A stretch of DNA of 64,000 nucleotides. It comes from Macrostomum lignano (Eukaryota). Made by a program: the position numbers and the translations under genes. Positions 1-64,000 of this stretch are shown here, one piece after another; the stretch's first letter is position 1; each line of letters opens with the position of its first letter. The DNA lies in contig NIVC01003880.1 in the NCBI GenBank assembly GCA_002269645.1, forward strand, positions 54,571 to 118,570. Direction: 5' to 3'. The notes under the pieces were generated by a model that saw only the letters and a list, made by a program, of their open reading frames with translations, was not told where the DNA came from and ran no database searches.

Positions 1-3000
1 GTTGCATTTTTGGCCAAAAACTACGTTGCATATTTTTGTTAAAATGAAGTCGCATGGCTGACCGAATGGCCGACTGAATTTTAGAGGTTGCGCATGTATG
101 TATGTAACTTTATTTGGACTTATATAGAGCTCAACAGATAATTCTTTAAATTTTCATAAGTTTCTGTGTATTTATGCATGATGTAATTATATTTATTCAA
201 TGTTAAAATCTATTTGTCTTGTGAGCAAGTTGCAATGGCAAATACTTCTTTATTTCTATTAGAACATTTATTAGGTAAAAATTTTGGAGTAAGATTATAA
301 ATGTATTTGTAACCTAAAAATGGGACAGTGATTTAATTGTTGTATATATTTTTTATTAATATAAAAATAATTTGGTAGTATAAGCCATCAAGCCATCTTT
401 ATAGATTATATTTCAGCCCTATTCAAAAGAGCCTTTTTATAACCTTACAATCATTTAGCAGTTTTTAAAATAATTCTATGCAATTATAAGAAAAATGATA
501 TTATTTTAAAGACTAAGAGTTTATTCCTATTATAGTATTAACTATTATACTCTTAAAGACTACAATACTTTTTTAAATTACAATGAGCAAGCCTACCTAG
601 CATACTAACTGTAAATATAATAGGCAATAACAATATACAATATATTAGGCAATGATAATAAATAATTCATTTAATTAAATATTAAGTTAAGTTATAAAAT
701 TAAAAGTCTTCATTTTAATTTTCAAGGAATTGCCTTTTCTATTTATTTTATTTAGAGAACTTAGCAATTGATAGCAAGAGGCTAAGTTGCTAAACTAATA
801 ACTACTGATTTATTGTTTTTGCTTATACATAAAATTTATTAAAGCTTATGTTACAAATTACTTATTCTAGCTTGCTCAATAAATTTAAGTTACTAAGTCT
901 ATTAGGAGGCCTAATAATTAATAGGAAATAAGAACTTTGACATATTTAGGATTTTCACAAAGATTGGTTCTAGAACTAGGCCTAGAATAATTCCAATTCT
1001 AGAACCAGAATCTGTAAGAAAAGGAAAGCTTCAAAGTCCAAACCCATTTTATGTTTGTTAGTCTTTATAGGCCTAATTTAATATTGTCTTTTCATGACTT
1101 TGCTTTGTCTTGGATATGACAGAAAAACAGAGTACTAATATATAATTAATAATAAAAAATTGAAAATTTAAAATATATTTTACTGTTAAAATGTAAGCAT
1201 GACAATGGATTGAGAAAATTTTTCAAAGCGAATTCCAGAATTGGATCACAGTTCTAAATAAGTTAAAAATGGAACAGACAATATGAAAAGCTTCGAACCA
1301 ATTCTGGTTCTGGAATCAGTAATATGAAAAGCCTAATTGACTGCTTGCTTGGAAGCATTTTGTTAGAAATTTGCAAGGAGTGCAATGCACATATAAAACT
1401 TGCTCAACCAAGGTAATGTTGGATCATTAAACTTCTGGTCGCCAAAGTGACTGGTAGCCCCCTGCAGCTTTCGAGTTGCTAGCTTGTATGCTCTTATACC
1501 TATTCTACCTTGCATGCGGGCTCTACTATATGTACTTTTAGAAACGTTCCTATGCTCATCCCTCATACTCATGCTTTGTCTAGATTTGAGACAATTTGAT
1601 CTTGAATCTTGATAGACTTTCAAAGTCTAGATTAAAGAATAACGAACATAGACAGATGGCCGGGGAACCTTCGCTTGGTTTGGGAGCGTAGCACAGAGCG
1701 CGCCACGCTTCTGTGTAGACGGCCGTTGTGTTACGCTCCGCTACCGTCTAAGCGGTAGTCTATAGGGTGTCGCTTGTCGAATGTTGAGTTTCTCAGAAAA
1801 ATCAGAATTGAAATAAGTTTAAAATTTTCGAATAATTCGTAATCACCTGCAATAATTCTGAGACACAAAAAACAGCTAAAATAATAAAAAACTTCTTAGA
1901 CTCAATTTTGCGAAAAAATAGCTAAATTGCTGCCAATGACGATCTTGCCTAATATAACGTTTTTAAACGTAATTTTGTATCCGGAAGTAGACATTCTACA
2001 ACTTTTTCTGTTTCTAGAACGAATTTGGGCATCACTATCTTTTTTAGTGGATAGAAGTTAATCAAAGACCTGAATTTAATCTGCTAACGCTATTAATTAT
2101 AATGTTGTAGCGGACCACATCTTAGCAAACCGCTCTATGACTAACTGCTATTAATGCCTATTATTGCTAGTCTGCTAATTTTGCCAATTTTTCAGCATAT
2201 TCCTAAACTGTCGAATTTTCTATTTTTGCCATATCAAAACCAGATTATTCAATATTCATTTCCATAAGATGATTATTCATCTCATTACTCATCTCAAATT
2301 ACTCATCTCATTACGATCATCTCAAATTACTCATCTTCTCTTTATGTCGACGTATAGACACAGCTGCATGTCGAAGGAAAATTTGAATAAAAAAAGGCAA
2401 TTTCGTGCAATTGGCCGGAATAACGTTGCCGAAAATTATGCCCGGCGCTTGCTGTGAGAGCATTTGACCTAATTTATGCATTATAAACTGAGATTTTTAA
2501 TTAGATTTTAAAATGGGCTTTATTCGTGTGCATATATCAAAGGACTAAAGTACTATGTACACTTGAGCAGACCATAAATGCTAAATTTTACTTATAGCAA
2601 CATTGAAAAGCCGCGACGATCCTCTCGCTACCTTTTGAGAATAAAAGTGAATTTTCTCTCTCATTTTTAAGAATAAGTATATGGTGATTTTTTCGTTTTC
2701 CATAATTTTTTGTCATTTCCGTTCCGTTCCGACATAAACATGATATTGCAACTTCGATTTTTGGCACTATTATTTGTGAATTGTAAGCAAAATGTTTGAC
2801 TAATTAGCCTATAAGCATATGCAATGGTTGACCTTTTAACGCATTGAATTACTCCACCAATCTATTCAAAACAAAACGATACAATTTATGCAATTAATAC
2901 AAAGTACATATACACTCAATCCACCAGGCTATAGGAGCAAGGGCGCGCGTCGTCACAGCTTTTATTGTGGACAAATGAAATTCTTACATGAAAATAAATT

Positions 3001-4164
3001 TCAATGCATTTGGAATGCATATTTTTGGCGCCCACATCAATCCAGTCCAGCAAGCTCATTAGCTAATTATGTACTCAATCTTAATAATGTACGTTAAAAG
3101 AGATGCAAGTGAAGTGAGCGTGAGCGCTATTGGGGGGGGGGCGGCGACGAAACAAGATTAAAGCAATATTATTTTATAACCCAGCTCCCCAGTGGCAATG
3201 TCCTGCAGTATTTTTGCATTCAATAAAAAAAGAATATGACGTCAATGAAGAAGAGAAATATTGCTCGTAGCACAGATATATAGGCTGCATTGCCACTTTA
3301 GAATCATAGCTATATATGCTCAATAGAGTTTTTGCAGCGCACCCAGATTCCAAAGTTCTTATTACAGCCGCTGGGTGCGCTCCGTATGCAGTATTTTTGT
3401 GTACGATGAGAGATCTCACAGTTTCTATTAAAAGCAGCGTGACGCATAATGGAGAGCAAATAAATGGAGACAGCTCTAGTAGGACTGCAGAAAAACTTAA
3501 ATGTTAGATAGAAAAACAAGAGGGAACGCAGTGAAGAACTTGCATACCTTGCTTTTTTATCATTAAATTAAATCGTTCTTGGCCAGTCGCGATATAAATT
3601 GTCATCTGCTTTTTCTATTGCTAGCGTGCACTGACCGGCGTACGCATGCAGTAGTGTGGCGTCCATCGGATCTCAACCAATCGCTATGCATTTAATCAAC
3701 CCACAATATGCTTGTAAACGATCATTGTACTCACATCGCAACAGCATTCAACACGCGCAATTTCTAGCACGAATTGCTGAACACACCAGAGGGGGTGAGG
3801 GGTTGCCAGGCAGGAGTGAATAAAAAATATTGAGAGGAGAGAGGAACAGGGGAGAGGGGGCTAAAGTCTACGCATACAATAAGAGGGAGCAATGTGAAGC
3901 AAGAGCATAGAATCTGCTATAGCCAAGCTCTTAACAATAAATTTCAGTAGTAGCTATATATTCAGCTAACGCATTGTCCAGCCAACCCCCCGCACATTGC
4001 AGCTGCCTCTCTCTTCTACCTTCGCCCCACCCAAGCAGCACCCCTGCAAACCAGCTCCTTTGAGTATAAAAAACCTTTCAACAAAAAACGAAGACAAAAA
4101 ACTCTTCTCAGTTTAGAAGCAGACTTAAATTTGAGATATCTCCTGCTGCACCACAACCAACGTC

Positions 4165-7100
4165 ATGCTGCAGGCAAAAATTTTGCTCATCTTAGCCGCC
4201 GTCTGTTGCGGTCTCTTGACCCCGGTGGTAAGTCAGAACACCTACGGTTGCTCCGGAGCGGACCTCTCAAAGCGGAGGCTGACCAACTATGGCAAATACA
4301 CGTTCATCTTGCACGCCTTGGCACCGAACAGCAGCTATCTGGAGCCAAACATGGACTGCACCATCACCATCATTGGGTACAGTTCCAGCCGTTGGCTAGT
4401 CACCTTGGATACTATCAGCCTTAGCGCTTATCAGGTAAAGCTGATCGAATGCCTATCGGCCTTTTAAATAATGTATTCTTATACAAGTAGTGGATTTTAC
4501 ATGGTTTAGATAATAGAAGAGGATCAGGAGTAAGAATCAATTTTATCTTAGGACTTGGGATAGCTATACTCAGCAACATTGAAAAGTCGCCACTCTATGC
4601 GCCAGTGAGCAATTTCTCTTGGACTATTCTGAACTAAAAGGTACGAAAAAAACTGGTCAGGGTAACTTTAATCCATCCAATACCCGCCACACCGCTCCAC
4701 CACTTTATTCCTCAACTCAAGTCTGCCGCGGCGTAGCTGAATGCGTCACTCGCAAAGATTGAGAGACTTCGCATGCACTCTCAAAGGTGGCGACCACAGA
4801 TGGAATCTTCTGTGATGGCGATTTTTCGATGTGCATTAAAAAGTCGCCACCTTTGAGAGTGCGCAGTAAATTCTAGCTCAGTATTGTCTTTTGAGCGACG
4901 CAACTTGCGCCAGAGTGAGGAGAGATTGGGAAGAGCGGAGGGCAAAGATTGGATGGATTGACGCTGCCGCCCGGTTTTCATGGTTTTTTCAAGCATTTTT
5001 AAGATCAAAATGGTTGGCCAGGTGATAGACGCTGGTCGAAAAACACTGCTCACTGGGTCAAAGGGTGGCGACTTTTCAATGTCGATGATCCGTTATAGAA
5101 GTTCAATTCTTTTCTGGTAAGGCTGGATCTTTTTCATAAAGTACATTTTTAAGATGAGACGAGAACCGCATGCGTGGCGTGAGTTGCGTCACTTGGGTCT
5201 GATATCTAAACAAAGTTGACCATTGATTTCGGGGGTGGAAACTACTTTAACGTGTTGCTGAGTGCATGCACCAGAAAACAAAACGAAAAAAGTACGTATG
5301 AAGTGGTCGATCACTTGTGCAGACAAGTAAGCAGCATCTTCGATAAGAATGAGCGTTGATAAAATTTATTTTGATTTGATTTTTCGAATAAAATTACTGA
5401 GACCCCAATCAGGCAAGACGCCAGGTTGTACTTTCATTAGATTTGTCAGTTTGCAGATAGTATGAGGTCTCCAAGTTTCTTAAAATCTAATACCAGAGTA
5501 TAGCTCGTGAAACTCCAACTGCGAAGTGAGAATAAAAGCAATTTGTTTTGAGTCCCAAGCCTAAGTCTGATTATTCCATGGAATTTATAAGGTACTATAT
5601 CTCTAGTGCTACATGTATACATGTACGGGCAACAAGTAGCCGACTTCGCTTCCGTGCCAAGTCACATTAATTTGCGGCTGGTGCACGAAACTTCACCTGC
5701 GGCGGGCATGACAAGCGATCCCAACCCACACGAGAGGGCCAGCACCAAAGACAGAAAGACAGAGTTAGCATATATCTGACGCTGAGAAAGTCAGGGCCGC
5801 ACTGTACAGCCCCCGTGCGAATGTGTGTGCCTGCGAAGAATGTAAGTGCGGTGCTCAGAGTTCAGCAGAATTGATTATAACTGCTAGCTTTCTTGCTGGC
5901 TTAAGATCAACAATCACCTTGATTTGCGGCCCTCTCTAATGCATGTGCGGCCATGAGAACGGAAGTACCGATAACGTTCCGAGAGGTCAATCGCCTGGGG
6001 GGGGTGCTAACTCCTGTTTTTCCTGTTTTTAAGCAACTGATAATAATAACAATAATAAAAAATTTATGACACCTTACCCTAATGGGCAGATGTGCAACCG
6101 CTATTGCGCGGCGCATCTGAAGGCTGCGTACGGCTGTTCAGTCCAAGGACTGGGGGGGGGGTCGCCACACAGCCTCAATTACCCCAACTAATGCTGGCAC
6201 CCATTTTACAGCTGGTGAACTGAAGCAATGCAGAGTTAAGTATCTAGCACAAGGACACAAATTCTTCCGAGTTGGGTCGAGAATCGAAAATCCGACCTTT
6301 CAGTCGTGAGTCCGACGCTCTGACCACTGGGCTACAACTAGGTTGACTGAAAATGTCGATATTTCTTCGCCCAGCAAGTCCCTAACCGGAACAATTCGTC
6401 ACAATCTGTTTACGTCTCTTTCTCAGGCCGAGTTCGATGTCTACGAAGGCACCAGCACCAGAGGAAAGAACTTGATCTCTCTAAACAGCGCCGGGACTCT
6501 CTACCGACAGTTAGGCATCAGCAGCGGCAGCTTCACTGTCCGTCAGAAAACCAAATCAACGCCGGCCGGTAAGGCAACTGGCGTCCGGATGACCGTTGAA
6601 CATCTGGAAACCTCAGATTGCCCAACTGGTTGGTACAAAGTCTCCAGCTCCGCTGGGTACTGCTACGGTGTGCCTAGACTGGCCCTGAACTTGACCTACG
6701 ATGAGTCCGCTAAGGCCTGCAACATGCTGCTGGCCAACCTCGTCATGGGCAACTTCAACTACGACTCGATCTCGGCGGAGCTGTTCTCGGCGCCCTCGAG
6801 CGTTGTTAGCCCGCGACTGACATACTGGGTCGGCATGTACGAGAAGAACGACGAGCTGAAGTTCCTCAACAAGTACAACTCGCTTGAGTGAGTCTATTTT
6901 AACAGTTCATATCAAAGATTTTTGTAGTTGATACCTTGGTCATAGTTGCAGATATTGTTAATAGGTGTTACCAAATTTCTTCGCATTGCCATCAGATTGA
7001 GTTTACAGAGTATAATTGAACGACTGGATAATTGATGCTTAAGTCGTCCTTAAGATTCAACGCTGAATGCTTACAGACTGATTAAATGTCTTCCTTACAA

Positions 7101-7796
7101 AATACAATATGTACTCTCACACAATTTTTCACAACTTCGATGAACACGTTAGACCTCAACTGATTCTGATTCTTAACTGGTCTACAATATTGCAGCAGCA
7201 TTTCCGGCCGCCTGTGCAGTCAGACCAGCTCCGACTGCCAGTGCATCACTTACCAGAGCGGTCGCTTCTACAAAGACAACTGCAACACCAGGCGGCAGTA
7301 CGTGTGCTACATGCCCAAGGGCGGAACCGAGTCCTACTACAACCTTAAAAGCCAGATAAATTCAGCCAGCAACGTCATAAGCATGATTGCCATCGTGCTG
7401 ACTGTCGGCTTCATTCTGGTCATCCTGGTCAGCCTCATCGTCGTCTTTGTCTGCTGCATTCGTCGGAACGCTGCCGCTAGACGAACTCGACGACAGAGCA
7501 ACTTTAATGCCGCCAATTCCAACGTCAACGCTGGACCATTCGTCATCGGCGAAGCCGCCGGAGTGCCGCCGTCCTACCCGATGCCGCCGCCACCCCCTCC
7601 GTTCACTGCCTCCCCCGCCGCTCCGCCCTACACAGCCACCGCGCCAGCCTACTCCACCTACTCCAACCTAGGCTTCGAGGCTGGCGGCAATGACGCTGCG
7701 GCGCCGGCGACGTCCGCTGGAGCCAGCGGCGGCGACAACGGCGAGAAACCGCCGCCCTACAATCCCGACTGGTCGAGAAACAATGTGGCGGCCTGA
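4165..7796 (+). CDS. Type I membrane protein: signal peptide, CUB-like domain, C-type lectin domain, TM helix, Pro-rich tail with PPxY motifs; join(4165..4434,6427..6887,7196..7796), 443 aa
   Basis: Hydrophobic signal (MLQAKILLILAAVCCGLL). Donors CAG|GTAAAG (4435) and GA|GTGAGT (6888), acceptors ending 6426 and 7195; phases 0 and 2 match and the total of 1332 nt is divisible by 3. CTLD pattern CPTGW..CY..YDESAKAC..YWVG..C..Y..NC..YVC. TM IAIVLTVGFILVILVSLIVVFVCCI followed by RR. Confidence 0.8.
4576..5082. mobile_element. MITE-like element with terminal and internal inverted repeats, in intron 1 of the lectin gene
   Basis: 18-bp perfect IR ACATTGAAAAGTCGCCAC (4576-4593) / 5065-5082, plus an internal 20-bp perfect IR (4775-4794 / 4843-4862). 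No TSD established. Confidence 0.45.
6040..6338 (-). mobile_element. tRNA-derived SINE with CORE-like domain (copy 1)
   Basis: Minus strand starts GTTGTAGCCCAGTGGTCAGAGCG (A-box-like) with a degenerate B-box TTCGATTC, then GTGTCCTTG..ACTTAAC..CTGTAAAATGGG resembling the MIR/CORE core. A second copy lies at 12395-12688. Confidence 0.7.
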
Positions 7797-8034
7797 TGAT
7801 TTGGCAACCTATCGCGTAATATGGATATAGAACGGGCTCTATGCTGCTAACTGACAGGCTACGCCCCATCAACGAAGGTGCCATGGCAACAAAAGCCAGG
7901 GGAGTCGCCACTTCCCCCAAGTAAAAGCTATTGGGGGATATGCCAATGCTCCCCCCCCCCACCCCACCTTGTGACCCGGTATGGAAAATCAATAATTTTG
8001 ATTCAGGGCGACAAAATATAGCGCCTGTGGCGTC

Positions 8035-8230
8035 AAAATGAATGCCTGAAACACCAAAATGAGTGCCTGCAGCGAAAACAAGAGTGCCTCCGGCGCCAAA
8101 ATGAGTGCCTCCGGCGCCAAAATGAGTGCCTCTGGCGCCAAAATGAGTGCCTCCGGCGCCAAAATGAGTGCCTCCGGCGCCAAAATGAGTGCCTCTGGCG
8201 CCAAAATAAGTGCCTGCAGCGCCAAATGAG
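8035..8230. repeat. 21-bp minisatellite (AAAATGAGTGCCTCCGGCGCC)n, about 9 copies
   Basis: Visible tandem units; explains the ALILAPE shadow ORF. Confidence 0.95.
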
Positions 8231-9374
8231 CGCTGACAACGCCGATTCTTAAAATAGTGTACATGTAGAATTCTTTACTTTGTCCCCCACCATAAAACCA
8301 ATGGCGACGCTCCTGACAAAAGATGAATACATTGAAGCATAGATCTTCCCTGTTAGTGTACGCCTCCATATTTAAATAATTCAAATTCACATTTTTCGAA
8401 AGTTTGAAAACCAGACTTAATTTCGGCAGTGACTAGCTACACGCTTAATATATGACTAAGAGTAGCTCGATCGAGACTGAAACTTAAAATTGAAGCTTTG
8501 GTCTACCGGGCATACAGGTCTACAGGTCAGGGCATACAGCTCGGTCGATGCTGCCTTTTACTTTTGAATGAGTCCAAGGTATTGGGCGTGTTTTTAATTT
8601 TGTGGCCAAAAATTGATCATCAATTTATACTTTGCTTTAAAATGTAATATTCATTGAATTTTTTGTCGTGTTCGGTGATTTATGTGCATCTTTAAAGGTA
8701 CATTTTTTTGAGAAAACGTTTAAGAACTGGAAAACTTTTATGCACCTTTTTACATTTGGAATAATACGAGCGAGCGTACTTTGCTACCTGTAAATGCCTT
8801 GAAATTAGGGAGAATCATTCAGGTTTTTCCGGTACTATATGAAAGATACTATTTTATTTTGTTTCAATGTACTTCCTTAATTTGTGTCGATTTTCCAATT
8901 TATTTTTTGTACAGCTCCGTGTTACTGTAGCGAGACATGAAATCTGCATATTCGAAACAAATTAGTAATGAATATTTTAAAGTAAACAATTAAAGCTCTA
9001 AATATTCAAGACCTTTGCAGAGAAGCACTTTAGGCTGGCAAAGTTAACACAAAGTTGCATTCAGATCTGACTTTAAGTTTACCCTAACTTGTGATTTTAA
9101 TAAAATTATCTATAATTTCTAATTAATAAACCGAATCATAAACTATTACGACATTTATAATAATGGAAATATTAGTTCACAAATTTATTGATTATATAAA
9201 TAGTATTCATGAAGATAAGTCTATTCTCAACAACAAGCGGAATATTTGACGCAGACAAGTACATGTACGAGCATGCCATACAGAAAGAGAATAGATACTA
9301 GAGAGGGTGAGGAGAAGGAAACAGGAAATGGTGATAGGGCAGAGAAGTGGAGCAGAGATGAGAGAGAACTGTGG

Positions 9375-9377
<3 letters not shown>

Positions 9378-9469
<92 letters not shown>

Positions 9470-10195
9470 GGAGTAAAGGGAGAGAGAAGTGGAGTAGAGG
9501 GAGAGAGAAGTGGAGTAGATGGAGAGAGAAGTGGAAGTAAAGGGAGAGAGAAGTGGAGTAGAGGGAGAGAGAAGTGGAGTAAAGGGAGAGAGAAGTGGAG
9601 TAGATGGAGAGAGAAGTGGAGTAAAGGGAGAGAGAAGTGAAGTAAAGGGAGAGAGAAGTGGAGTAAAGAGAGAGAAGTGAAGTAAAGGGAGAGAGAAGTG
9701 AAGTAAAGGGAGAGAGAAGTGGAGTAAAGAGAGAGAAGTGGAGTAAAGGGAGAGAGAAGTGGAGTAAAGGGAGAGAGAAGTGGAGTAAAGGGAGAGAGAA
9801 GTGGAGTAAAGGGAGAGAGAAGTGGAGTAAAGGGAGAGAGAAGTGGAGTAGAGGGAGAGAGAAGTGGAGTAAAGGGAGAGAGAAGTGGAGTAGAGGGAGA
9901 GAGAAGTGAAGTAAAGGGAGAGAGAAGTGGAGTAAAGGGAGAGAGAAGTGGAGTAAAGGGAGAGAGAAGTGGAGTAAAGGGAGAGAGAAGTGGAGTAAAG
10001 GGGGAGAGAAGTGGAGTAAAGGGAGAGAGAAGTGGAGTAAAGGGAGAGAGAAGTGGAGTAAAGGGAGAGAGAAGTGGAGTAAAGGGAGAGAGAAGTGGAG
10101 TAAAGGGAGAGAGAAGTGGAGTAAAGGGAGAGAGAAGTGGAGTAAAGGGAGAGAGAAGTGGAGTAGAGGGAGAGAGAACTGTGGAGTAGAGAGAG
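9378..10195. repeat. (GA)n microsatellite followed by 21-bp polypurine minisatellite (GAGAGAGAAGTGGAGTAAAGG)n
   Basis: Visible tandem units; explains the SLSLYST shadow ORF. Confidence 0.95.
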
Positions 10196-10757
10196 AGAGA
10201 AGACAGTGAAGTGGGGAGATGGTAGAGAATTAAAGAGAAAGGAAAATAGGAGAGAGATGAGATGACATTTACCAGACAAAGTTAACCTCCGGGAGATTCA
10301 ATTGGATTGAAAGATCTGCATAAAATCTTGAACAGTGTAAGATTTTTTTGGAAGCTCGTAAAAGCCTAATAGAAAAAACCGACTTCAATAGAAGAGAAAG
10401 TAAATATCGAATGCCTCGAGTGTTATTTATTACACAGGTGAGGGCCAACTTTGAAGATTAAATGAGGATAAGCAATTTGAGAGACAATTAATTTCGAAAA
10501 TGGAATTTTTTTCACATGAATTCATATTAACAAATGAATTGACATTGTACAGAATGATAATCTATACCTATAAAAAATGAAAACTGTGTCTTCTATTTTA
10601 AATGGCAATCAGAAAACACGACTTCGGCCTGTCAACAATTACGTCGATACCTGTAGCTGTATTAACGTAAAATTGTGTACTCTAGCTATAGGTAGAACAA
10701 TGAAGCTTAGATTTATATATACTGGTATATAGATGAAGTCGTAACTAAATTGAGTCC

Positions 10758-13273
10758 TTACTGGTACAACGGTTTCAAGAGGCACTTTTTCGTTAGGGTG
10801 CAGGTGAACTCTGAAATCGTGCACGCGATCGTTGAATGGATCGGAAAACGAGCTCGCTCCATCTGAGCATTCACTCTGGTCATTATTTCCTTGATGTCTT
10901 CATCCGAGTGATGCTTCTCGATCTCGTTGCACACGGTCTGAACAAAGAAGGAGCCCGTCGTGCTGTTTCTGTAGGCCGGTGAGTCCTTGGTGCTCGATCT
11001 GCAGACCAGGAAGTCGCTTCCCTTTGGACTGAATCGTCTTTCCATCGGAGCGCTGTCAGTCGATTCTTCGCAGACTTCAATGGTTTGGCCTCGACAGGCC
11101 TGTACGAAGAATATCTTTGGCTTGCCGAGTAGGCCCGGACAGATGTCCGACTGGAAAGTCTCTAGAATGCGGTTCAGCTCCAGTGCATTGCCGTTGCTGC
11201 CAAAGATTGATTTTTCATTGCCGTGAGCCATGAGAAAGCAGACAAAGCAGCCGTGGTGCATAATTTCCTCCTCAATGGCAACTTCGTGCAGCAATTTATC
11301 GATATCGTAGGCTGGCAGATCCTCAGCAACTCTCAATTCGAAGTCCAACCGTCCAAAGACCTCCTTGATGCGAGTGACATCCAGCTCTGAGCCAGGGCGG
11401 CAGTTAAACCCAGAGGAAGCGGAGTATTTGTTGATGTTAATCACCAGACAGACACCCTGAGGGGAGGTCATTGTGTATGACAGCAGGGGCACTCGTGGCT
11501 GAGTCCCAGCAAGGCCACCAACGCTGCTGCAAGTGAAGTTAAGAGTACGGTAAGTTCAAGTAAATTATTAACAGCGACTTGGGTGTATACTGACGTGTTT
11601 GGACGGTCGGGCTCAAGTTCCCGCGGCACCATCAAACTCTGGTCTTCGTGCTGCTGCAATTCCCATGCTGAGAGCAGTTCTTCCTGTTCGTTTCTGAAGT
11701 TCACATGCAAAAAAATAAAAGGGTCCCGTGCCTCTATTTACAACGGAAATGCAAGGCAGACAAGCAGAACGGCGGTAACTTACGTGCGGTCTGCAGCTAG
11801 GGGTACAGTCTCCTTGTACTCTATTCCTTTAAGGCCTTCGATGGACCGACCACCTGAGATGTATGTTTGGGATTTATTCTTAGAGCCAGGATTTACGAAT
11901 TTCATGCTTACTAATAAAACAGCTTTTCTTTACCGGTCTGGCGAGAATTTGTGGGCCATCGCTCAAGAGAGCGGACCTTCTGGTCACTCAATGGCGATAG
12001 TCTGGCGTAGGCAAATTTAGGACCGATGCGAACTCTGCTTCTGGTCTCTGCAGCGACGTGATTGTCTGGTTCTCGAAGTAGAAACACATACCTGCGATTG
12101 GAAAGCAAAGCTAGAAATTTACTTAGCGAATAATTAATAGTAGTAATTGTTCTGTTGTTGAATTAACGAACGCAGAAACAAGATAGATAATTATCCGGGC
12201 GCTCAGTGGCACCAAAAGAGGGGCTTGGCCAATAGGAGGGCGGCTCGTATATTTATGCACGCGGGGAAGGAAAGTTCTAGAAAGACCGGGGAAGGAAACT
12301 TCTGGAACTATGCGTAAACAAGTCCGCGGTGGAAGTTTCTAGAAACGCTGTCCCCGAACTACCCCTACGCATCGCATGCCTTTGCAATACACAACAGTAA
12401 TAATTGATAACACCTGCTCCAATGGGCAGATGTGCAATCGACAGCTCAGCCGCAGCTATTGTGCGGCGCATCTGAAGGCTGCGTACGGCTGTTCAGTCCA
12501 AGGACTGAGACGTCGCCACACCTCAATTACCCAAGCTAATGCTTGGCACCCATTTTACTGCTGGGTAAACTGAAGCAATGCAGAGTTAATGTCTTGCTCA
12601 AGGATACAAATTGTTCCGAGTTGGGTCGAGAGATCGAACCTCCGATCTTTAAGTCGTGAGTCCGACGCTCTAACTACTAGGCTACAACGGCCCCTAGCCA
12701 ATAAGCCATGCATCAATAGAGGAAATGAAAACTCACTTACATGTCGGGGTTAAGGCGTGATGCTTTGCTAGACGTGCTAGCCTTGCGCCAGAAGCCTGAG
12801 AGGTCACGGATACTTTCACCGAGTCGCTTCACCTGATAGCTCACGCTTTCATTTTCCAGAATGCGCCTCACAAAGTGCTCGCAATTGTTCTTTTGCAGGC
12901 TGTAGTGCGTTTCGCCAAGACACCCGAGACTCGTCTCAATAACAGCTTCACGTTGCAGGTCGGAGCAGCTGCACTCAAACACGATTATCTTTGAGTCCTT
13001 GGCAACAGTATGGAAGTCTTCAACGGAAATGACGCCTTTACCGTCTTTCTTTAAGTTGGATAGTTGGCAAATGATGTGACGCACAGGGCTGGACGCTCCT
13101 GGGATGGATATTTCTCCAGCTTCCAATTTGCTCAGGTACCCTTTGCCGATGTAGATAGCAAAGTGCTGATAGCAGCCTCTGTCAAAGGCCACAGCCCAGC
13201 CTGGCTTGAGCACTTCTAGAGCCTCGTCGACTTTGGCTTTTTCTTTGAAAACCAATTCCTTCTGCATGCACAT
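10758..13273 (-). CDS. LRAT/PLAAT-domain-caspase fusion protein; complement(join(10758..11526,11595..11693,11784..11853,11934..12091,12741..13273)), 542 aa
   Basis: Exon 1 has KPGWAVAFDRGCYQHFAIYIGKG and YSLQKNNCEHFV (LRAT H-box and NC motif). Last exon has YTMTSPQGVCLVINI, RPGSELD, LMAHG, KPKIFFVQACRG, AYRNSTTGSFFV (caspase p20+p10). Four GT-AG introns (donors GTAAGT, GTAAAG, GTAAGT, GTCAGT) with phases 2/1/2/2 give 533+158+70+99+769 = 1629 nt with no internal stop. Confidence 0.8.
12395..12688 (-). mobile_element. tRNA-derived SINE with CORE-like domain (copy 2), inside intron 1 of the LRAT-caspase gene
   Basis: Co-linear with 6040-6338 (shared GCGCGGCGCATCTGAAGGCTGCGTACGGCTGTTCAGTCCAAGGACT and GTCGTGAGTCCGACGCTCT). 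Confidence 0.7.
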
Positions 13274-15064
13274 AATGCCGGCAAACTGAACGTCACTGGT
13301 TTAGAATGCCCTCAAAGACAAGTATAGCCACCTGAGATTCCCTAATAGAGTTTTTTATGGCCCTTGTTATAAACGATGCGTCTATAAGTCTAGCCTGGCA
13401 AATCCGTGGAAATTCCACGGCTAGCTGATGTATCTTTATCACTGACGTTTTATCTGCCTTTCACGAGTATGTTGCGCTGACATAACTATTAGCATGCATG
13501 CGTTCAGATATGGCTGACGGTCTAAAAATGCGAGTGCAATTTTGCTTGTTTTTGTCGCCGCTAATTTCTTGGAAATGGAGGTAAAGAAGTTTACTTCGCA
13601 CAAACAAAAAACTATTTTGCTTCTAGAGAAAAAACCCGGCCAAAGCTGCCACTAAGTACAATTGTCTAGAGATAAAACATCCACTTCCTTTCGAGTACCT
13701 GATAACTTGAGAATAGCTCTCGAGTCGTCATTTAAGGTCTTTTGATCTAATGGACAGGTGAAGTGATACATTCTAGGCACCAAAGTTTCTATTCTGAATT
13801 CTGAATGTTAAAATCAATGAGAATGCTCCAGCAAGTAACAGCTGACCCCTGCTTCAACCATAGGAAGCGACAATGTACATGTACAAGGTAAGAAAATATA
13901 ACTATATAAATTCCTTTTAAAATCAAGTAAAGACTTCGCCTCATTTTGACCTAAACCCAGATAATCTTGACAACGAAAAATCCCTCCATTACATACGCCA
14001 ATATAGCTACTGAGCGGATATTTTTTATACACAGGCTTCAACTTTTTGAGGCTCAAAAAGTGCAACACATACAGGATACTATTTCTTAGATTTGTAGGAT
14101 CTGAGCTATCAAAGTTTGATCTCATATGTAAATTCCTTTTCGCGCCGGAACTAGAAATACAAAAGCTCCGTTCCTGCCGACATGGTCAGCTGGGCTGGCC
14201 ATAGACTATAGCTAGAATCTTAATGCGCCCCTGTGCAAAGCCTTTCCAGCCGAGAAGGGAGCATTTTATACTCGGCTTGGACAAATCTTGGGTCGAAAAA
14301 AACAGTTTCAAAGTGCATTTCACTTAATGCTCTCTGAATAGATTATGCAGTGTGTACACTCGATATCTAGCAATAGACACTACAGTTCGCTTTGAAATCT
14401 GCAAACAGGCCTTTTTGAAAGAGAAAGCACTGCACCTCCTTAATACGAGTAGTGCATCATTTTATAGAAAAGTAAATCAGCTACAACCATGGATATTTTT
14501 GCATACATCGGATTCTGAGACTGATGATGTCATCACAGAGAATGCTGAAACCGAGTCGCTGCATTTCATTGCAGATAAGTATGACTTTTTTCACCCATTT
14601 TCGTATGATCAGCGCTGCTACCTCTTCAAAAATGAGTAACGCGTATCTTATATATATACTTAAAAGCTTAAATTTTGAATATATTTATTGTTAATCCAGT
14701 CTTCTGCATTTCGAGTTCGCACAAACTATAGCTGGTAAAAACAGCTCAAGTTGATTAAAAAAACTTATTACATTATACCAAAATAAATTTTACAATCGGT
14801 AGTAACTGTGAACTCGAATTAGAACATTGGCTTGCCGTTGCTTTTCGGGGACAAAATGGCAAAAGGAACAACTTTTGAAAACATAAAAATTGAAGCAAGG
14901 AGTCTGAAAAGACCAGGCGGATATATCATATATAAAGAGTGAACAGGGTTTAAGAAATGATGCTGAACAAACAATGAACTCTTGAGAACAATTGGAATTG
15001 ATAATTTAGGAGAACATGGAGAAATACAGCCGAATAGGGATAGAATTCAGATATTCAGGGAATA

Positions 15065-16365
15065 ATTCAGGTGAACAAGGGGAAAATTCGGGGAAACAAA
15101 AATTCTGGGGGATAAGGGGAGAATTCAGGGGGAACAAGGGGAGAATTCTTGGGGAATGAGGGGAGAATTCTCGGAGAACAAGGCGAGAATTCAGGGGGAA
15201 CAAGGGGAGAATTCGGGGGGGGGGCAAGGGAGAATTCGGGAACAAGGGGAGAATTCTTGGGAATAAGGGGAGAATTCTCGGAGAACAAGGGGAGAATTCG
15301 GGGGGAACAAGGGGAGAATTCGGGGGGAACAAGGGGAGAATTCGGAGGGAACAAGGGGAGAATTCTTGGGAATAAGGGGAGAATTCTCGGAGAACAAGGT
15401 GAGAATTCGGGAGGAACAAGGGGAGAATTCGAGGGGAACAAGGGGAGAACTCTTGGAGGGACAAGGGCAGAATTATGGGGGAACAAGGGGAGAATTCGGG
15501 GAGAACAAGGGGAGAATTCTTGGGGGGACAAGGGGAGAATTCGGTGGAGGGGCGCAAGGGGAGAATTCGAGGAACAAGGGGAGAATTCGGGGGGAACAAT
15601 GGGAGAATTCGGAGGGAACAAGGGGAGAATTCTTGGGAATAAGGGGAGAATTCTCGGAGAACAAGGTGAGAATTCGGGGGGAACAAGGGGAGAATTCGGG
15701 GGGAACAAGGGGAGAATTCGAGGGGAATGAGGGGAGAATTCTCGGAGAACAAGGCGAGAATTCGGGGGGAACAAGGGGGGAACTCTTGGAGGGACAAGGA
15801 AAGAATTCGGGGTGGACAAGGGGACAATTCAGGGGGAACAAGGGGAGAATTCGGGGGGGGCAAGGGGAGAATTCGGGGAACAAGGGGAGAATTCTTGGGG
15901 AATAAGGGGAGAATTCTCGGAGAACAAGGGGAGAATTCGGGGAACAAGGGGAGAATTCTTGGGGAATAAGGGGAGAATTCTCGGAGAACAAGGTGAGAAT
16001 TCGGGAGGAACAAGGGGAGAATTCGAGGGGAACAAAGGGAGAACTCTTGGAGGGACAAGGGCAGAATTATGGGGGAACAAGGGGAGAATTCGGGGAGAAC
16101 AAGGGGAGAATTCGGGGGGCAAGGGGAGAATTCGGGAGAACAAGGGAGAATTCGAGGGGAACAAGGGAGAATTCGGGGAACAAGGGGATAATTCGGGGGA
16201 ACAAGGGGAGAATTCTTGGGGAACAAGGGGAGAATTCTTGGGGGGACAAGAGGAGAATTCGTGGGGGGGGCAGGGGAGAATTCGGGGAACAATGGGGTAA
16301 TTTGGGGAAACAAGGGGAGAATTCGGGGGGAACAAGGGGAGAATTCTTGGGGGGACAAGGGGAGA
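15065..16365. repeat. About 21-bp minisatellite (GGGGAGAATTCGGGGGAACAA)n with variant units
   Basis: Visible tandem units rich in GAATTC; explains the many PRILPLF/GENSGG shadow ORFs. Confidence 0.95.
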
Positions 16366-17478
16366 AAAAAATGAATAAAAGCTGAGCAGCTCAGTGAGAG
16401 CACACAGCGCCAGCCAGATATATAAGCCAACAGCTTTGCTGGCACCAGCACAGGTCCGCACAGTTTTCTCAACAGGAAGCTCTCAGCTGCGCTCACCACC
16501 AGGCGCTGCGGGTCGACACTCGCGGCGAAGGCGCGGCCATCTGGCCAGAGCGCGCCGGGCTGGCGGTGGCGCCGCGCTCGTGCGCCGCGCTAGCTGAAGC
16601 CGCAGCACGTGGTAGCAGTTGGCGCGAGGTGAACCGCAGGCGATAGCACAGCGGCCCAGGCGCCAAATAGAAGACTGGCGCCAAGAACCTCGTGCACAAC
16701 CAGGGTGGTAGCGAGACGCTGGCCCGAGAGGTCAACCGGTGACCAATGAGGTCACTGAGCCTGTTCTCCCCAGGCAACCCTGACACTGCCAATGCGACTT
16801 CTGTCTGGTTCTGTAGACTGTGAAGTTTAATATTAACTTACAATTAGAAATATTTTTTTTACAATGAAACTTATTGATAGAGATTTCTAAAACTTTCCTT
16901 TTTCTTTTCAAAATATTTTACCAGTGCTAAAAGTTCAATGATAATATCTCAAAAGTTTATTTGATTCTGTATAGTAGAAAGCATCTAATGTTTCTAGCTA
17001 TATTTGACTGATGTTAAACAAGTAGGTGTCATTTTATAAAATTTAACAATGGATTTACTTTAATTTTGTAAAACTAATTCAACTAGTTTGTTTAACCTTT
17101 AAAAGTAACAAGAAGCTGTATTGAAATCATAATTTACAAAACAAAATATATATCTATACTATAGATTCTGGCTCAAAATAAAATCAATCTAACAGTATTA
17201 CATATTTAAAATACAAATGCCCTAAATATGAGACTATGAAATTTTCAAATCTAATGAATACATATAATTTGACTAAGTAATAATGTATATTATTCTAATA
17301 TAATATACCATATTCATTCAAACTTTTTATTTTAATGCCTGTATTTGAACATTTGAAGACTTTTGATAAAGTAAATTTTAAATGCTATATTAATTCTTAC
17401 TTGACTTGACTCAGCTGCAGGGGGCTCTGTGCATCCAGATGCAGCGAGGAGGCGTTGCCGCCCATTTCGCTAACCCTT

Positions 17479-18318
17479 NNNNNNNNNNNNNNNNNNNNNN
17501 NNNNNNNNNNNNNNNNNNNNNNNNNNNNNNNNNNNNNNNNNNNNNNNNNNNNNNNNNNNNNNNNNNNNNNNNNNNNNNNNNNNNNNNNNNNNNNNNNNNN
17601 NNNNNNNNNNNNNNNNNNNNNNNNNNNNNNNNNNNNNNNNNNNNNNNNNNNNNNNNNNNNNNNNNNNNNNNNNNNNNNNNNNNNNNNNNNNNNNNNNNNN
17701 NNNNNNNNNNNNNNNNNNNNNNNNNNNNNNNNNNNNNNNNNNNNNNNNNNNNNNNNNNNNNNNNNNNNNNNNNNNNNNNNNNNNNNNNNNNNNNNNNNNN
17801 NNNNNNNNNNNNNNNNNNNNNNNNNNNNNNNNNNNNNNNNNNNNNNNNNNNNNNNNNNNNNNNNNNNNNNNNNNNNNNNNNNNNNNNNNNNNNNNNNNNN
17901 NNNNNNNNNNNNNNNNNNNNNNNNNNNNNNNNNNNNNNNNNNNNNNNNNNNNNNNNNNNNNNNNNNNNNNNNNNNNNNNNNNNNNNNNNNNNNNNNNNNN
18001 NNNNNNNNNNNNNNNNNNNNNNNNNNNNNNNNNNNNNNNNNNNNNNNNNNNNNNNNNNNNNNNNNNNNNNNNNNNNNNNNNNNNNNNNNNNNNNNNNNNN
18101 NNNNNNNNNNNNNNNNNNNNNNNNNNNNNNNNNNNNNNNNNNNNNNNNNNNNNNNNNNNNNNNNNNNNNNNNNNNNNNNNNNNNNNNNNNNNNNNNNNNN
18201 NNNNNNNNNNNNNNNNNNNNNNNNNNNNNNNNNNNNNNNNNNNNNNNNNNNNNNNNNNNNNNNNNNNNNNNNNNNNNNNNNNNNNNNNNNNNNNNNNNNN
18301 NNNNNNNNNNNNNNNNNN
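17479..18318. other. Assembly gap (840 N)
   Basis: Run of N. Confidence 1.
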
Positions 18319-18665
18319 CCTGTCAGTCTGCCTGTCCACACCTGAGTGTCTCTATGACTGTTAAGCCTGTCAGTCTGCCTGGCTACCTGAGTGTCTCTAT
18401 GAGTGTTAAACCTGTCAGTCTGCCTGTCATCTGGTGTCTATGACTGTTAAACCTGTCAGTCTGCCTGTCCATCTGAGTGTCTATGACTGTTAAACCTGTG
18501 AGTCTGCCTGCTACCTGAGTGTCTCTATGACTGTTAGACTGTCAGTCTGCCTGGCTACCTGAGTGTCTCTATGACTGTTAGACCTGTCAGTCTGCCTGGC
18601 TACCTGAGTGTCTCTATGACTGTTAAACCTGTCAGTCTGCTGGCTACCTGAGTGTCTTTCTGACT
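18319..18665. repeat. About 40-45-bp tandem repeat abutting the gap
   Basis: Repeated CCTGTCAGTCTGCCTGGCTACCTGAGTGTCTCTATGACTGTTAAA units. Confidence 0.9.
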
Positions 18666-19484
18666 GTTTAACTAATCCTTTGTCTCGTCAGATTTCTCGT
18701 AGCAAATCTTTCCAAACGTATATATAGTGAGTGCTGCTGCTCTGTGCTCGCGTACTTAAGAGTGCATTTCTAAAAAAATGTGTCACTAGAAAGCATCGCA
18801 CAATTGTTTTGTTTATTAAAAGACAGGCATACGATATGTCTATGGCCTCAAAGGCAGAGCGAAATTTCAGCAATTCTCTACCAGGGTCTGCGCAGCAGTT
18901 CTGCGTTGCTCATTGATTCTGCTGTTAGGAGAAACAGCATAAGTCGGCCAAGTTTGCTTGAGCTAACAGAAGATTGGAACAACAAGGAAATGTCCTTCAA
19001 CGAGAATGTAAGTTTACATTTGTTCCTGTCATGAAGAGTCAGCAAAACGTACAAGCATTGCCCATCGTTCCCTGATCTGTAATACAAAAACGGGAGACAT
19101 GCTTAGGGTAGTTCAGGCAAAATCAGTCAATTAAGATAAGACAAACCATATAGCTCGTATACTCGTTTTGTTCTGTTCGCCAGGCCCGGCCATTCTGACT
19201 CTCCACGTGGGTCAGGCTGGAGTACAGATCGGCAACGCGATTTGGGAGCTGCTCTGTCTTGAGCACAATGTTCAAAAAGCGGCCTAGCCAAGCCCGACTG
19301 CCAGCAACGGTTTCTATGACGCAATGTTTCTACGCAATCAGAACGGCCATTTCATGCCCAGGTCGATCTTTTTAGATACGGATCCAACGTGTATTGGTAA
19401 GCATACGCTTTATAGGTTAGCTGCTTCTGTCTCTCCTTCATCGTTGAAACTCTAATTTGGAAGCGGCCAATCCGAATCGAAGAA

Positions 19485-19700
19485 GTAGTTTGCGGAGTGA
19501 GGTGGGTGTCACAGGGCAGACAGACCAGTTAAAAGGCAGCCAATCAGAATCGGAGGGGTAGCTTGCGGAGTGAGGTGGGTGTCAACAGGGCAGACAGACC
19601 AGTTAAAAGGCAGCCAATCAGAATCGGAGGGTAGCTTGCGGAGTGAGGTGGGTGTCAACAGGGCAGACAGACCAGTTAAAAAACAGCCAATCAGAATTTG
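19485..19700. repeat. 73-bp tandem repeat (about 3 copies) in the first identified tubulin intron
   Basis: TGCGGAGTGAGGTGGGTGTCA recurs at 19491, 19564 and 19637. Confidence 0.9.
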
Positions 19701-20349
19701 AGTAACGGATTTTGATGTCTTGATTAGTCTGACCTGTTTTTCCGCAGACGAGATTCGAGTCGGGCCCTACAGGGAGTTGTTCAGCACCGCGGCAGCTGCT
19801 CAGCGACAGCGCGGACTCTGGTTCAACTACATGCGCGGCCGGCGCGACTTCCGCCGCAACCTCCTGCCGGAAGCAGTTGAAAGGTTTCGCTGGCTCTCTG
19901 AGAAGTCGGATGTGACGCCGACCGCATTTCTTGTTCACAGCACCGGCGGCGGCACTGGCAGCGGCCTGTCGGTGTCCTACCTGGAGGAGCTAAGGTCCGA
20001 GTTCGATTCCCGTCTGCAGGTACTTGAGCTGAGCGTCAGCTCGGGCAACAGCGGCCTGCAGAGCACCTGCGAACTTGTCAACTCGATGCTATACTCATAC
20101 GAGTCTAAGGACTACACTTCGTTGTCCTTCTCCGTCACCAACTCGGCCATGTTCAATTTGTGCAGGTCCGGCCTCAGCCTGTACGGTGGCGCCACCTTTG
20201 CCCATCTGAATCGCATGCTCGCCATGTGCTTCAGCAACCTGACCGTGATGGAGAGATTTCCAGGCACCATGATGTGCAACATTGCCAACATTTGCAGCAA
20301 TGTACTGCCGTTTAAGTAAGTACTGCGACAGTCACTTGACAAATAGGGA

Positions 20350-21700
20350 ATTCAGGATGGCTTTTCAGGATGGTCAGAATGGTCAATATGGGTCAGGATG
20401 GTCAGGATGGTCAGGATGGTCAGGATGGTCAGGATGGTCAGGATGGTCAATATGGGTCAGGACTGTCAAGATGGTCAGGATGGGATGGTCAGGATGGTTT
20501 GGATGGTCAGTGTTAGTCAGAATGGTCAGGATGGTCAGGATGGGATGGTCAGGATGGTCAGGACGGTCAGGATGGTCAGGATGGTCAGGATGGTCAGGAT
20601 GGTCAGGACGGTCAGGATGGTCAGGATGGTCAGGATGGTCAGGATGGTCAGGACAGTCAGGATAGTCAGGATGGTCAGGATGGTCAGGATGGTCAGGATG
20701 GTCAGGATGGTCAGGATGGTCAGGATGGTCAGGATGGTCAGGATGGTCAGAATTGGTCAGAATGGGATGGTCAGAATTGGTCAGGATAGTCAGGATGGTC
20801 AGGACGGTCAGGATGGTCAGGATGGTCAGGATGGTCAGGATAGTCAAGATGGTCAGGATAGTCAGGATGGTTAGGACGGTCAGGATGGTCAGGATGGTCA
20901 GGATGTTCAGGATGTTCAGGATGTTCAGGATGGTCAGGATGTTCAGGATGGTCAGGATGGTCAGGATAGTCAAGATGGTCAGGATGGTCAGGATGGTCAG
21001 GATGGTCAGGATGGTCAGGATGGTCAGGATGGTCAGGATAGTCAAGATGGTCAGGATGGTCAGGATGGTCAGGATAGTCAGGATGGTCAGGATGGTCAGG
21101 ATGGTCAGGATGGTCAGGATGGTCAGGATGGTCAGGATGGTCAGGATGTTCAGGATGGTCAGGATGGTCAGGATGGTCAGGATGGTCAGGATGGTCAGGA
21201 TGGTCAGGATGGTCAGGATGGTCAGGATGGTCAGGATGGTCAGGATGGTCAGGATGTTCAGGATGGTCAGGATGGTCAGGATGGTCAGGATGGTCAGGAT
21301 GGTCAGGATGGTCAGGATGGTCAGGATGGTCAGGATAGTCAAGATGGTCAGGATGGTCAGGATGGTCAGGATGGTCAGGATGGTCAGGATGGTCAGGATG
21401 GTCAGGATGGTCAGGATGGTCAGGATGGTCAGGATGGTCAGGATGGTCAGGATGTTCAGGATGGTCAGGATGGTCAGGATGGTCAGGATGGTCAGGATAG
21501 TCAAGATGGTCAGGATGGTCAGGATGGTCAGGATAGTCAAGATGGTCAGGATGGTCAGGATGGTCAGGATGGTCAGGATGGTCAGGATGGTCAGGATGGT
21601 CAGGATGGTCAGGATGGTCAGGATGTTCAGGATGGTCAGGATGTTCAGGATGGTCAGGATGGTCAGGATGGTCAGGATGGTCAGGAATGTCAGGACAGTC
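20350..21700. repeat. 9-bp minisatellite (GGTCAGGAT)n filling the second identified tubulin intron
   Basis: About 150 visible units between donor 20316 and acceptor 21749. Confidence 0.97.
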
Positions 21701-22542
21701 ATCAGTTTCAGGATCAAATGGTATTCCGAGGCTTCCCAACCAACCGCAGGCAGCTGAAGCACCCCATCGTGGCCTGCGCGCCGTTTACTGCAGCCTCGGC
21801 AGTCGGCAAGGAGCGCTCGAGCGCCATCGGCATCACTTCGGCTTTGATGGAGCCCGATGGTCAGCTAGCGGATGTGGACCTGCGCCAGGGCAAGCACATG
21901 GCCGGGGCGCTCATCTACCGAGGCGCGGCCAAGACAGCCGACATCGAGCAGGCGCTGCTGTCGCTGCGCGCGAGCGCGGCCGAGTTCAGTTCGTTGACTG
22001 GGCGCCGTCCAGCTTCAAGACCGGCCTGTCCGAGCTGCCGCCGCTAGCCGTACCGGACAGCGGCATCGCCGGGCTGCCCCTGTCGGTGACGCTGGTCAGC
22101 AATCACTCGGCCGTGGCATCCCTTTTCCGCGGCCAATCGACCGCAGTCAGGAAGCTGGTCGAAGCCGGCAGCTGCTTCCTGCGCAGCTACGAGACGAGCG
22201 CCGCCAATGGTTCCGAGGCCGGTGGCGGGTTTGAAGACAGCGGCTCTTCGCAATCGGCTGGTCACAACGTCGGCGGCCGCGGTGGCAACATCGTCGGCCT
22301 GCTCAAGGAGGCCTCCGACCATTTGGAGGGCCTGGCGCAGGTGTACAGCAGCGAGCTTCCGCCGACCCCCACTGGCCAGCAGGCGAACAGCGAAGACTCC
22401 GGCGGTCCCAAGCGGATCGTGGCGTCACCAATGTCGAGGGCGACAGCCGCCAAGCCGCGCCGGGCCTCGCTGGGTCGGGAGGCGCTGTTCCCCATCGGCC
22501 AAGTCGATCCGGCCGAGTGCAAGCGGACGAGGAGTCAGCAAC

Positions 22543-22730
22543 CCCGGGCAAAGTCGCCTCTGTGCAGCAGCACTCAAAGGGAAGCGGCACCGACGAACGA
22601 TTCGGTCCTTCGCAGACGCAGGAACTGGACTCGCCGGGCAAAGTCGCCTCTGTGCAGCAACAGTCAACGGGAAGCGGCACCGACGAACGATTCGGACCAT
22701 CGCAGATGCAGGAACTGGACTCGCCGGGCG
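22543..22730 (+). repeat. 90-bp tandem repeat (2 copies plus a partial) in the tubulin 3' extension
   Basis: CCGGGCAAAGTCGCCTCTGTGCAGCA at about 22543 and 22633; open in two frames. Confidence 0.85.
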
Positions 22731-25700
22731 AAGAGGCAGTGGGCTCTTCAGAAATGAAGCCAGAAAGCCAGTACTCGCCGGTTGCTATGCAACCGTCACA
22801 GGAGTACGGTGCGACAGCGTTCAGCGAAAAAGAGACACTGACAATTGAGAGATCCGATGTGTCCGACAATATGCCGGAGGGAGCGGCGTCGCCGCAAGAT
22901 AGCGCGGTCACGCAAGGCCAGCCGGTGACGCTCACGCACACTCAATCATTTTCCACGCCGACCGCTGACAGCGAAGGCGCCACTCCGCTGGCCAGCGCTC
23001 CGCGGCAGGATTATAACGAATTTATATCGAGGCGGCAGCAGAAGCGGGGGCGGCGGTGGCGGCGGCGGCGGCTGCTGCCGAAAGCGCAATAAACAGCCGT
23101 CGAAACGGTCCGCCGCCCATCAACGGTCGCGATCGCAGAATCACGCCAACTCGTGGGTGCCAAATCCAGCAGGTTCTTCCTGTACAGCGACAGCAGTAGC
23201 AGCCAAGACGACATGCTGGTTGGCACCAGGGACGGCTATTCGTATCTGACCTATCATTCGAGTGCCACTCACAGTTTCAGCTTCCTGCCCGCAAACGTGG
23301 TCAACTCTCAGGTCGAGAGCGACGCGAAATCCGAGCTTGACGAGGCCCTCGACTACGAGTCTGTTGGGTCGAGTGGCGCAGCTACGGATAGCGCAACTGA
23401 TCTGGACGAGATCATACGCGACTGCGTGCCCGGACCAATGCCTGTTCTGACCAGCGTCAAGAGAATGGTGCAAAAGTACAATGAGATGTTTGCGAAAGAA
23501 GGCTGATTTAAAAAAATAACATGATGCTATGCCATCTCTCGTCATAAAGGGTTAAAACCGCTGTATTTTATGAATTTAAGTTTAAAATAAATTGATTTAA
23601 TTTTCGCCGCTTTTAGCACTGTGTTGGCCACTTGCTTAGCCGCCCAGTTGCGGCCGCGGTGCAATTAATTTATTTAAAATCCACATAAAAAAAATAGCCC
23701 AATATTAATTTAAACGCACAATGCATGTGCCTGAGGACCTGAATCCGCCCTGTATATGAAAAAATCGTCCGCAAAAACGAAGAAGGATTCGTCCGCAATT
23801 TATGTATTGTAGATCTATAGAGTCTATAGTTCATATATCAAGGAGCTGGATCTTTATCAGACAAAATTCTAAAAGATATTCTCTCAAATTTCGATTACTT
23901 TACGTCTACATATGGAGTCTGCACACCGAATAGGATAGGCCTATTTTCATGTATTCACTCAAAAGACAATTCCAAACCGAGATTTTCTGCCGTAACTTTA
24001 TTCGAATAAGAAAAATATAGTACTTATTATTTACCGATTTGTACTTTTTTAAAAGAATATTTATAGGTAAAATGTACTATTTATTATTCATGTTTTGCTG
24101 ATATTGCAATATACCTTTCGTTTTTGTTAACATTTAAGTAAGTTTACAGTAAAAATTTAACACTGTAAAAGTTTTCATTTTTTGCAATGAACCTCAGCTC
24201 AGCTTTGTCGTTACTCGTTAAGGTTGTAGCTTTTGAATAAGGTCCATCCCAGTACCCTTATTACTGTCAGACCTGTGCTAAGTAAAATAAGGTTTGCAAA
24301 AATACGTTTCTAGGAATTCTAAATTACTAATTAGTAGGATGTTTAAAAAATAACTTGATTATATTCATATATGCTTGCTTAGATTATACTATAAATCATA
24401 GTAACATAGGTCATAGGTCATAGGCCTAGTCATCACCCATCAGTAATTTTTGCATTTTTGTAAGAATTTGTAAGATTCTATAAATTGCATGCCAGGTGTT
24501 GTAGATACACTATTTTCTTAAGAGTGATGCATGCCAACTGTGCATGCCTCCATGTAGTATGCCCAAATTTTGGAGCATTTACTACATGATCCAGAGTATG
24601 AATTTTATGCCAATACATATCAAGTATAGCTCTAGGCCATATATATATATATATAGACACTAAATGAAAGGTATTAGAAAGTTGAAAATAGTTTCAAAAA
24701 AGTAAATAAAGACTTAATGAATTTAATGCTTAACTATTTCACATATAGATTTTGAAATTGATTTTTAAATGTATTTTTATTATATATTATATGGCATTCT
24801 TCTCAAATCATTTATTAAACTATTTTTCCATGTTTTTTTTGCATTTCTTCACTTGAGTCTTGTCTTGAGAAGCTGATTTTAGCATGTTTGGACTTAATGA
24901 TTAAATGATCTTAGTAAGAGCTTAGTAGCAAGAACAAGTCTGAGTGCTCATACTTCTCCTCTTAACCAAGTAAACCAACCGATCCCTTTGGGCCATAGAC
25001 ATTCCCAATAGGCATCAGTGCTACATCAGACAACGTGTTAGATTTCTATCCTTCAAAAATTTTTACAAAAATTTTTACTTTTGTTTTACAACTTTCAGCG
25101 TTGTTACTTTTTAATTAGCCAACTCCATTTGTCTACCATGCTCTTCCCCACAGACAATCCCAAACTGTTATTTATTAGTTATTAGTTAAATTTTCAACTT
25201 TGACAACATGATTCCCACATTTTGCACCAATCTGAAATAAAAAACTTTGAAACTTTGAATTGTTAGGAATCTTTAGGAATAGCTAAAGATAGAAAAAGTG
25301 CTTAAAACAAAATTGTTAATTTTACTGTTTTAATAGCTTGGGGGATGTCCAAACATGCTAAAACCAGCTTTTCAAGTGGAAAAATGCGAAAACATTGAAA
25401 GAATAGTTTACCAAACAATTCAAGAAAAATGCCTATTTATAATATATATTAAAATATTATATTATAAAAACCAGTCTAAATCAAAATTGTAATTGTTGTA
25501 AAGTTTAAAAAGTAGCAGAATAGGATCAAATTAATCTTTTTTCAAATTATTTGTTGACTTCTTAGAAGCTTATGTTATATATACTTATATGAAAAATAAT
25601 AATAAGATCCTTGCTATTTTCATCTATAAAAATTCAGGTTTGAGATTAGGTTTTTTAGGTCTTAAAAAAATCCACAGAATCACCAAATCTCCAAGGCCCA

Positions 25701-26424
25701 TTCTAGTTAATTATAGAATTTATAGTTTTATATCACAGACATAGTTTAGCAAATTATATTAAATGAAAGCAGAAGTTCAGTTTATATATACAAATCCTAT
25801 ATACTAAAAATGGTCTGTCTGTGTCTATCTATCTATCTATCTATCTATCTATGTGATCGATTAGAGAAAAAATGGCTGGACCGATTTTGTTCGAACTTGC
25901 ACTGTTCGATCAGAAATTTTCCCGTGACGGTACATGCATCTTGGCTAAGAAATTGCTCCATGTTAAAGCGATTAAATATTCGAAAAACATGCTATTTTGC
26001 AAAGGTCAAGCAAACTTTTCGACTTGAAATGCATTGTAAGAATGCTAGAGAAAAAACTGACTGGTTGAATTCTGATTCTGAAATAGATTGCATCATAACT
26101 GAATTGTAACTCCAACTTGAATTGCGTCACAGTATTGAAAATGCAGTGTGGAAGCGTAGCACCAGACTTGATTTAGATTGCGTAACCATATTGTCAACTT
26201 TAATAGAGACTGATACTGACTTGCCTGGGAAATTGATTATGTCATAACTGCTTCGTGAGTGAGTGTTGAATTATATAAGTGCTACAATTTCATTTATAAA
26301 ATTCGATAAGAGCTAGCCTAGATGTGAACAGACTGGACTGCAAATGCAGCGACCTGGGTTCGAATCTTAGTAATGAAAAGTTTTTTATTAAAAGCTTTTA
26401 TTCAAGGTCAAATAAAGGACAAAA

Positions 26425-29050
26425 GGCGTCATGTAAAAAATCATAGAAGCGTCATGTAAACAATTATAGAAGCGTCATGTAAAAAATCATTGAAGCGTCA
26501 TGTAAAAAATCATAGAAGCGTCATATAAAAATCATAGAAGCGTCATTTAAAAAAATCATAGAAGCGTCATGTAAACCATCATAGAAGCGACATGTAAGCT
26601 ATCATAGAAGCGTCATGTAAACCATCATAGAAGTGTCATGTAAACAATCATAGAAGCGTCATGTAAACAATCATAGAAGCGTCATCTAAAATCATAGAAG
26701 CGTCATGTAAAAAATCATAGAAGCGTCATGTAAAAAATCATAGAAGCGTCATGTAAACAATCATAGAAGCGTCATGTAAAAAATCATAGAAGCGTCATGT
26801 AAACAATCATAGAAGCGTCATGTAAAAAATCATAGAAGCCTCATGTATAAAGCATAGAAGCGTCATGTAAAAAATCATAGAATCGTCATGAAAAAATCAT
26901 AGAAGCGTCATGTAAACAATCATCGAAGCGTCATGGAAAAAGCATAGAAGCGTCATGTAGACAATCATAGAAGCGTCATGTAAAAAATCATAGAAGCGTC
27001 ATGTAAAAATCATAGAAGCGCCATGTAAAAAATCATTGAAGAGTCATGTAAACAATCATAGAAGCGTCATATAAAAATCATAGAAGCGTCATGTAAACAA
27101 TCATAGAAGCGTCATGTAAAAAATCATAGAAGCGTCATATAAAAACCATAGAAGCGTCATGTAAACAATCATAGAAGCGTCATGTAAAAAATCATAGAAG
27201 CGTCACGTAAACTATCATAGAAGCGTCATGTTAAAAATCATAAAAGGGTCATTTAAAAAAATCATAGAAGCGTCATGTAAACAATCATAGAAGCGTCATG
27301 AAAAAATCATAGGAGTGTCATGAAAAAATCACAGAAGCGTCATGTAAACAATTATAGAAGCGTCATTTAAAAAAATCATAGAAGCGTCATGTAAACAATC
27401 ATAGAAACGTCATGTAAAAAATCATAGAAGCGTCATGTAAACCATCATAGAAGCGTCATGTAAACAATCATAGAAGCGTCATATAAAAAATCATAGAAGC
27501 GTCATGTAAAAAGCATAGAAGCGTCATATAAAACTCATAGAAGCGTCATTTAAAAAAATCATAGAAGCGTCATGTAAACAATTATAGAAGCGTCATGTAA
27601 AAAATCATTGAAGAGTCATGTAAACAATCATAGAAGCGTCATATAAAAATCATAGAAGCGTCATGTAAACAATCATAGAAGCGTCATGTAAAAAATCATA
27701 GAAGCGTCATGTAAACCATCCATGGATGAATGAATAGAATGGATTGCTATTCTGGCTCTGGCTATTTTCGTTTTTGACTCTTTTGCATCCGGTTCCCCCC
27801 CCCCCGTGCCTTTTCATTGGTTGATGATTGCCATAGACAATTTTCGGCCTTCGCCCCTTTCTTTCGATGCACAAGCGCTTTCGCTCGTGTTTTGAAATAA
27901 AGGGGGAAGACTTACGAGCGCTCGATATTCTCTGCAAGTAACTGAAATTCTCAGTTCTTTGCGCTTGTGCATCGAAAGAAAGGGGCGAAGGCCGAAAATT
28001 GTCTATGGCAATCATCAACCAATGAAAAGGCACGGGGGGAACCGGATGCAAAAGAGTCAAAAACGAAAATAGCCAGAGCCAGAATAGCAATCCATTCTAT
28101 TCATTCATCCATGAAACCATCATAGAAGCGTCATGTAAAAAAATCATAGAAGCGTCATATAAAAAATCATAGAAGCGTCATGTAAAGACCATAGAAGCGT
28201 CATGTAAACAATCATAGAAGCGCCATGTAAAATCATAGAAGCGTCATGTAAACAATCATAGAAGCGTCATGTAAACAATCATAGAAGCGTCATAAAAAAA
28301 CCATAGAAGCGTCATGTAAAAAATCATAGAAGCGTCATGTAAACAATCATAGAAGCGTCATGTAAAAATCATAGAAGCGTCATGTAAAAATCATAGTAGC
28401 GTCATATAAACAATCATAGAAGCGTCATCTAAAAAGCATAGAAGCGTCATGTAGACAATCATAGAAGCGTCATGTAAAAAATCATAGAAGCGTCATGTAA
28501 ACAATCATAGAAGCGTCATGTAAAAAATCATGGAAGCGTCATGTAAAAAAATCATAGAAGCGTCATGTAAACAATCATAGAAGCGTCATGTTAAAAATCG
28601 AAGAAGCGTCATATAAAAAGCATAGAAACGTCATATAAACAATCATAGAAGCGTCATATAAAAAATCATAGAAGCGTCATGTAAAAATCATAGTAGCGTC
28701 ATGTAAAAAATCATAGAAGCGTCATGTAAAAATCATAGAAGCGTCATATAAACAATCATAGAAGCGTCATCTAAAAAGCATAGAAGCGTCATGTAAACAA
28801 TCATAGAAGCGTCATGTAAAAAATCATAGAAGCGTCATATAAAAATCATAGAAGCGTCATGTAGACAATCATAGAAGCGTCATGTAAAAAATCATAGAAG
28901 CGTCATGTAAAAATCATAGAAGCGTCATGTAAACAATCATGGAAGCGTCATGTAAAAAATCATAGAAGCGTCATGTAAAAAGCATAGAAGCGTCATGTAA
29001 ACAATCATAGAAGCGTCATATAAAAAATCATAGAAGCGTCATGAAAAATC
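26425..29050. repeat. 23-bp satellite (ATCATAGAAGCGTCATGTAAACA)n, array A, interrupted by a MITE
   Basis: About 95 visible units of 22-24 bp. Confidence 0.95.
27721..28113. mobile_element. MITE with about 155-bp TIRs and 8-bp TSD (P- or hAT-like)
   Basis: TIRs 27721-27878 / 27961-28113 starting CATGGATGAATGAATAG; TSD AAACCATC at 27713-27720 and 28114-28121. Confidence 0.9.
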
Positions 29051-29960
29051 ATAGGAGCCTCATTTAAAAACTAATGAAAGTGTCATTTAAAAAATCAAGA
29101 AGCATCATGGTAGAATAAAAGAAGCGTCATGTCAGACATGAAGGTGTCATGTAAAAATTAAATGCAGCTATAATGCTGTGCTGGGGAGAAAAACTGAGAC
29201 GTCAAGGCTCACAGAGAATAACTGAGATTATGGGGGCGTTTCTGAGATGTCAAAGCAAAAGTCAGAAGCTACTTCAAAGTTCATGTACTTTACTCAATTT
29301 TTTATTGCATTTTTTGTTGGCTCGCCACGGGGGGAGGCGCTGATAGAAGAAAAGTCATGTAAAAAATAAAAGTAGCACTATGTATACATAAAAGAAAAGT
29401 CATGTCGAAGTTAAAAGATTCATTTGGGAATTGCTAGGATGTCAAAGCTTGGTGGAAATCGTTATAGTGCTGTGATTCTTAAAGAAGGAATCACTAAAAT
29501 GTCAAGGCTTAGGGAGAAGAATTGCTGAGATTTCAAGGCTTTAGGTTGGGTTAAAGTTAGGTTTAGGTCAGGTGTGGGTTGAGGGTTATATTTTATCGGG
29601 TTTTAAGGTTAACAGGGGATTTTTTAGATTTCAAGGTTTATGGGGGCCATCGCTGACATGTCAAGGCTTACGGGGGGAGTAGCTGAGATGTCAAGGCTCA
29701 CTGGGGTATAAATGAGATTTCAAGGCTAAAGCCAGAAGCTACATGTAGTTTATTGAAAACTTTTTATTACATTATTTGATGCCTCCTCAGGGGAGGGATC
29801 GCTGATAAAAAAAGCGTAAAGTAAAAATAAAAGAAGCTTCATGTCGAAGTTAAGAGATTCATTTGGGAATCCCTACGATGTCGAGGCTTGCAGGGAATCG
29901 CTATAATGCTGTAGTAGTGCTATAATGACTCTTAGAGAGAATTACTGAAATTTCAATGCT

Positions 29961-30086
29961 TTAGGGTTAGGTTAGGGTTAGGGTTAGGGTTAGGGTTAGG
30001 TTAGGGTTAGGGTTAGGGTTAGGGTTAGGGTTAGCGTTAGGGTTAGGCTAGGGTTAGGGTTAGGGTTAGGTTAGGATTAGGGTTAG
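29961..30086 (+). repeat. Interstitial telomere-type (TTAGGG)n tract in Helitron unit 1
   Basis: About 20 TTAGGG units with TTAGG/TTAGCG/CTAGGG variants. Confidence 0.95.
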
Positions 30087-30944
30087 AAGGTTGACAGATA
30101 TTTTTAGATTTTCAAGGCTTATTGGGGGCATTGCTGAGATGTCAGGGGGGGGAAGTTGATATGTTAAAGCTTGTGGGGGGAATTACTGACATGTCAAGGT
30201 TTACAAGGTTTGACAGGAGATTTTTTAAGATTTCAAGGATACATGTAGCTTATTAAAAAAACGTGTATTGCATTTCTTTGGCTCCCAACGGGGGCGTAGA
30301 TTGCTAGTCCTATATACTAAAAATGGTCTGTCTGTGTCTATCTATCTATCTATCTATCTATCTATGTGATCGATTAGAGAAAAAATGGCTGGACCGATTT
30401 TGTTCGAACTTGCACTGTTCGATCAGAAATTTTCCCGTGACGGTACATGCATCGTGGCTAAGAAATTGCTCAATGCTAGAGGCATTAAATATTCGAAAAA
30501 CATGCTTTTTTGCAAAGGTCAAGCAAACTTTTCGACTTGAAATGCATTGTAAGAATGCTAGAGAAAAAACTGACTGGTTGAATTCTGGTTCTGAAATAGA
30601 TTGCATCATCACTGAATTGTAACTCCGACTTGAATTGAAAATGCAGTGTGGAAGCGTAGCACCAGACTTGATTTAAATTGCGTAACCATATTGTTAACTG
30701 ATACTGACTGACTGAGAAACTGATTATGTCATAACTGCTTCGTGTGATTTACTCTATGCTTGGATTTTAAAGTGTTGAATTATATAAGTGCAAAATTTGA
30801 TGTTATCAAAACGACGAGAGCTAGCCTAGAGGTGAACAAACTGAACTGCTAAATGCAGCGACGATGATTCGAATTTTCATAGAGTATAATTTTTTTAATT
30901 AAAGCTTTTCAACGTCAGGAAAACTAAAAGACTTTTTAAAAAGA

Positions 30945-33260
30945 AGCGTCATGTAATGACGTCATGTACGTCATGACGTCATGTAAACAATCATAAAAGC
31001 GTCATGTAAAAAATCGTAGAAGCGTCATATAAAAATCGTAGAAGCGTCATTTAAAAAATCATAGAAGCGTCATGTAAACAATCATAGAAGCGTCATGTAA
31101 ACAGTCATAGAAGCGTCATGTAAAAAATCATAAAAGCGTCATTTTAAAAAATGATAGAAGCGTCATCTAATGAATCATAGAAGCGTCATGTAAACAATCA
31201 TAGAAGCGTCATGTAAAAATCATAGAAGCGTCATGTAAACAATCATAGAAGCGTCATGTAAACAATCATAGAAGCGTCATTTAAAAAATCATAGAAGCGT
31301 CATATAAACAATCATAGAAGCGTCATGTAAACAATCATAGAAGCGTCATGTAAAAAATCATAGAAGCGTCATCTAAAAATCATAGAAGCGTCATGTAATG
31401 AATCATAGAAGCGTCATGTAAAAAATCATAAAAGCGTCATGTAAAAAAATCGTAGAAGCGTCATATAAAAATCATAGAAGCGTCATGTAAACAATCATAG
31501 AAGCGTCATGTAAAAATCATAAAAGCGTCATGTAAACAATCATAGAAGCGTCATGTAAACAATCATAGAAGCGTCATGTAAACAATCATAGAAGCGTCAT
31601 GTAAAAATCGTAGAAGCGTCATCTAAGAATCATAGAAGCGTCATGTAATGAATCATAGAAGCGTCATGTAAAAATCATAAAAGCGTCATGTAAAAAAATC
31701 GTAGAAGCGTCATATAAAAATCATAGAAGCGTCATGTAAACAATCATAGAAGCGTCATGTAAAAATCATAGAAGCGTCATGTAAAAAATCATAGAAGCGT
31801 CATGTAAACAATCATAGAAGCGTCATGTAAACAATCATAGAAGCGTCATGTAAAAATCATAGAAGCGTCATGTAAAAAATCATAGAAGCGTCATGTAAAC
31901 AATAATAGAAGCGTCATGTAAACAATCATAGAAGCGTCATGTAAACAATCATAGAAGCGTAATTTAAAAAATCATAGAAGCGTCATGTAAACAATCATAG
32001 AAGCGCCATGTAAACAATCATAGAAGCGTCATTTAAAAAATCATAGAAGCGCTATGTAAACAATCATAGAAGCGTCATGTAAACAATCATAGAAGCGTCA
32101 TGTAAAAATCATAGAAGCGTCATGTAAACAATCATAGAAGCGTCATTTAAAAAATCATAGAAGCGTCATGAAAAAATCATAGAAGCGTCATGTAAACAAT
32201 CATAGAAGTGTCATGTAAACAATCATAGAAGCGTCATGTAAAAAATCATAGAAGTGTCATGTAAACAATCATAGAAGCGTCATGAAAAAATCATAGAAGC
32301 GTCATGTAAACAATCATAGAAGCGTCATGTAAAAAGCATAGAAGCGTCATGTAGAAAGCATAGAAGCGTCATATAAAACTCATAGAAGCGTCATTTAAAA
32401 AAATCATAGAAGCGTCATGTAAACAATCATAGAAGCGTAATGTAAAAAATCATAGAAGCGTCATGTAAACAATCATAGAAGCGTCATGAAAAAATCATAG
32501 AAGCGTCATGTAAACAATCATCGAAGCGTCATCTAAAAAGTCATAGAAGCGTCATGTAAACAATCATAGAAGCGTCATGTAAACAATCATAGAAGCGTCC
32601 TGTAAACAATCATAAAAGCGTCATGAAAAAATCATAGAAGCGTCATGTAAACAATCATCGAAGCGTCATCTAAAAATTCATAGAAGCGTCATGAAAAAAT
32701 CATAGGAGTGTCATGAAAAAATTATTGAAGCGTCATTTAGAAAATCATAGAAGCGTCATGTAAACAATCATAGAAGCGTCATGTAAAAAAATCATAGAAG
32801 CGTCATGTAAACAATCATAGAAGCGTCATGTAAAAAATCATGGAAGCGTCATGTAAAAAATCATAAAAGCGTCATGTAAAAATCATAGAAGCGTCATATA
32901 AAAAGCATAGAAGCGTCATGTAAACAATCATAGAAGCGTCATGTAAAAAAATCATAGGAGCGTCATGTAAACAATCATAGAAGCGTCATGTAAAAAAATC
33001 ATAGAAGCGTCATGTAAACAATCATAGAAGCGTCATGTAAAAAATCATGGAAGCGTCATGTAAAAAATCATAAAAGCGTCATGTAAAAATCATAGAAGCG
33101 TCATATAAAAAGCATAGAAGCGTCATGTAAACAATCATAGAAGCGTCATGTAAACAATCATAGAAGCGTCATGTAAACAATCATAGAAGCGTCATGTAAA
33201 CAATCATAGAAGCGTCATGTAAAAAAATCATAGGAGCGTCATGAAAAAATCATAGAAGCC
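30945..33260. repeat. 23-bp satellite array B
   Basis: Same unit as array A, about 100 copies. Confidence 0.95.
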
Positions 33261-34018
33261 TCATTTAAAAACTAATGAATGTGTCATTTAAAAAATTAAG
33301 AAGCATCATGGTAGAATAAAAGAAGCGTCATGTCAGACATGAAGGGTGTCATGTAAAAATTAAATGCAGCTATAATGCTGTGCTGGGAGAAAAACTGAGA
33401 CGTAAAGGCTCTCAGAGAATAACTGATCAGAGAATAACTGAGATTACGGAGGGGGGGTTTCTGAGATGTCAAAGCAACAGTCAGAAGCTACTTCAAAGTT
33501 CATGTACTTTACTCAATTTTTTTATTGCATTCTTTGTTGGCTCGCCACGGGGGCGCTGATAGAAGAAGAGTCATGTAAAAAATAAAAGTAGCACTATGTA
33601 TACATAATAGAAAAGTCATGTCGAAGTTAAAAGATTCATTTGGGAATTGCTACGATGTCAAAGCTTGGTGGAAATCGTTATAGTGCTGTGATTCTTAAAG
33701 AAGGAATCACTAAAATGTCAAGGCTTAGGGGAGAAGAATTGCTGAGATTTCAAGGCTTTAGGTTGGGTTAAAGTTAGGTTTAGGTCAGGTTTGGGTTGAG
33801 GGTTATATTTTATCGGGTTTCAAGGTTAACAGGGGATTTTTTAGACTTCAAGGTTAATGGGGGCCATTGCTGACATGTCAAGGCTTACAAGAAGCTTCAT
33901 GTCGAAGTTAAGAGATTCATTTGGGAATCCCTACGATGTCGAGGCTTGCAGGGAATCGCTATAATGCTGTAGTAGTGCTATAATGACTCTTAGAGAGAAT
34001 TACTGAAATTTCAATGCT

Positions 34019-34081
34019 TTAGGGTTAGGGTTAGGGTTAGGATTAGGGTTAGGGTTAGGGTTAGGCTAGGGTTAGGGTTAG
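34019..34081 (+). repeat. (TTAGGG)n tract in Helitron unit 2
   Basis: About 10 units at the homologous position. Confidence 0.95.
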
Positions 34082-34664
34082 AAGGTTGACAGATATTTTT
34101 AGATTTCCAAGGCTTATTGGGGGCATTGCTGAGATGTCAAGGGGGAAGTTGATATGTTAAAGCTTGTGGGGGGGGGGGAATTACTGACATGTCAAGGCTT
34201 ACAAGGTTTGACAGGAGATTTTTTAAGATTTCAAGGATACATGTAGCTTATTAAAAAAACGTGTATTGAATTTCTTTGGCTTCCTAACGGTGTGTGTGTG
34301 TGTGATCGATTTTAGCAAAAATGGCTCAACCGATTTTCTTCAAACTTGCACCATTCGATCAGAAATTTTTCCGTGACGGTACATGCATCGTGGCTAAGAA
34401 ATTGCTCGATGCTAAAGGGATTAAATATTCGAAAAACATGCTTTTTTGCAAAGGTCAAGCAGCTCTTTCGACTTGAAATGCATTGTAAGAATGCTAGCAG
34501 AAAAACTGACTGGTTGAATTCTGATTCTGAAATAGATTGCATCACGATACACTTTATTTATCGTCTGTGTACTGGCTGAATTTGACACTCAATTGAATTG
34601 CATCACAGCTTTGAGTGTGAAAGCATAGTGCAGTACTGAATTTATATTACGTAACCATATTGTG

Positions 34665-35885
34665 TCATGTAAACAATCATAGAAGCGTCATGTAAACAAT
34701 CATAGAAGCGTCATGTAAACAATCATAGAAGCGTCATGTAAACAATCATCATAGAAGCGTCATGTAAACAAGCATAGAAGCGTCATGTAAACAATCATAG
34801 AAGCGTCATGTAAACCATCATCATAGAAGCGTCATGTAAACAATCATCATAGAAGCGTCATGTAAAAAATCATAGAAGCGTCATATAAAAAGCATAGAAG
34901 CGTCATGTAAACAATCATAGAAGCGTCATGTAAACAATCATCATAGAAGCGTCATGTAAACAATCATAGAAGCGTCATGTAAACAATCATAGATGCGTCA
35001 TTTAAAAAATCATAGAAGCGTCATGTAAAAATTGTAGAAGCGTCATGTAAAAAATCATGAAAGTGTCATTTAAAAAATTAAGAAGCATCATGGTAGAATA
35101 AAAGAAGCATCATGTCAGACATGAAGGGTGTCATGTAAAAATGAAATGCAGCTATAATGCTGTGCTGGGGAGAAAAACTGAGACGTAAAGGCTCTCAGAG
35201 AATAACTGAGATTATGCGGGGGGGAGGGTTTCTGAGATGTCAAAGCAAAAGTCAGAAGCTACTTCAAAGTTCATGTACTTTACTCAATTTTTTTATTGCA
35301 TTCTTTGTTGGCTCGCCACGGGGGGCGCTGATAGAAGAAGAGTCATGGAAAAAATAAAAGTAGCACTACGTATACGTAAAAGAAAAGTCATGTCGAAGTT
35401 AAAAGATTCATTTGGGAATTGCTACGATGTCAAAGCTTGGTGGAAAAATGTAAAAATCATAGTAGCGTCATGTAAACAATCATAAATGCGTCATGTAAAA
35501 AATCATAGAAGCGTCATGTAACAAATCATAGAAGCGTTATGTAAAAAATCATAGAAGCGTCATGAAAAAAATCATAGAAGCGTCATGTAAAAATCATAGA
35601 AGCGTCATGTAAAAATCATAGAAGCGTCATGAAAAAAATCATAGAAGCGTCATGTAAAAATCATAGAAGCGTCATGCAAAAAATCATAGAAGCGTCATGT
35701 AAAATATCATAGAAGGGTCATGTAAACAATCATAGAAGCGTCATGTAAAATATCATAGAAGCGTCATGTAAACAATCATAGAAGCGTCATGTAAACAATC
35801 ATAGAAGCGTCATGTAAAATATCATAGAAGGGTCATGTAAACAATCATAGAAGCGTCATGTAAACAATCATAGAAGCGCCATGTC
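34665..35885. repeat. 23-bp satellite array C (two blocks, 34665-35060 and 35445-35885)
   Basis: Same unit; blocks separated by a partial duplicate of the post-array segment. Confidence 0.9.
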
Positions 35886-36734
35886 AGACATGAAAGAAGT
35901 GTCATTTAAAAATTTAATGAAGCTATTGTGCTGTGCTGGGGAGAATTACTGAGATGTCAAGGTTCACGGAGAATAACTGAGATTACGGGGGGGGGTTTCT
36001 GAGATGTCAAAGCAAAAGTCAGAAGCTACTTCAAAGTACATGTAGTTTACTCAATTTTTAATTACATTCTTTGTTGGCTTGCCACGGGGGGGGGCGCTGA
36101 TAGAAGAAGACTCATGCAAAAAAGAAAAGAAGCACTATGTATACATAAAAGAAGAGTCATGTTGAAGTTAAAAGATTCATTTAGGAATTGCTACGATGTC
36201 AAGGCTTGGAGGGAATCGCTATAGTGCTGTGATTCTTGAAGCAAGAATCACTAAATTGTCAAGGCTTAGGGGAGAAGAATTTCTGAGATTTCAAGGCTTT
36301 AGGTTGGGTTAAAGTTAGGTTTAGGTCAGGTTTGGGTTGAGGGTTAGATTTTACAGGGGATTCTACGGGTTTTACGGGTTTCAAGGTTAACAGGGGATTT
36401 TTCAGATATCAAGGTTTATGGGGGGGCATCGCTGACATGTCAAGGCTTACGGGGGGAATAGCTGAGATGTCAAGGCTCACGGGGAATAAATGAGATGTCA
36501 AGGCTAAAATCAGAAGCTACATGTAGTTTATTGAAAACTTTTTTTCATTATTTGTTGGCTTCTCACGGGAGGGATCGCTGGTAGAAAAAGCGTAATGTAA
36601 AAAATAAAAGAAGCTTCATGTCGAAGTTTAGAGATTCATTTGGATGTGGAGGCTTGCGGGGAATCGCTATCGCTATTCTCTCCAAGACGAGTGCTATAAT
36701 GACTCTTAGAGAGAATTACTGAAATGTCAATGTT

Positions 36735-36789
36735 TTAGGGTTAGGTTAGGTTAGGGTTAGGGTTAGGGTTAGGCTAGGGTTAGGGTTAG
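36735..36789 (+). repeat. (TTAGGG)n tract in Helitron unit 3
   Basis: About 9 units at the homologous position. Confidence 0.95.
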
Positions 36790-37795
36790 AAAGTTGACAG
36801 ATTTTTTTAGATTTCATGGCTTATGGGGAGCATCGCTGAGATGTCAAGGGGGGAAGTTGATATGTTAAAGCTTGTGGGTGGGATTACTGACATGTCAAGG
36901 AAGTTTGACAGGAGATTTTTTAAGATTTCAAGGCTACATGTAGCTTATTAAAAAACGTTTATTTCATTTCTTTAGCTCCCCAACGGGGGGCGTAGATTGC
37001 TAGTATAGTAGCTAAAATTTTATAAAATTTAGTTTTTGAAATACTTTTGTAAGTTTATTCTATATTACTAATTGAGTTTTTCTATAAAAATCATAAATTT
37101 AGCAATATTTTTATTAAATATTTTATATTCATTATAAGAATTTAGAAATATGAGTGTAGTTTGAGATTTAAAAAATATAAAATCTTTTAATTTATTAACT
37201 TTTTCTATATGTCCAGAGATAGGATAAGATCTAGATCTGCCCCAAAATTGAGAGTTCCAGAGAGTTCCTAACTCTGCCCAATTTCAAAACTTTGATCCAA
37301 TTCAACCTTTATACTACTTATGCATCTAATAAGGATCCTGATCCATATTACTATAATCCCTAAATAGTTGATCCCATCTAACCTTTACCTATGACTATCT
37401 TATCAAGTTTTAAACTTGCAGTTTTATTTTTGTAGTAAATAGGCCTATTGTATAGGCTTGTATATTCTTTCTTTGTGTAAATAAAACCTAAATTTATAAA
37501 TATGTAAGTTGAAAATACCAGCTAATACTTTAAATGACTATGCAAATGTCACACTAAATTCTCACTAAAGTACAATTTTAAATTTCCTCACCTTATATTA
37601 TTTACCATATTCTAATTGGGATAGTTCATTTTTGTTTTAATGTGCAGAAGCTTCTAGGTAGGCCTATTTAAAATGTATGAATACACAGTATCTGCCACCA
37701 AAATCTTCAAATCTCATGAGACAATTGAAAAATGAAAACATTTGGCGGTTGCAAAAATGCTTGCTACTTTGATTTCCAATTCATGCCCTCCCAAA

Positions 37796-39952
37796 ATGTC
37801 GGCAGCAGACGATGACGCATTCAACAGGCTGGCTAGCGACATTGCTAGACAGGTGGACAGCATTAAGAGCAATGCCAATCAGATCAAATCTCTGGCCTTA
37901 TCTATTGGCACTGAGCGGGACTCGTCAGACAGGCGGCAGCAGCTGCACTCGCTGACCCACACCACTAGGGCGCTGTGCCAGGCCGCCGCTGATCAGCTGC
38001 GCGATGGCCTGGCGCCAATGTGCGTCGGGCTGGCTGGCGGCGCCAGGCGCGCGCAGAAGGACCGCCTGTTGGACAAGCTGGCTAAGGCGGCAGGCGACTT
38101 TCAGGTATGCCTAGTGGGGTGGATAGAATGGTCGGGGGCGGTTGATAGGTCGGTGAGTAGGGTGGCGGATAGAGTCGGTGAGTAGGGTGGCGGGTAGTGT
38201 CTGGTATAGTCCGGTGAATAGTGTCTTGTAGAGTCGGTGAGTAGAGTATCTGGTAGAGTCGGTGAGTAGAGGATCTTGTAGAGTCGGTGAGTAGAGTATC
38301 TGGTAGAGTCGGTGAGTAGAGTGTCTGGTAGCGTCCGGTGAGTAGTGTCTTGTAGAGTCGGTGAGTAGAGTATCTAGTAGAGTCGGTGAGTAGAGGATCT
38401 TGTAGAGTCGGTGAGTAGAGTATCTGGTAGAGTCGGTGAGTAGAGTGGCGGGTAGAGTCAGTAAGTAGGGCGTCTGTTAGAGTCAGTGAGTAAAGTGTAT
38501 GGTAGAGTCGGTTAGTAGAGTGTCTGGTAGCGTCCGGTGAGTAGTGTGTCTTGTAGAGTCGGTGAGTAGAGTATCTGGTAGAGTCAGTGAGTAGAGCGTC
38601 TGGTAGAGTCAGTGAGTAGAGCGTCTGTTAGAGTCAGTGAGTAAAGTGTATGGTAGAGTCGGTTAGTAGAGTGTCTGGTAGAGTTCGGTGAGTGAGATAG
38701 CGGGTAGAGTCAGTGAGTAGGCATGTCGTTGAGCATTCAGTCTCTTCCGGCCCCATCCAGGAGGCGCAGCGGCTTGTCCAGTCGCGCGAACGCGAGCAAG
38801 TCGGCCAGCAGAAGCGCGCAGCCAGCGGTGTGGAGGCGGCCTTCAACAGCGATGCGCAGCCGCCCCCGCCCAGCGGTGCCGAAGACAACTCCAACCCGTT
38901 CACGCTGGAGAACGCGCAGATGCAGGCGACCGCGGATCTGCAAGACGATTTGCAGGCCGCCGAGGAGCGTGAGAGCCAGCTGCGGCAGCTGGAGCAGGAC
39001 ATTGTGGGTGAGCTTGCGGGACTGGGTTGTCAGGCCGTTAATTCCCAGCTATCCTAATGCGGGTAATCGATTTTATTGTAATATCCACACCCCTTCCGTC
39101 ATCTCAATTTCTCTATCCATCACCGAGTAAATACATTTACAGCCTAATAACTTCAGTAGAGTGTTAGCCTACTGACTTCAGCAAAATCAGCACAATTCTC
39201 CATTCACACTACTCCCAAATTCAGCCCACTCCCACTCTACCATTCACCCCACTCCACCATTCACCCCACTCCACCATTCACCTCACTCCACCATTCACCC
39301 TACTCCAATATTCACCCCACTCCACCATTCACCTCACTCCACCATTCACCTCACTCCACCATTCACCCTACTCCAATATTCACCCCGCTCCACCATTCAC
39401 CCCACCCCACTCCACCATTCACCCTACTACAATATTCACCTCACTCCACCATTCACCCTACTCCACCATTCACCTCACTCCACCATTCACCTCACTCCAC
39501 CATTCACCCTACTCCAATATTCACCCCACTCCACCATTCACCTCACTCCACCATTCACCCCACTCCACCATTCACCTCACTTCACCATTCACCCACTCCA
39601 CCATTCACCTCAGTCCCCACTCCACCATTAACCTCACTCCACTATTCACCTACTCTCTATTCACTCACTCCCCATTGACACCACTACCCTGTTCACCCCA
39701 ACCGCAGGCATCAACGAGATGTTCAAGGACCTGGCTCAGATGGTGCACGAGCAGGGCGACATGGTCGATTCGATCGAAGACCACGTCGGACAGGCGGTCA
39801 TGCAGGTGGACGAGGGCAACAAGAACCTGAAGCAGGCGGTCACCTATCAGAAGTCTGCTAGGCGCAAGAAGATCATCATTGCGCTGGTGGTGATTGTTGC
39901 GCTCGCTATCCTGGCCGTGATAATCTATTTTGCCGTGCCCAAGCCTAACTAG
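37796..39952 (+). CDS. STX7/STX12: Syntaxin-7/12-like endosomal Qa-SNARE; join(37796..38104,38761..39007,39708..39952), 266 aa
   Basis: Habc region (IKSLALSIGTERDSSDRRQQLH), SNARE motif ([39 protein letters not shown]) and C-terminal TM. GT-AG introns with phases 0 and 1 give 801 nt with no internal stop. Confidence 0.9.
38150..38720. repeat. About 25-bp minisatellite in syntaxin intron 1
   Basis: AGAGTCGGTGAGTAGAGTATCTGGT units. Confidence 0.9.
39225..39670. repeat. 17-bp minisatellite in syntaxin intron 2
   Basis: CACTCCACCATTCACCY units. Confidence 0.9.
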
Positions 39953-40085
39953 TGATTTATTGGCTGCTCGCTAGACTCTGTGAAACCGGTTTTTAAGTTA
40001 ACAATCAGCTTTGTAAACTTAATACTACGGGTCACTAATTACCGATTTTTATTTCGGCTGTTGCGCCAAGCATAAGCTGAAATAT

Positions 40086-40350
40086 GTGTGAATGAGTGAT
40101 TTATATGGGTGTGAATGAGTGATTTATATGGGTGTGAATGAGTGATTTATATGGGTGTGAATGAGTGATTTATATGGGTGTGAATGAGTGATTTATATGG
40201 GTGTGAATGAGTGATTTATATGGGTGTGAATGAGTGATTTATATGGGTGTGAATGAGTGATTTATATAGGTGTGAATGAGTGATTTATATAGGTGTGAAT
40301 GAGTGATTTATATGGGTGTGAATGAGTGATTCATGTGGGTCTGAATGAGT
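40086..40350. repeat. 23-bp minisatellite (GTGTGAATGAGTGATTTATATGG)n
   Basis: About 11 near-identical units. Confidence 0.95.
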
Positions 40351-40474
40351 GATTTATGTGTGTCATTGAGCGAATTTTTTTGGACGCAAATGGGTGGAAG
40401 GCTGAAGCTATAAGTGTCAATGAGTTAAAAATGTTGATGTGATTAATTGTGATCCAGCTGTGCGTGTGGATGAG

Positions 40475-40995
40475 TTAAAGGTGTGGGTGTGAATGAGTGA
40501 ATTGTATGGGTGTGAATGAGTAATGTGTGGGTGTGAATAAGTGATGCTTTGGTGTGAATAGGTGATGTTTGGGTGTGGATAAGTGAATGGTGTGGGCGTG
40601 AATGAGTGAAAGGTGTGAGTGTGAATGAGTGAAAGGTGTGGGCGTGAATGAGTGAAAGGTGTGGGTGTGAATGAGCAAAATGTGTGGGTGTGAATGAGTG
40701 AAATGTGTGGGTGTGAATGAGCAAAATGTGTGGGTGTGAATGAGTGAAATGTGTGGGTGTGAATGAGTGAAAGGTGTGGGCGTGAATGAGTGAAAGGTGT
40801 GGGTGTGAATGAGTGAAAGGTGTGGGTGTGAATGAGTGAAAGGTGTGGGTGTGAATGAGTGAAAGGTGTGGGTGTAAATGAGTGAAAGGTGTGGGCGTGA
40901 ATGAGTGAAAGGTGTGGGCGTGAATGAGTGAAAGGTGTGGGTGTGAATGAGTGAAAGGTGTGGGTGTGAATGAGTGAAAGGTGTGGGTGTAAATG
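40475..40995. repeat. 23-bp minisatellite (GTGTGAATGAGTGAAAGGTGTGG)n, related to the preceding array
   Basis: Shares GTGTGAATGAGTGA with the 40086 array; explains the HTHTFHSF shadow ORF. Confidence 0.95.
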
Positions 40996-41894
40996 CGGGA
41001 TGTTTAATTGGAAGCTGCTTAAATAGATAATCAAACCGCAGATGCTACTACATCTTGAGGACACCTAAAGTTTCACTGTCGCCATTCATACCTGAATCTG
41101 CAGAAGTCCATCGCACTCTGAGCTGTCCAGACACGGCTTATTTCCAGGACATGTCAACCCCTGAATTGCGGCTGTGGCTCTCTTTCTTAGCAATTATTGT
41201 TGCAAATTTACATGCTAACTTAAATATGAAACCCTTTGATCAAAAAGTATACAACGCCAAAGCACGTATTGCAGACACTCCACTCTGCAACCCATGTGAG
41301 CGCACGCAGGTCATCATTCCAGTGTCACAACGGCCCCCGGCTGTCTCAAAATTAAAATTCTTGGAATATATTGCACTTTTAGCTGAAACATTTTATTTTA
41401 ACCGAATCGCGTTTTTACAGTCTCCTTGTCGCCTCCTCCTTTGCACTCAGTTTGATTTCTTCGCCTAATAGTTTTTTTAGTTCGGCTTTAAAACTATTAT
41501 GGACATCTCAGTTACCCATTATTAATATGTTGCTTTTCCATGTTCAGTGCTGTTTTTTCATGTTTTTTTTATTTTACAGCAAAAATTCTAGCGCGCATTC
41601 TGCCAGCGCTACTGATAGTAGAAAATGCCGACTATTTATAACGTCGCGGGCTGTCACAGAGTATCACCAATCGGATATATTCTGTTTTTTGTAAATAAGT
41701 ATATTAAGTAAAAGTATAACTATACATTATTTCGTACTCAAAAATATAATTGCTTTATTATTTAATATCCTGATTGGGTCTTTCATCTTAGATTTTTTTA
41801 CTTTTTTTCGTCTAATTGATTGCTGATTTAGTCTAGATAGCTTATACTCCTGTGGGTAAACTTAATGCACATTATATATGATCAACTCCAAATC

Positions 41895-42300
41895 TGTGAT
41901 CCTCCTACAACCTCTAACCTCCCATACCCTATAACCTCCCACACCTTCCAACCTCCCACACCCTCTAACCTCCCACGCAAATTTAACCTCCCAGACCTTA
42001 AAACCTCCCACACCCTCAACCTCCCACAACCTTTAAACTCCTACACCCTCTAACATCAGGGACCTTCTTACCTCCCGCACCCTCAACCTCCCACACCGTC
42101 TAACCACTCACACACATCTAACCTTCTACACCCTCTAACCTCCCACACCTCTAACTTCCCACACACATGTAACCTCCCAGACCTTCTAACCTCCCACACC
42201 TCTAAACTCCCAGACCTCTCAGACGTCCAACTTACCAGACACAACCTCCCAGGCATCCAACTTCCCAGGCAACCAACCTGCCAGACACCCAACATCCCAG
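41895..42300. repeat. Degenerate C-rich repeat of about 20 bp
   Basis: Recurrent AACCTCCCACACC/CTCTAACC motifs. Confidence 0.75.
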
Positions 42301-42416
42301 ACCCACTGTAATCTTGAAGGTATGGCTGATTGAAAACATTTGGAAACAAGAACTGTTACGTAACCAACGTATCCCGCAGCTATTCAGTCCATTTATCTAG
42401 TCTCTACCTTGTCAAG

Positions 42417-43865
42417 ATGGCGGCACTGGCTATGAACCCACTGAATCAGAGCATGGGCGCTCTGGGCGGCGGCGGTGGCGGCGGCCAATTCTCTCCCCTG
42501 ACCCTATTCGAGTGCACCATCACCAACGCCACCATGCTGGTGGACACCATGCCGGTGCGCGACCTTCTAGCCGCATTTCGCATCGTCTCCCAGCTGGGCG
42601 CCCACGTAGCCGAGGTGCTGGAGCCTCAGGTCGGCAGGCTGGCCGACTCTGCCGATGACGGCCACCAGGGCCAGCCGGCTGGGGCGGCCTCGTCGTCAGC
42701 CAGCCTGCAGCAGCGACCTCAACCACCGCAGCAGCCGCAGCAGCCGCCGCCGCCTCAGCCGCCGCCGCAGTCGCGCCCAATGAAGCGGGAGTTCTTCGAC
42801 GACGAAGACGACGAGGAGCCGCCGGATGCCGACTTTTGCGGCGCCGGGCCGCTGGGCACCGGCGGCTCTTCGTCGTTTTTCTACGACGAGGCAAGCGTGT
42901 CCAGCGGCGCCGCCGGGGCTGCGCCGAACGCCAAGATGATCCGGCATGGGTACGCGGACGCTCCGCCAGTGTCAGAGTCTGGGGAGCTGTCGGCTGAGTG
43001 GAAGGTGCGGCGCCAGAGTGGGGGGTTTCAGAATTTTATTATATAATCTCCATGTATAACAGTAATCTGTTATCAGGTTAAAGGTACAGGAGTTTGTCAA
43101 GCTGGCGATGAATAAGGCGATCTGTATCTGAATTGTCTGAGCAAAGCAACAGATGGCTTGGGAACCTTATGCCCAACAAGAAACTCGCGTGCTGCTGAAA
43201 AAGCGATTGAAACGACTATTCAGTTGGCCATGAAGCACCTTTAAAACGATTGAAATCCCGACGAACCTTTTTATTAGAATTTTTTATAACCGCGATAACT
43301 ATTTAAAACTGCATGTGCGCATATTACTACTTTTTTGCAGACGGTGCAGTAGGTTCAGTTTGTTCTTTAAAGAAAATACTAATGTTTTAAGATTATAATA
43401 GCTGGCAAATTGATTTCCAATCTAGTACATATTTCGACAATTGCGCGGCATTTTTGTTTGATGTGTTTTCGCACCTACCAAAGTTGTACAAGTGGGCAAT
43501 AAATGAAATGAATAAATTGAGTTTGCGGCACTTCACAGTTAGTTAATTAGCAGCAAGGTGTAAACGAGTTGAAAATTATCATCTGCCTGCAATTAAGATA
43601 AAGACATTTTATAGGAATAAAGGCGGGCAGGTATGCTTGGGCTAATCATAATTACCTAATTACCTGCCTGCTAATCTCGGCTTTTAACAGGGCATCCTGC
43701 GCCGGGCCTATCGCCTGCTTAAAGAGGAAACCGGCAGCAACCTGTTCGACTTTGCGCTGCCCTATTCGGCTCGCGTCAACCTGGAGGCGGCCAATAGGGT
43801 GATTGAGAAGGCTCGCAGCATGGCGCCTGACAGCGTCTCGCCCAGCCACTTGACCGCTTGGACCA
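42417..43865 (+). CDS. 5' exons (42417..43004, 43691..43865) of an uncharacterised protein with Gly, Pro/Gln and acidic tracts
   Basis: GC-rich open frame from ATG 42417. Donor AAG|GTGCGG (43005) and acceptor TTTTAACAG (43690) are both phase 0. Exon 2 is open (GILRRAYRLLKEETG..) and ends at A|GTGAGT. Downstream link not resolved. Confidence 0.55.
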
Positions 43866-46800
43866 GTGAGTGCCACGCTAAAGTTAAAAAAATACAAACG
43901 GAATTGCTTGAATAGCAAGGATTTGTTGTCTTTGAATTGAGTTTATTTTAATTTATTATATTGCACTTTTTCTATTGCATTTTTTACTTTGTCTTTAAAG
44001 AACTCAAACTAAACGGACGTTGCAGGGCTCTGTACTAATTATTAAAACTATAATGCGGATATTCAGTGTTCACGGCCAATTTCTATCTATGATGGATTGT
44101 GTATGCATTAATTATCTAATTAACAATCTTTATTTTAGAGTTTTCGTGCGTTTTGAAGGGCCCATCTAAAAACAAGCTTAGCCTTTTTTATTTAAATTTA
44201 AATAATTAGTAAAGCAATAATAATAATGTACATTGTACACAGAAGACTACCGCCTAAGTCTCTGCAACACTCGTTTAGCGTCATCTAGCACAAGTTCAAG
44301 CCAAGTAAATCAAGTAAATACACAATGGTAAGACGCTAAGACCTTGTTTACTCTTTTTAGCCCTGTGCCGAAGGTACACCCGATTGTACTTTAAGGACAC
44401 ACTAAAGCGTACTCACGCATCAGAAAACAGTAAACAGAGGAGCAGCGAGATATTCTATTTATACTGTCCCGTAAGCTTACCAGTTCGATTTGTGGTTCAA
44501 TTCTTTTAGTTGTGGCTTTGCCCAGATTAAAGTTTAAGAGGAAAAAGTATGCACTGCAGCTCCGACAAGTTTGTGTTGGCCCTTGTTATAAAATTGAAAT
44601 GAAATTATTGTTTTATGTTTCTTCACTCAGAATTCGCCAATAATTATTTGTCAAATTACTACAACAAGACTTTAAAAGCAAACTTTTGGCGTCGCAGGAA
44701 GTCTTCTTCCGTTGGTGTGCTCTTTGTAAGTTACCGAGACGTTACTCAAAACCGTAGAGCCTGTAACGATTCGTCTCTAATTTATCGTATGTTCTGCAAA
44801 GACTTAAGCAATACTAACGCCAACCTTTTAGATAATTGCACGAAGTACTTAAGTACTTACTTCTATTGTACTTTGGTTTCAAACATGAAAAAGAAACTAA
44901 AGTCAAAGAGATGGGATTCTCAATGCAGGCTGTTGTCAGTAAGTTTGCTGCAATGCTAGATAGCGGGGAGGAAATCTTGGGGTTAATCATTGCTGTTATT
45001 TCCTTCTTATAGACTCGTTAGCAGCAGTATATATAGAAAATAGTTTGATGAATGCGAGGCAGCTGTTAGGATGCTTACTCTGTACACATCGATATAGTAT
45101 GAGCATTATGTGTCCAGAGAAGTATCCGAAAGCGTGTTTTAATTTAACCTCGGTTCGCGAAGTCAAAGCAATGGAAGTTTAAAACGACGACATGACGAAC
45201 TACCGTTCCAAAACGGGACGTTTACTATGTACACCAAACATTTAAAGCATTTGTGTATACACGGTAAACGCCCCGCCAGCACGGACAATGAGACAAGGAG
45301 TTTGGGATTTTAGGTTGAAACGGTGCGCAATGAAATTCCTTTTGGTGCTTAACGTATTCCACTTGTCTTTTAAAATTCTGACAAATGGACATACGAAGCG
45401 CCATTAGAAACATCGTGTATCTTACATTAGAAAGTAAGTCTCCAAATAAAACAAAAACTTACCACGCTTACTCGCAGTTGCAACAATCGTCGTAGGAGTT
45501 GATTTGTCTGTCTTGAATGAAACAGACTAAGTGTGGAGCTTTGTCGTTTACTGGGGTCCTTTTTATCTGCATTTGTCTAGACCAACTTATTGGTGGGTGC
45601 CTGAATTGGCCAACGCAAGTTTAGCGACTTGTGCTATTGGCTCACGTGTGGACGCCCCTCTCACCCTCCCTCCTCCGCGGATTGGCTCTGCGCATTTTTG
45701 TGCGTGCCACTGTGGTAGGGTGGGGTAAGGAAAGGAAGCCTGATCCGGCTGGTAGAGCGGCTGGCTCTGAGGCATGATTCTAGACCCAACCCCTTGCAGT
45801 CTTCGCCTCACTTCCTAATACGAAGCCCCCAATCTTAACCAAAACCAAGCCAACTTAAACCCCAAACCCAAACTATTTGACTTCAATTCTTATGTTCACT
45901 CGACTCTCCTAGCCTTCTACTTGCAAGTTGCAACAAATAGCTCCTATTAGATACTTTTCTCTAATGAGAAATGTAAGATCTGTACTATTCTTTTTGTAAT
46001 TAGGAATAGTGGGTTGACTCAATTTTATTTTTATTTTTTTGCGTTTCTATGATCACCCCGTATAAAAAGTCCATTTCATGTGATACTGATGACTGCAACT
46101 AGGTTTGATGAATGACAGTTGTACGTGTAACGTAAGATTAGAATAACTTAGACGGCCGACTATTTACTTTGGTTATATCGTAAAATACGCATGCATGGAA
46201 ACAGTTCAACAAAAACAATTCTTTACTGGAATTGTACTGTTGATTATCTTTATAGAGTATTATTCAGTTTCAGTTTCAGCTTAATCATTATTACATAGCC
46301 TTAATTCACGCGGCACAGAACTTAAGCAATGTCATTGCTGATTCAGTAACGTGTGAATTTGTGAAGGAACTACAAGCGTGCCAAAGTGCTGTTGCTCATC
46401 GTAGCATCAGGGACGTAAGCAGGATTGGGGAGGGGCTTCATTTCATTTTGGTGGCCTGGGCTCTTGATATTTACTAGGATTTGCAATTGCCCGAAATTTT
46501 TTATTTTACATAGTAAGTACCAAAAACGTGCCCATTTCGTGCATCCGCAATAGTTATTTGTTATAAAATATTTTGAAGGCTTAACAATCGTTTGAAATTA
46601 ATATTTTTTTCTGGATGCACTTTCTGTAATTACTATCATATGCATATATTAAAAATTCTAAACTGCAGAGTCAGACACTGGTATTACGTTGATGTGCAAC
46701 AGTGTCTGTCCGTCTTGTCAGAAACTGAAAAAAAAACACTAAGAAACCTATATGAATAGTATATAGAAGACTACTCGTAGTGCAAGGCATACTAATTACT

Positions 46801-48229
46801 AACATGTGAAGTACAGCTAGTGATTGCTATATTTTAGAAAGCGAGCGTAACTTGAATGTTCATTTCTATTTGTAAAACACAGACAGGTCTTAACTCGGCA
46901 TAAATAATACAAAGAAGTTTAAAAGTAGGCACATCATTGAACAATGAATCATCCATAACTTTGGGGTCCCCGGTGGAGCGTTGTTCCACTTGGCCGGGAT
47001 TAGAAAGCCAACCTGTTGAACTCTTGAAGCAGCCGAAGCTGTATTACCATTGCCAATGGCATTTTTGTTTTTATCATTGCAGTGTCAGCACGAGTTAGTA
47101 GGGGATAACAGGTAGTTGTTGCTTAGTACTTAAACTTCTTAAAGTATAGAATGCCACACACGGGCTTGAGGTTGGGTCAGATGGGTCAGTCAAAGGGTCA
47201 GATTTCCATATGTTCGACTTTGTCTCCAATTTTGACACGTGGTTTTTAATGAAAATTTAGATTACTACCTTTGGAGTTCCTTAATCACTGAAAGGGTGGG
47301 TGTCATTCCGAAGTCACAACTTGCAATTCAACTTAGGCGTAGCCTTGAAACTGACAGTCACCCTTGGGTGGTCAAAGTCGGGTAGAGGAGTGGGGAAAGT
47401 GAAATGTGAAAACACCGTGGGGGTCTTTATCAATGCGCAGGTAGCCGCCCCAGGGGTTCGGAGTGCAACGCTGGGCTGGCATAAAGACCTGACCCCATGG
47501 CATGTTGCGCAATGCTAGCCTGCGTGTATTGTGTGCGCAAATTAAGAATGGTCCTGGAGATCCGAAGCGAAGGATTATCAAGTTTGGCTCACCACCTGGG
47601 GGTTGGGGTTGAGATCGCGGGCTATTGTTCTCTCTCGTCTTATCAGTTGGAGTTTCCACTGGCATTGATATTATTTTAGTCGCTAATACTTTTTGCCTAT
47701 GGCGCAGCCGCAGGCAGATGGCTGTGTGGACGTGTGGTCCGAACTTGGTGGTGGGGTAGGTGAATGTGGGCTTTGCAGGACGTTTTCGCACCTTAATATA
47801 ATGCCATTCTCTATAACCTTGGAACCTAGGCAAAGGTGTCTAGCTTTGAAATGTTGCGCAAAGCCAGGCACGTTGCGGCTTAAGGCTTGGTGTGGCATCG
47901 CGCATTCGCTTCCTCGGCATTGTTTAAGATTAAACGACTATTATCGTCATTGGTCGCTTGACCTTGGCTTGTGGAAATAGCATTGGGGAATGTTTATCTA
48001 AGTGTATTGGGCAATCTTTTTCTAATCTAGTATTGTCCTCGAAAGTTGCCAGAACAAGGATGCAATATTAGGCCTAATTTTTGCAATAACAACTTATCCC
48101 TTCGGCTTGGCCTCTGATTGTATTGTACAGAGAGAGCTGCGGGATGTCACTATACTGTTGAACTGAAAGTATTCGTGTTTGATGATTTGTTCTATAATAA
48201 ACTTTTGTGTTTATTCACGCAGCTCTAGG

Positions 48230-49130
48230 TTTCTGATCCCAATCCCTGTTTCCATCTCAATCCCTGTTTCCATCTCAATCCCTGTTTCCATCTCAATCCC
48301 TGTTTCCATCTCAATCCCTGTTTCCATCTCAATCCCTGTTTCTATCTCAATCCCTGTTTTCATATCAATTCCTGTTTTTATCTCAATTCCTGTCCTGATC
48401 CCAATCCCTGCCCAGATCCCAATCCCTGCCCAGATCCCAATCCATGTCCAGATCCCAATCCCTGCCCAGATCCCAATCCATGTCCAGATCCCAATCCCTG
48501 CCCTGATTCTAATCCCTGTCATAATCCGAATCCCTGTCTTGATCCCAATCCCTGTACTGATCCCAATCCCTGCCCTGATTCTAATCCCTGTCATAATCCC
48601 AATCCCTGTCTTGATCCCAATCCCTGTCCTGATCCCGATCCCTGTCCTGATCCCAATCCCTGCCCTGATCCCAATCCATGTCCAGATCCCAATCCCTGTC
48701 CTGATCCCAATCCATGTCCTGATCCCAATCCCTGTCCAGATCTCAATCCCTGTCTTGATCCCAATCCCTGTCCTGATCCCAATCCCTGTCCAGATCCCAA
48801 TCCCTGTCCAGATCCCAATCCCTGTCCTGATCCCAATCCATGTCCTGATCCCAATCCCTGTCCAGATCTCAATCCCTGTCTTGATCCCAATCCCTGTCCT
48901 GATCCCGATCCCTGTCCTGATCCCAATCCCTGTCCTGATCCCGATCCCTGCCCTGATACCAGTCCCTACCCTGATCCCAGTCCCCGCCCTGATCCCAATC
49001 CCTGCCCTGATCCCGATCCCTGTCCTGATCCCAATCCATGTCCAGATCCCGATCCCTGTCCTGATCCCAATCCCTGTCCTGATCCCAATCCCTGTCCTGA
49101 TCCCAATCCCTGTCCTGATCCCGATCGTAA
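48230..49130. repeat. 18-bp minisatellite (CCTGATCCCAATCCCTGT)n, about 50 units
   Basis: Visible tandem units; one + frame reads (PDPNPC)n. Confidence 0.95.
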
Positions 49131-49190
49131 TTCTAGAAGTTCATGTCACAGTAAATGACAGCAGTCTCGCTTCCGAACTGACCCAAGCAG

Positions 49191-49610
49191 AAACTTAACC
49201 GGCGCCAGAAGGCTTACGAATCTATTCGGGACAGTCTCGACTCGTCCGAGCGCGAGCGCCACGAGCGTGTGCTGACCCGGGACTACACGTCCTCGGACGA
49301 AGAGGACTCCACCGGTCCGTCCGGCTCTCTGCGCGTCCGCCAACTCGCCTGGGAATCCGAGGAGCTGCGCCGGATGAAGCGCAGCCTGGACGAGGTCTAC
49401 CGGACTCGGCTGGCCGACGACAGACAGCGCGCTGAGATGGACCGGCTGCGGCGAGACGGCGACGGCGACGGGCAACTCGGCGCTGATGAAGAAGGCGGTG
49501 TTGGCGGCAGCGGCATCTTCAGCGCCCGCGGACCGCCGAGCGACTGTCCGGACTGGGCGTCGAGACCCGTGGCGGGCGGAGGAGACGCCAGCTCATTGCT
49601 GACTGACTGA
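49191..49610 (+). CDS. Terminal coding exon resembling the C-terminus of C14orf93-type uncharacterised proteins
   Basis: Acceptor ..CTGACCCAAGCAG (49190). KLNRRQKAYES..LTRDYTSSDEED..LRVRQLAWESEELRRMKRSLD..SARGPPSDCPDWA matches, from memory and not from a search, the S-D/E-E-E..W-R/E-S..L-D..S-x-R..P..W pattern of that family. Confidence 0.5.
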   Translation, partial: KLNRRQKAYESIRDSLDSSERERHERVLTRDYTSSDEEDSTGPSGSLRVRQLAWESEELRRMKRSLDEVYRTRLADDRQRAEMDRLRRDGDGDGQLGADEEGGVGGSGIFSARGPPSDCPDWASRPVAGGGDASSLLTD

Positions 49611-49639
49611 GGCTTCGCCAGCCCGTGCTGATTAGCATC

Positions 49640-50050
49640 TCCATTATCCCAATGTGTTCCCCTTTCCCATTATCCCAATGTGTTCCCCTTTCCCACTATC
49701 CCAATGTATTCCCCTTCCCATTATCCCAATCTGTTCCCCTTTCCCACTATCCCAATCTGTTCCCCTTTCCCATTATCCCAATTTGTTCCCTTTCCCATTA
49801 TCCCAATGTATTCCCCTTCCCATTATCCCAATCTGTTCCCCTTTCCCATTATCCCAATGTGTTCCCCTTTCCCACTATCCCAATCTGTTCCCCTTTCCCA
49901 TTATCCCAATTTGTTCCCTTTCCCACTATCCCAATGTGTTCCCCTTTCCCACTATCCCAATGTATTCCCTTTCCCATTATCCCAATCTGTTCCCCTTTCC
50001 CACTATCCCAATTTGTTCCCTTTCCCATTATCCCAATCTTTTCCCCTTTG
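49640..50050. repeat. About 26-bp minisatellite (TCCCAATGTGTTCCCCTTTCCCATTA)n
   Basis: Visible tandem units immediately 3' of the stop at 49610. Confidence 0.95.
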
Positions 50051-50759
50051 TCATTACCTATCCCATTGTCTCACGAATACCACGATCCTCTCACTTCCCT
50101 TGTATCCCATCAATACCAGTCTATTATTAATCCTAACTAGGATTTCTCAAATTGCCGTTTATTGAATGTCACCGAATCTCTGCAATGCCTATTGTTAATA
50201 ATCAGAAAGCACTGTCTGTCGCATGAGGCAATTTAAAATGCAACAATTCAATGTGTTTTTTTATAGCATTGTCTGTCTGTTTCTTTTGGCATTTGACTTT
50301 TTTAAGCCTACGTCGTGCGTACGTCGTACATCGACAAGTTCATATTTGTACTTTTGTATTCATCAACTCAGTTTTGTCACCAGGAGCTGTACTTCCTTAA
50401 ACTAAGCTGTTTGTATTTTAAATTTGTTTTAACCGTGTTTAATTTTGTCAATATTAATCGTAATTAATTAGTAATCATGGTTCATGCCTCCCACTGTTTG
50501 CGATGGAATCATTAAAATATAAACGTCCATCGACTGCATCCAGCGTGTTGTTATCAGCAATAGTCTCTTGCTTATGAATTTTATCAAAATATGAAGCGTT
50601 GGGATTTAATTCCATTCTTAATTAATCTCATCTATTACACGTTTCACTGCGATCCTAAGGCTAAGAGACCGCCATATGGGATGGTAGATACTGCATGAAT
50701 GACTGACTATATTCGCACATTCGGGTACCCTCAGTTGCCATGAACGTTTTTTAGCCAGA

Positions 50760-52976
50760 TGATGTAACCGCCCTTGTCGCCTGTCCGCTCCGTAGAGAGA
50801 CGAACGCATGGCTAGAGGGGGCAATGACCGTAGGCTGCCTATGACCGGGCAATGACCTGACGGACCTCCAGCACCAGACTGTCCCGCCCACATGATTAGT
50901 AGCTTTGGTAGCGCTTCGTGACCAGAGGGCCAAGGACCCACATGGACCCCACCTGTAGCCAAGGTGCAATAGTTGGTCACTCGGTCATGGTATGACCGAG
51001 TGGCTGCCACCACTCTATGTGACCTGGCGCACCTGGATCTTTCTACCAGACCTCTCGAGGCTAGAGCCCCGCCTGGATTGGTTACCAGGGGATTTAGGCT
51101 AACAGGGGAGACGCATGCAGCCGAGTACAGGGACTCTGCTTGGGGCATGATCGGGAACTCTGGGCTCAATCCTGGAGGATTTCTCAGCAGGGGATCCTTT
51201 GTGGCTGTGAGCGAGGCTGACTTGCGACTTTGATTACTAAGAGTAGTATGAGGCGAACATGTACTGTCTACAGTTTAGATTGCTCAGGGCGAAGGGACGC
51301 GTTAGCATGGGGTTGCAACCTTCCTACTGCCATTCTGTGCCAAGACTCGCTAATCCCTCTACTGCACGCACACGCGGCCCCGCAGCACGCACTCACAGGC
51401 GGGCTTTGCACGGGGAGAGGCCATTAGCTTACCCAAACTTCCTTATGCTTTGCCACCCCGGGAGAAAGGCTTAGCAAGCCATGAGTGAAATGATGGTGAA
51501 AGATTGAATAATGATGAAGTTAGTTAATAGTTAATAATTAGGCCCTTAGGCAAATAAGTAGGCAATTAGGCGGCTTCACTATTGAGTAAAATACAGCAAA
51601 AGATACGGTATCACAATTGGCTCAGCTCTCTAATCAGACAATGGAAAATAGGCAAACCCCGGATAAGCAAAGGCAATTAGAGCACAAATTAGTAGCAGGA
51701 ACTTACCGGCAGCTGCACAGAGAGAGAGAGAGACGGAGTGACCGAGGGCGGCTGTAGGCTGCAGTCAGGCAGACGGTGAAGCGGCGATGCGCTGGAGCGC
51801 CGAGGCGCTGATGTAGATCAGGCGATGCTGATGATGCTGGGCGGTATCAGACCGCTGGCCGATAGGCGAGCTCACTTGGGGAGCTAAGGATAACTTGGCG
51901 GTAACAGACCGCGGACCGGCAGGGATTCGTCTTATAGACGAATGGGTCAGAACTCAATCTGACAGCAAGTCCAAAGAAGGACGAGGAGAGGAACAGAGAT
52001 AAACTCAGTTGAGTATTCTCATGCCGAAATCGCTTCCTTTTATAGACCTCACAGCCGCCTCTCAAGGTCGTTACCATGGCTCCCTCTCTCTGATTGGCTG
52101 CCGGCAGAATGACGTCAGAATGAGTCATGATGAGAAGCATGAGACCGGCATAGCAACATGAGAAATCGGGAAATTGCGCAATCCGGAGGTGGGGTGGGGG
52201 GATAATTGGCGCAGCGGGTGGTCGCGAAAGTGTTGCGCAAGCAAACATTGAGAACAATAGGGCTGGGGTCGAGAACAAAGGAATTGGAAATCGGGGATAA
52301 TTGGGGAAAACTGAGAACAATGGAAAAGTAAACATTGGAGAAAAGGTGATAATTAGGTGCGAAAACGAGAACAAAAGAAAGAGAAAATCGGAGAAAATGT
52401 GATAATTGGTGGGGGTCGAGAGAACAAAAGAAGCAAAAACGAGAACAATAGAAGCGGAGGTGGGGTGGGTGTCACATGAGAAATTTGGGAAGGAGAACAA
52501 TAGCGTGAGAAAAGGTTGCGCAAGAGAGGGGGATGAGTCATCGATGAGTCACCGAGGGGGAGAAGGGGTCACACGACTTGCGTCACCGTTTGGGAGTTTG
52601 AGAGGGGATGGGGAGACGGTGAGCACACAAAGTACTGTAAGTAGACACAGGGAAAGAGGGGACAGCGCAGGAAAAGAGTGCAGAGGGAGACAAAAAAAGG
52701 GAGGAGGTAGAGAAAGTACAGGAAGAATAGGGCGGGAACAGAAGAGATAGGGTAGAGGGGGAGGTACAGAAAGGGGTAGGGGCTCCGGAAAGGCAGGTGT
52801 GGCGGCAGGAGAGACGGGACCAAGGCAGCAGGAGGGGTGCAGCAGAGCGGGAGTCTCCAGGCCCGGTCGGAGACCTGGCCGAGTCTCGACAGCTCTGTGC
52901 AGAGGGTGCACGGGATAGGAGGCACTTTCGAAAAAGTTCCCATGCCCTATCCCGCGACCAGAGCGTGGTTACATCA
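50760..52976 (-). repeat. 3' LTR
   Basis: Direct repeat of 60874-63088 with TG..CA ends; differs by a few SNPs and short indels. Confidence 0.95.
52037..52551 (-). promoter_or_regulatory. LTR U3 promoter: TATA, CCAAT, CRE, AP-1 and C/EBP-type sites (duplicated in the 5' LTR)
   Basis: TATAAAAG (minus strand, 52044-52037), CCAAT (52093-52097), TGACGTCA (52110-52117), TGAGTCA (52121, 52534, 52545), ATTGCGCAAT (52173-52182), TTGCGCAA (52233, 52516). Confidence 0.7.
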
Positions 52977-52992
52977 CACCCCCACTGCCTTT
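52977..52992 (-). other. Polypurine tract (PPT)
   Basis: Minus strand AAGGCAGTGGGGGTG directly precedes the 3' LTR. Confidence 0.6.
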
Positions 52993-53892
52993 TGTGACGG
53001 AACTGGTTCCGTCATCATCACTGCCCAACATGGAACCACACAGACGGGAGCGGGATCTCAACCGAACGTGAAATCACAGAATTAACAAACCGCGAGCGGG
53101 AATGGAAAAAGGCGATAAAATAGAGGGGATAGCAATAAATTCACAACACGAGATACATAGGTTGGAGTGCAATACAGAATTTCAAAAATTTCAACTGTTG
53201 CTGTGGCTAAAGTGGGAGGGGGGGAAACACAGACAGCGCAATAGTAGGGAGAAAAATATCGAATTGTCAACAATAAATTATCATAATTGAATAGAAGCGC
53301 AGCTGGGGGAGAGAGGAAACGGGGGAGGGTGAGGGAAGTGGGGAAAAAGAAGGGGGGAGGGGTTGCTAGCACACAGCCAAGGGCAGAGCCTCGGGGAGAA
53401 TGACAATTACACAGGGGAAAAATACTAATGCAGCGCAGTAAATTAATAAGCTAATTTCGCCGGGAGTTCAACCGCACGGAGGCCTAGCGTCCTTGAAGGC
53501 TCGGACCCCGCTTCAGCCAGTCAGAGGGCTTCGGGGCGATCGGTTGTAGGCTGGGAGGCGCCGCGCCGTGCGCTGGCCACTGTATAAAAGGCGCCACTGA
53601 TAACGGGAGCCGGCTGCCTGCAACCTACACGGAGTCGCAGTTTCCAACCAAGGCACTCAGCGCGATTTTCCAAACTATACAACTACTCGGTAAGTCCCAT
53701 CACCAACCTGATTTCTTTTCACCTGTACATTATGCGAGATCCACCCATTCGCCATGCCTTTCATGTCAAACTGAGCCAATTGCAGTAGTAAAATATATCT
53801 TGTCATACGGTACAGTGCCTAAGGTGAAGTCATCGTCCTAATAATGATTCTAATCTCCACGGGGCCAGGGGCTGACCCGCAAGAGTGGCACC

Positions 53893-56410
53893 TCAGGGAG
53901 GATCCCAGTCAAGTGACCCACTGATGCTGCTGTTCCAGCAGTCCTCTGGGTCCGATGGAGGGCCCCAGTCGTAGTCGGAGTCATCTGCCTCCTGGGTCGA
54001 ATCCAGCCGCCGCACCTCGTAACCCCAACGTTCTGGGCGCCTCAGGGCAGCCCGAGGGCGCAACACGGGGCCCAACGGTGGCTCATCCAGCGGTTCCTCG
54101 TTGGCTTCGAGCTCTCCCGCTGCGGGGGGCGTGGGCAGTTCGGGGGCTGGCGGGCCCTGCTCTACTGGTTCCTGATCGGCGGCGGGCTCTGGGACGTCAA
54201 CTGGTTGGGTTGGATGGTTTGCCGGCGGCAATGCTACTTCGGCGGGAACCGTCACCGGAGGGAGCCGGTTTCGCAGAGGCCATCTGACATACATTTCCTC
54301 TTCTTCCTCCGAATCGGAGTCGGGGAACCACTGCGGTGCTTCCGGGGCTCGAGGCGCTGGGCGAACTGGTGGTCGGCCCGGTCCGGCAGGAGACTTGCGG
54401 GCAGCTGCCTGAGGCACCTCGGGCTGATATTGGGCCGGCGCGGGACGGAGCGTATCGCGATGGGTCCGGTATACCGCGGGCCTGCCTGGCTGGGGGTGCA
54501 CCGGGGCGATGTCGAACACGGCCTGGGACGGCTGGGCCACCACCTTCCAGGGGCCGGTGAACGCCTTGTGAAACTTAGGAATCTCCCATTCTTCCAGATG
54601 AGGGTTGGCCAAGAACACAATGTCACCGATGTCCAGGCTGCGGCACTTCTGCGGTCGGCGCGCTTGGTGTTGAACTCGGGTCTCGAACTTTTCCTCGATA
54701 TCTGCGCGCGCCTGATCGAGATACGCCGCCAGACGGGCCGCGTAGGCAGCATGCCCGGGAGCGGCCTCAGCTGGCTCGAGAGCGACGTCCAAGGGCAGTC
54801 GAGCCTCTTGCCCGTACGTTAAGCTGAACGCGGAATACCCCGTCATGCGGTTCAGGCTGGAACGCATCGCCAGGAGGCATGCCGGCAGCTTCTCATCCCA
54901 CAAGTCGTGGTCCTGTTCCAGCTGCGCCGTCAACAGGGCCCGGATCGTGCGGTGCTGGACTTCGGCCTTCCCATTGCATTGAGGATGGTATGGCGTCGTG
55001 CGGGTTTTGCGGATACCCAGAGAGTCACAAAAGCGCTGGAAGTCCCGGGACTCAAAGCGCTGTCCCTGATCCGTGTGTATCCAGTCAGGTACTCCGAACC
55101 TCGGTATGTATTCCTGCACCAGCAGACGGATGACGGTCTTCGATGTCTGGTCCCGGGTAGGGTAAGCTTCGACCCAGCCGGTGTAGCTGTCCGTCACCGT
55201 GAGGATACTGGTGTTCCCCTTCCTTGACTTCTGGCCTCGACCCAGGGGCCCCACAAAATCCAAGTGAATGCGAGAGAACTTCTCGCTAAGTTCAAGAGAT
55301 TGCGGCGAAGCTTTGGCCCGCTTGTGCGGCTTGGACCGCAAACAGCACTCGCAGGCCGCACACATCTCGGCGATCCGTCGGTGCAGGCCGGGGCGCCAGA
55401 ACCGTTGGCGAAAGCGCTCGTCCACTTTCCTTCGCCCAAAGTGCCCGGCCAGAGGATCGTCGTGCAGCAACCGGAACACCTTCTGGTCCAAGCTTTCGGG
55501 CAACACGATTTTCTTCTTGGCCGCGACCCCCTCCACATCAATCCTTAGTACGCCCTCGTCCACACTGAGCAAGCCCCAAAAAGGGGCCACCCGGCGCACC
55601 AAGGGTGGGCACAATTCCGTCCCAGCTGGCGGGGCTTTCTCTGCACCTTCTCCTAGTCGTCGCATGATCCAGGCCAAGGCAGGGTCCTTCCTTTGCGCTT
55701 CCATGAGCTCCGCCTTGCTGAGGAGGTCCCGCTGTTCCAGCAGACGCCTCTTTGTCTCCACTCGGAAAGTTCGCAAGTCCTCGTCCAGCTCCCCTGGTGG
55801 TCGGGCGTCCTCTGGCGGTCGGCAGATGGGACAGTCCCCATGCTGGTGTGCAGGCCGGCGACTGAGCGCGTCGGCGTTGGTGTGTAGCCGCCCAGGGCGG
55901 TATTCCACTTCGAAATCGTACTCAGCGAGGTGAGTAAACCAGCGAGCGATCAATCCGGTCGGCTCCTTGAAATTTCTTAGCCACGTCAGAGAGCGGTGGT
56001 CAGTGCGGACGATGAAGCGGCGACCTAGCAGGTAATACCGGAATTGTCGCGTAAAGAACACTAGGCTGAGCATCTCCAGTTTGGTGACACAGTGGTTACG
56101 CTCACTAGACACCAGACTTCGGCTCCCGTAGGCGATGACCCGCTCACTTCCGTCCGCTTGCCTCTGGCTGAGGACTGCACCCAGGGCATTCAAGCTCGCG
56201 TCGCAGTCGAGCACGAAGATGCCCGCCTGAGGCCCGAAATCTGGGTGGTGCAGCACCGGGGCGGTAACCAAGGCGCGCTTTAACTTCTCGAATGCTTGTT
56301 CCTGCTCGGGCCCCCAGCGACCCGGGATGTCCTTCGTCCCTTTCTTAGTCAGGGCGTGCAGTGGTGCGGCCACCTCACTGTAGTCGGGAATAAACTGCCG
56401 ATAATATCCG
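53893..56410 (-). CDS. pol: Gypsy pol, 3' part: RT connection, RNase H, integrase (HHCC + DDE), low-complexity tail
   Basis: FVLDCDASLNALGAVLSQ (RNase H), HDDPLAGHFG..CAACECC, IHLDFVGP, HTDQGQRF, YHPQCNGKAE. The frame extends upstream of the listed ORF to the frameshift near 56413. Confidence 0.95.
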
Positions 56411-58286
56411 GCCTTCCCAAGAATTGGCGGACCTCCGTGACGCTCTGGGGCCGCGGCCAGGTGTCAATGGCACACGTCTTGTGCGGGCAGGGTGCGACGC
56501 CCTCTCTCGAGACCACATATCCTAGAAAGGTGACCTCGGATTTGGCGAAAGCACACTTGGACGGCTTCAGCCGCAGGTTTGCTGTTCTTAATTTGTTAAA
56601 GACAAGTTGCAGGTGATTCAGGTGGGTGCTAAAATCGCGAGAATGCACGATGACATCGTCAATGTAGGCCATTGCGATTGCGGGTTGGAGCTCGGCCAAC
56701 ACCAGGTTCATCAGCCGAGAGAAGGTACTTGGGGCGCCCTTCAGTCCGAACGGCATTACGTTCCATTCAAACAGCCCCATATTGGGCACAGCGAATGCAG
56801 TGTAGGGGCGGCATTCCGGCTGGATGGGCACTTGGTGGTAACCGCTCCGCAGATCGAGGGACGTGAAGTACGCCGACCCGCCCAGCGAAGCCAGCAGCTC
56901 ATCGATTCGAGGCAGAGGGGTTACCTCGGCCACGCTGCGCTCGTTGACCTCCCGGAAATCGATGCACACTCGTAACGATCCATCGCTTTTGGGGACCAAG
57001 ACCAACGCGGAGGAGTAAGGACTCTTGGAGACCTTTACCTTGCCGGTCTCCAGCCAGCCCTGCACCTGGTGCCGCACTTCTTCCTGGTAGGCCTGAGGGA
57101 GGCGTCTTGGATGCATCTTGACGGGCCTCGAGTCCGTCAACTTGATTTCGTGTGTGACGACGTCGGTGACCCGCAGGTCGTTCTCCTCCTCGGCGAAGAC
57201 ATCGGTGTTGTCGTTGAGTAGGCGTAATAGCCGTTGCCGCTCCTGGGGAGAGAGTTGACTGCCCATCTCCAGGTCTTTCATCCAGTCCGGCGGCTTCCTG
57301 GCAGCTGTTGAATCCTTTGGAGTGGCTGTGGGGCCGGGCCCGGTGTTGCCCATTGGCGTAATCCGGTTGACCAGGGCCACTTCCTTTAAGGCGCTCGCCT
57401 GCGCTACTACCGTGCCAGCGGGCAGCTGTACCGGTTCTTCGGACCAGTTGATGAGGCGAACTCGGACCCACCCGTCTACGGCTTGGTCCAACGAGCGACT
57501 GACCGCGATCTCCGGGAAGGCTTCCATGTCGACTCCCTCCACCAGACAGTCGCCTTCCCAAGGTCGCCCTCGCACTCTGACGGTAGTCTCCGACCACGGT
57601 GTTAGTTCCATATCGCCTCCCGTCGCCACCCACCAAGCCTTCGGAGGAGACGGCGGCGGTGGCGAAGGTAGAGACGGTGTTGGCTGGTCGGGTTCGGTTT
57701 CTTCTGGCTGGGCCGGCGAGTCGGTGTCGAAGGCCTCCGCCAACTGTACGGCTTCGCTCAGCTCCTGGTGACGAGTCACGAGAGCGGTCACATCGGGGAA
57801 CTGTCGTTGCGCCAGGAGCTGAATTCGCACATCTCGCGGCATCCGGGCCTTGGACATATAGGCAAGTTGCGCTTCCAGATCAATCTCGTCCGGCGGCCGG
57901 CCACGCATGGTCCACTGGAGGGTGCGGAGCAGGCGGGTCGCGAAGCGGAAGTCACTCTCCTCGGGCTCCTGCTCCAGCGTCTGGTTGAAGCAGTGTCGGG
58001 CCATGGGGCTCCACACACTTACGCAACGTTCCACCAGCATGTCACGCAGCTGAGAATAGGTGCCAAGCCGCCTCGCCTGGCCGACGACGATATCTTGCTG
58101 TTCGCCTTGTAGGTGGCTGATTAGGGTGAGGATTCTATCGGCATCGGTGCTGATGTCCTCCACTTTGAACTTGAATTCGAGCCGCCCCACCCACAGGAAG
58201 ATGTTGTCCCGTGACTCATTGAATGGGTCGAGATGAAACTGGGGCGTACCTTCGGTTCTAGGACGATGACTGAAGAAGGTTGACAA
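56410..58286 (-). CDS. gag-pol: Gypsy gag-pol, 5' part: gag core, linker/dUTPase-like segment, reverse transcriptase
   Basis: Gag-like IFLWVGRLEFKF..LISHL; RT motifs LRVCIDFREVN, LDLRSGYHQV, YIDDVIV. A 1-nt deletion near 56413 breaks FLG-x-AGYYRQFIPDY. Confidence 0.9.
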
Positions 58287-58521
58287 ACGGGAGGAGCCGC
58301 AACGGCGACATGCCCCCTGATTCTGGGTTAGGAGCGGCAGCTCCTATGTCAGGCTCATCAGTAACTACTGCATCTGGAGGCTGGTTGGCCTGATTACCAG
58401 CGGCTGCGGCCATTGCGGCTGCGGGGGCGGCAACTGCTGGGGTGTCAGCGGCCGAGGGTGGTTGACCAGGGGCGTCTGCGCACACAGCTTCTACGACCCT
58501 ATCTCCACGCGCCCGTGACAT
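58258..58521 (-). CDS. Probable gag N-terminus (Ala/Pro-rich), out of frame with the gag core
   Basis: ATG at 58521 lies 30 nt after a strong acceptor; the ORF overlaps the next ORF in another frame. Confidence 0.5.
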   Translation of the reverse strand: MSRARGDRVVEAVCADAPGQPPSAADTPAVAAPAAAMAAAAGNQANQPPDAVVTDEPDIGAAAPNPESGGMSPLRLLPFVNLLQSSS

Positions 58522-60852
58522 GTGAAAGCCGGATAGCTGGGGGAGTACCCACTACCGGGAAGGAAAAGAAAAGAAAACCGGGGCAACTACAGGTAAAGAC
58601 CGAAAAGTTGATCCGAAACACACAAACACAGACAAAACTCACACACTTGCGGCGTCGAAGAAAACAAATTGAAAAACGGGTGGCTCCACATAATTCCATT
58701 TAGGCAGTCCTAACGGCTTCACTCGGCAAAGCACACTGACTCAAACTGCGGCTACCACTACCAGTTGTCTATGGCACATCCTGACAGGGAAAAATTGGCT
58801 ATTCAGAGAGACTTGACCTTCATTTTGCGGCCATGCTAGGGAACCCAAATGCCGACCGTAAACGGACTTACGGCACCTGTACAAATTCTCCCCTAGGGTT
58901 GCGCGCCGGACCCCATTTCCTTAAGAAAGCTACTACGAAGAAGCGTTGGCGCCTGGACCCAAAAACCCAAGTGGCGGGAGCAATCCCCATGGAGGTCCTC
59001 CCACTTTACTGCCCTTGCACAGCCGGAAAACCGTCGGAGTCCAGTGGGGCTTCCACCTCAGGACTACCAATCTTGTACACGCAGCTTCACAAAAGGCGGG
59101 AATCCAGCTCCCCTACGTCTAGCAGAATCCACAAAAACCAAGACCTCCCCCTTCTGTTCAGAGCGAAGGCGCGCAGCGGGAGTCCAGACTAAACTGTCCC
59201 CGAAGTTTTCAGGTTAGGCGGATTACAAGCCTGAAACTCTCGCCCGCTTTCCTAGGATAAACAGACCTAAGTGAGTATCTTCCTGAAATGCTTGCCCCTC
59301 CGATACTCCACCTTTGCTGCAGCTCGAAATAGCATACTTGGGACCTTTATCTGATGGCGGAGAAAGTCCTACAGTTGTCAGCCTCTCCACTTTACTGTAC
59401 TTGAACGCCCGGTTCTACCAGGAGACAGCGGTACCTCCATCTAGGTTATTCCAAGTTGCCAGAGACGTCAACCCGTCTTATTGACCTTGCGGGGCACTGG
59501 GGTGGCACTCTATGTACCGGGGCTTTACATTAGGGGACTGCATGCAACCCTGCGTCTAAGCGCTTAGTGGGCTGCAGTGGCCAGAGGGGAAAAGAGTTGC
59601 GCAATAGCGCCTTCCTGGGCCAGGCTGACAAGTCGGGCAGGAGCGCCGTTCTACCGGGTCGGGCTGATTGGCACACCCACCTCCCCTATCAGACTGACAG
59701 CAGGGGGGAGGAATTACTAAAGGAGGAGAATGCAGCAGGAAACATTACGAGATCACTGGGGGCCACCAGACTTCCAGTACACCATTCCAATACTCACTGA
59801 ACTCCACTATCAATAGGATACTATGGGATCTACTATTTCCAGCCACTGCACCAGCCCAAATGCAACCAAAGCAGTTACTACCGGGTCTGCAATACAGTGG
59901 GGAGAGTCAGCAGACACGTTGGGATCGAATCCCAGCCATGAAGGCACCAGGGGTTACCGCAGAATTCAGGTCCGGGCTGATCGCAGGTATTCCATAGGAG
60001 GTGACACTTTTTTTAGCCCGAGATTTTTGAGTCACACTGATACCCTACAGAGATACAATCACACCGCTATTCCCATTCCTGCGAGACTTTGGTATCCCCC
60101 AATGTTTCCAAGGCCATGACTACTGCTTCCCTTACTATGCATATATAGCGAGTTCCCCATAGCCCTTGATAGCTGTTCATTCTAATGGACAAACAAAACA
60201 CGCTCCGGTCTCTACGCATTTCTAGGATTAACTGAGCGATCAGGGAGAGCGACTGTTACACTCCCCGAGTAAAAGAAAGAGGTAGGACAAAGGAAAGAAA
60301 TGCTTCGCTTCCAGCTTCCCTGTGCTTGCGTGATGAGGCTTCCGTACCTGGCTGGCTGTCCACCTCAACACTCACACAGTTCTGCTGTAGGCTAGGCGAG
60401 AGAAAGAAAGGGAGGGGAAATAAAGCATATTACCATGAAATAGAAAGTGAGTCCGGAAAATTCACTTTCGCAGTTCTTCACACACTCCGTTACCAGGTAG
60501 CTATTCTGATTGTAATCAAATCCGCTCGTCTACCACTTCACACTTTCTAGCGCTGAAACTGATCGGCTAAATTAATTTTAAATTGAATCAGGGGCTTTTG
60601 GCGAATGAATGAATTTGGAAATTTCGAATGAATTGAACGAATTCGCAGCCCGAAAAATTTGAAAAGTTACATTAATATTTTTGGATTTTGTTGCCTCACG
60701 CCATGGGAGAAGAGAATGACGATTGGCGATTTTTACGATTGGTAGATTTAGACATGGCACTCTTTGCGCTTCGGCCACCATTCTGAGGGATGCCACAGGT
60801 GCGCTTGTCACATCTAAACCACCAGTCCGAAACTCAGCGCTGTTTGCACCAG

Positions 60853-60870
60853 ATCCCACCGCTGCCACCA
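60853..60870 (-). other. Primer binding site complementary to the tRNA-Leu 3' end
   Basis: TGGTGGCAGCGGTGGGAT 3 nt from the 5' LTR; its complement ATCCCACCGCTGCCACCA is the 3' end of metazoan tRNA-Leu(AAG/TAG). Confidence 0.9.
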
Positions 60871-60873
60871 TTT

Positions 60874-63088
60874 TGATGTAACCGCCCTTGTCGCCTGTCC
60901 GCTCCGTAGAGAGACGAACGCATGGCTAGAGGGGGCAATGACCGTAGGCTGCCTATGACCGGGCAATGACCTGACGGACCTCCAGCACCAGACTGTCCCG
61001 CCCACATGATTAGTAGCTTTGGTAGCGCTTCGTGACCAGAGGGCCAAGGACCCACATGGACCCCACCTGTAGCCAAGGTGCAATAGTTGGTCACTCGGTC
61101 ATGGTATGACCGAGTGGCTGCCACCACTCTATGTGACCTGGCGCACCTGGATCTTTCTACCAGACCTCTCGAGGCTAGAGCCCCGCCTGGATTGGTTACC
61201 AGGGGATTTAGGCTAACAGGGGAGACGCATGCAGCCGAGTACAGGGACTCTGCTTGGGGCATGATCGGGAACTCTGGGCTCAATCCTGGAGGATTTCTCA
61301 GCAGGGGATCCTTTGTGGCTGTGAGCGAGGCTGACTTGCGACTTTGATTACTAAGAGTAGTATGAGGCGAACATGTACTGTCTACAGTTTAGATTGCTCA
61401 GGGCGAAGGGACGCGTTAGCATGGGGTTGCAACCTTCCTACTGCCATTCTGTGCCAAGACTCGCTAATCCCTCTACTGCACGCACACGCGGCCCCGCAGC
61501 ACGCACTCACAGGCGGGCTTTGCACGGGGAGAGGCCATTAGCTTACCCAAACTTCCTTATGCTTTGCCACCCCGGGAGAAAGGCTTAGCAAGCCATGAGT
61601 GAAATGATGGTGAAAGATTGAATAATGATGAAGTTAGTTAATAGTTAATAATTAGGCCCTTAGGCAAATAAGCAGGCAATTAGGCGGCTTCACTATTGAG
61701 TAAAATACAGCAAAAGATACGGTATCACAATTGGCTCAGCTCTCTAATCAGACAATGGAAAATAGGCAAACCCCGGATAAGCAAAGGCAATTAGAGCACA
61801 AATTAGTAGCAGGAACTTACCGGCAGCTGCACAGAGAGAGAGAGAGGCGGAGTGACCGAGGGCGGCTGTAGGCTGCAGTCAGGCAGACGGTGAAGCGGCG
61901 ATGCGCTGGAGCGACGAGGCGCTGATGTAGATCAGGCGATGCTGATGATGCTGGGCGGTATCAGACCGCTGGCCGATAGGCGAGCTCACTTGGGGAGCTA
62001 AGGATAACTTGGCGGTAACAGACCGCGGACCGGCAGGGATTCGTCTTATAGACGAATGGGTCAGAACTCAATCTGACAGCAAGTCCAAAGAAGGACGAGG
62101 AGAGGAACAGAGATAAACTCAGTTGAGTATTCTCATGCCGAAATCGCTTCCTTTTATAGACCTCACAGCCGCCTCCTCAAGGTCGTTACCATGGCTCCCT
62201 CTCTCTGATTGGCTGCCGGCAGAATGACGTCAGAATGAGTCATGATGAGAAGCATGAGACCGGCATAGCAACATGAGAAATCGGGAAATTGCGCAATCCG
62301 GAGGTGGGGTGGGGGATAATTGGCGCAGCGGGTGGTCGCGAAAGTGTTGCGCAAGCAAACATTGAGAACAATAGGGCTGGGGTCGAGAACAAAGGAATTG
62401 GAAATCGGGGATAATTGGGGAAAACTGAGAACAATGGAAAAGTAAACATTGGAGAAAAGGTGATAATTAGGTGCGAAAACGAGAACAAAAGAAAGAGAAA
62501 ATCGGAGAAAATGTGATAATTGGTGGGGGTCGAGAGAACAAAAGAAGCAAAAACGAGAACAATAGAAGCGGAGGTGGGGTGGGTGTCACATGAGAAATTT
62601 GGGAAGGAGAACAATAGCGTGAGAAAAGGTTGCGCAAGAGAGGGGGATGAGTCATCGATGAGTCACCGAGGGGGAGAAGGGGTCACACGACTTGCGTCAC
62701 CGTTTGGGAGTTTGAGAGGGGATGGGGAGACGGTGAGCACACAAAGTACTGTAAGTAGACACAGGGAAAGAGGGGACAGCGCAGGAAAAGAGTGCAGAGG
62801 GAGACAAAAAAAAGGGAGGAGGTAGAGAAAGTACAGGAAGAATAGGGGGAACAGAAGAGATAGGGTAGAGGGGGAGGTACAGAAAGGGGTAGGGGCTCCG
62901 GAAAGGCAGGTGTGGCGGCAGGAGAGACGGGACCAAGGCAGCAGGAGGGGTGCAGCAGAGCGGGAGTCTCCAGGCCCGGTCGGAGACCTGGCCGAGTCTC
63001 GACAGCTCTGTGCAGAGGGTGCACGGGATAGGAGGCACTTTCGAAAAAGTTCCCATGCCCTATCCGCGACCAGAGCGTGGTTACATCA
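60874..63088 (-). repeat. 5' LTR
   Basis: Direct repeat of 50760-52976; adjacent to the PBS. Confidence 0.95.
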
Positions 63089-64000
63089 CAGATTTATATT
63101 TAGTATTTATGCACTATCTGATAGTGCTACATGTACATTGAATCATGTTTTGTATTTGCAATTGCTTCGGGTCAGTGGCATTTTTCATCTGTCGCTAAGT
63201 CCGACTGAAATAATGAATTAAGTGCATATGACTTTAATTCATGAGGTAATCCGAGATACATGTCTTCCTTATAGAATCACCAGATTGCATGTAAGTAAAA
63301 TTTTCGAAATTTCTTGCCTGGTACAGCTAGATGTATATACATGTAGGTCAGCTAAGTAAGCTGCAAGGTTGACTCTTGCTCAAAGCTGATCAGTACATTT
63401 TTTTTCGATTTTACACTACGCAATTAATCTCAAGCTTCACTGCTGCCATGTACATACCCATTTTCCTCCATCTCTCCTAATCCCGTACATGTTAACTCCA
63501 AGGACTTCTAGACTAACAGGACGTAAAACTCAAAGATCGTGCAATTTTTTGGAGGCCACGATTTCCTGGAAAAAATACACTGCGAAGATAGGAAAAAATC
63601 TGTTTTTCGTCACAAATCTGTGATTGTATTTGATCTGGGGCAGTGAAGACTACCATTCTTTTAATTTACCATGCACAACATGTTACTCTATTATATTTTC
63701 ATATAGCTATGTAATGAAGTTTTAATTTTCATATTGTTTTCACTTTATTTCATAAGCCCAAAGTTGCAAACTCACAAGTGGCATTAGCCAAATATCAAAT
63801 TCAAGAAAAGAAAAGCTATTTCAAATTTGTAATATAATAATATTTTTAGCTTTAAAATAAAAATTATAAAAGGACTAATCAATGTTTTTTCTTATAGATA
63901 CCTAGTAAAAAATGGTTAGGGCCTATTTTTGTGATTAAGTCTATTCTTCTTAAATCTTAGTCTTAAATATAGGCTTAGCTTAAAAACTGATAATACAGCT

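Follow-up and report, generated by a model that had tools for sequence, protein, structure and literature searches.

A single gene joins an LRAT/PLAAT-like domain to a caspase

The minus strand of the window, the whole 64,000-nt stretch of Macrostomum lignano DNA analysed here, carries a five-exon gene in which an N-terminal LRAT/PLAAT-like domain and a C-terminal caspase domain share one reading frame (Table 1). In GenBank, the annotated gene on contig NIVC01003880.1 spans 2516 nt, equal to 10758-13273 of the window. A first-pass annotation had proposed that the two domains, which appear as separate open reading frames (ORFs), are connected by small exons of 158, 70 and 99 nt with matching phases into one spliced frame of 542 aa. 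When the splice was redone, the linked frame was indeed open: the minus-strand exons sum to 533+158+70+99+769 = 1629 nt, or 542 codons plus TAA, all introns are GT..AG, and the cumulative phases run 2,1,2,2,0. As had also been noted, the stop of the 178-aa LRAT ORF lies within a perfect splice donor, that of exon 1 (GACAT/GTAAGT, with the slash at the junction). The resulting translation is identical to GenBank PAA49434.1 (UniProt A0A267DL95; BOX15_Mlig031264g1, Macrostomum lignano), a coding sequence that the published annotation pipeline derived from RNA-seq transcript models.

The spliced leader (SL) of M. lignano ends in ATG and has the acceptor motif [T/C]TNCAG. Read from the sequence, the ATG of an SL joined at the candidate acceptor upstream of the gene would be in frame, and the UniProt model P0158 starts with FAGIMCMQ, which corresponds to reading from 13285. 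Intron 1 contains neither AATAAA nor ATTAAA over its 649 nt. It does hold a tRNA-derived SINE-like repeat at 12620-12705 and a 254-nt insertion (12148-12401) that is missing from a 99% identical copy of the gene. A tRNA gene in this intron was considered and rejected, as ARAGORN and Rfam gave no match; the sequence is a dispersed repeat.

Table 1. Features of the LRAT-caspase gene, in window coordinates and in the direction of transcription
Feature	Position (strand)	Length	Residues	Remarks
TTCAG acceptor	13286..13290 (-)			12 nt 5' of ATG; candidate spliced-leader trans-splice site, inferred from sequence
Exon 1	12741..13273 (-)	533 nt	1-178	Ends in phase 2; entire LRAT/PLAAT-like domain plus helix 146-168
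H-box HFAIY	13151..13165 (-)		His37	Catalytic base position of LRAT-family enzymes
RHIICQL strand	13061..13081 (-)		65-71	Conserved in P0003; Gln70 likely third triad residue, His66 on same face; register inferred
NCEHF	12872..12886 (-)		Cys131	Predicted acyl-accepting nucleophile position
Intron 1	12092..12740 (-)	649 nt
Exon 2	11934..12091 (-)	158 nt	178-231	Linker with conserved YVFLLRE...KFAYARL
Exon 3	11784..11853 (-)	70 nt		Linker, disordered; unconserved in P0003
Exon 4	11595..11693 (-)	99 nt		Acidic linker, disordered; 1-nt indel here in third gene copy
Exon 5	10758..11526 (-)	769 nt	287-542	Full caspase p20/p10 domain, then TAA
CRPGS	11388..11402 (-)		Arg330	S1 pocket, aligned to caspase-3
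MAHG	11220..11231 (-)		His388-Gly389	Catalytic; SHG in caspase-3
QACRG	11088..11102 (-)		Gln429, Cys431	Cys431 catalytic
ESTD444/S	11052..11066 (-)		Asp444	Candidate intersubunit cleavage site; aligns with caspase-3 IETD/S
AYRNS	10962..10976 (-)		Arg473	S1 pocket, aligned to caspase-3
AATAAA/ATTAAA	10426..10431 (-)			First such hexamer 3' of stop; candidate poly(A) signal

The caspase domain has an intact set of motifs

The PLAAT/LRAT fold covers aa 1-168 and the caspase aa ~303-542, separated by a linker of ~135 disordered residues (pLDDT <50, AF2). The caspase region matches Pfam Peptidase_C14 (PF00656) over aa 311-534 with 148.9 bits (cut-off 21.4), covering profile positions 2-231 of 233. 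In the AlphaFold model, pLDDT is 88-98 over aa 311-430 and 470-510, and model quality is poor over the final ~25 residues. Among solved structures, the effector caspases 3 and 7 (C14A) are the best matches both in sequence (E 4e-37) and in fold, with target-normalised Foldseek TM scores of 0.76-0.80 to caspase-3 and procaspase-3. The hallmarks that the first reading of the sequence had picked out, namely His-Gly, QACRG, the Arg residues of the pocket and an ESTD/S site, were all located by alignment with caspase-3. His388, Cys431, Gln429, Arg330 and Arg473 all align with catalytic or S1 residues of that enzyme, where the equivalents of Arg330, Arg473 and Gln429 are Arg64, Arg207 and Gln161. 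The protein further shares with caspases 3 and 7 the LTK of the last strand and a site like IETD/S; it differs from caspase-3 in a shorter L4 loop and in the replacement of Trp206 by Tyr. The domain is complete and caspase-3/7-like, and protease activity is predicted.

What sets the protein apart from caspases 3 and 7 is its N-terminal extension of ~300 residues with a folded, enzyme-type domain; the prodomain of caspase-3 has roughly 28 residues. Pfam gave no match to a death-fold prodomain at E<=1: neither CARD nor DED is detected upstream of the protease, and the N-terminus adopts an LRAT fold. Six Asp sites lie in the linker (LNPD177, REPD187, PLSD214, LAAD252, QHED271 and LEPD283).

The LRAT-like domain retains His37 and Cys131 and has a non-canonical third position

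Pfam LRAT (PF04970) matches aa 22-139 with 57.6 bits (cut-off 24.3). The solved relatives of the domain are PLAAT3, PLAAT2 and PLAAT4 only (E 2e-7 to 8e-5). Its AlphaFold model (mean pLDDT 85.1, pTM 0.77) retrieves PLAAT3 and PLAAT4 structures by Foldseek with a probability of 1.00, at TM 0.70-0.71 for the PLAAT3 structures 7zom, 4fa0 and 4dot and for 7c3z, and 0.66 for 7zot. With PLAAT/HRASLS proteins and LRAT, which belong to PF04970 in the NlpC/P60 superfamily, it shares the H-box His, the NCEHF Cys, an alpha/beta fold (TM ~0.70 to PLAAT3) and a helix after the catalytic helix. The two catalytic motif residues, reported as kept in the first-pass annotation, were placed at His37 and Cys131. 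In an alignment of relatives made on trimmed LRAT domains, since a MAFFT alignment of the whole multi-domain proteins was unusable around the H-box, His occupies the H-box position in 111/111 sequences and Cys the NCEHF position in 110/111.

The second His had been called ambiguous, with a His in RHII among the candidates, and the third triad position does differ from the canonical one. By phmmer, L-INS-i and hhalign alike, the canonical second-His column (His35 in PLAAT3) falls on Lys49, a residue found there in 1/111 relatives, so that the domain could be catalytically impaired. In both AlphaFold models, however, the strand R65-S72 (RHIICQLS; strands E66-73 and E65-72) occupies the place of beta3, and the LLCHL of the nearest LRAT-only paralogues, P0015 and P0016, aligns with IICQL. 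The strand order and this alignment point to Gln70, rather than His66, as the structural equivalent. Gln70 is therefore more likely to be the third triad residue, as judged from strand topology and residue pattern and not from coordinates, and His66 is less likely as a displaced second His. Further differences from PLAAT/HRASLS proteins and LRAT are a ~20-residue insertion in the beta2-beta3 hairpin and fusion to a protease. The hydrophobic segment of PLAATs, already reported as missing, is absent from the entire 542-aa protein, in which the highest 19-mer Kyte-Doolittle value, 1.15, lies within the caspase core; a C-terminal transmembrane (TM) segment is thus lacking. Non-canonical members are known in the LRAT/PLAAT family: HRASLS1 has Asn as third residue, and the C-terminal hydrophobic anchor, present in most PLAATs and in LRAT, is not universal, HRASLS5 being without one. 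The closest LRAT-only relatives in the M. lignano genome have their full motifs intact.

A paralogue combines the LRAT-like domain with a caspase that has lost its cysteine

The order of domains is repeated in a paralogue, P0003, at ~41-46% identity to the window gene, with 51% identity over the LRAT domain. Intron 1 of both genes lies one codon before [YF]VFLLR and is in phase 2. The shared architecture and intron phase at this level of divergence place the origin of the architecture far back in the lineage. The caspase domain of P0003 has QTSQK in place of QACRG, with loss of the catalytic Cys, and is devoid of the AYRNS Arg; the intersubunit position reads ASSD/S. In its LRAT domain, NCEHF and the H-box are unchanged, SSPVRH[IF]ICQL is kept, 10/12 residues at aa 61-72 of the window protein are identical, and Glu replaces Lys49 at the second-His column. 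None of the six linker Asp sites is conserved in P0003, and LEPD283 is LEPN even in the 99% copy. Retention of the LRAT motifs beside a dead caspase suggests that the LRAT domain is under a constraint of its own.

Because it shares its prodomain with an intact caspase and lacks the catalytic Cys, P0003 may be classed as a cFLIP-like pseudocaspase. Caspase-8 and cFLIP(L) likewise pair a long-prodomain caspase with intact QACRG motif and a prodomain-sharing paralogue without the Cys, and UniProt automatically names some M. lignano copies 'Caspase-8-like'. The analogy is functional only: an LRAT fold takes the place of tandem DEDs, and no adaptor is known.

Gene copies and the possibility of an annotation chimera

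A second intact copy (~99%) differs from the window gene at 18 CDS positions (10 synonymous, 8 non-synonymous); there is no exonic indel, and every indel lies in introns or flanks. At a third locus, the record PAA65912.1 has a caspase-only ORF of 279 aa. We rejected its reading as a caspase-only isoform: 1-nt indels interrupt exons 1 and 4 at this locus and left the ORF caller with the 279-aa ORF as the longest remaining frame. The indels themselves reflect either real decay or PacBio error. Two further records were set aside. P0002 (495 aa) is not an alternative isoform, since its 'GNLSPTVQTQ' comes from a frameshift at a G-run in the same exon and is therefore a prediction artefact. Mlig004795.g2 is not the second gene of a transcription unit, as its suffix is a running number within a 95% cd-hit cluster, and g1 and g2 are found on separate contigs.

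These copies bear on whether the fusion might be a chimera of annotation, in which neighbouring LRAT and caspase genes, merged through read-through or polycistronic RNA, in fact give separate mRNAs, with the caspase starting at Met306. M. lignano has many polycistronic precursors that are resolved by SL trans-splicing, the acceptors of exons 4 and 5 match [T/C]TNCAG, and the 279-aa record is a caspase by itself. Yet the exonic indels account for that record, and splicing an SL to exon 4 or exon 5 would, as read from the sequence, put its ATG out of frame. The lack of either poly(A) hexamer in intron 1 also speaks against a chimera. The annotation pipeline splits transcription units wherever SL or poly(A) sites have been mapped by experiment, and it still left the LRAT-caspase ORF whole at two loci, and an earlier, independent gene set joins both domains as well (P0002, P0157 and P0158). 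The probability that the 109 linking codons would lack a stop and run into the caspase frame by chance is ~0.0016, and the paralogue has the same fusion and intron phase at 41-46% identity. A chimera is thus very improbable. With the frame open, the GenBank CDS identical, and Pfam and fold matches for both domains, the proposal of one spliced LRAT-caspase gene has held up, and we regard the gene and its architecture as almost certainly real.

Distribution and relation to known systems

Among 1.84 billion representative proteins, 135 LRAT relatives were found, and the only ones that also contain a caspase domain are M. lignano proteins; the combination has so far been found in this one species. 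The closest caspase domains belong to M. lignano ankyrin-caspases (45% identity) and to sponge caspases with N-terminal regions of ~290 aa. We rejected the sponge/ENA caspases P0007-P0010, which are of similar length, as hidden LRAT-caspases: none of them shows an NC motif, a Pfam match or similarity to the first 300 aa. The nearest ankyrin-caspase and sponge relatives suggest that the caspase lineage is initiator-like; ANK caspases have been reported as sister to DED caspases in a 2024 survey (Krasovec et al. 2024, PMC11463336).

That survey of lophotrochozoan caspases included M. lignano, for which it gives a kinase-like pro-domain alone, and it states that no further unexpected pro-domain came to light in platyhelminths (PMC11463336). 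The unusual invertebrate pro-domains that it names (ankyrin, kinase-like, Z-binding, PARP and ROC) likewise represent lineage-specific replacements of death folds, and an LRAT/PLAAT prodomain is outside that list (Krasovec et al. 2024, PMC11463336). The survey also reports parasitic flatworms as having no DED caspases among those surveyed and platyhelminths as lacking FADD (PMC11463336).

Calici_PP_N matches occur among the LRAT relatives. A viral parallel is norovirus NS1-2, which is processed by host caspase-3. NS1-2 has been described as an LRAT-like protein with H-box and NC motifs and a disordered region (PMC5217272). It differs in being viral, in having a transmembrane region and in that caspase and LRAT-like protein are separate, so the comparison is an analogy only.

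The first-pass annotation knew of no described LRAT-caspase. For the literature this stands: a search that included the 2024 survey found no description of the architecture. It does not stand for the databases, where a check set beforehand for many prior entries returned the identical protein and ~7 near-identical or paralogous ones in GenBank/UniProt, all from M. lignano, with both Pfam domains computed and with no names other than 'hypothetical protein', 'Caspase family p20 domain-containing' and 'Caspase-8-like'. From the spliced ORF, the paralogue, the survey of relatives and the literature search, we conclude that the architecture is real, lineage-restricted and undescribed, though present in databases.

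Discussion

Death-fold prodomains are the usual switch for caspases, and each alternative prodomain stands for a different upstream signal. LRAT/PLAAT proteins are thiol enzymes whose covalent acyl intermediate is formed with membrane phospholipids, and the fusion therefore suggests either that lipid or membrane state is passed to a caspase or that a caspase gains a route to membrane breakdown. Of the possible roles of the LRAT domain, recruitment or targeting is the one we favour. As a tentative mechanism, the LRAT-like domain would stand in for a CARD/DED prodomain and recruit the zymogen, with activation by proximity. Transient S-acylation of Cys131, or LRAT-type dimerisation, would take the zymogen to a partner or a lipid surface; the higher local concentration would favour dimerisation of the caspase domains and cleavage at ESTD444/S, after which the linker Asp sites would allow both halves to separate. 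P0003, drawn in by the prodomain it shares, would serve as an inactive partner, in the way that cFLIP serves caspase-8. The existence of an LRAT-pseudocaspase paralogue fits a recruitment or regulatory reading somewhat better than a purely released lipase, though it is compatible with both ideas of the first-pass annotation, a lipase set free to attack membranes and an LRAT domain that senses membrane or lipid and activates the caspase. Among the points against the mechanism are that the closest solved structures are the effector caspases 3 and 7, for which the trigger is cleavage and not prodomain-driven proximity, that profile alignment places Lys49, or Glu in P0003, at the second-His column, and that none of the linker Asp sites is kept in P0003. 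Taken as a whole, with a near-certain gene and architecture and a tentative mechanism, we hold this reading with moderate confidence.

The roles of the two domains could also be reversed, as the first-pass annotation suggested first: cleavage of the linker, by the caspase itself or by one upstream, would release a PLAAT-like phospholipase/acyltransferase in soluble form to attack the membranes of organelles or pathogens, with LRAT as effector and the caspase as switch. The Cys131 and His37 motifs retained in both paralogues, even beside a dead caspase, and the disordered linker with its six Asp sites would suit such a scheme, as would the action of PLAATs as PLA1/2 through an acyl-thioester and the promotion of cell death by several PLAATs (PMC2656461). 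We nevertheless consider this unlikely: the C-terminal hydrophobic anchor, which according to a review HRASLS2 requires in order to promote cell death, is missing, the third triad position departs from the canonical one, the Asp sites of the linker are conserved neither between the paralogues nor even between near-identical copies, and release from the pseudocaspase paralogue would require another protease. The LRAT-like domain might instead be a pseudoenzyme that serves as a folded spacer or binding module, leaving what is functionally a long-prodomain caspase. LRATD/FAM84-type proteins are regarded as being of this kind, and Lys49 at the canonical second-His column, the lack of a canonical beta3 there in the AF2 models and the missing membrane anchor are all compatible with it. 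But two paralogues that share only 51% identity over the domain both retain Cys131, His37 and the remainder of NCEHF, Gln70 is conserved as a plausible polar residue for the third position, and the nearest LRAT-only relatives in the same genome have full motifs, which together make a silent domain quite unlikely.

Returning to recruitment, a more elaborate and rather improbable version would have the LRAT-caspase and LRAT-pseudocaspase form an activation module without death folds, in which the PLAAT-type domain reads exposed or damaged membrane lipid, by self-acylation of Cys131 or by binding, and nucleates dimerisation, while P0003 tunes the response as cFLIP tunes caspase-8.

The combination, limited to one species so far, is a correction to the published list of pro-domains that flatworm caspases carry. 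M. lignano is a regeneration and stem-cell model in which transgenesis is established and knockdown work exists, and its active/pseudo-active paralogue pair provides a natural, built-in comparison. If the activation module without death folds exists, it would tie the lipid state of membranes directly and enzymatically to the firing of a caspase, and would have evolved in a flatworm lineage from which FADD has been reported missing.

Gene structure and transcript support

The first-pass annotation had proposed that the LRAT-like and caspase ORFs of the window are parts of one spliced gene, and this observation is correct: the LRAT-caspase gene is real. Splicing of the window sequence joins five exons into one frame of 1629 nt, 542 codons and the stop TAA, with the three small internal exons linking both domains in frame as proposed. 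The TAA of the stand-alone 178-aa LRAT ORF does lie inside the first donor (GACAT/GTAAGT), and the chance of 109 stop-free linking codons reaching the caspase frame is ~0.0016 at the local base composition. Pfam places LRAT (PF04970) at residues 22-139 (57.6 bits, cut-off 24.3) and the caspase domain Peptidase_C14 (PF00656) at residues 311-534 (148.9 bits, cut-off 21.4).

The translation is identical to GenBank PAA49434.1 (UniProt A0A267DL95; BOX15_Mlig031264g1), whose annotated span of 2516 nt is exactly 10758-13273, and the sequence-only splice model agrees base for base with the RNA-derived CDS; transcript support is thus indirect, via the published annotation. The window corresponds, as reverse complement, to part of contig NIVC01003880.1 in assembly GCA_002269645.1 of the free-living flatworm Macrostomum lignano. 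That annotation is not ab initio; it combines RNA-seq (StringTie/TACO) with a de novo transcriptome. Transcription units were split where spliced leaders and poly(A) sites had been mapped by experiment (TBONE), and TransDecoder called the ORFs (Wudarski et al. 2017). The ATG is preceded, 12 nt upstream, by a TTCAG acceptor, and one UniProt model begins FAGIMCMQ, directly after its AG. The spliced leader of M. lignano, 35 nt long with an ATG at its end, would be in frame if joined at this acceptor, and out of frame at the exon 4 or exon 5 acceptor, as read from the window sequence.

Features of the LRAT-caspase gene, its copies and its surroundings
Feature	Sequence	Position	Strand	Remark
Exon 1	window	13273-12741	minus	533 nt, GT..AG bounded
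Exon 2	window	12091-11934	minus	158 nt, GT..AG bounded
Exon 3	window	11853-11784	minus	70 nt, GT..AG bounded
Exon 4	window	11693-11595	minus	99 nt, GT..AG bounded
Exon 5	window	11526-10758	minus	769 nt, GT..AG bounded
Insertion	window	12148-12401		254 nt, intron 1
SINE-like element	window	12620-12705	minus	intron 1
SINE-like element, further copies	window	6271-6338		
	L001	8102-8156, 1852-1918		
	L002	12404-12471		
Tandem-repeat 'ORFs'	window	15006-16499, 9227-10279		
Neighbour gene	window	4165-7796	plus	443 aa
Window copy	NIVC01003880.1			PAA49434.1, intact, 542 aa
L002 copy	NIVC01000598.1			PAA80090.1, intact
L004 copy	NIVC01001607.1			caspase of 279 aa in the annotation; single-base indels in the equivalents of exons 1 and 4
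L001 paralogue P0003	NIVC01001680.1			BOX15_Mlig027562g1, 539 aa, divergent
Third-type LRAT+caspase copy	L001 (NIVC01001680.1)	2851-5237		unannotated
LRAT-only genes	L001	9828-11441, ~12143-12499		

Copies, paralogues and surroundings

M. lignano is a neopolyploid and its assembly is redundant. The copy at locus L002 differs from the window copy at 18 CDS positions (10 synonymous, 8 non-synonymous), without exonic indels, all indels falling in non-coding DNA; the insertion in window intron 1 is missing from this ~99% identical copy and occurs once among the sequences compared. At locus L004, single-base indels in a G-run of the exon 4 equivalent and in exon 1 produce an apparent caspase-only ORF, and they represent either decay of a redundant copy or assembly or long-read error. 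An indel at the same G-run also yields the frameshifted 'GNLSPTVQTQ' model, UniProt A0A1I8GH60.

The divergent paralogue P0003 is ~41-46% identical to the window protein overall (LRAT 51%, caspase 46%) and combines a dead caspase with intact LRAT motifs in the same LRAT-linker-caspase order. Its intron 1 splits the codon just before FVFLLRD in phase 2, as window intron 1 does before YVFLLRE, and in both genes the second exon ends in phase 1; exons 3-4 of the window gene are not shared. Because P0003 has the same domain order and the same phase-2 intron 1, the fusion predates a deep duplication. Upstream of P0003, the third-type copy still encodes QACRG and AFRD..TGS, with a caspase exon readable only across three frames; it is a pseudogene, or else the assembly has left indels in it uncorrected. 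The two LRAT-only genes directly downstream of P0003 form a tandem LRAT cluster. The fusion thus belongs to a local cluster of LRAT genes, which suggests an origin by joining of neighbouring genes. The LRAT-only proteins closest to the fusion are P0015 and P0016, both from M. lignano and with Cys-rich C-terminal tails.

A dispersed tRNA-derived SINE-like element of ~70-86 nt (GGGGCCGTTGTAGCCTAGTAGTTAGAGCG...GGTTCGATCTCTCGACCC), called by neither ARAGORN nor Rfam, is present in introns of the window gene and of P0003 alike. On either side of the window gene lie long 'ORFs' made of tandem repeats. One, of EFSPCSPRILPLFP-type repeats, is a 362-aa protein in the GenBank annotation and gives no Pfam match; the other consists of STSLSLY repeats and includes a (GA)n tract. 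Both are probably satellite DNA mistaken for coding sequence. The neighbour gene, whose product has a faint C-type lectin match, adjoins all three near-identical LRAT-caspase copies, and a tubulin gene lies farther out, upstream.

Two enzyme-type domains and a tether

The window caspase aligns with human caspase-3 (E 4e-37), and the motifs listed in the first pass are all retained: Arg330, His388-Gly, Gln429-Ala-Cys431-Arg-Gly, Arg473 and ESTD444/S correspond to Arg64, His121-Gly, QACRG, Arg207 and IETD/S of caspase-3. In the AF2 model the domain has pLDDT 88-98 over most of its length and matches caspase-3/7 and procaspase-3 in Foldseek (TM 0.76-0.80). The catalytic residues are complete, and nothing speaks against the prediction of a competent protease specific for Asp. 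Within the protein collection searched, this domain is closest to ankyrin-repeat caspases of M. lignano (45%) and to sponge caspases with long N-termini that carry no assignment.

The LRAT domain modelled on its own (pLDDT 85, pTM 0.77) matches the catalytic domains of PLAAT3, AdPLA, H-REV107 and PLAAT4 (TM 0.66-0.71) and keeps the H-box His37 and Cys131 of NCEHF. The third triad residue is where this domain is weakest. The second His had been called ambiguous between GYLSKL and RHII, and this conflict persists, with Gln70 now preferred to the His66 of RHII. On the one hand, phmmer, L-INS-i and hhalign alike align GKGYLSKL to GDGYVVHL, setting Lys49 opposite His35; among 111 relatives this column is mostly His (86), sometimes Glu (9) or Asn (6), and Lys appears only in the window protein, with Glu in P0003. 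On the other hand, neither AF2 model has a strand at 46-50, and both have a confident one at 65/66-72/73 (RHIICQLS), between beta2 and beta4. SSPVRHxICQL is identical at 10 of 12 residues in P0003, and in P0015 and P0016 this hairpin has an insertion too, with an LLCHL after it that MAFFT pairs with IICQL. Read against Y-V-V-H-L, I67-I68-C69-Q70-L71 would keep core-facing and active-site-facing positions alternating. Because of strand placement, the LLCHL/IICQL alignment and this face pattern, we take Gln70 as the probable structural counterpart of the second His, which would make a putative Cys-His-Gln triad; His66 would sit one turn earlier on the same face.

Between the domains, linker residues 169-303 have pLDDT < 50, and conservation in P0003 is limited to the exon 2 segment YVFLLRE...KFAYARL. 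A single ORF encodes both folded domains, each of enzyme type, together with the flexible tether between them.

Distribution

An exhaustive phmmer search of 1.84 billion representative proteins, with the LRAT exon as query (E<=1e-3), gave 135 matches, and a Pfam scan of all of them found Peptidase_C14 in two, both from M. lignano. The full protein and a two-paralogue profile, each used in a word-indexed search, likewise recovered the pairing of PF04970 and PF00656 in M. lignano only. These searches covered LRAT domains similar enough to the query, in the species of a collection that lacks, for example, other Macrostomum species; as far as can be seen, LRAT-caspase is restricted to one flatworm. 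As regards the literature, the architecture can be called undescribed, since searches by terms, accessions and Pfam pairs found no account of it; the sequence databases, however, already contain it (PAA49434.1). A lophotrochozoan caspase survey that includes M. lignano reports one kinase-like pro-domain for this species, no other unexpected pro-domain in platyhelminths, and ANK caspases restricted to parasitic flatworms (Krasovec et al. 2024, PMC11463336). Contrary to the last point, free-living M. lignano has several ankyrin-repeat caspases (P0004, P0005, P0006, P0011).

Discussion

That the fusion is an annotation chimera is very improbable. The caspase-only L004 model could be read that way; LRAT and caspase are joined in an older, independent gene set (UniProt A0A1I8GH60, A0A1I8G067, A0A1I8GKZ5), and a scan of window intron 1 found no AATAAA or ATTAAA. 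Tentatively, we prefer a mechanism in which the LRAT-like domain serves as a prodomain that would target or oligomerise the zymogen, via membrane lipid, transient S-acylation of Cys131 or LRAT-type dimerisation. Such gathering may drive caspase dimerisation and the cut at ESTD444, with the pseudocaspase paralogue P0003 as a FLIP-like partner.

A lipase effector freed by caspase cleavage seems unlikely. The linker does offer six Asp sites; none is kept in P0003, and the 99% copy has LEPN in place of LEPD283. A hydropathy scan of the 542-aa protein found no hydrophobic anchor, in line with the PLAAT segment reported missing; the accepted family member HRASLS5 lacks a TM segment too. We consider a catalytically silent LRAT prodomain rather improbable. 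The triad is non-canonical, and a polar non-His third residue occurs in an accepted member, the Asn of HRASLS1.

The prodomain proposed here, known from a single species and with a non-canonical LRAT triad, would extend the range of lineage-specific prodomains in caspases by one that is an enzyme fold in its own right. The natural pair of active and pseudo-active paralogues in a genetically tractable animal makes it worth pursuing.
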